In this document: positions 1 to 32,000 of the stretch, one piece after another
Layout of the letters: each line of letters starts with the position of its first letter
Numbering within the stretch: the stretch's first letter is position 1
Origin: Promethearchaeota archaeon
GTDB lineage: Archaea > Asgardarchaeota > Lokiarchaeia > Sigyniarchaeales > SOKP01
DNA length: 32,000 bases
Reading direction: 5' to 3'
NCBI GenBank assembly: GCA_030606485.1
Contig: JAUWGH010000004.1
Location: 300,001 to 332,000 of the forward strand
Notes under the pieces: model-generated
Database searches by the model: none
Told to the model about the DNA's origin: nothing
What the model saw: the letters and a program-made list of their open reading frames with translations, nothing else
Made by a program: the position numbers and the translations under genes

Positions 1-2
1 TT

Positions 3-1019
3 TCGAATGAAGATATTAAAATTTTTGCCCAAATACTTTTGGCTGCCAATGATATTTATATTACTGGTGCTGGAACCTCACTATTTGCTTCCTTAGCTGG
101 AAAATTTATTATTTCCAAATTTTTAGGTAAATATATTCAGGCAATTGAATGTTCTGAGTTAAAAGGTCAGTTAACAAATTGTTTAAGGGATAATTCAGTA
201 ATAATTGCAGTTTCACAATCAGGTGAGACAATAGATACAATTGAGGCTATTCGCTGGGCCAAAAAAGCACAAAATTTAAAAATTTTATCGATAACTAATG
301 CTGTAGGATCATCAATTACAAGATATTCAGATCACTTTATAATTACACAAGCTGGTCCTGAAATTGGAGTCGCTGCTACAAAAACTTACTCTTGCCAAGT
401 ACTTACACTTGCATTAATCGCGTTGGAGATTGCAAAATTGAGAAAAATAGAACCAGAAAGTGAAATACAAAACTATTACAAGGCTTTAAAATCAACACCT
501 CAAATAATTGAGAATTTTTTGAGTAATAATATTAATTTAATTAGAAAAATTGTAAAAGATTTAGAGAAACATTCGAGTTATTTCTTTTTAGCTCGTGGGA
601 TATCAATTGGTACAGCTAAAGAAGGTGGATTAAAGTTAAAAGAAGTAGCTTGTAGATTCATTGAAGGATATTCTGCAGCTGCAGCAAAACATGGTCCCAT
701 TGCATTGGTACGAAAAGGATACCCCATTGTTTTTATCGCACCGCCAGATGAGACTTATGTTAGATTAATCGGAAATTTAATGGAATTTAAATCAAGAGGG
801 GGCAAAATTATCTCCATTGTTGTAGAAAGTGATAAAAAAGTTAAAGTACATAGTGATATGACAATTGATATACCTCAACCAGCCGATATATACCATAATA
901 TATTTAGTCCAATTACCTTTATTCCAGCATTACAGTTGCTTGCATATTATACAGCAATTTTCCATGGACTCGACCCAGATATGCCATTGAACTTAAGTAA
1001 GACTGTTACAGTTCATTAA
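3..1019 (+). CDS. glmS: GlmS-like sugar isomerase (two SIS domains; C-terminal part of a glutamine--fructose-6-phosphate aminotransferase or a stand-alone SIS enzyme), 5'-truncated by the window edge
   Basis: Motifs GAGTS, SQSGETIDT, EIGVAATKTY, EGGLKLKE, KHGPIAL and C-terminal PLNLSKTVTVH (compare GlmS PRNLAKSVTVE). The frame is open from base 3 (SNEDIKIFAQILL...), so the TTG at 39 is probably not the true start. Confidence 0.75.
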   Translation, partial: SNEDIKIFAQILLAANDIYITGAGTSLFASLAGKFIISKFLGKYIQAIECSELKGQLTNCLRDNSVIIAVSQSGETIDTIEAIRWAKKAQNLKILSITNAVGSSITRYSDHFIITQAGPEIGVAATKTYSCQVLTLALIALEIAKLRKIEPESEIQNYYKALKSTPQIIENFLSNNINLIRKIVKDLEKHSSYFFLARGISIGTAKEGGLKLKEVACRFIEGYSAAAAKHGPIALVRKGYPIVFIAPPDETYVRLIGNLMEFKSRGGKIISIVVESDKKVKVHSDMTIDIPQPADIYHNIFSPITFIPALQLLAYYTAIFHGLDPDMPLNLSKTVTVH

Positions 1020-1095
1020 ATAAATTAGTAGCTTTAACGCTGTAAAAAATAATTTTATATTTCGTAGTAAAATAATATATATAAAAACGAGATAA

Positions 1096-2067
1096 TTAAT
1101 TACTGTTTTTTTGCAAAATATTAATTTCTATACCTTTTTGTTCAAGTATCATTTTATTAGCGAGTAACTCTCGACCAGCAATTTTATCCACTATATAAAT
1201 TAGATTACCACCCTTTTCAGAGTATTTCTGACCATAGGAAATGGGAATATTTGGTGTAGGATCAACTAATAGCGATTCGGCAACTGCCTTTTCTTTTCGT
1301 TTGCCAGTAGCTAGCAGGACTACTGTTTTCGCTTTATAAACTAATTCTGCACCCATGCTAATAGCATAATGTGGGCTATCTTTTTCTGAGGGAAAATGTC
1401 CATCGATAACGGCATTTTTTATCGTGTTATCGTCAAGTTTAACTAACATGATATTACTACCATCAAAAGGAATTCCCGATTCATGGAAAGCTACATGGCC
1501 ACGTCCACCAACTCCTATAATTTGCAAATCAATACCTCCAATATCCTTAATTTTTTGGGCATATCCATCCAAGATTGTTTTACGGATCCAAGCTAGATAT
1601 TCTGAAACTGGATTATCTATGATATCAATTGATTTACCAGCATCTGTGCCCAATTCACGCCAATCATCTGGATGACCTTTTAATTCTTGTATGAGAATTT
1701 CTTGATCGATTAAGCACCCATAAGGAACAGTTGTTTCTATGAATTTATTGACAAGATGTCCAAAAAATTCTTGAATCATAAAATAACAGTAGCTCTCCGG
1801 ATGTATCGTGCGTTGTTGAACATTTTCACCTGGAAGGCCAATATATTCATCAAGGTTGAAACTGCGGATCCGACTACTATCAAATTCACCAGCGTTAGCC
1901 ATTCTCGCTAAATGTTTATAAAGACCAGTAGGCGAATTTCCTGTTGCTAATCCAATAACGAATTCTTTTTTCTTCTGTAACGTTTGGTTGATATTATCTT
2001 TAATAATTATGGATGCAATTTCGCTAATGTGTTCAAAATTTTCTGTTATAATAATTTTGATTGGCAT
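1096..2067 (-). CDS. nagB: Glucosamine-6-phosphate deaminase (NagB family) with an internal insertion
   Basis: GLATGNSP, FNLDEYIGL, IDLQIIGVGGRGHVAFHESG and AISMG...AKTVVLLATG match NagB signatures. Confidence 0.85.
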   Translation of the reverse strand: MPIKIIITENFEHISEIASIIIKDNINQTLQKKKEFVIGLATGNSPTGLYKHLARMANAGEFDSSRIRSFNLDEYIGLPGENVQQRTIHPESYCYFMIQEFFGHLVNKFIETTVPYGCLIDQEILIQELKGHPDDWRELGTDAGKSIDIIDNPVSEYLAWIRKTILDGYAQKIKDIGGIDLQIIGVGGRGHVAFHESGIPFDGSNIMLVKLDDNTIKNAVIDGHFPSEKDSPHYAISMGAELVYKAKTVVLLATGKRKEKAVAESLLVDPTPNIPISYGQKYSEKGGNLIYIVDKIAGRELLANKMILEQKGIEINILQKNSN

Positions 2068-2379
2068 AAAAATCTACTTTTATAGCAAGATACTTAATTA
2101 TATTTTAAAAAAAGAGCATTTTCTAATAAATTTAATTACCTAATATATCGAATTGATTTTATTTATTAATTTATTTCCAAACTATAATAGTATATATTAA
2201 TAAAATTATCATTTATTCAGAGATTTTAAAACATTTTTTATTCTAATTAATTTTTAATTTAAAAGATTTATTCTTTTATATGTATGACATATTTGGTGTT
2301 ATTAAGAAAAAGAGCCGAATTATGATAGTCTGATTCTCTTTCAAATATATCAAGTATATGATTCGAGATATATCTTTTC

Positions 2380-3249
2380 TTAGCCTAAAATAAGATTAAT
2401 TTTAGAAGCTAAAATACCAGGTGATTCTCCAAGAAAGCTCTCAGGACTAGCGAAAAGAATATAATAATAAGGCATAAAAATAGATTCTTCAGAAGGGCCT
2501 ACTCCAGAATTGACGATATATATCCATTTCCTTAGATCTCCAATTGTTGATTCTCGATATTTCCATCGTAAAGTCTCTACTTCAGGAATTTTTCCTAAAT
2601 TTCTTAGGAGGACTGCAACGGATTTAAAATTAATACCAAAAGAAATTATAGGGGATAAATCAAATGATGTAACACATACTCCTTCAAGTCCATAAACCTC
2701 CATTTCATTTAAAAATTTATTAAAAACGCGTGTTAATTCGTCTTTTTTTGCTTCAATTAGTTCTTTTGCTTTTGCATCTGTAAGTATTCGTATAATTCTT
2801 TCTTTTTCTTCAAGATTTATTTTTTTTTCAAAACCAAGTGGGATTTTATTTTGAATTACCCAATCAAATATCATTTGAACTTTTTGTTTTACAGCCTTAC
2901 TATTTAAATAGGTTTCTGTTTGACATGTGATTAAAACATTGCCACTTTGTTTTTTTATTTGCTTTTCTTGGGATTTATTACTTCTTTTTGTATTTTTACG
3001 TAAGGGAATAAATTCTAATACTTTTAGGTTTTTATCTAAAAGCCTTGCAAATTCAAAAATAGCTGAGACAAATCCGGAAGTCAATTCAAAACATTCGGTT
3101 GGATTGAATTCATTCTTATGGTTAAATTCTTGAGTTGAAAAATCGAAAAATCTTAGATAAAGAGGGACTCCTTTAGGCAGAGGTTCTATTTCTAGATCAT
3201 AATATGGATAACCAGTGGTCGTTATAACTTGAAGTGAGTAAATTGTCAT
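2380..3249 (-). CDS. Hypothetical protein; predicted N-terminal longin-like and C-terminal roadblock/profilin-like domains
   Basis: The N-terminus MTIYSLQVITTTGYP...LTSGFVSAIFEFARLL resembles Asgard longin-type domains. The C-terminal ELTRVFNKFLNEMEVYGLEGVCVTSFDLSPIISFG resembles the start of a roadblock fold. The ORF is clear; the domain calls are by eye. Confidence 0.5.
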   Translation of the reverse strand: MTIYSLQVITTTGYPYYDLEIEPLPKGVPLYLRFFDFSTQEFNHKNEFNPTECFELTSGFVSAIFEFARLLDKNLKVLEFIPLRKNTKRSNKSQEKQIKKQSGNVLITCQTETYLNSKAVKQKVQMIFDWVIQNKIPLGFEKKINLEEKERIIRILTDAKAKELIEAKKDELTRVFNKFLNEMEVYGLEGVCVTSFDLSPIISFGINFKSVAVLLRNLGKIPEVETLRWKYRESTIGDLRKWIYIVNSGVGPSEESIFMPYYYILFASPESFLGESPGILASKINLILG

Positions 3250-3360
3250 GTATTCTTAAAAATTTCTCAATTTTTTATATATTCAATATATACATAAATT
3301 TGTTAATTGGATATAAATAATTATAGAAAATTAATATTAAAGCGAATTGAACAAGTTTTA

Positions 3361-3924
3361 TTAGCCTGAAATTGCAATTATTTCAGCACTTCTTACAACA
3401 AAATTTGTATCGATATAGAGTAATAGAGCATGGTCTTGATGATTAAAAACTAAAGGGACTAGTTTTTTAGTTGAATTCTCGATTAAACTATTCTTTACAT
3501 ATATTTTAAGAGTTTTTTTACAATATTTACAAAATGCATCAATAAATTTTCCATTTTTACTCGGTACTATTTTTATAGCTTTCTCTACTACTGAGTTAAA
3601 ACCTTTAAAAAAATCATCATAAATCGCATCATACGAATTTAAAAAAGATTCTCCATAGATTTCAATAAATTCATCAGAGATGTAATCCAAAATCGCCTCA
3701 ATTAACTGAAATTGAACGGATTTATCGGCACCAATTACAAAGACTATATTTTTTTTTTTGATAAATATAACCTTAGAGTCAGCTTTGTTTATATGATAAT
3801 ATCTGGATTCTTTAGGTACATTTCTAGCGAGAGAACTTTCAAAAAAAAAAGATTTTGGTAAATTTTTTTGTTTCCATGAAAAATAGGAGCTTTCAAAACA
3901 TCCAATATTAACAAAAAAAATCAA
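3361..3924 (-). CDS. Hypothetical protein; longin-like domain plus a C-terminal CxxC...HxxH putative metal-binding domain
   Basis: The beta-rich YYHINKADSKVIFIKKKNIVFVIGAD is followed by the helix QLIEAILDYISDEFIEIYG and F..F (longin pattern). The C-terminus is CKYC...NHQDHALLLYIDTNFVVR. The TTG start is uncertain. Confidence 0.5.
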   Translation of the reverse strand: MIFFVNIGCFESSYFSWKQKNLPKSFFFESSLARNVPKESRYYHINKADSKVIFIKKKNIVFVIGADKSVQFQLIEAILDYISDEFIEIYGESFLNSYDAIYDDFFKGFNSVVEKAIKIVPSKNGKFIDAFCKYCKKTLKIYVKNSLIENSTKKLVPLVFNHQDHALLLYIDTNFVVRSAEIIAISG

Positions 3925-4029
3925 ATTTGAATAATCAGGGAATTGTTTGGATATTTTTCAGCACCATCAATTTCATATTATATAAATAAAGTATATTTTT
4001 TTGAGCTTTTATTTTTATTTTTTTCTCAA

Positions 4030-6810
4030 TTATTCTAAAATTAGAACAGGTTTTCCAGGTAATGCTTGTTTAGCTTTTTTATGGTCAATTTGATCTTCTA
4101 AAAATATTTCAATATTACATTTAAACTTATCCTGAAAAGTTGGTTTTATTTCATTAAAAAAGTCCATTTCATCTTTTGATGTTAGGACTATTTTTGAATA
4201 TGTCCTAAGATTTTGTAAAATATTATTGGTGATTTGATTTATTTGTTTCCCAAATTTTTTCAATTCAGCGTCCTGCATAACTGATTTCATAATTTCTCCT
4301 TGATCTTTAGATTTTTCAATCAATGGTATTAATATAGAAAACAATTTGTATTTCCATTCGGTTGCAATTACAATTTTAATCAAAGAAATTTTTTGATCCT
4401 TTAAAATTTGTATTATATTTTTTACATCATCTATTGTGTTGTTCATTAAATTCCATTTAAAATCGTTTTCATCTGTTAGTAGATTTTTGTTATAGGATGG
4501 CCAAGTAGATATACTTAAGAAATCTTTATGACCAAGCATTTCCCATAATTCTTCTGTTATGTGTGGTATAAATGGATGTAAGAGCAGAAGCAATTTTTCT
4601 TGACATTCTTTATAGAGATGTTCAATAACACCATTTTTTTTATATTCTTTCAAATTTGGAATGAATTGAACAATTTCATTTATAGCATCACGTATTGCTA
4701 GATTATTCATATGCTCTGTAACAAATTTTATAGTCTTATTCAATTGGAATTCTATTAAATCGTCATTAATATTCCTTTTTTTCCTTATTTTCTCTAGAGA
4801 CTCTGTAAATAAATTCCATAAACCAGATACAAATTTATATGCAAAACCAACTCCTTGATCAGACCATTCCATTCCTTTCTCTGGACTTGCTCCGAATAAA
4901 ATGAAAAATCTAGTTGCATCTGCCCCATATTCATTCATAATTCCAATTGGATCAACGGTATTTCCTAGAGATTTGCTCATCTTAGCGCTTTTTAGAATAT
5001 ATTTCGTTCCACATCGTTTACATCTCTCATCATGCATTTCTGCTTTCATCGCAAAGGTATTACATTTTGAACAATATGGATGTGCTTTATTAATCATACC
5101 ATGTGTAAATAATCGTTGAAAGGGTTCATCATGTGAATGTAGCCCAAGATCACGCGCTACTTTTGTAAAAAATCTTGCATAAAGAAGATGCATAATTGCA
5201 TGTTCTATTCCACCAATATATTGATCAACATTTCCCCAATAATCAACAATTTCCTTTCTATATGGTAAATCTTTTACATGAGGATCACAGAATCTAAAAA
5301 AATACCACGAACTATCAACAAAAGTATCCATTGTATCAGTCTCACGCCTCCCTGGTTTACCACATTTTGGACATTGACAATTAATGAAAGATTCAGAAGT
5401 TTCTAAAGGGTTTCCTTTTCCAGTAAATTTAACATCTTTTGGTAGTTCTAATGGTAAATTCTCATAAGGAACAGGCACAACTCCGCAATCATCGCAATAT
5501 ATTATTGGTATTGGGCATCCCCAATATCTTTGACGGGAAATTAACCAATCCCTTAACTTATAATTAACGGTTGCTTTACCCAGCCCAATTTTTTCTAACT
5601 TTTTTGTTATCGCGTTAATCGCGGTTCGATTATCCATCCCATCAAATTCTTCTGAATTTACTAGGATGCCATCTGCCATATAAGCTCTTGTCATTTTATC
5701 CTCATTTAATTCATAATCAGGTGGTTGAATAACAACTCTAATCGTGATATTATATTCTTTTGCAAATTCAAAATCACGTTGGTCATGAGCAGGAACCGCC
5801 ATGACTGCACCTGCCCCGTATTCATAAATGATAAAATTTCCAATATAAATAGGAACTTTTTCTTTTGTCATTGGATTAATCGCATATTTTCCGATAAACA
5901 TCCCTTTTTTATCAACCTCAACATCCGTTCTTTCAAATTTATTCTGCTTCATAACATCAGTATAAAAAATTTCAAAATCTTTTTCATATTCAGTTCCTTT
6001 AACCCATTCGCGAACCCAAGGATGTTCTGGAGCAAATACCATAAAAGTTACTCCATAAAGTGTATCAGCTCTAGTTGTAAATATGTCGATGGTTCTTTCT
6101 TCTCCCACAATTGGGAATTTAATTATCGACCCCTCCGACCTCCCGATCCAATTTCTTTGCATAACTTTAACTTTTTCGGGCCAATCAACATTATTTAAGC
6201 CATTTAACAATTCTTCGGCATAAGATCTTATTTTTAAAAACCATTGGGTCAAAAATTTTTGTTCTACTTCTGAATTGCAACGCCAACAGTGACCACCTTG
6301 AACTTGCTCGTTAGCCAACACTGTTGCACATTGAGGGCACCAATTAATATAACTATCTTCCCGATAAGCAAGATCTTTTTCAAACATTTTCAGAAAAAAC
6401 CACTGGTCCCATTTAAAATAATTTGGATCGTGGCTATGAATGTCACGAGTCCAATCATAAGATAATCCTATGCGTTTTTGTTGATTTCTCACGATATCGA
6501 TGTTTAAATTGGTCCATTCCTCCGGATTCACTCCCTCGTCAATTGCGGCGTTTTCTGCAGGTAATCCGAAAGAATCATATCCCATGGGATAAAGTATTTG
6601 GAATCCGCACATTCGTTTGAATCTAGTAAATGCATCGCCAACAGTATAATTACGTAGATGACCTATGTGAAGTTTTCCAGAGGGATAAGGATACATTTCG
6701 AGTATATAATACTTTTTCTTTTTAAGATCTTTTTGTACTTCGAATATTTTTGCTTCTTCCCATTTCTTTTGCCATTTCTCTTCTATTTTTTGGGGGTTAT
6801 AATCATTCAT
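4030..6810 (-). CDS. leuS: Leucine--tRNA ligase, bacterial-type core with archaeal-type C-terminal domain
   Basis: LEMYPYPSGKLHIGH (HIGH), GYDSFGLPAENAAI, CP1 editing TTRADT and AVPAHDQRD, DWLISRQRYWG, YIGGIEHAIMHLLYARF, KMSKS, C-terminal ALPGKPVLILE. AGGA lies 4-7 nt before the ATG. Confidence 0.97.
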   Translation of the reverse strand: MNDYNPQKIEEKWQKKWEEAKIFEVQKDLKKKKYYILEMYPYPSGKLHIGHLRNYTVGDAFTRFKRMCGFQILYPMGYDSFGLPAENAAIDEGVNPEEWTNLNIDIVRNQQKRIGLSYDWTRDIHSHDPNYFKWDQWFFLKMFEKDLAYREDSYINWCPQCATVLANEQVQGGHCWRCNSEVEQKFLTQWFLKIRSYAEELLNGLNNVDWPEKVKVMQRNWIGRSEGSIIKFPIVGEERTIDIFTTRADTLYGVTFMVFAPEHPWVREWVKGTEYEKDFEIFYTDVMKQNKFERTDVEVDKKGMFIGKYAINPMTKEKVPIYIGNFIIYEYGAGAVMAVPAHDQRDFEFAKEYNITIRVVIQPPDYELNEDKMTRAYMADGILVNSEEFDGMDNRTAINAITKKLEKIGLGKATVNYKLRDWLISRQRYWGCPIPIIYCDDCGVVPVPYENLPLELPKDVKFTGKGNPLETSESFINCQCPKCGKPGRRETDTMDTFVDSSWYFFRFCDPHVKDLPYRKEIVDYWGNVDQYIGGIEHAIMHLLYARFFTKVARDLGLHSHDEPFQRLFTHGMINKAHPYCSKCNTFAMKAEMHDERCKRCGTKYILKSAKMSKSLGNTVDPIGIMNEYGADATRFFILFGASPEKGMEWSDQGVGFAYKFVSGLWNLFTESLEKIRKKRNINDDLIEFQLNKTIKFVTEHMNNLAIRDAINEIVQFIPNLKEYKKNGVIEHLYKECQEKLLLLLHPFIPHITEELWEMLGHKDFLSISTWPSYNKNLLTDENDFKWNLMNNTIDDVKNIIQILKDQKISLIKIVIATEWKYKLFSILIPLIEKSKDQGEIMKSVMQDAELKKFGKQINQITNNILQNLRTYSKIVLTSKDEMDFFNEIKPTFQDKFKCNIEIFLEDQIDHKKAKQALPGKPVLILE

Positions 6811-6894
6811 ATTTCCTTTTATTCCATTCCATTGTTTTTATTAAAATTATCCACATTTTTTCAATTTTATGAATTCTTTTTTTCAATGCTTCTT

Positions 6895-7018
6895 CGAACC
6901 TTTGAGCTTTAATTCTAAAGATATTTGCTGGAGATTAAGAAAGAACAAATCCATAGAAATTATTTATAGAAAAGAAGGCTCAGGTTCGTTCTCTCTCGAA
7001 TTAGAGCACCAATAAGAG
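6895..7018 (-). promoter_or_regulatory. Structured 5' leader of leuS with mutually exclusive helices (candidate attenuator)
   Basis: Hairpin 7018-6993; helix 6988-6978 with 6907-6895; competing helix 6997-6983 with 6952-6937; U-rich tracts at 6977-6968 and 6949-6937. All paired by hand. Confidence 0.65.
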
Positions 7019-7081
7019 TACCACTACTAAGAGTAATACAAATAACAATGCATTTTGTACTTTATTCATCAAGAGAGACAT
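7001..7081 (-). CDS. Putative leucine-rich leader peptide of leuS (MSLLMNKVQNALLFVLLLVVVLLLVL); alternative start at 7069
   Basis: ATG at 7081 and TAA at 7003-7001. 11 of 26 codons are Leu and 6 are Val; the last 15 codons are 9 Leu, 5 Val and 1 Phe. Same strand as leuS, ending 190 nt before its ATG. Confidence 0.7.
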   Translation of the reverse strand: MSLLMNKVQNALLFVLLLVVVLLLVL

Positions 7082-7104
7082 TATGGTAAATATTATAATT
7101 ACTA

Positions 7105-7112
7105 CTTTTAAA
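7105..7112 (-). promoter_or_regulatory. Putative TATA box for the leader-leuS transcript
   Basis: TTTAAAAG on the minus strand, ending 24 nt before the leader ATG, which is the canonical archaeal spacing for a start site at or next to the ATG. The region is very AT-rich, so chance matches are possible. Confidence 0.45.
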
Positions 7113-7276
7113 GATTATTATAAGATTTATAGGAAATTTATAAATTTAAATTAAATTAAGAGATATTTTTTGAAATTTTCGATGAGGATAATATTAAGAA
7201 GGAGTTTAACCATAATTTTTTCATTTACTTTATATTATTTTTAAATTAACATAATTATTTAATTTTAAAATATTCT

Positions 7277-8275
7277 ATGACGATTGGGAAAATTAGAGTT
7301 TCTATTGGTAGCGCCACGATTTTAGGATTTACTTCCATAAAACTCGAGAGTCCACCTACTACGATTTATATTATGACTTATAAGAAAGGAAAATGCATTG
7401 CAAATTGCGGTTTTTGTCCTCAAGCGAGAAATTCAAACAGTCCAAATGAAAAATTATCGCGAATCAACTGGCCGATTTTTCCTTTTAAGGATTTTTTAAC
7501 CAAATTGAAATATACTGCTTCTTTAAAAAAATTTCAGAGAATTTGTATTCAAACACTTAATTATGCCGAGAATTTGCAAGACTTAATTGAAATTATATCT
7601 GAGATTAGAAAAGTTACCAATATACCAATATCTGTGGCAATTCCTCCAATGTCTAAAGAAAGTTTAAGGGATTTAAAATTGTGTGGAGTACAAAGAGTAG
7701 GAATAGCATTGGATGGCGCAACACAAGAAATTTTCGAAAAAATTAAGGGAATAGGAGTTAATGGTCCGTATTTTTGGCGTTCTCACTTTGATAGTTTAAG
7801 AGATGCTTTAGATGTTTTTGGAAATGGACTTGTAAGCACTCATATAATAATTGGTTTTGGTGAGACCCAGAAAGAAACATTAAATTTAATTACAGAATTG
7901 CATAAGTTTTCTATTTTACCCGGGTTATTTGCATTTACTCCTATTGAAGGGACAAAATTTGAAAATATGATCCAGCCAAACATTAGTCACTTTAGAAAAA
8001 TACAATTAGGTAGATATCTTCTCATTAATGATTACAAGAAATTAGATGATTTTACATTTAATCAAAAAGGAGATATTATATATTTTAATTTAAATAAAAA
8101 AGAATTAAGAAATTTTGTTGATGAGAGTGAGGCCTTCAGGACTACAGGATGTCCGGGTTGCAATCGTCCTTATTATACTTCTAAACCTTCAGGACCAATC
8201 TATAATTATCCACGAAATTTAAATGAAAATGAGAAAGAAGAAATATATAAATTACTAGAGAGATTAGTAAATTAA
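7277..8275 (+). CDS. lipS2: Radical SAM lipoyl synthase subunit LipS2
   Basis: CIANCGFC (CX3CX2C) plus TTGCPGCNRP, matching the TxGCPxC(N/D)RP motif; adjacent to a lipoate ligase gene. The S1/S2 motif assignment is from my recollection of the literature. Confidence 0.85.
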   Translation: MTIGKIRVSIGSATILGFTSIKLESPPTTIYIMTYKKGKCIANCGFCPQARNSNSPNEKLSRINWPIFPFKDFLTKLKYTASLKKFQRICIQTLNYAENLQDLIEIISEIRKVTNIPISVAIPPMSKESLRDLKLCGVQRVGIALDGATQEIFEKIKGIGVNGPYFWRSHFDSLRDALDVFGNGLVSTHIIIGFGETQKETLNLITELHKFSILPGLFAFTPIEGTKFENMIQPNISHFRKIQLGRYLLINDYKKLDDFTFNQKGDIIYFNLNKKELRNFVDESEAFRTTGCPGCNRPYYTSKPSGPIYNYPRNLNENEKEEIYKLLERLVN

Positions 8276-8292
8276 TTATTAAGAGTGATATT

Positions 8293-9072
8293 ATGGATAT
8301 TTGGAGATTTTTACCATTAGAAATCAGAGATGGTTATTGGAATATGGCATTAGATGAGTCAATATTACAATCTTGTATTGAAAAAAAAACTCCAAATACG
8401 ATTCGTTTATTTAAATGGGATCCTTCTACGGTAACGATTGGATATCATCAGAGTGTTTCAGATGAGGTTAACATAGCTGTTGCTAAAGAGGAAAAATTTA
8501 ATATAGTAAGAAGGATAACTGGAGGAGGTACGGTTTTTCATGATTCTAAAGGAGAAATAACTTATTCAGCTGTATGTCCATTAAAATTTTTAGAGGAAAA
8601 GGGATTTACAAGAATGATAGAACAATATGAGATTATTACTCAAGGGATAATTGAAGCCCTTAGTAATTATCATTTAGGATCTGATAAAGGAGTTATACAT
8701 TGCCCTGCGATTTTTTTAGATGGAAAAAAGATCTCCGGAAATGCACAAGTTAGAAAAAGAGGATATATATTACAACATGGAACGATATTATTAAAAATAA
8801 ATCCTGAGTTGATGTATTCTGTATTAAAAGCTCCAAATAATGTTCCTACTAAAAAGATGGTGGCTTCAGTGTATGCTAAAGTAATTGGAATAAAAGAACA
8901 AATTCAAAATTTTAATGAAAATGAATTTATTTCTTATCTTATTAATGGTTTTGAAAAAACTTTAGGAATAAAATTGGAGAAGGGAAAATTTTCAAAATAT
9001 GAATTAGATTTAGCAGAAAAATTGGTAATAGAGAAATATAGTTTGGATAAATGGTTATACAAATATGAATAA
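8293..9072 (+). CDS. lplA: Lipoate/octanoate-protein ligase catalytic domain (LplA/LipM family)
   Basis: WNMALDE, IRLFKW, VRRITGGGTVFHD, KKISGNAQ and QHGTIL; no accessory LplB domain. Confidence 0.9.
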   Translation: MDIWRFLPLEIRDGYWNMALDESILQSCIEKKTPNTIRLFKWDPSTVTIGYHQSVSDEVNIAVAKEEKFNIVRRITGGGTVFHDSKGEITYSAVCPLKFLEEKGFTRMIEQYEIITQGIIEALSNYHLGSDKGVIHCPAIFLDGKKISGNAQVRKRGYILQHGTILLKINPELMYSVLKAPNNVPTKKMVASVYAKVIGIKEQIQNFNENEFISYLINGFEKTLGIKLEKGKFSKYELDLAEKLVIEKYSLDKWLYKYE

Positions 9073-10135
9073 AATCCAGCAATTACTTAATAAAATTAAG
9101 GTGGGAAATGCCTCATGGGATGATTACCATAATTTTTTACAATTAGAAGAAAACGATTTAGAAGCTTTTTTTGATCTTTCTCATGAAATTTCAATTCTAA
9201 ATTTTGGAAATCAACTTAAGATATATACACCGGGTAAAAGATTTCCGGCTATAAGTATTACAGGAAATAAGTGTGCCTTAGAATGTGAACATTGTAATAA
9301 AAAATTTTTAGAAGGAATGGAAAAAATTCAAAATTCAATTAAATTAGAAAAATTCTTGCTTAATCACTCAAAAAATAATGGTGTAGGGGCTTTAATTTCT
9401 GGGGGTTGTGATGAAGAAGGAGCGGTCCCTTTAAATGATTTTTTAGATGTGATTAAAAAAGTAAAAAATGAGACTAATTTAATTATAAATACACATACTG
9501 GATTGTTAACTGAGGAAACGGCAAAAAAATTGGCAGATTCTAATGTTGATATTATATCATTTGATATTAATATGGATGAAGAGATTATCCAAAATATTTA
9601 TCATTTGAATAAGAATTTAGAAGATTATAAACGAGCTGTTCAGATTTTAAAAAAGTATAATTTAAATATAGTTCCTCACATTTGTATTGGACTATTTTAT
9701 GGGAGACTTCATAAAGAAATTGAATCTATTAAATTTATCAAACAGAATATTATTAATCCTTCAGTAATTGTATTAATTGTATTAATTCCTCCCAGATCTT
9801 TAGAGGATAAGAATGAAAGATTTGCCACGCCAAATCCAATCGATATTGCAAAGATTGTAACATTAACTAGATTAATTTTTCCTAATACAGAAATTTCATT
9901 AGGTTGTATGCGCCCGAGAGGTTCATTAAAATTTAAAATTGAGAAATATGCAGTTCAAGCAGGAGTTAATAGAATCGAGATTCCTTCCAAAAAAACTTTA
10001 ATTTGGGTAAAAGAAAGTTATCCTGGAATTTCATTCAAATTTTATTCTGCCTGTTGTGCAATTCCAGAAAAATTTGAAAAATTTTCTAAAAGTTCAGATA
10101 AAGAAATTAAAAAATATCAAAATTCACAAGAATAA
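9065..10135 (+). CDS. lipS1: Radical SAM lipoyl synthase subunit LipS1
   Basis: SITGNKCALECEHC (CX3CX2C), LGCMRP (GC(M/A)R) and C-terminal ACC motif; overlaps the ligase stop codon by 8 nt. Confidence 0.85.
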   Translation: MNKIQQLLNKIKVGNASWDDYHNFLQLEENDLEAFFDLSHEISILNFGNQLKIYTPGKRFPAISITGNKCALECEHCNKKFLEGMEKIQNSIKLEKFLLNHSKNNGVGALISGGCDEEGAVPLNDFLDVIKKVKNETNLIINTHTGLLTEETAKKLADSNVDIISFDINMDEEIIQNIYHLNKNLEDYKRAVQILKKYNLNIVPHICIGLFYGRLHKEIESIKFIKQNIINPSVIVLIVLIPPRSLEDKNERFATPNPIDIAKIVTLTRLIFPNTEISLGCMRPRGSLKFKIEKYAVQAGVNRIEIPSKKTLIWVKESYPGISFKFYSACCAIPEKFEKFSKSSDKEIKKYQNSQE

Positions 10136-10145
10136 ATGATTTAGA

Positions 10146-10946
10146 ATGATATCAAAAAATCAAATTGAGATAATTGGTGTTCAAGATATTCCTTTTATAA
10201 AAGAAGGAGATAATATTTCGAAAATAATAATAGAATCACTAAAGAAAAACAATATATCCTTAAAGGATAAGGATGTTATTATTATATCTCAATCAATTAT
10301 TTCGAAGAGTAATGGGCGTATTAGAAATTTAAATGTAATTGTACCTAGTAAAAAAGCTATTGAAATATACAAACAGATGAAACCAAAAGCAGAAAGAGCT
10401 GGGATTCCAATAAAACCTCCTGAATTAATTCAGGCAATATTAGAAGAATCGAAAGAAATACTTAAAGTTGAGCATGTGATAATAGTTGAAACAAAACATC
10501 AAGGATTTATATGTGCTAATGCTGGGGTAGATAAATCAAATGTTGAAGGGATTAACAATGTTACTTTACTACCAGAAAATCCGGATGAGGATGCTAGGAG
10601 AATAAGAAAAGAATTTAAAGAATTATCAAATAAAGAAGTAGCAGTAATCGTTTCAGATTCTTTTGGAAGACCTTTTCGAGTTGGGACTGTAGGAGTTGCA
10701 ATTGGTATTGCTGGAATGAAACCTATTTTAGATAAACGAGGTTGCATGGATTTATATGGGTATAAATTACAAACAACAATAATAGGACAAGCAGATAATT
10801 TGGTATCCGCTGCACAATTAGTAATGGGTGAAAGTAATGAAGGAATTCCAGTAGTGATTATTAGAGGTTATGATTATAATATAGAAGAACATGCTTCTAT
10901 AACATCTATTTTAAGAGAAGATAAATTTGATATTTTTAGGAGTTAA
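10146..10946 (+). CDS. cofE: Coenzyme F420-0:L-glutamate ligase
   Basis: SQSIISKSNG, CANAGVDKSN, LLPENPDEDA, SDSFGRPFRVG, ADNLVSAAQLVMGESNEGIPVVIIRG. Confidence 0.93.
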   Translation: MISKNQIEIIGVQDIPFIKEGDNISKIIIESLKKNNISLKDKDVIIISQSIISKSNGRIRNLNVIVPSKKAIEIYKQMKPKAERAGIPIKPPELIQAILEESKEILKVEHVIIVETKHQGFICANAGVDKSNVEGINNVTLLPENPDEDARRIRKEFKELSNKEVAVIVSDSFGRPFRVGTVGVAIGIAGMKPILDKRGCMDLYGYKLQTTIIGQADNLVSAAQLVMGESNEGIPVVIIRGYDYNIEEHASITSILREDKFDIFRS

Positions 10947-10951
10947 TTTTT

Positions 10952-11575
10952 ATGGAAATTATAAATGCATTAAAGAATAGAAGGAGTTATAAATTTCCTT
11001 TTGAAAAAAAAGAGGTTGAAAAGAGAATAATAGATGAATGCATAGAGATTTCTCAATGGGCTCCTTCAGCACATAACTATCAGCCATGGCGCTACATTAT
11101 TATCGATAATAAGGAACAACGATTAACTCTAGTGGATAAAATGAATGAAAAATTGAGGAAAGATCTAAAGAATGATTGTAAATCAGAAGAAGAAATTGAG
11201 ATAAAAATTAAATTAACTAGAGAACAGTTCTTAAATTCTCCACTTTTGATCCTTTCATGTATGGATTCATCTGTATTGTATATATATCCAGATAATGAAC
11301 GTAATAAGAATGAATTTATCTTAGGAAATTTAAGTGTAGCTAGTTCAATTACATATTTACTTATTTCATTTCAAAAGTATGGATTAGCTTCTTGCTGGTA
11401 TTCAGCGCCTTTATTTACAAGAGAAATAGTCTTATCTATATTAAATCTACCTAAAACTTATTATCCCATAGCATTTATTACTGTTGGCTACCCAAAAAAA
11501 AAAGAGATTAAACCTCCTAATCGCCAACCACTTAATAAGATTCTATTTATTAGCTCAAATTTTATGAAAAATTAA
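10952..11575 (+). CDS. Nitroreductase-family FMN protein, similar to the FbiB C-terminal (dehydro-F420-0 reductase) domain
   Basis: NRRSYK...WAPSAHNYQPWRYIII and GLASCWYSAP...ITVGYP; sits between cofE and cofD with 5-nt and 8-nt gaps. Confidence 0.8.
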   Translation: MEIINALKNRRSYKFPFEKKEVEKRIIDECIEISQWAPSAHNYQPWRYIIIDNKEQRLTLVDKMNEKLRKDLKNDCKSEEEIEIKIKLTREQFLNSPLLILSCMDSSVLYIYPDNERNKNEFILGNLSVASSITYLLISFQKYGLASCWYSAPLFTREIVLSILNLPKTYYPIAFITVGYPKKKEIKPPNRQPLNKILFISSNFMKN

Positions 11576-11583
11576 AAGTTTAT

Positions 11584-12531
11584 GTGGATAATATGTTGGA
11601 AAATTCAAAAATAGTAGTCTTAGCGGGGGGAATAGGTGCAGCACGGTTAATACGAGGTTTAATTGAAGTTTTACCTCAAAAAAAATTTCAAATTATCGTC
11701 AATACTGGAGATGATATTGAGTTATTTGGGCTAAAAATCTGTCCTGATATCGACATTATAACTTATACAGTAGCAAATTTAGTAGATGAGAATAAGGGGT
11801 GGGGATTTAAAGATGAGAGTTTTACCTGTTTAAATATTTTAAAAAAATATTATGGTTTTAATTGGTTTAACATTGGAGATAAGGATGCTGCAACACATAT
11901 CTACAGAACAGATTTAATGTCAAAAGGATTTTCTAAGTCAGAAGCCACAAAAAAAATTTGTGATAAATTAGGAGTTAAATGTGAGATTATACCTATGACT
12001 GATACATGGGTGGAAACTCATATAATAACACCGCGTGGAGATATTCATTTTGAAGAATATTTTATTAAGTATAAGACTAATATCGGCATTATAGATGTTA
12101 TTTTTAAGGGAATAGACCAAGCAAAACCAGTTAATGGCGTATTAGAAAAAATTAAGCAAGCGAAAAAAATTATTATATGCCCATCAAATCCTATTGTATC
12201 AATTAAACCAATTTTAGAGGTAAAGGGAATAAGAGCTGCCCTAAAAGAAGTGAAAGAAAAAGTAATTGGAGTTAGTCCTTTAATAAAAGGGGCTCCAGTA
12301 AAAGGTCCAACGGATAAATTAATGAAAGCATTAAATCTTGAAGTATCTTCTTTTGGAATAGCAAAATATTATGCAGATTTTTTAGGACATTTTATCATTG
12401 ACATAAGAGATGAAAAATTTACTTTAAAAATTGAAAACCTTGGAATTAAAACCCATTTATATGATATTTTAATGATAAATTTACAAAAAAAAGTAGCATT
12501 AGCAAAATATATTCTAAATTTAGACATATGA
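11584..12531 (+). CDS. cofD: 2-phospho-L-lactate (or PEP) transferase
   Basis: LAGGIGAARLIRGL, VNTGDD, ICPDIDIITY, FNIGDKDAATH, ICPSNPIVSIKPIL, GVSPLIKG..VKGP. Confidence 0.93.
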   Translation: MDNMLENSKIVVLAGGIGAARLIRGLIEVLPQKKFQIIVNTGDDIELFGLKICPDIDIITYTVANLVDENKGWGFKDESFTCLNILKKYYGFNWFNIGDKDAATHIYRTDLMSKGFSKSEATKKICDKLGVKCEIIPMTDTWVETHIITPRGDIHFEEYFIKYKTNIGIIDVIFKGIDQAKPVNGVLEKIKQAKKIIICPSNPIVSIKPILEVKGIRAALKEVKEKVIGVSPLIKGAPVKGPTDKLMKALNLEVSSFGIAKYYADFLGHFIIDIRDEKFTLKIENLGIKTHLYDILMINLQKKVALAKYILNLDI

Positions 12532-12538
12532 AAAGTTA

Positions 12539-13984
12539 TTATGTGATTGAAACCTCTCCCTCTTCTTCAATGATTTCACTCTTTTCCTGTTCTGTAGAGA
12601 CTAGATAATCTCCAACAGTAGCTTCAATTTCTTTTATTTCTTTTTCTTCCTTTAATTGACTAATAAGGGCTCGCTTTTTAACATAAGATATTATTTGAGC
12701 ACTTAGAGGGAAAAGTAATATAATTGGCAACATTACAACAAGTATTATTTCCGGTGAGAACATTGCAACACTTCCTGATATTGCCTCCGGTAAATTCAAA
12801 ACTGAATTAATTATCCAAGAAGTATGGAGAATAATAAAACCAATAAAGATTAATGCAATTACTCTAATAAAAAAACTGGTGAGAGTTGAAACAATGAGTT
12901 TAGAAGGTCTTGGTGCGGAACTTGTAGCTGTGAGTGTATCTCTTGCTTCTGAATCTTCTACAAACAATCTTTCTATATAACTCCCTAATCGCCTTGTATC
13001 ATGAGCAGCAGAAATCAGTTTCTTTTCCTCTTCTTCTAATTTCTTTTTTAATATCATCTCCTTAATATACGAGAATTTTTGTTCCTTTTTTCCTAAGAAC
13101 TTAGAAATTTTTGCCTCCTTTTCAATTCCCAATTCTTCCTTTTTCTTTTTACTTTCTTCTTTAATTTGTTCAATATTTGTTGTAATCTCCAAGGCTTCTT
13201 TTTTTAATACATCTAATTGAGATTCTAACCTTTCAGATCTTTCTAAAGAGGGCATTGATATTAAATTTATATAATTTATTTGAAAGGATAGATCTAGATA
13301 AATATAAAGTGCAAGTGCCAATTGAAAAATAGAACTTAAAATAAAAGATATAAAGTCATTAACAGGTCTCTCAAGAATAGATGAAAAGAGAGGATTTGGA
13401 AGATCATCCAAATATTCTATACTAATATTAAATAAATTAAACGCATTTCTTAATCCTTCAAAGAATAGTGGGATTATAATCATTCCTACAAGGCAACCAA
13501 CTACCCAAAAATTATATTTTGGATTTGTTTGAAGTGTGGATCTGATAAAATTAATAATTAAAAGCAAAAATAAGATTTGGAATGATACATTATAAATATC
13601 ATCCGTTATTAATTCAATTTGATTTAATAAACGACTTGGAATCTGGCCTAAGGATTCTATTGGTCCTTCTGGAAATGCAAACCATGAGTTTAAAAGACCT
13701 TTAAATAAATTATCAAGAAAATTACGCATAAAAGAGGGATCGAAATAGCTATGCCATAAAAACAAGAAAATTACCATCATAGATAATCCTATTGCGACTA
13801 AATAGAGCAATCCAAAAATTAAATAGCTAACAATATTCTTTAAAGAAGTTATTACATTTATTACTGCAGCAAAGTCAATTAAACTCTGATCAAAAATCGT
13901 ATTAAAAATTGCTAAAATCCAAAAAAATACTAAAATATTTGCAACTTTTAATGTTGTTAGATACCATCTTACCATTTTTATCAC
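12539..13984 (-). CDS. Multi-pass membrane protein with an internal Lys/Glu-rich coiled coil
   Basis: About 7-8 hydrophobic segments flank a charged helical stretch (LESQLDVLKKEALEITTNIEQIKEESKKKKEE). Last gene of the MoxR operon. Confidence 0.7.
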   Translation of the reverse strand: MIKMVRWYLTTLKVANILVFFWILAIFNTIFDQSLIDFAAVINVITSLKNIVSYLIFGLLYLVAIGLSMMVIFLFLWHSYFDPSFMRNFLDNLFKGLLNSWFAFPEGPIESLGQIPSRLLNQIELITDDIYNVSFQILFLLLIINFIRSTLQTNPKYNFWVVGCLVGMIIIPLFFEGLRNAFNLFNISIEYLDDLPNPLFSSILERPVNDFISFILSSIFQLALALYIYLDLSFQINYINLISMPSLERSERLESQLDVLKKEALEITTNIEQIKEESKKKKEELGIEKEAKISKFLGKKEQKFSYIKEMILKKKLEEEEKKLISAAHDTRRLGSYIERLFVEDSEARDTLTATSSAPRPSKLIVSTLTSFFIRVIALIFIGFIILHTSWIINSVLNLPEAISGSVAMFSPEIILVVMLPIILLFPLSAQIISYVKKRALISQLKEEKEIKEIEATVGDYLVSTEQEKSEIIEEEGEVSIT

Positions 13985-14011
13985 TTTTTTGTTATTTAAA
14001 TTTACCCAATT

Positions 14012-15316
14012 TCAATATGCTTTTCCCTTCTTTTTGACTTCTAAGTATTGGGCTAAGATCTGAGACATCATATCATCTGGACCCACACTAATAATTGGTA
14101 CCCCTAATGTTCTAGCACTATGTCTTATCTTTAAAACTTGTTCCATCATTTCTTCTGATATTGCTTCAGCTAGCGCCTTATCACTTGGAGATAAATCAAC
14201 CTCGTGAATTTCAAACCAAGGACTGAATGGACTTATGACGACTAGAGAATGCTTCCACATTACAATTTTTTTAATTCCCTTAATAATATCATCAGAAGTT
14301 TGCTCTAAATCTGTAATTAAAAACACTAAACTCCTTTTTTGAAATTGTTTATTAATAAAATCCATTGCTTCTTCTAATTTAGTTTTACCAGATGGTTTTA
14401 CTTTTGCGATAAAATCAAGCACTTGATAGAAATGATTGCTCCCACTATTGGGTTCTTTAAAATGATAATTTTTCTTATCTGAAAATAAGAAAACCCCTAC
14501 TGAATCTCTTCTCGTAAGTGAAATCTTTGTTAATAACATTGTAGCTCTAATGGCATATTCGAATTTTGTATTTTCAATCGATCCACCTGCCATAGATTCT
14601 CCACAATCAACCATAATCAGGACTGTAATGTCTCTCTCTGATTCATATTCTTTAACTATGAGTTTCTGATGACGAACACTTGCTTTCCAATCTATTAATC
14701 TAAATTGGTCTCCAAAAGCATATTTTCTCAATCCAAAGAATTCAGAGCCCAAACCTTTCATCTTTGATCTTTGAATACCATAGTTTAAACTGAGAGATCT
14801 TTTTGAACCAAGAATTTCAATTCGTTTAATATCTTCATAAGGAGGATAAATTAAAATTTTCGTGACTGATTTTGGAACGATTCTTTCTTCAGAATTAAAA
14901 CCTAATCTATCTTTTACGATGACGGATAATGGCCCAAATGGATATTCACCTCGTACTCTTGGTTGTAATACGTAGGAAAATTTTATTGTTTCTTTTGGAT
15001 CAATTCTTGTTAAAATATGATTTTCTCCTAAAACCAATCTAAAAAGTGTAGGGTTGTAATAATCTCTCACTTCGATAAATTCAAATTTATTTTTTCCCAA
15101 ATTCTCTAATATGACTTTTACATGGACAAAATCGTCTTTAAATACCTTATTTTTCTCTAATTCCCTCGTAACTTTGAGATCTTCAATATTTAATCCTAAA
15201 TGAAACGATGGCAGGCTGATAATAGTACTAAATAGAAGTATAATTGCAAGAAATATTAAAAAAAAATTGACAAAGGCAAACCCTGCCATTAAAAAAAATG
15301 CAGAGAGCAGTATCAA
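14012..15316 (-). CDS. DUF58 (vWA-like) MoxR partner protein
   Basis: GLGSEFFGLRKYAFGDQFRLIDWKASVR, VKEYESER, IMVDCGESM; directly downstream of moxR. The start is uncertain because the frame is open further upstream. Confidence 0.9.
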   Translation of the reverse strand: MILLSAFFLMAGFAFVNFFLIFLAIILLFSTIISLPSFHLGLNIEDLKVTRELEKNKVFKDDFVHVKVILENLGKNKFEFIEVRDYYNPTLFRLVLGENHILTRIDPKETIKFSYVLQPRVRGEYPFGPLSVIVKDRLGFNSEERIVPKSVTKILIYPPYEDIKRIEILGSKRSLSLNYGIQRSKMKGLGSEFFGLRKYAFGDQFRLIDWKASVRHQKLIVKEYESERDITVLIMVDCGESMAGGSIENTKFEYAIRATMLLTKISLTRRDSVGVFLFSDKKNYHFKEPNSGSNHFYQVLDFIAKVKPSGKTKLEEAMDFINKQFQKRSLVFLITDLEQTSDDIIKGIKKIVMWKHSLVVISPFSPWFEIHEVDLSPSDKALAEAISEEMMEQVLKIRHSARTLGVPIISVGPDDMMSQILAQYLEVKKKGKAY

Positions 15317-15363
15317 TAACCGTCCATGTCCCGCTAATATTTTTATACACCAATTTTCTTTTT

Positions 15364-16344
15364 TTAGATAGGAACTGGAAGATCTTCTATAATTCTCTTA
15401 ATAACTGTACTAGAATTAAGACCTTCTAATTCTGCTTCTGGTTTTAATAAAATTCGATGGTTTAATACTGATATACAAAGTGATTTTACGTCATCAGGAG
15501 TTACATAATTCCGTCCTAGAATTGCTGCTCTTGCCTTACCACATTTCATTAACGCCAAACTTGCTCTAGGTCCAGCTCCAAGAGCAATTTGTGGGTGTTG
15601 CCTAGATTTGACTATAATATCTCTGATATATTTTAAAATTCTATCATCGATATATACCATATTTACCAAGTTTTGAATTTGAATTATTTCTTCTGAATTT
15701 GTTATATTTTCAACTTCACTTATATCTCCAGATAATTGTCGGCGAATAATCTCAACCTCATCATCTATATCCGGATAATCAAGCCAAAGTTTAAAAATGA
15801 ATCGGTCAACTTGTGCCTCTGGAAGGGGATATGTACCTTCCATTTCTATTGGATTTTCTGTTGCAATGACCATAAATGGTTTTTCTAATATCCTAGTTTC
15901 ATTTTCAATTGTTACTTGCCGTTCAGCCATCGCTTCTAGAAGAGCTGCTTGAGTTTTAGGGGCAGTTCTATTAATTTCATCCGCGAGAACAATATTAGCG
16001 AAGATTGGTCCTGGCATTAATACAAAACTACCTTCACTTTGATCAAAAATCTTGGAGCCAGTGATGTCTGCAGGTAATAAATCTGGTGTAAATTGTACTC
16101 TACTAAATGACATACCAAGAACTTTTGCAAAAGTCTTAGCCATGACTGTTTTTCCTAAACCTGGCACGCCTTCTAACAGAACATGACCGTTTACTAGAAG
16201 AGCGATAAAAAGGTGCTGCATGATTTCTCCATATCCTACAATAACGCATGCTACTTCTGAAAGAACATTTTGTGCAACATTTCTTACTGGAGATAGGTCA
16301 AATTCTTGTCCAAATCGGTCTTTTACTTTTTTTGGTGCTTCCAT
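15364..16344 (-). CDS. moxR: MoxR-family AAA+ ATPase
   Basis: GHVLLEGVPGLGKT, RVQFTPDLLPADITG, LADEINRTAPKTQAALLEAM, NPIEMEGTYPLPEAQVDRF, GPRAS. Confidence 0.96.
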   Translation of the reverse strand: MEAPKKVKDRFGQEFDLSPVRNVAQNVLSEVACVIVGYGEIMQHLFIALLVNGHVLLEGVPGLGKTVMAKTFAKVLGMSFSRVQFTPDLLPADITGSKIFDQSEGSFVLMPGPIFANIVLADEINRTAPKTQAALLEAMAERQVTIENETRILEKPFMVIATENPIEMEGTYPLPEAQVDRFIFKLWLDYPDIDDEVEIIRRQLSGDISEVENITNSEEIIQIQNLVNMVYIDDRILKYIRDIIVKSRQHPQIALGAGPRASLALMKCGKARAAILGRNYVTPDDVKSLCISVLNHRILLKPEAELEGLNSSTVIKRIIEDLPVPI

Positions 16345-16408
16345 TTTTTCTCACTTTTTAATTATTTATTTATAATTAATTTTTTTTTAATGATTTAATT
16401 TTAGGCAA

Positions 16409-18082
16409 TTAAATTTGATTCATTGCCCATTCCATTTCGAAATATAACTTTTGGAAATCTTCAGGATCTTTAATTTTCTTTTTATTATTTTTAACGCCAA
16501 TTATTGCTTCAAAAAAATTATTTAATCTTCTTAAATTTGATTTTGAAATATTGGTTTTTCCTTTTACCATAATAATTAAATTAATTATATTTTCTACAGT
16601 AAAGGCTCGACCTTTTAATAAAGAATTGATTTTTCTCTCAAGCCTTCTGAATAGTAAAGTTAATGCTTGATTAAATTTACGATTATCTTTATACCAATTA
16701 ATTTTTCTTGCAAAGAAGGAAGAGGTCCGGAATTTCAATGTTTCTTCTTTCTTTTCCTCTTTTTTTTCTATCTCTTTTTCTTCTTCTTTAGCTTCTTTAG
16801 GTAAATATCTTTTAAGGGTATAAATTCCCAGTAATGGATAAATAAAGGCAGTTAGAGGATTTGTTGATAAATGAATTACATAACCAAGATAAAGGCCAAA
16901 AACGCCTGCAGATGATACATCTGGCAAATTTTCAGGTCTTATATGAGCCTCATCAAAAGCGATTATATAATTTGAAGGATTTCCAAAGGTAAGCCAGTTC
17001 AAAATATTTAATGCAAATTGTTTATTATCATAATTATCATTATTTATTAGTTCATTATCAAATAAACTGGCATCTGCAGAACAGAATATACGGGAATGGC
17101 TTCCAACATCAGTTGCCATGAATACTGCTTGCGGGTACCCTCCTAATGGTATTGTAAAATCGCCTTTAATACCTAAAAATTCACCCATACCTCCAAATAA
17201 GGTATATCCATCATTTTCACTAGTATATATTCCATCTCCGTTTCTATCTACAAAGCTATATTGACTTGATTGGCCAATTAAACTCCATCCAAACATTTCA
17301 ATAAATGGGCCACCTAAAGCACAAGATGATCTACTTAAAATTACATTGGAAATTCCTTGGGTTGTTGGGTGAAATTGGAAATTTGTTATAATAGGGAATG
17401 TTGGATTTTTGTCATATGAAGCATTATCACGCAAAATTCCTTCAGGAAATATAGTTACGGGGAATGATCCAGCACTTGTAATTGCAATTTGATATAATAA
17501 TTCTGATGTACTTCCATGATCATGACATACAAATAGGGAGTTATTTCCTTTCATAAAATCAATAAAAAACGGAATTTCATATAATGGATTATAAAAACGA
17601 TTTGCTCCCATTATAATTAAAACTACAGGTTTATCAAGTCTCTGAGTTGCACTTAAGTCAGTTTGAATTGAAAAAACATTGTAACCATTCGCTTCGAGTG
17701 TATCTTTCAATTCAGAACATCCATTCCATTGAGAATTATGTATAGAAAAATTATGATCATTTTTTCCTTGATCTATTATAGAAGATAATAGAGGTATGAA
17801 AGATAAAACGAAAATTATAAGGAATAAACTCTGTTTCCAACTAATCTTCACTTTTTTCTCTGATTTTGCCTGTCGGGTTTTTAATTTTCTAGAAGCCATA
17901 ATGAAAATTATAAGTCTAATTCCAATGATTCCGGCACCTAAGAAACATACCATTGGAAGGAAACTAACAAAATAGGGAGCATTCGTAACAGTAGACAATT
18001 GAATTCCCACTATTATTAAATACACAGTAAAAAAAATATAAACTATGTATTTTGAAACTACAACACTTTTTCTTTCTGGCAT
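16409..18082 (-). CDS. Membrane protein with an extracellular DUF4350/GldG-like domain
   Basis: Three N-terminal TM segments, FSIHNSQWNGCSEL, IFCSADASLFDNELI...DNKQFALNILNWL, IAFDEAH, then a C-terminal TM and a cytoplasmic helical tail. Confidence 0.65.
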   Translation of the reverse strand: MPERKSVVVSKYIVYIFFTVYLIIVGIQLSTVTNAPYFVSFLPMVCFLGAGIIGIRLIIFIMASRKLKTRQAKSEKKVKISWKQSLFLIIFVLSFIPLLSSIIDQGKNDHNFSIHNSQWNGCSELKDTLEANGYNVFSIQTDLSATQRLDKPVVLIIMGANRFYNPLYEIPFFIDFMKGNNSLFVCHDHGSTSELLYQIAITSAGSFPVTIFPEGILRDNASYDKNPTFPIITNFQFHPTTQGISNVILSRSSCALGGPFIEMFGWSLIGQSSQYSFVDRNGDGIYTSENDGYTLFGGMGEFLGIKGDFTIPLGGYPQAVFMATDVGSHSRIFCSADASLFDNELINNDNYDNKQFALNILNWLTFGNPSNYIIAFDEAHIRPENLPDVSSAGVFGLYLGYVIHLSTNPLTAFIYPLLGIYTLKRYLPKEAKEEEKEIEKKEEKKEETLKFRTSSFFARKINWYKDNRKFNQALTLLFRRLERKINSLLKGRAFTVENIINLIIMVKGKTNISKSNLRRLNNFFEAIIGVKNNKKKIKDPEDFQKLYFEMEWAMNQI

Positions 18083-18114
18083 ATTTTAAAGATGATTTTA
18101 TCTTTTTAATTTAA

Positions 18115-18480
18115 TTAAAATCTGAATTGTTTTCCAGTTATTTCTGTATAGACTTTTGAAAACAAACTTAATGTGGCTTTGAAATCAGTTTCAGTAGGTT
18201 CAACTCCTCCGTATATCGTTTCCTCAATTTTTTGAATGAATGGATAAATAATTTCTGGATTTTGGCCTAATTTTTTTACGCAAGTTATTGCAAATTCACG
18301 AATAGTTTCGAAAAATTTTCTTGGTTGGCCAAATTTTTGCCGGATTAAATCAGTATAAATTAAATAAATGTATGCAATAGATTCTTTCATACGATTTGTT
18401 TGATTTAATACTTGTATATTCCTTTTTTTACTTTCTATATCAAAAATGGGTTGTGATTTCTTTTTTTTACTTTTTGCCAT
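18115..18480 (-). CDS. Small soluble DUF4129-like helical protein
   Basis: ETIREFA...IEETIYG pattern; paralogous to the C-terminus of the upstream gene. Confidence 0.6.
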   Translation of the reverse strand: MAKSKKKKSQPIFDIESKKRNIQVLNQTNRMKESIAYIYLIYTDLIRQKFGQPRKFFETIREFAITCVKKLGQNPEIIYPFIQKIEETIYGGVEPTETDFKATLSLFSKVYTEITGKQFRF

Positions 18481-18538
18481 ATCATTTCACTATTTTTATT
18501 TTTTTATATTTTTTTTCAATTTTTTATTTACCATATTA

Positions 18539-20110
18539 TTATTTCAATGTAATTTTATATCCGGTAAAATCATAAAATAATGTAATAAACTGAGAGAAAA
18601 TTTCTTCAAAATCTTCTTCACTAATTTTACCTCCACTTCCATATAAAATTTGTTCAATTTTTTTTATGAAAGGATATATTTTTGAAGGCGGAAGCCCCAT
18701 ATCTCTAACACATTTAATGGCATAATCATTAATCGTTTCATTAGACTTCTTTATTACTCCATATTTAGCTTCACTAAGTTGTAAAAAGACATAAAATAGA
18801 TAAACAACTGATTCTTCACGCCTATCGGTATCTTTAAGTATAGTTATGTTTTTTAACTTATTTTCGAGAGGGATTTGGACAACTTTAGGCTCAGCAGCTT
18901 GTCTCTTACTAAAAAAATAAACGGCAGTAATAATTCCCGCTATTATTACAATTAGAATAATAATTGTAACTGGATTAATTAATAATCCGCCCGGGGGAGG
19001 TGGTTCAGCACCAGCAGTGACATTAACAATGATTGATGATTTTACTGGGAGATGGAGGAGATTATCAGTTGAAACAGTTAATGTACCATTTCCTGATGGC
19101 ATAAAATTAAATGAAAAACCACCACTACTATTTGTTGTTAAATTTTTAATTAAAACTCCACCAAATTCAATATTAATTGATCTGTTAAATATTTTAAAGG
19201 AGGAATTTGTGGATGATGTTAATTCTCCTCGAACAGTTATATTCTGCACTTCGGTGATGTTCTTAGGTATATCCCATTTGCATGTGAAGTTTGAAAATAC
19301 CAATAAATTATTAATTATTAAACTTGATTCATAAATGTTTGGAGAACCGGTGAAATTAAGAACCAGCTCAATTGAACTCCAACTAGTAGAAGGGAGAGAA
19401 ATTTGTCCAGAAAAAAGTCCATTTAAATCGGTTGTTATAGTGCCTTGGTGTGAGTCTGAACCATTGATTCTCCAATATGCATCTACATCTGTTGTAGAAA
19501 TTCCAGAATTATTATCAAAATATAAATTTCCTTTAATTTTATAATTTTCACCATTAACTTTAGGATTATAGTTTGTCTCTTTATAGAACATTTTTGAGTC
19601 TGCTGAAACATAAATAAGGTAATAGTGATTGTATTTCGTATTTTTAGGATCTGTTACATTTATATTGATTATATGTGATTGATAGATATTAACCCACATA
19701 GGTATTTTTGTTGTTATTGTAAAATTTCCAGTTGAGTCTGTTACATCTTTTGCACCAATACTTTCTCCAAAATCTATTCCATCGAAAATTAATGTAACAT
19801 TTACATTGGGTTGACCTCCACCTAAAAAAGGGTTATATACAATTCCCTTTACTGTTATTGATTCATAATGCTTAAAATGTGAATTATTTACTTCAGTTGG
19901 ATTTGTTAAATTTAAAAAATAACTATATACTATACTTGGTCTTGGGCTTAGACCTTTTTCGATTTTATTTTCATTTATTAAAGTTTTATTTGAATAAAAT
20001 GAAACATTTAACCAAATTATGAAAAATGTAATTATTATTATGAGAAGAAGTTTCATATTTTTTAAGTTTTTGTAGGGATACAATTTATTTTTCACCTTAA
20101 TTACACCCAT
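18539..20110 (-). CDS. Membrane-anchored protein with Ig-like extracellular domains and a cytoplasmic DUF4129-like domain
   Basis: N-terminal hydrophobic segment, an N/S/T-rich beta region with many N-x-S/T sequons, a PPPPGG linker, a TM helix, and C-terminal ETINDYA...IEQILYG. Overlaps the upstream gene by 10 nt. Confidence 0.65.
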   Translation of the reverse strand: MGVIKVKNKLYPYKNLKNMKLLLIIIITFFIIWLNVSFYSNKTLINENKIEKGLSPRPSIVYSYFLNLTNPTEVNNSHFKHYESITVKGIVYNPFLGGGQPNVNVTLIFDGIDFGESIGAKDVTDSTGNFTITTKIPMWVNIYQSHIININVTDPKNTKYNHYYLIYVSADSKMFYKETNYNPKVNGENYKIKGNLYFDNNSGISTTDVDAYWRINGSDSHQGTITTDLNGLFSGQISLPSTSWSSIELVLNFTGSPNIYESSLIINNLLVFSNFTCKWDIPKNITEVQNITVRGELTSSTNSSFKIFNRSINIEFGGVLIKNLTTNSSGGFSFNFMPSGNGTLTVSTDNLLHLPVKSSIIVNVTAGAEPPPPGGLLINPVTIIILIVIIAGIITAVYFFSKRQAAEPKVVQIPLENKLKNITILKDTDRREESVVYLFYVFLQLSEAKYGVIKKSNETINDYAIKCVRDMGLPPSKIYPFIKKIEQILYGSGGKISEEDFEEIFSQFITLFYDFTGYKITLK

Positions 20111-23100
20111 GGCAACCTAATTCTGAATTCTAATATAAAATTATCTCCATAATAAGTAGCAAATACTCTATCAGCAAGATCCCATCCCGATTGTATTGTA
20201 ATATATCCCCAAAATTCACCTCCGACTAAAGTAGTATAAGATATTTCTGCATATACATATCCTTGGGAATCTTCAAGAGTCATATTTACATCATATCCAA
20301 CCATAGCAATTCCATTATCCCAAGTTAAATTTCCGTGAATTGTAATTATTTCACCCTCACCAAAATAATCTTCAAAATAAGAATCATAGTATCCATCAAT
20401 TATATTGGTTCCAGCGGAAACATTAAGGACTTTTGGCATGCTACTATTTGAGATCATATAATCATTGAGGTTTATGCTACAAAATGGATCTGGATGATCA
20501 ATAATTGTTCCATTAAAATCAACCCGTATATCATATTTACCATATGGTATCGATATATTGACTTTGAATATAAACATGTAATCCCAATTAGTATTCTGAG
20601 ATATAATCATAGAAGGATAATAACCAGCTTGGAAGATAAGATAATCGGAGTAATCATTTGAATTATTAAATAATTTAATTGTAACTTCCACTTGCTTCAT
20701 TTTTATATTATTATATGTATCCTTAACAGACCCAGATACATTTATCCAATCAATGTTTCTAATAACAACATCATTCTTAACAACAGAAATTTCTACATTT
20801 TTACTTCCATTCAATATAATAAAAGTATAATTTAGGAAATCATAACCATCCAATTGATATAATACTTTGATTTTATGAGGACCTACGACCCATGATTCAT
20901 TTATGTTAGATATAAACTCTATGTATCCATCTTCATCTGTTTGGCCAGAATTTAATAACCTATTTTCATAAACATCGTATAGAAATACATCACCATATTG
21001 CTCAGGATTCTCGCCACACATTACTTTTACTGTGAAATTAACATTATCATTACGGTTAAAGGATTGAGGGGGATAATTATTATCATAAGTAGGTAATGCT
21101 TCATTTCCATCTATCCAAAGAGCAATTGAGATACTATAAGGATCTTTTATTTTTAAATCCATTATAGTAGATGTTGATGTATTAATATAGGTAAGGAAGA
21201 AATTATGCGGAAAATCATTGTCTTGATTTAAATAATAAAAGGTTCCATTAAAATCAATTCTTAAGGAATAATTTCCAGCCGGAATAGTATTACTTACATC
21301 AAAATTTAGATCAAAGGTACCATCTGCACCACAATAATAAGGATTAGTGCTAGGATATATAGGAATGAGTTGTGTATTGAATTTATTATTATTTTTAATT
21401 AAATTTACAGTAATTTCTGCATATTTTATAGGTCTATTATAAAGATCATCAACAATTGTACCTTTTATATTAAACGCAGTGTCTATTGAACCACTTCGAT
21501 TAATAATATTTGGAACAGGCTTTGGTGGATTTATTTCTATTCTGATGGCTTCATATATAATGAAATAAGAGTAATTCTTTAAACTGCCCAATTCCCATTC
21601 CGCATAAACCAAATGTGGTCCTGCCAATAAATCACCGGCGTTTAAATAATATGTAATATTTGCACATCCATTCTCATCTGTAGTTTTTACACCTATTTCG
21701 GAATTATTTGTTTCATCGAAAAATCTGACTAATTCTCCCTCTAAAGGACCGCTTCCACCTTGAAGATTAATTTTTAAATTTAATTCTTGAGTTCTTTTTA
21801 CAATTGGTTGTTCATACTCAGAAGTTGAAGTTCCATTTATCCAGAAATCAAGGATTTGAATATCTGGAGCTTCAATTTTTAAATCCATCACTGTAGATGT
21901 AGATGTGTTTATATAGGGAAGATTGAAAAGATATGGATAATCTTGACTTAAGTAATCAAATATTCCGTTAAAATCGATTCTTATAGAATAATTTCCAGGA
22001 AGAATGTTATCATCAACATTAAAATTTAGATCAAACGATCCATATTCACCACAATCAAAAAGAATAGGATATGGAGGTTGTAGATAGCTAGAATAATCTA
22101 CTAAATTCTTAAATAATCTTACAGAAACTTGTGCATATTTTATGGGATTATTGTTTGTGTCATCTAGAATAGAACCTTTTATATTAAATGTGTAATCACC
22201 CACATCAATTCGATTAATAATATTAGGAACCGGTCTTGGTGGATTAAGATCTATTCTAACATTATCATCCAATATAAAATATGAATAATTCTCTTGACTA
22301 CCACATTGTGCATAAATTAAATGAGGTCCTGCTATTTTATCATAATCTAAATTATAATTAAAGAAGATCTCTCCATTAAAGTTAGTATCTTCAGTATGTA
22401 TTGGTGGTCCTAAAGGATCTTCTGTAATATCGTATAAATTAATTGTTCTCCCTTGTAAAGGCCCACCACTTAATGAATATAATACTACTCTCAATTCAAC
22501 CGAAGTGTTTCTTTTTACTCTAGGATTAGAAAAATCATCAGAGGGATACCCATTAATAAATAAATCTAAAAAGATAGCATCGGGATTTATAATTTGAACA
22601 GAGATTTCTGAACTAGAATCACTTAATTGAGGATATGAATAAAATTGAGAAAAAACTCCAGAAAGAAATCCGATTTGAAATGATCCGTTAAAATCAACTC
22701 TAATACCATATGTTCCGCTCACTACATGATCATTCACATATACAATAATGTTATAATCTCCATCATTATCAGTTAATTCAGAATCGGGAGTGAATGCTAG
22801 TGAAATCTTATTATTAGATGAATCTAAGAGTATAAATTCCACCTCTCCATTAGAAACTCCCTTTCCGTTTAAGGGATCAAAAAGTACTCCCATTATTCTA
22901 GTATTACTGCTAACGGTTTTATCAATAATAGTGGGATCAACATCAGTAAGATTTACTTCTATGGGTGCATTTAGAAAATAAATAGTGTAATTAATAGTAA
23001 ATCCCGTAGATGCTTGAATTAGATGGGGTCCTGCAACAGTCTGATCGTTAATATCAACTATTATGGAGCATTTACCATCATTATTTGTTATTCCTTCACC

Positions 23101-24516
23101 TAAATTTGGATTATTTTCCGTTGAATCCTCAAAAATAATAGTTATTCCCTCTTGAGGGGTTCCGTCTGAAAAAAGTTCTGCAATAATTTCAACTGAATCC
23201 CCGCGAATTACGGGAGTAGTTGTATTAGTATAAACATTTAATTCCATTTCTTCAAAAGTTAAGGGATTTCCTCCTCCAAAGCTTTCAAATAAAACATCCA
23301 TTTCAGTCCAGACACCAGATCCATCAACAGCTAATGGAACATAAATTTCTGACCATGAATAAAGATTTAACCTTCTAATTATCGAATAGTTTTTATCTTC
23401 TTGAGCATTATAATGTTCGCTCGGATAGATAGGGAATTTTCGAGAATTGAAACCATCAACATATCGACTTGCAATTCCAAACGCACGAGCAAATGCTGTA
23501 AAAGTTGCAGCAAAATCAGAGAAAATTCCAGATTGTTCACCACAAAACCATTCAACTACGTCTTGTCCATGAGCGGGGCGATTATAAGGAGGAAGGACAT
23601 CAATATCAAAATTTTCTTGCAAATAATTTCTAATTTTATTAGCTTTTACATATGCATTATCTGTAGAATTAATAATTGCATCTAATGCATCATAATGGCT
23701 TTTAAAATTTGGATTATTTAAGATATATCCTGGTATGCCTCCTGGGTCTGGTAATTGATAATATTGATCTTTTATCGCATTAGGAGTATAAGTTTCCATA
23801 ACAGCGGAAGTATTTAATTCAGTTGGACTCATAACGGATTCGCTAAATAAATCATATGTAAGATTACAAGAATATGCTTCATCAAAAGAAAAGCTCATTG
23901 ATGCTACATTGAAAATATCTTTATATAATAGAAGAGAACTTTCATCAAATTCAGGTGACCATGGATCTACCCATGAATGCTCCCACGGATGATCCATAAT
24001 GTAAGGTGTAGGGAATAAGGCGGGAATTACCAATGAATTTTCTCCTGCTGTTGCATCAATTGGATATTTTATTCTTATTATATCTCTATCTGAATAGTCA
24101 TTATTATAATCATGCCAGTAAGTAAATTCTGTTGGGCTTACCCCAGATACTGATTGGGACCAACTCCCATCGTTATTATATTCATCCGCTACAGAGAATT
24201 TCCATAGCCAAGATTCATCAAAAGGATCATAATCTTCAATATAAAAAACTGCTTCTCCAGCGTGTTCTAGGAGGTCATCATAATCGAGAAGATCCGTCAA
24301 ATTAAACATATCAAATGCAATATCGAATAATTCTGCCTCTTCTTCTGGTGCATTTGCTAATTCATCTGATGGAGTTGTTCTTATACCGAATATTAGCCCA
24401 AATAAAGCTATAGAGCCCAAATATAGCCCAAAGAGTAAGATAGCTATTAATATTATTGAAATAGCTTGCTTTATTGTATTTCCTTCAGTAATAAGCTCCT
24501 TTCTTCTCTCAGACAT
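20101..24516 (-). CDS. Large surface protein with a transglutaminase-like domain (apparently catalytically degenerate) and about four ~240-aa Ig-like repeat modules
   Basis: N-terminal TM; TGase-like segment FSDFAATFTAFARAFGIASRYVDGF...YSWSEIY...WTEMD; recurring (A/V)GPH and RIDFNG/RVDFNG motifs. Confidence 0.8.
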   Translation of the reverse strand: MSERRKELITEGNTIKQAISIILIAILLFGLYLGSIALFGLIFGIRTTPSDELANAPEEEAELFDIAFDMFNLTDLLDYDDLLEHAGEAVFYIEDYDPFDESWLWKFSVADEYNNDGSWSQSVSGVSPTEFTYWHDYNNDYSDRDIIRIKYPIDATAGENSLVIPALFPTPYIMDHPWEHSWVDPWSPEFDESSLLLYKDIFNVASMSFSFDEAYSCNLTYDLFSESVMSPTELNTSAVMETYTPNAIKDQYYQLPDPGGIPGYILNNPNFKSHYDALDAIINSTDNAYVKANKIRNYLQENFDIDVLPPYNRPAHGQDVVEWFCGEQSGIFSDFAATFTAFARAFGIASRYVDGFNSRKFPIYPSEHYNAQEDKNYSIIRRLNLYSWSEIYVPLAVDGSGVWTEMDVLFESFGGGNPLTFEEMELNVYTNTTTPVIRGDSVEIIAELFSDGTPQEGITIIFEDSTENNPNLGEGITNNDGKCSIIVDINDQTVAGPHLIQASTGFTINYTIYFLNAPIEVNLTDVDPTIIDKTVSSNTRIMGVLFDPLNGKGVSNGEVEFILLDSSNNKISLAFTPDSELTDNDGDYNIIVYVNDHVVSGTYGIRVDFNGSFQIGFLSGVFSQFYSYPQLSDSSSEISVQIINPDAIFLDLFINGYPSDDFSNPRVKRNTSVELRVVLYSLSGGPLQGRTINLYDITEDPLGPPIHTEDTNFNGEIFFNYNLDYDKIAGPHLIYAQCGSQENYSYFILDDNVRIDLNPPRPVPNIINRIDVGDYTFNIKGSILDDTNNNPIKYAQVSVRLFKNLVDYSSYLQPPYPILFDCGEYGSFDLNFNVDDNILPGNYSIRIDFNGIFDYLSQDYPYLFNLPYINTSTSTVMDLKIEAPDIQILDFWINGTSTSEYEQPIVKRTQELNLKINLQGGSGPLEGELVRFFDETNNSEIGVKTTDENGCANITYYLNAGDLLAGPHLVYAEWELGSLKNYSYFIIYEAIRIEINPPKPVPNIINRSGSIDTAFNIKGTIVDDLYNRPIKYAEITVNLIKNNNKFNTQLIPIYPSTNPYYCGADGTFDLNFDVSNTIPAGNYSLRIDFNGTFYYLNQDNDFPHNFFLTYINTSTSTIMDLKIKDPYSISIALWIDGNEALPTYDNNYPPQSFNRNDNVNFTVKVMCGENPEQYGDVFLYDVYENRLLNSGQTDEDGYIEFISNINESWVVGPHKIKVLYQLDGYDFLNYTFIILNGSKNVEISVVKNDVVIRNIDWINVSGSVKDTYNNIKMKQVEVTIKLFNNSNDYSDYLIFQAGYYPSMIISQNTNWDYMFIFKVNISIPYGKYDIRVDFNGTIIDHPDPFCSINLNDYMISNSSMPKVLNVSAGTNIIDGYYDSYFEDYFGEGEIITIHGNLTWDNGIAMVGYDVNMTLEDSQGYVYAEISYTTLVGGEFWGYITIQSGWDLADRVFATYYGDNFILEFRIRLPWV
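20700..23200 (-). repeat. Intragenic degenerate tandem repeat, about 710-740 nt period, roughly 4 units
   Basis: GPH motifs occur near 23050, 22330, 21620 and 20880. DNA similarity is visible, e.g. ttaaaatcaattcttaaggaataatttccag (~21250) versus ttaaaatcgattcttatagaataatttccag (~21970). Boundaries are approximate. Confidence 0.75.
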
Positions 24517-24747
24517 ATATTTGTATTCTCATAAAGATTATTATATATTTGTAATAACATAAAAATAAAAATAGAAATATATAATTTAGCTGTATTTCTA
24601 GAAATGTAGAACATTCAAATTTTTTTATTTGCTGATTAGATATTAAAATTTAACAAGAATATTTACAAAATCAGAAAAACAACTAGAAGAAATTAGAAAA
24701 AAAGAGATAAAATATATTATTCGAATAAAAAGAATTTAGATAAACCT

Positions 24748-25629
24748 TTAAAATTCATAGCCACATTTGGTGCATATATTTTTCTTTGCGTAAATTGGTT
24801 TAGGAATGTAGGACACTATTTTGGTTTTGTCTTCAACCTCTTTAATCGCAGTAGAGCCACAATTAGGGCAAACTCTTCTTATTCCAGTACCTAATCCAAT
24901 TGCGGGAGATATTATTGGTTCAGTTGAAGGCATTGAGGGTGTCGGTTCAGTTGAAGGTATTGAGGGTGTTGGTGCTGGTGTTGGCATAGTAGGTTGTTGG
25001 CTAAAAGGATAAGGACTTGTAGAAGCAAGTGTAGAAGGCATTACAGGTTTTGGCTCTTTTAATTCTTCAATTCTTTTATTTTTTGCTGAAATTTCTTGGG
25101 TTAATTCATTTACTTTTGCTTGTATTGGACCAATTTGTTGTTTTAATTGAACATTTTCAGCCGAAAAGTAACGTGCTTGAGTTTGTGCTTCTGCTAATTG
25201 TGTTTGTAGTTGTTGAATATGTGAATTGAGTTGATTTACCTGATTTTTATGGACTTCCATCGATTGCTGGAGAGTAGCAAGTTGTTGGTTTAGTTGATTA
25301 ATTTGAGCATCCTTTTGAGTTGCAATATTTTGTAATTCATTAATTTGATTATTTTTATTTTGCAGTTCGGTCTCTAACTGGTTAATTTGCCTATTCAAAT
25401 CTTGTACTTGAGTTTGAATTTGACCTATATCTACTGAAGATATTTGGGTGGATGGCAATGGTGGTTGTGGCGCTGGAGGGGGAGAAGGTGTTTGTACTGG
25501 GGGAGGAATCGGTGGACTTATCGGAGGCGGGATTTGAGTAGGGGCTGGTGGTGGAGGTGTGTATGGAGGTGCTCCTAAAGGTTTTTTTTCCTCTTCTTCT
25601 TCTTTTTCAGGATCACGTTCATCTGACAT
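24748..25629 (-). CDS. Pro-rich / Gln-rich coiled-coil / C-terminal C4 zinc-ribbon protein
   Basis: Acidic N-terminus, polyproline tract, a ~120-aa heptad Q/L-rich region, a P/S/T linker, then CPNCG...CTKCG. Confidence 0.75.
   Translation of the reverse strand: MSDERDPEKEEEEEKKPLGAPPYTPPPPAPTQIPPPISPPIPPPVQTPSPPPAPQPPLPSTQISSVDIGQIQTQVQDLNRQINQLETELQNKNNQINELQNIATQKDAQINQLNQQLATLQQSMEVHKNQVNQLNSHIQQLQTQLAEAQTQARYFSAENVQLKQQIGPIQAKVNELTQEISAKNKRIEELKEPKPVMPSTLASTSPYPFSQQPTMPTPAPTPSIPSTEPTPSMPSTEPIISPAIGLGTGIRRVCPNCGSTAIKEVEDKTKIVSYIPKPIYAKKNICTKCGYEF
24917..24970. repeat. 27-bp tandem duplication (2 copies, 25/27 identical) encoding TPSIPSTEP/TPSMPSTEP
   Basis: ggttcagttgaaggcattgagggtgtc followed by ggttcagttgaaggtattgagggtgtt. 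Confidence 0.9.
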
Positions 25630-25770
25630 TTTAAATCATTTAAATTATTTTAAAATAATTCTCTAAGTAAAAAATAGATAGACATTTAAATTTATATATT
25701 TATAGGTCGCTTAAAAAAAATTTAATGTATAGAGAAAAAAAAATTTAAAAAATTTTTTAGATTAAAATGA

Positions 25771-26856
25771 TTAAAAACAATTCCAATATTCTGATAAGTT
25801 ATTCTTGATTTGTTTGATAAGTCTTTCCTGGGTATATTCAAGTATTTTTTCATCAGATTTTCTTTCATCTTCGGAAATTAAATCAGTTTCACTGTTTAGA
25901 ACTTTTAATACATTATATATTGCTTGAGCCTGTTTATCTAATTCATATCCTCCTTCTAAAGTAATTAAGATTTTTCCATTGGCATAATCATCAGCTAGTG
26001 ATTTAATCAGTTTTGTAAGATTTGCTGGCCCTTGGATTGTCCAGCCCATTCTTGTCAGGAGGTCGGTATGATGAGTATCAAAACCAGCAGAGATTAGGAT
26101 AAATTCTGGTTTAAATTCATTTGTTATTGGAATTGCTATTTCTTTATACAACAATTGAATTATATCATCACCAGAGGAAGGAGCCATAGGGAAATTGATT
26201 ATATGGCCCTCTCCCTTTCCTGAGCCAATTTCATTAGTAAATCCGGTTCCAGGATAGAGAGTTCGTCCATCTTGATGAGAACTGAAAAAAAGTAATTGTC
26301 CATTTTCTGAGCCATCATAAAATATGTCTTGGGTTCCGTTTCCATGGTGGCAATCCCAATCGAAGATTGCAACTTTTTTTACATTTTTTTCTCTAAAGAG
26401 ATATTCCGCAGCGATTGCAATATTATTAAAAATACAAAAACCTGCGCATTTATATTTATTGGAATGATGCCCAGGTGGTCTAACAAGACCAAAAGCGCTA
26501 CTAATTTCTCCCTTTAATATTTTATCAATACCAGTTAAATTTCCCCCAACTGAATATAAAGAAGATTCAAAAGTATCTCCAGAAACAACGGTGTCCATAT
26601 CGATATTTTTTAAACTCTCTGTTTTTGCTGCTAAATCACTTAGTTCCTTAATTTGCTCAATTAGCCTCTCCGAGTGAACATATTTTATCTGATCAATGGT
26701 TGCCTTGCGGGGTTTAATAACTGGAAATTCTTTAGAGTTCCAAATACCCTTTTCCTCTAAAAATTTTTTCGCTACAATAAGTCTTTTTGGCGTCTCTACA
26801 TGGACTCCTACTTCATGTTTTAAATAAATCTCGTCATAAATTAATCCAACTGGCAT
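25771..26856 (-). CDS. Zn-dependent histone deacetylase family protein (class II-like / acetylpolyamine amidohydrolase family)
   Basis: HVETPKRL, RPPGHHS, GFCIFNNIAIAA, DWDCHHGNGTQ, SAGFD and EGGY; the catalytic set is intact. Confidence 0.92.
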   Translation of the reverse strand: MPVGLIYDEIYLKHEVGVHVETPKRLIVAKKFLEEKGIWNSKEFPVIKPRKATIDQIKYVHSERLIEQIKELSDLAAKTESLKNIDMDTVVSGDTFESSLYSVGGNLTGIDKILKGEISSAFGLVRPPGHHSNKYKCAGFCIFNNIAIAAEYLFREKNVKKVAIFDWDCHHGNGTQDIFYDGSENGQLLFFSSHQDGRTLYPGTGFTNEIGSGKGEGHIINFPMAPSSGDDIIQLLYKEIAIPITNEFKPEFILISAGFDTHHTDLLTRMGWTIQGPANLTKLIKSLADDYANGKILITLEGGYELDKQAQAIYNVLKVLNSETDLISEDERKSDEKILEYTQERLIKQIKNNLSEYWNCF

Positions 26857-27012
26857 TTTTAAAACCTTTCAATCATTAGATGGTTTTCATTTAATTGAAT
26901 ATAAATAATTTCTGAAGGTTAAAAAGATTTGGGGATAATTTTGGATTAATTCTTTTTAGGTATTGACTTAAAGAAAAGTATTAAAACACAAACTAATTTA
27001 ATATTTACAAAG

Positions 27013-27534
27013 ATGAGTGATATTCAAGTGTTTAAATTTAAGTTTGTTATAATTGGTGAAAACGCTGTAGGAAAGACATCTTTAGCGAGATCTTTTGTAT
27101 CTAAGCAATTTGCTACGGATTATAAACCGACAATTGGCAGTAATATCTTTATGCATAATGTTTCTTTATCAGATAATCTTAATGTCTCAGTTGCTTTATT
27201 TGATATTGCTGGTCAAGAGAAGTGGGCAATGATGAGGCATATTTATTATGAAGGAGCTCAAGCAGCTTTTTTAGTTGGGGATGTAACAAGAGATCGTTCT
27301 TTCGATGAGTTAGCAAATTTTTGGTATCCAGATTTTATAAAATTCTGTGAGAAAAAGCCAACAATCTTACTTGCAAATAAGAGTGATTTAGAATCAAAAA
27401 CGGATAAGAAGAAAATTGAAGAAGCGGCAAAAAAAATAGGAGCTATAGATATTGTTTATACTTCTGCAAAAACGGGAGAAAATTGTGATGATGCGTTAAA
27501 AAAGCTCGTATTATATTGTATGAATCAAATTTAA
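27013..27534 (+). CDS. Ras-superfamily (Rab-like) small GTPase
   Basis: G1 GENAVGKT, G2 YKPTIG, G3 DIAGQE, G4 NKSD, G5 TSAK; YYEGA RabF-like segment; no hypervariable tail. Confidence 0.93.
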   Translation: MSDIQVFKFKFVIIGENAVGKTSLARSFVSKQFATDYKPTIGSNIFMHNVSLSDNLNVSVALFDIAGQEKWAMMRHIYYEGAQAAFLVGDVTRDRSFDELANFWYPDFIKFCEKKPTILLANKSDLESKTDKKKIEEAAKKIGAIDIVYTSAKTGENCDDALKKLVLYCMNQI

Positions 27535-27535
27535 C

Positions 27536-29668
27536 TCATCTATTATCCACAAATTTTATATATTTATTTCTAGGTTTATAAAGAGTTCCTTCTTTTACAG
27601 CTTGATCAATGGTTTCCTCAATAAATTCTTTATCTAGATCTTCTTCCATTTCAAGTATTTCCATAACATTTTCTATTTCGACTGCTTTTCCGTCATTTTC
27701 ATTGATCATATTCTTTATTCTATCTAAGATTTTAGTTATTTTATTTATCTTTGAGCGAGTCTGTCCGGTAAAAATTCTATCGATGTCAAATTTACCAGTG
27801 CTTTCATCATATCCTACATCTCGTAAGAATCTGTTAAATATTTTTATTATTTCTTCGACATCTTCTATTAAAACTTTATCTCTTAAAGCCATTTTTGCAT
27901 ATGATTCACTTAATCTAATCAAAGCTTCTAAATTTCTTGCTAATATTGATATTATTGCTTGTTCTGCATCGTATTTACCTCTTAAATCTAAATAATACTC
28001 CTTTATTTTATCTTTTGCTTCTTGTGTTAAAACTGGAAAACAATTATTACGTGCATAATGAATATATTTTTTAAGAAGGTCATGATTTATGGGAATTAAT
28101 GGTTCGTCAGCATTTTGAGAGATTTTTGTAAAATCACCAGTAGCTTGTTCTAAAATGAATTCTGCCAATTGAGCGTCTTTAGCTTTATCAGGCTCATCCA
28201 TAACAATAAAAATAAGATCAAACCTTGAAAGTAATGTTGGTGGTTGTCTAATGTTCTCAGTAGGTGTCTTATATTTATTATATCTACCCTGATAGGGATT
28301 TCCAGCAGCAATTATACCAGTTTGAGCTCTTAATGTAGCTATAATTCCTGCCTTGGCTATACTAACGGTCTGTTGAGCCATCGCCTCGTGTATTGCAGCA
28401 ATATCTTGTGATTCCATTTTATCAAACTCATCTATAGCAGCAATTCCTCCATCAGCTAATACAATTGCCCCAGCTTCAAGAGACATAGTTCCTGTATCTG
28501 GATCTTTTACAACAGCTGCCGTAAGTCCTACAGCTGTAGAGCCTTTACCAGATGTATATAATGCTCGGGGAGAAACATTAACAGCGGCCTTAAGAATCTC
28601 ACTTTTCCCAGTTCCAGGATCTCCTACAAATAATACATGAATATCTCCTCTTCTATAAGTTCCATCAATTTTTTTTAATCTAGTACCCCCAAACAAGCAT
28701 AAAGCGGTTGCCAACTTCAAATCCTCTCTTCCATATATGGATGATGCAATAGATCTGGCGATTTTCCTTTGAATATATGGTTCTGCAGCGAGTTCTTTAA
28801 TTTGTTGCAGTTCTTCTGGAGTTGGATAAAAATCTTTATCCTCTTTATCTGAAGATTTAATAGAATTCACATCAATAAAAGTTCTAAATATAAGTGAGCC
28901 TTTTCCTTTAGCATTTTTTTGTGGCAATGATTTGAAAGCTCCCATTATTTTTACACGATCACCAGGACGTACTTTATCGACTAAATCTTTAATAAGAATC
29001 CCATCAATGGATCTAGGTATTCTTCCAGCTGGCAACTCTTCTGGTGTTTCCTGTATTGTTATTTTCTGCCAATCAATAAAATCAGATTTTTTAGAAATGA
29101 AAATAAAATCTTTTTGAGTATTTGCCTTACATTTTGGATTCATACAATGATTTGGCCAAATAAGTGTGTTGGATAGTTGAATTTGTGGGAATTCAGTATC
29201 GCATCTTAAACATTTATAAATCGCATTTTCTAATTTTGGACGAACAGTAGAAGCGCGAAGCAAAATTCCACGTGTAAAAATTAATTTATCAATATGTTTT
29301 GATCTTAATCCTCTAAGCAAAATAAGATTAGAATCATTATCTGTTGAAATTTGAATAAAATATTCTACTTCATCCTTTAATTTGCCTCCAGGAGCGTGAA
29401 ATTTTAATAAGTTTTTAAAAGCCTCAATAATATCCGGGATTACATCTTCAGGATTATTTTTTAACATCTCGGCTAATGCGGGATCAAATGCATTTAGATC
29501 TTCAAATAAAAATTCAAGAATGTTTTCTCCTTCTGCGTAAATTTTAGAGATTTTATCTCTGTATTTAAATTCAGTAGGTTTTTCTTGGAATAACCTGAAA
29601 AAATCTTCAAATCTTTTGATTTTATTAATTGGAATACTTGGCTGAGGCTGTTTATTGTTTATTGTCAT
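27536..29668 (-). CDS. mcm: Replicative helicase MCM
   Basis: Zn finger CLRC...CMNPKC, DWQKITIQE, Walker A GDPGTGKS, Walker B IDEFDKM, Arg finger LLSRFD, and a C-terminal winged-helix-sized domain. Confidence 0.97.
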   Translation of the reverse strand: MTINNKQPQPSIPINKIKRFEDFFRLFQEKPTEFKYRDKISKIYAEGENILEFLFEDLNAFDPALAEMLKNNPEDVIPDIIEAFKNLLKFHAPGGKLKDEVEYFIQISTDNDSNLILLRGLRSKHIDKLIFTRGILLRASTVRPKLENAIYKCLRCDTEFPQIQLSNTLIWPNHCMNPKCKANTQKDFIFISKKSDFIDWQKITIQETPEELPAGRIPRSIDGILIKDLVDKVRPGDRVKIMGAFKSLPQKNAKGKGSLIFRTFIDVNSIKSSDKEDKDFYPTPEELQQIKELAAEPYIQRKIARSIASSIYGREDLKLATALCLFGGTRLKKIDGTYRRGDIHVLFVGDPGTGKSEILKAAVNVSPRALYTSGKGSTAVGLTAAVVKDPDTGTMSLEAGAIVLADGGIAAIDEFDKMESQDIAAIHEAMAQQTVSIAKAGIIATLRAQTGIIAAGNPYQGRYNKYKTPTENIRQPPTLLSRFDLIFIVMDEPDKAKDAQLAEFILEQATGDFTKISQNADEPLIPINHDLLKKYIHYARNNCFPVLTQEAKDKIKEYYLDLRGKYDAEQAIISILARNLEALIRLSESYAKMALRDKVLIEDVEEIIKIFNRFLRDVGYDESTGKFDIDRIFTGQTRSKINKITKILDRIKNMINENDGKAVEIENVMEILEMEEDLDKEFIEETIDQAVKEGTLYKPRNKYIKFVDNR

Positions 29669-29879
29669 TATATTAATCCATTATTGTTTTTTTATTTTAA
29701 ATAAAATTTGTCGATAATTTTTAAGTACGGAATAATGGGTTATAAAAAATCTTATTACGACATTAATTCTGTTTTATTTATTATCAATGGATTGATATAT
29801 CGAAAATAAAAAATAATTAGGGCATGTAAATTTAGAGATTTATAAAATACAAGAAGTAAAATTATTACTTGAAATTATT

Positions 29880-31997
29880 TTATTGAAGTTCTTGTAGCAC
29901 ATTACAAATTATTGAGTCTTGAGACATCTCACATCTAATTTTTAAAAGGGCTATTATTCTCTTTTTAATATCTTCTTTTTCATATTTTGCCGTTCTTAAA
30001 AAGATTTTTGCAACAGATCTTTGTGCATTTATTGGAGTATCAGAAGAAAGTAGCTTTAAAAGAGTAGATAATAAATTTTTAATTCCAATTTTATTTATTA
30101 ATTGAGAAACTGATATAACAGTTTTTTCTCGGACAGAATCTGATGGATCGTTAAGTAAGTCAACGATGTAAGGGAAAATTTCATCCAAATCTTCTAAACT
30201 ATAAATTTTTATCAATTTGATTGAAGATTCCCGAACTCTTTCATCATTATCTCTTAAGTTTTTTGAAATTTTATTAAACGGAATTAATTTTGGGGATATA
30301 TTCGGAATTTCAGTTAATATTTCCATTGAACTCCTGCGTACCCATTTTTGATCATCATCAAGCATTTTAATAAGTTGATTTAAAATGATATCATAATTCT
30401 TGATATCTTTAATCAAATTTCCCAAACTTTTTATAACAGCATCTCTAACTACCCATTCATCATCAGATATTGAATCTATTAGTGCATTGGCTGCTTTATC
30501 GGGAACTTTATGTCCAATATAAAATAAAACATTAGCTGCTGATTCCCGTACGAATGGTTCCTTATCTTTTAATAAATTGATGATAGGGTCAATAGGTATT
30601 ATTTCGGGGGACTTTTTAGCAATATTGATAAGTGATTTAGATAAAGTTATTTTAACTGATTTTTCTTGTGCAATTATGGTGTTTAAAAAAACAGAAATTA
30701 AAGGTTTAACGTAATTGGGCTTTCTAATCGCAATAATTGAGATAATCTTAGAAGCTTCTGTTTTAAATTGCTTATTTCCCTCAGTTTTTAAAATATTTAT
30801 AAAGGGATCAATGCTTATTAAATCAATATAATCTTCTGCTAATTCAGATAATGAATTAATTGAAGTTAATTTAATATGTTCTAGATCTGAATTCAAATTT
30901 ACTAATAATTTTGGGATAAAAAGTTTAGGATTTTCTTTAACGATATTAATTATAGTTTTGGTTATTATACCTTTTGTGATAAATTTTGCTGAGTCAGGGA
31001 TTGTTATCAATTTACTAAAAACCATCTCAGGATTTTGCTTTCCAATATTAATAATCATATTGGAAATGCTATTTTTTATCAGTTCATCATCTGATTTAAT
31101 ATATTTTAATAAAATATCTGTGATTTTTTCAGGATTTGTCTCCCAGATTTTTCCTAATAATCTAAGAATGCTATATTGAATTTCGAATTTTGATGAAGCC
31201 ATCTTACTTAATAAATAATCCAAATTAAGAGCGGTTGGAACTTCATCATGGTATTTTTCTAATGCTTTTATTGCAGAATTCCTAACTGCTTCATTAGGAT
31301 CTAAGAGACCATCTAAGAAAGGTTTTATTGGAATAAAATATTCTTTAAAATTCCCAATTTTAGCTATTGTAGTAAAAATTTCAGTCCTAACCTCTTTATT
31401 TGGGTCATTCATTAGGGATATTAATTCATTAACTGTACTTGAATCTAAATCGTCAATACTAATTCCTTGGAGAGAAAATGCTGCTGCAGCTCTTACATTC
31501 TTATTTGGATGCTTCAATTTTTCAATAACTAAGGCTAAAGGAAATTTTTTAGGGGATTTTATTAAAAATTTAAGCGTTTCTTCTTGAACCTTATAATCAG
31601 AATCTTGTAATAAATGTTCAAACTCTGTTAGTGCAATATAGTTTAAACTTTTGCTAGGAATTCTTGATAAAACCATAATTGCATAATATTTTATATGCCA
31701 TTCAGCATCTTTGATTAATGGTAAAAGAACATTGATTGGAATCTGACTTATTAAGTTTTCATTTGCTTTAATTAATGTTTCTAAGATGGGAATTTTCTTA
31801 TCATAATTTGGGCTTTTTAATCCTTCAATTATCCATGAAAGTATTGCATCTGGAGCATCATTTTCTAGTTGAACCAATATTTCAGTTGAAATTCTTTTAG
31901 AATTAGAACTAGGATCACATATACCATCAAATAATGCATTTTTATATTTATTACTTGTAAGGTCGATATCACCCTTCCGAGGTATTCTTTCAAACAT
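29880..31997 (-). CDS. Long HEAT-repeat (alpha-solenoid) protein, possibly 5'-truncated by the window edge
   Basis: Repeated L..D.(D/E)..VR..A...L units (DSDYKVQE, HPNKNVRAAA, DPNKEVRTE, DPNEAVRNSA, DKEPFVRESA, DDEWVVRDAV, DDQKWVRRSS, DNDERVRESS, DPSDSVREK). The codon upstream of the ATG (TTA) is open to the window end. Confidence 0.85.
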   Translation of the reverse strand: MFERIPRKGDIDLTSNKYKNALFDGICDPSSNSKRISTEILVQLENDAPDAILSWIIEGLKSPNYDKKIPILETLIKANENLISQIPINVLLPLIKDAEWHIKYYAIMVLSRIPSKSLNYIALTEFEHLLQDSDYKVQEETLKFLIKSPKKFPLALVIEKLKHPNKNVRAAAAFSLQGISIDDLDSSTVNELISLMNDPNKEVRTEIFTTIAKIGNFKEYFIPIKPFLDGLLDPNEAVRNSAIKALEKYHDEVPTALNLDYLLSKMASSKFEIQYSILRLLGKIWETNPEKITDILLKYIKSDDELIKNSISNMIINIGKQNPEMVFSKLITIPDSAKFITKGIITKTIINIVKENPKLFIPKLLVNLNSDLEHIKLTSINSLSELAEDYIDLISIDPFINILKTEGNKQFKTEASKIISIIAIRKPNYVKPLISVFLNTIIAQEKSVKITLSKSLINIAKKSPEIIPIDPIINLLKDKEPFVRESAANVLFYIGHKVPDKAANALIDSISDDEWVVRDAVIKSLGNLIKDIKNYDIILNQLIKMLDDDQKWVRRSSMEILTEIPNISPKLIPFNKISKNLRDNDERVRESSIKLIKIYSLEDLDEIFPYIVDLLNDPSDSVREKTVISVSQLINKIGIKNLLSTLLKLLSSDTPINAQRSVAKIFLRTAKYEKEDIKKRIIALLKIRCEMSQDSIICNVLQELQ

Positions 31998-32000
31998 TAA

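Follow-up and report, generated by a model that had tools for sequence, protein, structure and literature searches.

Ribosome-mediated attenuation by leader peptides is a textbook bacterial mechanism that depends on coupled transcription and translation. In the Escherichia coli systems leuL, ivbL/ilvL and pheM-pheST, a short ORF rich in codons cognate to the regulated gene is followed by overlapping, mutually exclusive RNA helices. A U-tract is involved, one design is reused with different codon runs before different amino-acid genes, and an aaRS is among the targets, as with pheST. In mycobacteria, a leaderless polycysteine sORF is the first cistron and its run of codons senses that amino acid to control downstream genes (10.1101/834739). 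The T-box leaders of Firmicutes leuS/ileS/valS couple aaRS expression to charging of the cognate tRNA through a terminator/antiterminator choice, but bind tRNA directly and contain no ORF. In factor-dependent attenuation (tnaC-tnaA, mgtL; Rho-dependent), the position of a ribosome at the end of a 24-30 codon leader decides whether a termination factor can reach the RNA next to the stop codon. No archaeal example of leader-peptide attenuation was found in full-text literature searches.

A 26-codon Leu/Val-rich ORF was analysed upstream of the leucyl-tRNA synthetase gene leuS in a 32,000-nucleotide stretch (the window; contig JAUWGH010000004.1 of assembly GCA_030606485.1, positions 300,001 to 332,000) of an Asgard (Promethearchaeia) archaeon. 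A sequence-only reading had proposed that this ORF is a cognate-codon-rich leader peptide, on which ribosomes stall when charged tRNA-Leu is low and thereby up-regulate LeuRS. The ORF was confirmed as described, and the core of the proposal, a cognate-codon-rich leader peptide controlling leuS, gained strong comparative support, although the interpretation as a whole is only partly supported. The features of the locus are collected in the table below.

Features of the candidate leader and leuS on the minus strand of the window.
Feature	Position (strand)	Description
TATA-like box	7105..7112 (-)	TTTAAAAG, 31-24 nt before the sORF ATG
Leader-peptide ORF (candidate)	7001..7081 (-)	26 sense codons plus TAA; 11 Leu (CTC x4, TTA x4, TTG x3) and 6 Val; stop 190 nt before the leuS ATG
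Segment in codons 2-5	7069..7078 (-)	UCUCUCUUGA, complementary to 6999-6990; third possible partner for the start of the P2 5' arm
Hydrophobic tail, codons 12-26	7004..7048 (-)	Leu/Val codon runs directly before the stop; proposed sensing segment
Hairpin inside the tail	about 7036-7012	Pairs UUA-type Leu codons with GUA-type Val codons
P2 helix, 5' arm	6983..6997 (-)	Starts 4 nt after the stop codon
U-rich tract	6968..6977 (-)	CUUCUUUUCU (U7 in two sister species); in the 30-nt loop of P2 and inside the 5' arm of stem B
P2 helix, 3' arm	6937..6952 (-)	GGAUUUGUUCUUUCUU; most conserved block of the module
Stem B, 5' arm	6966..6989 (-)	Overlaps the last 7 nt of the P2 5' arm and covers the U-tract
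Stem B, 3' arm	6894..6918 (-)	A-rich, ending GGUUCGA
Second ORF	6882-6954 (-)	23 codons, overlapping the P2 3' arm; probably not coding
A-rich/TATA-like motif	6862..6884 (-)	Possible second, leader-independent leuS promoter
leuS	4030..6810 (-)	Bacterial-type leucyl-tRNA synthetase, 926 aa

ORFs of 20-30 codons are very common in this 29% GC genome, and a chance ORF in a conserved spacer was considered. Among 1347 same-strand upstream intergenic sORFs of 15-45 codons in this genome, the leader is one of three with at least 40% Leu, and the only one with a 16-residue window made entirely of L/V/I/F/M/A. There is no second copy in the genome; a weak second model hit (C4:217-323, E = 0.1) is the 3' end of a thiolase-like gene and therefore a false positive. 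The ORF is kept in three further species of the genus, where substitutions are mostly synonymous Leu or Val changes (pS 0.39/pN 0.08 and 0.22/0.02; pN/pS 0.08-0.22 in frame) and would be non-synonymous in the other two frames. Together with the conservation of frame, start and stop across the family described below, this contradicts a chance origin, which is all but excluded. The second ORF, in contrast, has lost its ATG in one species and has a broken frame in another. The four CTC codons to which the sequence-only reading had drawn attention are unusual, as CTC makes up 5.4% of Leu codons genome-wide, but they are not conserved: the nearest species has two, and TTA dominates the Leu runs across the family.

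Thirty leuS loci of relatives were examined. Only the closest species of the genus keep the sORF at the same distance, and 25 of 30 orthologous bacterial-type leuS loci have short spacers without it. Within the genus, similarity begins about 50 nt before the sORF ATG, while the upstream neighbours differ. No cognate-rich leader precedes 13 other aaRS genes of this genome. A DNA search over the order located the block in a second genus (g11), where it precedes a gene for a 50-aa acidic protein and not leuS. The leader in the window is of the Val+Leu subtype and closest to these g11 leaders, so its position before leuS may be secondary. Alignment of the two genera showed a conserved TATA box, an ORF of 24-26 codons with third-position variation and indels only in multiples of three, a fixed ATG and a fixed TAA.

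These first comparisons favoured an independent small gene unrelated to leuS, a reading overturned by covariance-model searches. A first model hit 52 of 135 genomes of the family, and on inspection the weak hits proved to be true homologues with different helix sequences. A second model, built from the tail of the ORF and the RNA after it, hit 106 of 126 sampled genomes of the family, with 1-4 copies each, and none of 24 genomes from six sister families of the class. A total of 132 copies was tabulated. No relevant Rfam 15 match was found at E up to 10 in 6300-7700 of the window, nor at gathering score in three related loci, and there are no tRNA genes in the window.

The tabulated copies share a compact anatomy of about 200 nt. 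A TATA-like hexamer starts at -36..-26 of the sORF ATG in 128 of 132 copies, against 6% for arbitrary ATGs in the same loci. There is no Shine-Dalgarno sequence, which implies a leaderless mRNA starting, in the window, at or near 7081. The ORF has 24-30 codons with a polar start (often M-I-S-N-N-T) and a hydrophobic end. Helix P2 begins 1-4 nt (median 2 nt) after the stop, and has about 11-15 bp and a loop of about 29 nt, with a U run of at least four in 103 of 132 copies. In this genome P2 has 15 bp (-16.2 kcal/mol, z = -3.4). In an alignment of 55 copies, 94% of cells of the 14-bp helix are paired and 12 of 14 pairs show changes on both sides, with a covariation score of 0.355 against 0.15 when shuffled and 0.06-0.09 when slid. 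These counts come from model-fitted alignments of related sequences. In the same alignment, the hairpin inside the sORF tail (columns 7-14 with 55-62) is 84% paired with changes on both sides in all eight pairs, a figure which the alignment of these triplet repeats may inflate.

A second helix, stem B, joins the 3' end of the P2 5' arm plus the U-tract to an A-rich segment 65-100 nt after the stop. Its median duplex energy is -18.2 kcal/mol and its median z is -3.2, with z below -2 in 95 of 108 copies; in this genome the values are -18.6 kcal/mol and z = -4.1. The U run lies inside the duplex in 108 of 108, and the arm sequences differ between classes. The block of the 3' arm is nearly invariant among species of the genus. 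P2 and stem B overlap and are thus mutually exclusive. The fold of the whole 300-nt leader is not more stable than that of shuffled sequences (z = -0.7); only the sub-helices stand out. The segment in codons 2-5 pairs with the start of the P2 5' arm in both the MFE and centroid folds. This complementarity is conserved only in g11 and in g1, the genus of this genome, and would give a third fold that closes the sORF when no ribosome is on it. Pairing of the mRNA 5' end with a downstream GAGAUCAU segment showed a weak excess over shuffles (mean run 7.2 against 6.3), and that segment is better explained as part of stem B.

As P2 and stem B are the best conserved parts, with a nearly invariant P2 3' arm, the RNA itself might be the sensor, as a riboswitch-like or a protein- or tRNA-binding leader in which the sORF is translated only to load ribosomes or stabilise the RNA. 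This is considered unlikely. The helix sequences differ freely between classes, so that no conserved ligand pocket is evident, the stop codon is fixed close to P2, Rfam gave no match, and the class-specific tails are kept through synonymous change.

The genes behind the leaders have a branched-chain-amino-acid theme and start 122-198 nt past the sORF stop. An archaeal-type LeuRS follows in 57 copies (genera g2 and g11), a non-orthologous bacterial-type LeuRS in seven (g1 and g6), the branched-chain aminotransferase IlvE in six (g4 and g6), an acyl-CoA dehydrogenase in two (g7), a pyruvate/ketoisovalerate-type oxidoreductase gamma subunit (PorC/KorC-type) in one (g3), a methylmalonyl-CoA-mutase-type protein in one (g6), a FrhB-TrmB fusion in 15 (g2 and g11) and acidic proteins of 45-68 aa in 42 (many genera). 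The composition of the tail tracks the downstream gene. Leu is the commonest of the last ten residues in 64 of 64 LeuRS-linked leaders, Ile in 15 of 15 FrhB-TrmB-linked leaders, Val or Leu in the acidic-protein class, and Ala or Val before IlvE. The tail in the window has six Leu and four Val in its last ten codons. In the last eight residues of the 57 archaeal-type LeuRS leaders (456 residues) there are 308 Leu but one Ile and three Phe, although the genome is AT-rich; these are spread over 35 distinct nucleotide versions. Single genomes carry Leu-, Ile- and Val-type leaders side by side. The cognate match can be judged only for LeuRS, which probably represents one or two origins. The FrhB-TrmB and small acidic proteins have unknown function.

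This specificity also bears on the possibility of an independent small membrane-peptide gene, perhaps similar to the type I toxins Ibs and ShoB, lying next to leuS by accident and with helices serving mRNA stability. The peptide resembles these toxins in length, in hydrophobic composition and in its structured mRNA. It has a polar N-terminus followed by 16 hydrophobic residues, its own TATA box and a U-tract 27-36 nt after the stop, its upstream neighbours differ between species, and there is one copy per genome in this genus. However, a membrane helix in an AT-rich genome would not keep Leu, Ile and Val apart in this way, whereas a codon- or residue-specific read-out would. An independent gene also does not explain the downstream gene set, the fixed spacing to the downstream gene or conservation running past the U-tract to stem B. 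A peptide of 24-30 residues would presumably still be inside the ribosome tunnel at termination. This reading is therefore unlikely.

Taken together, the data strongly favour a translation-sensing leader, and the sORF is probably the leader peptide of a cis-acting RNA element controlling leuS, one copy of a regulon-wide element in one family of Promethearchaeia (probability about 0.6). In the absence of RNA data, translation of the sORF, co-transcription with leuS, ribosome stalling, the role of the U-tract and the direction of the response are inferred. In the proposed mechanism, transcription starts at the sORF ATG and a ribosome translates the 26 codons while RNA polymerase moves on. A ribosome dwelling on the terminal Leu/Val codons would cover the stop codon and the first half of the P2 5' arm. 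P2 could then not form, and stem B would bury the U-tract, hiding it from U-tract/aCPSF1(FttA)-type termination, so that transcription runs into leuS. With ample charged tRNA the ribosome would leave, P2 would form with the U-tract single-stranded in its loop, and transcripts would end early. U4-U7 tracts are the archaeal terminator and aCPSF1-binding signal (PMC8716108), and a coupled ribosome is hypothesised to exclude FttA (PMC11616081). The U-tract of this genome is only U4. The A-rich/TATA-like motif between the switch and leuS could also give leader-independent, basal transcription. It is partly shared with a genus member whose leuS has no leader, and similar A-rich/TTTAT motifs sit 55-75 nt before leader-less leuS in other genera, but its promoter function is an inference only.

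The same element may instead act the other way round, with efficient translation giving read-through and stalling giving termination, or the two folds may control translation or stability of the downstream mRNA. IlvE, acyl-CoA dehydrogenase, the oxoacid oxidoreductase and the mutase can serve amino-acid catabolism, which is sensibly induced by plenty, FttA is proposed to terminate when coupling is lost, and no canonical hairpin-plus-U terminator is present. On the other hand, LeuRS is the commonest target, aaRS controls such as T-box and pheST generally respond to shortage, and stem B specifically buries the U-tract, which fits an anti-termination role. This alternative is thus possible, but less likely.

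Compared with the E. coli attenuators, the module is found in an archaeon, on a leaderless mRNA, with the codon run at the very end of the ORF and no sequence or Rfam relationship. It lacks a GC-rich hairpin directly followed by a U run, and no consistent U run follows P2. Since archaeal termination needs only U-tracts plus aCPSF1, this bacterial criterion may not apply, but a U-tract in the loop of one helix and inside the stem of the other leaves the termination step without precedent. The mycobacterial system shares the leaderless first cistron, but is bacterial and Cys-specific, acts through a mechanism of its own and has no RNA architecture in common with the module. The T-box leaders share the coupling of a cis-acting 5' leader to tRNA charging, but no T-box match was found here. 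Rho is absent from archaea, and the factor analogous to that of tnaC-tnaA and mgtL would be FttA/aCPSF1, whose exclusion by ribosomes is still a hypothesis. Somewhat more likely than not, the family runs a regulon of leaderless attenuators in which runs of Leu, Ile, Val or Ala codons couple charged-tRNA supply to LeuRS, IlvE and branched-chain acyl-CoA/oxoacid enzymes. It would be the first ribosome-mediated attenuation system described in archaea, built around U-tract/FttA termination instead of a hairpin terminator. Such a set would provide a natural system for asking whether a ribosome shields nascent RNA from FttA/aCPSF1, and a defined branched-chain-amino-acid regulon, including two unknown protein families, in organisms that live by amino-acid fermentation.

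The acidic proteins, which have no Pfam or NCBIfam match, are the commonest gene behind Val/Leu-type leaders (about 140 nt after the sORF stop in loci L125-L136) and share motifs such as KYLDY..F.P.E and a C-terminal D/E-K-x-I-A-W. In g11 this gene is followed by fwdA. All Ile-type leaders precede a 4Fe-4S + FrhB_N/C + TrmB-wHTH fusion protein of unknown role (for instance locus L174, 378-1829), and in two genomes the next gene looks like a MeaB/ArgK-type GTPase. The LeuRS of the window (TIGR00396 leuS_bact, 976 bits) is the only one found in this genome, and its nearest non-Asgard relatives are Smithella/Syntrophaceae at 55-57% identity. Many relatives in g2 and g11 carry two LeuRS genes, a bacterial-type one without a leader and an archaeal-type one with a Leu-rich leader.

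In JABUBO010000441.1, the sORF (100% nt) and leuS codons 1-17 (bar one substitution) match this genome, while the spacer differs at several sites and the rest of LeuRS is only 69% identical, which points to a recombination breakpoint or a chimeric assembly. A 98%-identical strain was found in three public runs, which consist of contigs, probably of DNA, and say nothing about expression. This strain appears unchanged between 6855 and 7085, the switch and sORF, whereas 15 of its 40 differences over 2 kb are packed into the 49 nt around the leuS start (6806-6854).

Follow-up and report, generated by a model that had tools for sequence, protein, structure and literature searches.

A conserved two-state RNA leader with a small reading frame upstream of leuS in Asgard archaea

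What fills the 466-nt spacer between leuS and a divergent radical-SAM gene (start at 7277) in the 32,000-nt stretch of Promethearchaeota DNA analyzed here (the window), and could it govern leuS? The leuS gene of the window genome is present as one copy only, of bacterial type, and an archaeal-type copy was not found. A preliminary description had drawn attention to apparently exclusive RNA helices at 6895-7018, directly behind a short Leu-rich frame, and had proposed that the position of a ribosome on this frame selects between them. Our preferred reading, to which we give a probability of roughly 0.6, is that 6895-7018 forms the core of a leader RNA that acts in cis on leuS and whose fold is set by ribosome position. 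The element itself is real, conserved, and two-state. Its parts and the gene behind it are listed here in the order of transcription.

7105-7113, minus strand: TATA box CTTTAAAAG, its centre about 27 nt 5' of the ATG of the small frame
7001-7081, minus strand: leader reading frame of 26 codons plus stop, MSLLMNKVQNALLFVLLLVVVLLLVL (from translation)
7069-7077, minus strand: S1, CUCUCUUGA at codons 2-4 (paired in the consensus fold and in the MFE fold of the 271-nt leader)
6891-7007, minus strand: covariance-model match to the RNA core from S2 to S7 (model R1, 114.6 bits; model R2, 101.7 bits)
6983-6999, minus strand: S2S3, UCGAGAGAG-AA-CGAACC, the shared strand, which begins 2 nt past the stop codon
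6968-6978, minus strand: pyrimidine/U tract CCUUCUUUUCU, 5' strand of the inner part of helix P2
6935-6953, minus strand: S4S5, UGGAUUUGUUCUUUCUUAA, 3' strand of the state B helix, with its first bases paired to 6932-6929 as hairpin P3 in state A
6929-6932, minus strand: S6, UCCA, 3' arm of hairpin P3 (consensus fold and covariation analysis)
6895-6917, minus strand: 3' strand of P2, UAGAA..GCUC..GGUUCG, with S7 at 6900-6895 (covariation in 92 homologs)
4030-6810, minus strand: leuS, bacterial-type leucyl-tRNA synthetase of 926 aa (TIGR00396, 975.8 bits; Pfam)

The strand S2S3 pairs either with S1 and S7 (state A) or with S4S5 (state B), and leuS starts 84 nt past S7. All of the helices in the preliminary description lie where it had placed them, and the MFE fold of 7018-6895 on the minus strand reproduced its state A at -26.3 kcal/mol. 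The two folds are close in energy in the window (-29.1 versus -29.9 kcal/mol). Its expectation that the helices would outdo shuffled controls was borne out only in part, with z = -1.91 and 6 of 200 shuffles as good for the 124-nt stretch and z = -0.97 for the 271-nt leader. Thermodynamic stability by itself is barely above chance, and the support for the element is comparative, not energetic.

Comparison with relatives retained some of these helices and replaced others. The long-range helix CGAACC(UGAGC)/(GCUC..)GGUUCG (6988-6978 with 6907-6895) is conserved with clear covariation, and the helix of state B (6997-6983 with 6952-6937, duplex energy of -18.0 kcal/mol in the window) is conserved as well. 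The local hairpin at 7018-6993 can be drawn in the sequence but is not conserved; the partner of its 3' arm, GAGAG, is CUCUCUUGA at codons 2-4 (7077-7069) in the 271-nt fold and in the alignment, and this S1:S2 helix (P1) was paired in 95% of cells (14 sequences). The inner helix UUCUA/UAGAA is kept in a general sense, as a pyrimidine tract pairing with a purine tract in all classes. Its companion AUUUGUU/AGCAAAU is present in the window but is not kept in relatives, and the conserved hairpin at that site is UGGA(U)/(A)UCCA (6953-6950 with 6932-6929).

A search among 30 leuS loci of related genomes found the spacer to be common to two genomes of the same genus only, at 88-90% identity. DNA search of the family added one further (fourth) genus member and about 10 genomes of another genus, in which an element of 75% identity occupies another locus, flanked on one side by a receiver-domain gene and on the other by a gene for a 52-aa protein that is followed by fwdA (TIGR03121). 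The homology spans the TATA box to GGUUCG (S7) and ends exactly at S7. The covariance model R1 describes the 3' domain, and the weak full-length matches that it gave turned out to be diverged members of the family. With a second model, R2, the element was detected in 79 of 135 genomes of this Promethearchaeota family, mostly as one copy and in some genomes as up to three; the window genome has a single copy by R1 and R2. A pattern scan of metagenomes added 15 more distinct sequences, and all matches to the element pattern were in MAGs labelled Promethearchaeota. No match to R1 was obtained in 20 genomes from three other families of the order. Rfam gave no relevant match in the window at E values up to 10, T-box included, and none at the gathering score for six other loci. 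These leaders, about 100 of them in related Asgard archaea, form a family that is not catalogued, in which a tiny frame is combined with a two-way RNA.

The common anatomy, from 5' to 3', consists of a TATA box, an ATG frame, the purine-rich strand S2S3, the pyrimidine/U tract, S4S5, hairpin P3, and a purine tract with S7. Hairpin P3 uses the start of S4; the long helix P2 arises as the purine tract folds back on the U-tract and S7 on S3. The U tract (6978-6968 in the window) was found in all classes, and it both pairs and covaries with the purine tract 3' of it. No block of the family is better conserved than S4S5, and the blocks ACAAAUCC and GGAUUUGUUC are almost invariant across classes. 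In 92 of 92 copies a gene starts on the same strand within about 100 nt. In one genus, tandem leaders lie about 640 nt apart (L148 at 401-512 and 1044-1143; also L162, L117, L123, L130, and L140), each apparently ahead of its own small gene.

The preliminary description had named covariation in homologs as a check on its helices, and the pairs of state A do covary. Among the 14 closest sequences 94.3% of the state A cells were paired, and the covariation score was reached by none of 500 shuffles. For the P2+P3 structure in 92 homologs, in an alignment that was fitted to state A so that its counts favour that state, 87.3% of cells were paired (70.1% in shuffles), both-sided changes occurred in 13 of 16 pairs, and the covariation score was 0.535 versus 0.244, again reached by 0 of 500 shuffles; slid-partner controls scored at most 0.11. 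For state B, the same 14 sequences had 96.5% of cells paired, and they include one compensation (G-C to A-U) that disrupts the competing S1:S2 pair. Column-wise counts for state B in the 92-sequence alignment (75.7% paired, with a score reached by 54 of 500 shuffles) are uninformative because the register of the helix shifts between classes. Over the whole family, per-sequence duplex and strand-swap tests were used for state B in place of column counts: at least 12 bp formed in 89 of the 92 homologs with a median of -18.0 kcal/mol, and cognate strands gave -17.7 kcal/mol, compared to -12.7 for strands of other classes and -5.6 for shuffled partners. The corresponding values for P2 were -13.9, -8.8, and -6.6 kcal/mol. 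Diverged copies read by inspection carry matched strand replacements (GAGCGAA/UUCGCU, AAGCAAG/UUUGCUU, and AAGAUAG/UUAUCUU), and one genome has the matched replacement AAUACC/GGUAUU. Judged from these sequence comparisons, both pairings are maintained by compensating changes across the family. A terminator-like short hairpin between S2 and the start of the U-tract was considered and rejected, the stretch covarying by eye with the 3' strand of P2 and not with S2.

The small frame is a constant part of the element. It measures 19-30 codons across the family, ends in Val/Leu/Ile codons, and is open in 90 of 92 copies (about 98%); the other two frames contain 1.3-5.3 stops and are open in 0-9% of sequences. 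Indels within the frame are whole codons in an alignment of the two closest classes, and in every class the stop codon is either within S2S3 or 0-5 nt ahead of S2. The TATA box CTTTAAAAG is unchanged in 4 of 4 genomes of the genus and aligns with TTTAAATA of the sister class. Across the family the TATA centre lies 27-30 nt 5' of the ATG, a spacing kept despite indels, which implies a leaderless mRNA. Conservation of the encoded peptide is uneven. The frame MSLLMNKVQNALLFVLLLVVVLLLVL shows mostly synonymous or conservative changes in the four genus members, and conservation is coding-like in two classes and absent from the largest small-protein class. Peptides of the largest sister class lack hydrophobic character and are hardly conserved, with 753 nonsynonymous versus 97 synonymous differing codons and variation that is flat by codon position; the frame is still open there and has the same end point. 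A regulatory frame accounts for this unevenness better than a functional peptide does. By eye, the opening codons are complementary to the closing ones in several classes (e.g., AAUAAGACUGC/GCAGUUUUAUU), and RNA pairing may lie behind part of the apparent peptide conservation.

The frame of the window leader has 11 Leu among its 26 codons. Mean Leu counts in the last 10 codons were 5.3-6.2 for leuS leaders, 5.6 for the leader of the 52-aa gene, and 1-2 for the leaders of g2 small-protein, FrhB-like, and ilvE-like genes. Leu-rich frames are, accordingly to these counts, not confined to leuS, since they also precede the 52-aa gene upstream of fwdA. The genes found behind the leader are these.

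About 32 genomes of three genera: archaeal-type leuS, 31-63 nt past S7
Window genus (4 genomes) and one genome of another genus, the latter with a leader of a different sub-type: bacterial-type leuS
About 37 distinct copies, those before the 52-aa gene included: small proteins with YLDY/FFxPAE motifs
About 29 copies: small proteins of unknown function, of one type
Three copies: FrhB/TrmB-like gene
One copy: class-IV aminotransferase (ilvE-like)

The scaffold is not leuS-specific, as it is also found before small-protein, FrhB-like, and aminotransferase genes, and the small-protein and FrhB/TrmB-like genes behind it have no known leucine link. Many relatives possess both LeuRS types (L101, L104, L171, and L172), and in these the leader accompanies the archaeal-type gene and is missing from the bacterial-type one; the element was absent from 27 other bacterial-type leuS loci. 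By a rough estimate that assumes two leuS genes per about 3,500 genes, two or three separate recruitments to leuS among about eight contexts would be far beyond chance (<1e-5). The commonest gene behind the leader encodes a protein of 45-80 aa with DWAKYLDYTxFFxPAE or FFxPAExY motifs (L069:1649-1807, L079:1611-1847, L122, L134, L159, and L163), and fwdA is next in one genus. Neither this protein family nor the 52-aa protein yielded a lead in Pfam, NCBIfam, or Atlas. The aminotransferase (L132, genome G052) is ilvE-like, i.e., class-IV and of branched-chain type, and its leader frame is rich in Ile/Ala/Val. The three FrhB/TrmB-like genes (L145, L167, and L168) encode an FrhB/FdhB-like iron-sulfur protein fused to a TrmB-type DNA-binding domain and follow leader frames rich in Ile/Val/Leu.

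Several other features of the window surround the leader. A 38-nt AT-rich inverted repeat (about 89% self-complementary, 7236-7272) adjoins the start of the divergent radical-SAM gene. The divergent neighbours (7277-9072, plus strand) encode a radical-SAM protein (PF04055) and a lipoate-protein ligase A/B-type protein (PF21948), and they may form a lipoylation pair. On the other side, a TTG frame of 27 codons (6803-6886, minus strand) runs from just past S7 to a TGA that overlaps leuS codons 2-3; it is probably not a conserved second upstream frame, given its early stops in two genus members. A motif within it, AAAAAGAAUUCA..AUUGAAA, is similar to the spacer before archaeal-type leuS. A C/D-box small RNA was also considered here and rejected, as UGAUGA...CUGA is not kept in the sister class.

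We investigated how a ribosome on the frame would influence the fold by masking parts of the RNA. Folding in the absence of a ribosome gave S1:S2 together with state A at -49.2 kcal/mol, and masking of 7018-6991, as by a ribosome on the stop codon, also gave state A. When S2 was free and S1, in the 5' part of the frame, was unavailable, state B formed once S5 had been transcribed (-16.2 kcal/mol), before S7 exists. The proposal that ribosome position selects the fold was thus upheld as far as mask folding goes, but no terminator-like hairpin was found in the leader, which is not a classical 1:2/2:3/3:4 attenuator. In the mechanism that we propose, transcription would start at or beside the ATG of the 26-codon frame to give a leaderless mRNA. 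In state A, S2 would pair back to codons 2-4 (S1) while S3 and the distant S7 close the long helix that carries P3; in state B, S2S3 and the nearby S4S5 would form one 15-bp helix. The choice would be decided by the place of the first ribosome as S4S5 emerges from the polymerase. A ribosome on the stop codon would cover S2, or, with no ribosome, S1 would hold S2, and state A would result from either situation. A ribosome stalled earlier, for example at Leu codons when charged tRNA-Leu is short, would leave S2S3 free and parted from S1, and state B would form. By footprint geometry, only a ribosome at the stop or last codon covers S2; under the assumed geometry, a stall at Leu codons 16-18 or 22-24 would leave S2 free. 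We infer translation of the frame and a choice of fold made by the place of the ribosome; leucine supply would be the signal, which is plausible, and state B would be the "on" state.

The step from fold to expression was sought in termination and in translation. No terminator-like site (hairpin plus U-run) was found in 6700-7400 after either fold. The sole U-tract (6978-6968) is located 5' of S4-S7 and forms one strand of P2; it is the only candidate for an archaeal termination signal. It is predicted to be paired in state A and looped out in state B, and one may speculate that this difference might affect factor-dependent termination or cleavage. Thermodynamic modelling gave unpaired probabilities of the Shine-Dalgarno sequence in states A and B of 0.58 and 0.57 in the window, 0.58 and 0.51 in the g11 class before the 52-aa gene (19 sequences), and 0.66 and 0.66 in the g2 small-protein class (20 sequences). 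Control by Shine-Dalgarno occlusion is not supported by these predictions, in which access is alike in both folds. The A-rich 84-nt spacer could hold a promoter of leuS itself.

Several other readings of the locus were weighed against the one above. Chance complementarity in low-complexity, AT-rich intergenic DNA would accommodate the modest z-scores (-1.9 and -1.0), but it does not account for about 100 homologs with covariation or for a 75%-identical copy in another genus at another locus; on the comparative sequence data it is already refuted, and we give it practically no weight. It is very improbable that the element is a stand-alone small RNA, possibly trans-acting, that ends at the U-tract or after S7 and whose proximity to leuS has no regulatory meaning. 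The separate promoter, the structural conservation, and the presence of one copy in most genomes count in favour of such an RNA, but strict co-orientation with and closeness to a downstream gene in 92 of 92 copies and at least eight distinct contexts would not be expected of it, nor would a homology that stops exactly at S7 with no U-tract past S7. An RNA switch independent of translation (a riboswitch, or a protein or tRNA site), with a bound factor choosing between the folds and the frame serving mainly as a 5' hairpin of the RNA, is in our judgment unlikely. The near-invariant blocks ACAAAUCC and GGAUUUGUUC are as expected of a binding site, complementarity of first and last codons could explain part of the peptide conservation, and so varied a set of downstream genes points to a shared signal and not to a single amino acid. 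However, a frame of 19-30 codons stays open in about 98% of copies in AT-rich sequence whose other frames have stops, its ATG lies at leaderless distance from the TATA box, and its stop codon always abuts or lies inside S2S3; none of these three properties is required by a pure RNA switch, and neither a riboswitch nor a T-box match was obtained from Rfam.

The frame might alternatively be an independent gene for a 26-residue membrane peptide, possibly type I toxin-like, with the RNA as a structured 3' UTR bearing a U-tract terminator and with leuS merely the next gene. The peptide does resemble a single membrane helix with a short polar head and a hydrophobic tail, the second codon position is the most conserved in a sister class, keeping the product hydrophobic, and the putative gene would have its own TATA box and a U-tract about 25 nt past its stop. 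Pairing between the start and the end of the mRNA is known for type I toxin mRNAs, and S1:S2 resembles it. When hydrophobicity was compared across classes, however, it was found in the window and the sister class and not in the largest related class, where hardly conserved peptides accompany a frame that remains open with the same end. The most conserved parts of the element lie beyond the U-tract, and all copies are co-oriented with a downstream gene at most about 100 nt away, leuS being a recurrent one. We therefore consider this explanation distinctly unlikely, and return to the ribosome-read leader. A wider version of that reading, which we offer tentatively and with the odds somewhat against it, is that the element is an archaea-native sensor read by ribosomes, a modular scaffold plus leaderless mini-frame placed independently before two unrelated leuS types and an ilvE-like gene, that would report charged tRNA-Leu or branched-chain tRNAs, state B raising expression by means other than a bacterial-type terminator hairpin.

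Attenuation by leader peptides is well known from bacterial textbooks. Archaeal transcription is coupled to translation, but its termination differs from that of bacteria. As in trpL, leuL, ilvL, and hisL, the ribosome position on the leader frame here would pick between competing pairings, and no translation and full translation would lead to the same fold while a stall leads to the other. Unlike those leaders, the present one has no Rfam match, no 3:4 terminator, and a leaderless mRNA, and its shared strand follows the stop codon instead of being part of the frame. The ermCL/ermC, cat, and cmlA leaders share with the proposed mechanism the re-pairing of four RNA segments by a stalled ribosome with no transcription terminator involved; their last segment contains the ribosome-binding site of the regulated gene, whereas predicted Shine-Dalgarno access is equal in our two folds, and no drug-dependent stalling peptide motif is evident here. 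T-box leaders of Gram-positive synthetase genes likewise place a structured leader with alternative helices before aminoacyl-tRNA synthetase or amino-acid genes, but they lack the conserved, translated-looking frame that is present in this element, which has no Rfam match. Close counterparts are the bacterial leader-peptide attenuators of synthetase genes (E. coli pheM-pheST and, as predicted, Streptomyces leuS and trpS), in which a short frame rich in cognate codons and then exclusive helices also precede the synthetase gene, one Streptomyces case being leuS, as here. The leaders predicted for Streptomyces leuS and trpS close with a terminator hairpin and its poly-U run (PMC1262725). In our leader neither fold ends in such a hairpin, and the U-tract forms an inner strand of the long helix; its host is archaeal, and the scaffold also stands before genes unrelated to leucine. 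The logic is that of bacterial leader-peptide attenuation, but we do not class the element as a member because the defining terminator is absent. A search of full-text literature found no report of leader-peptide attenuation for Asgard archaea or for archaeal synthetase genes.

The element is thus a strong candidate for bacterial-style, ribosome-read gene control in archaea. For annotation, the leader accounts for the long "empty" spacer 5' of leuS, and the family brings a group of uncharacterized small proteins under the control proposed for leuS. Its roughly 100 members are naturally occurring variants whose changes compensate one another, and with the covariance model they point to clear mutations for testing. 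If ribosomes do read this conserved leader with its two states, it would reveal how the logic of attenuation operates in the absence of a terminator hairpin.

Follow-up and report, generated by a model that had tools for sequence, protein, structure and literature searches.

The window analysed here, a stretch of 32,000 nt (positions 300001-332000 of contig C2 in genome G000), carries leuS (4030-6810), the gene for a 926-aa leucyl-tRNA synthetase with a bacterial-type editing domain. The small-subunit rRNA of this genome scores 776 bits with the archaeal model vs 606 bits with the bacterial model. All coordinates given below for the leader and leuS refer to the minus strand. Between leuS and a divergent radical-SAM gene there is an intergenic region of 466 nt (6811-7276), and within it lies a short leader ORF, MSLLMNKVQNALLFVLLLVVVLLLVL (7001-7081), which consists of 26 codons and a stop (7003-7001). 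Twelve of the codons are for Leu and six for Val, and such codons reach up to the stop. The TATA-like box TTTAAAAG (7102-7109) is found 21-28 nt 5' of the leader ATG, and AATCTTTAAA(A/T) is kept at the same place both in genus g1, to which the window's genome belongs, and in relatives from genus g11. Since the box is only 21-28 nt away from the start codon, the leader transcript is probably leaderless or nearly so. Genome-wide, TATA-like motifs show a peak at -35 to -26 from start codons. Another such motif, TTTTAATAAAAA (6835-6846), occupies positions -36 to -25 relative to the leuS ATG, so leuS may own a proximal promoter; G008 and G027 share the motif, and G019 has a similar one. It lies within the A-rich spacer of 84 nt (6811-6894) that reaches the leuS ATG and is near-identical in G008. 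A 17-codon upstream ORF (MWIILIKTMEWNKRKYE, 6803-6856), the stop of which overlaps leuS codons 2-3, is probably not functional because its ATG is missing in G019. Four g1 genomes have the leader (G000, G027, G019 and G008), and among them the sequence from the leader through the leuS ATG is conserved, the sequence 5' of the promoter having diverged. Rfam gave no family at the gathering score across the 32-kb window. At E<=10 it gave no leader family within 6500-7600, only chance-level hits, and none of the covariance models for Leu_leader (RF00512), T-box or other curated leaders matched at the leader.

The RNA of the leader can be divided into segments that compete for each other. Segment 1 (UCUCUCUUGA, 7069-7078) is part of the ORF and holds Leu codons 3-4. 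Segment 2 (6983-6999) starts 1 nt past the stop codon. Segment 3 is a pyrimidine tract, UUUGUUCUUUCUU (6937-6949), referred to as tract 2, and segment 4 (GCUCAAAGGUUCG, 6895-6907) immediately precedes the A-rich spacer. The central player is segment 2, which is shared by three helices. In helix A its part 2a (6999-6990) pairs with segment 1, the isolated duplex having an energy of -15.1 kcal/mol. In helix C tract 2 becomes the 3' strand (6997-6985/6949-6937, extended by 6984-6983/6952-6951), and in helix B part 2b (6988-6982) pairs with 6901-6895 of segment 4, together with 6981-6978/6907-6904. A second pyrimidine tract, tract 1 (CUUCUUUUCU, 6968-6977), the longest run of which is the U4 at 6973-6970, lies in the loop of helix C. 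Helices A, C and B share 6999-6982, where mutually exclusive pairings compete, and a ribosome halted on the stop codon would mask segment 2, which begins only 1 nt further on, as in ribosome-mediated attenuators.

Folding the window's leader yields two alternatives. Fold I combines helices A (7078-7069/6999-6990) and B and has the minimum free energy (-44.7 kcal/mol); in it tract 1 is partly paired (6971-6967/6917-6913) in an extension of helix B, and tract 2 is mostly exposed in the loop of a small hairpin D (6953-6950/6932-6929). Fold II is helix C (-35.9 kcal/mol for the full length), with tract 2 fully paired and tract 1 inside the 35-nt loop. The first-pass annotation, which had placed both pyrimidine tracts inside the switch and had them paired differently in the two folds, is confirmed in this respect by both sequence and folding. 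In the unmasked RNA the combination of A and B is favoured by about 9 kcal/mol, and when the first 30 nt are masked, to mimic a ribosome near the beginning of the ORF, the energies of the B and C states become nearly equal (-33.1 vs -32.2 kcal/mol). Simulation of the nascent RNA gave tract 2 a pairing with segment 2 of at least 82%, the exceptions being a ribosome over the stop region or one stalled mid-ORF, and at equilibrium of nascent folding helix C forms even without any ribosome. Start-site accessibility at leuS is predicted to be about the same in both states (0.59 vs 0.66), and the window's leuS has no clear Shine-Dalgarno. Masking of the leuS start was rejected on these grounds, and a translational output is not indicated at this locus.

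Neither fold ends in a hairpin followed by a U-run; instead, the oligo-U sits between the switch strands. Helix B, the long helix, ends at G6895 and continues into AAGAAGCAUUGAAAAAAAG, an A-rich sequence and not a U-run, just as originally described. The broader claim that this leader lacks a terminator of the bacterial style also holds: a hairpin with a U-run within 0-2 nt is absent, since helix B is followed by AAGAAGCAUUG and helix A ends 16 nt before the U4 in G000 and G027 or 13 nt before a U7 in G008 and G019. In genus g11, helix A ends 7 nt before a U7 run in most members. We also considered a U-run after helix B as the ancestral terminator. This was rejected, since no conserved U-run follows this last helix in the family and T5 is present there in only about 4 of 50 members.

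The number of members comes from a survey of the leader element. Among 30 leuS loci of the family, the ORF occurs only in loci of the own genus. A DNA search detected the four orthologous leaders mentioned above and also a 75%-identical leader in genus g11, positioned ahead of a 49-61-aa ORF with a strong Shine-Dalgarno. A covariance model constructed from those 13 sequences matched in 49 of 135 family genomes, and 50 elements were fetched and aligned. The weaker matches represent true diverged members having the same order of parts, and every one of the 50 has a homologous Leu/Val/Ile-rich ORF. Leu predominates in the leaders linked to leuS outside genus g1. The leader ORF has the abundance of cognate codons that characterizes a ribosome-mediated leader-peptide attenuator. 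As for the genes downstream, leuS follows the element in 17 members (two paralogous leuS types), about 27 members precede small ORFs without Pfam matches, and four or five precede a FrhB/FdhB-like gene, one full-length copy of which was scanned and also has a TrmB domain. A search with strict filters over 19 genomes from the order's three other families did not find the element. According to a broader model (R2), it is single-copy in each g1 genome, and nhmmer detected no paralogues of the leader in the own genome. Two small-ORF scans of the same genome yielded nothing beyond noise and a duplicated region, unrelated to the leader, upstream of two surface-protein genes.

Covariation among the 13 close homologues is uninformative, as they are too conserved. 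In the 50-member alignment, helix C shows changes on both sides in 12 of its 15 pairs and has 70 compensatory cells vs 19.9±3.5 in shuffled alignments (0 of 500 reach 70) and 3-19 in slid controls, although the alignment itself was fitted to helix C, all 50 members are kin and the 18 best-scoring hits (genera g1 and g11) differ very little among themselves. Helix B, scored as a duplex, has more pairing potential than shuffled controls (z<-2) in 45 of 50 members (mean z -4.1), and the middle part of the helix shows compensating changes. In most subfamilies the oligo-U pairs with a conserved A-run (GAAAAAG) in this helix.

How do the two tracts fare in such a comparison? The sequence of tract 2 is quite different in other subfamilies (for example, GUUUGCUUG) and changes together with its partner, so tract 2 is not a U-signal. 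By contrast, the tract 1 position holds U5-U10 in 47 of 50 members, the only conserved oligo-U, and it is inside the switch. In most members this run starts 20-27 nt past the leader stop (+20 to +27) and ends 25-31 nt from it, and the helix C loop measures 35 nt. At least two U4 tracts (two or three of U4 or longer) are found in this loop in 34 of 50 members, including G008. For comparison, 35-nt background windows of this genome (29% G+C) contain U4 in 41-45% and U5 in 20-24% of cases, and at least two U4 tracts in 11-13%, a share that rises to 21% directly downstream of gene stops. Together with its flanking bases, the run exists in only 11 variants among the 50 members, CUUUUUC accounting for 24 of them, whereas the 9 nt immediately 5' to it, which belong to the same strand of helix B, come in 34 variants, with an entropy of 1.6-1.9 bits at 7 of 9 positions. 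Moreover, the oligo-U persists in the GAUC subfamily, in which helix B pairs mainly via other bases. Because the run is near-invariant while the neighbouring helix B bases vary freely, the oligo-U is kept for more than pairing.

The window's own copy is a poor representative of this signal. Within g1, G008 and G019 have U7 at the tract 1 position and G000 and G027 have UUCUUUUCU. Tract 1 of the window is thus a decayed copy of the family oligo-U, with a single U4 and no U5. Since G000 and G027 lost the U7 kept by the other two genomes, this copy may terminate poorly. Its UUUU (6973-6970) does supply the one U4 that is the least expected of an archaeal U-tract, but not above chance when taken alone. 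With only this U4 in its loop, the window remains below the element of two U4 tracts within at least 18 nt (PMC8716108). Likewise, at least two pyrimidine tracts of at least 9 nt occur in 12% of 270-nt upstream regions. Taken alone, the window's tracts are no better than chance, and their significance comes from comparison with 49 related leaders. Thus, of the archaeal-style U-rich tracts proposed in the first-pass annotation, the tract 1 position stands, as oligo-U is found there in 47 of 50 members, even though the window's version has decayed to U4; tract 2 does not, being a covarying helix strand.

The machinery that could read such a signal is encoded in the genome. Its aCPSF1/FttA is a full protein of 635 aa (TIGR03675, 892.7 bits vs a cut-off of 580) with KH_TffA, KH_2, MBL, beta-CASP and RMMBL domains. 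Runs of at least seven T occur in the 60 nt after long ORFs in 18% of cases vs 8% before them, and runs of at least four within 60 nt (71% of gene ends vs 63% of gene starts) do not separate the two. A nearby upstream hairpin accompanies 28% of gene-end T-runs vs 29% of random T-runs. Because gene-end T-runs show no excess of hairpins, termination signals here look hairpin-independent, as in other archaea. aCPSF1 binds U-tracts through its KH domains. An efficient site takes a minimum of two U4 tracts within at least 18 nt, and the more tracts there are, the higher the efficacy of termination, from a median of 43% for one tract to 52-55% for two or more (PMC8716108). The same dependence on the number of U4 tracts has been reported for a Lokiarchaeal aCPSF1 in M. 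maripaludis, for which a complemented strain exists (PMC8716108). FttA receives its RNA directly as it leaves the exit channel, nt -20 to -25 being positioned in the active centre, and steric exclusion between FttA and a coupled ribosome has been proposed (PMC11616081).

The best explanation for region 6999-6895 is that it constitutes the expression platform of a ribosome-sensing leader. Our main reading, to which we assign a probability of about 0.4, is attenuation by premature termination of the archaeal type in the U-rich stretch, gated by the availability of the post-stop segment for capturing tract 2. The output would be hairpin-independent premature termination at about 6973-6930, at oligo-U, probably with the help of aCPSF1/FttA. 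When Leu-tRNA is plentiful, the ribosome would reach the stop and cover segment 2, and after its release segment 1 would take segment 2. The RNA from tract 1 through tract 2 would then emerge single-stranded and U-rich, and the uncoupled polymerase would be terminated (the OFF state). If the ribosome instead stalls at upstream Leu codons, the first of which are in segment 1, segment 2 would be left free to capture tract 2 once it is made. Helix C formed in this way would remove the single strand behind the polymerase, allowing transcription into leuS (the ON state). Helix B would form later, burying the U-run in finished transcripts. The direction of the switch is argued from physiology (homeostasis) rather than read from the sequence: with leuS under the element in 17 of 50 members, a switch that turned OFF on stalling would put an essential synthetase under positive feedback, and stalling should therefore mean ON. 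The OFF state would depend on kinetics and on the dwell of the ribosome at the stop, because at equilibrium helix C forms without a ribosome. In addition, FttA could load on the U-tracts in either state before tract 2 leaves the polymerase. It is tempting to speculate, though only tentatively, that this is a factor-dependent platform without a terminator hairpin, in which ribosome position either exposes the U-rich nascent strand (the oligo-U and segment 3) to aCPSF1/FttA or folds it into helix C. Equally tentatively, such a platform would be a counterpart of Rho-dependent attenuation that relies on the CPSF73-type, eukaryote-like termination machinery of an Asgard archaeon.

Several other explanations have to be weighed against this one. 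The oligo-U might be a programmed pause or simply a part of helix B, with the switch acting after transcription through mRNA stability, processing or translation. We consider this unlikely, yet far from negligible. The pairing of the U-run with the conserved GAAAAAG in most subfamilies fits it well, as does the fact that U5 would make a modest terminator. In members with small ORFs, a strong GGAGGUG Shine-Dalgarno is found 20-35 nt past segment 4, and in one subfamily CACCUC, complementary to GGAGGUG, comes right after segment 4. There is also a precedent for translational attenuation by leaderless short ORFs (10.1101/834739). However, pairing in helix B does not account for an invariant U-run amid bases that covary freely, and in the window the absence of a clear Shine-Dalgarno at leuS, the similar accessibility of its start in both states and the 84 nt between the end of helix B and the start codon all speak against a post-transcriptional output. 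Rather improbable, in our opinion, is intrinsic termination at the oligo-U that needs neither FttA nor helix C and is gated by the ribosome or by helix A. This explanation comes in two versions: a ribosome at or near the stop makes contact with the polymerase at the U-run, or helix A assists pausing or termination. The former version draws on the spacing of 25-31 nt from the stop to the end of the run in most members, which is about the ribosome-polymerase contact distance in bacterial expressome structures. The latter finds support in g11, with helix A ending 7 nt before U7, but in the window the corresponding distance, to the U4 run, is 16 nt. Nascent-RNA folds also place the end of a local hairpin 0-2 nt before the oligo-U in 22 of 50 members. 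Nonetheless, this proportion (44%) is not clearly above chance, compared with 29% for random T5-7 runs and 28% for gene-end T-runs, and it was not counted as evidence for a bacterial-like hairpin directly before the oligo-U. Both versions, furthermore, leave the covariation-supported helices C and B without a role.

The two remaining explanations concern the window itself. The terminator might have decayed in this genome, leuS being transcribed mainly from the proximal promoter (6846-6835) and the upstream unit persisting as a relic or as a separate gene for a small hydrophobic peptide. Only one U4 is left in G000 and G027, the TATA-like box is at the canonical position for this genome (-35 to -26), and the module has probably been transplanted, given that its closest relatives, those in g11, precede the 49-61-aa ORF and not leuS. 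On the other hand, chance alone puts a TATA-like motif there in 16-21% of genes, the window copy retains helices A, B and C intact, and conservation in the four g1 genomes extends from the leader to the leuS ATG and not upstream of the promoter. The peptide, too, is made up nearly entirely of Leu and Val, even though in this genome codons for Ile, Phe, Asn and Lys would come more cheaply. On balance, decay of this kind seems quite unlikely. Still less can be said for the possibility that the tracts are compositional noise of an AT-rich genome, which appears already disfavoured by the comparative data and which we regard as very improbable. It is true that U4 is found in 41-45% of 35-nt windows and that runs of at least four T do not distinguish gene ends from gene starts, but noise would hardly be expected to place U5-U10 at the tract 1 position in 47 of 50 relatives or to let tract 2 covary with its partner.

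If the main reading, premature termination of the archaeal type gated by the post-stop segment, is taken as a guide, the leader can be compared with several known systems. Ribosome-mediated attenuators of bacteria include E. coli pheM-pheST and leuL/ilvL/ivbL (Rfam Leu_leader RF00512). As in these, a short ORF rich in cognate codons precedes a synthetase or pathway gene, the post-stop segment can pair backwards or forwards (1:2 vs 2:3), a ribosome at the stop masks segment 2, and the ribosome-free ground state is a fold of the 1:2 type. Unlike these, the leuS leader has no G+C-rich hairpin abutting a U-run; its only family-conserved oligo-U is located between segments 2 and 3 and is paired within helix B rather than placed after it. 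Further differences are the leaderless transcript, the archaeal polymerase and the lack of an Rfam match. Rho-dependent attenuation with leader ORFs or switches is known from tnaC and from the mgtA and corA leaders. There, as proposed here, ribosome position or RNA folds hide or expose the single-stranded loading zone of a factor. However, the factor here would be a beta-CASP nuclease and not the Rho helicase. The U-tract terminators of aCPSF1/FttA in M. maripaludis and T. kodakarensis (PMC8716108, PMC7515710, PMC11616081) resemble the family's signal in having tracts of U4 or longer, usually two within about 20-25 nt, with no need for a hairpin. The factor gene is present in this genome, and a Lokiarchaeal aCPSF1 reads U-tracts in M. 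maripaludis. Yet gene ends and operon interiors are where such terminators have been described; none is reported from a 5' leader under a leader peptide, and the window copy has a single U4. Finally, in mycobacteria leaderless short ORFs with poly-Cys let a stalled ribosome unmask a ribosome-binding site, thereby controlling downstream translation (10.1101/834739). The likeness consists in a leaderless sensory ORF ending in a run of one amino acid and in a stalled ribosome that remodels the RNA downstream; the difference is that no masking of the start site is predicted at leuS.

In our literature search, we found no paper on leader-peptide attenuation in archaea and none on a U-tract terminator embedded in a leader-peptide switch. 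In its putative sensor the leader resembles a bacterial leader-peptide attenuator, and the one terminator-like signal that it contains belongs to the archaeal U-tract class. What is new here is the anatomy of the output region. How a leader switch in archaea could signal to a polymerase that ignores terminator hairpins finds a concrete, testable answer in the oligo-U, conserved as it is at one set position between the strands of the switch. As the window site has decayed, the U7 copies of the sister genomes or the g11 copies are better test objects.

Other members of the family show features of their own. In g11 (L067:1660-1815; L064-L076), the conserved 49-61-aa ORF behind the leader has the motif EIDWAKYLDYT...EPAEINN, a strong GGAGGUGA Shine-Dalgarno and no Pfam match, and it is followed by an amidohydrolase gene about 360 nt downstream of the switch. 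Ile/Val-rich leaders precede the FrhB/FdhB-like iron-sulphur protein in L083 (1675-3114) and also in L088, L092 and L111; in L083 this protein is fused to a TrmB-type domain and has no obvious link to branched-chain amino acids. In L082, L087, L093, L096, L100, L106 and L113, GGCACCUCAG directly follows segment 4, just past the covariance-model match. It is complementary to the GGAGGUG Shine-Dalgarno of a small ORF about 20 nt downstream, possibly a translational layer on the same switch. In some of the diverged members (L094, L101, L105, L109 and others), the N-terminal codons M-I-S-N-N-T (AAUAAUACU...) are conserved and form the reverse complement of the run of Val/Leu codons GUAGUAUUAUU, so the leader ORF folds back on itself.

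Two observations concern synthetases and leaders more generally. Many family genomes have two LeuRS paralogues, one of the bacterial type and one of about 965 aa, and each can carry its own Leu-rich leader of this RNA family (G025:C6:1142987-1143098, G043:C265:205-316, L090, L091 and others). In the window's genome, contig C12 contains on its minus strand a candidate Phe leader, MGVVFSLASLFFI, with a 9-bp hairpin (CCCAAGAGA/UCUCUUGGG) right after the stop. This hairpin has a U4 in its loop and AGUUUU after it, a layout unlike that of the leuS leader.
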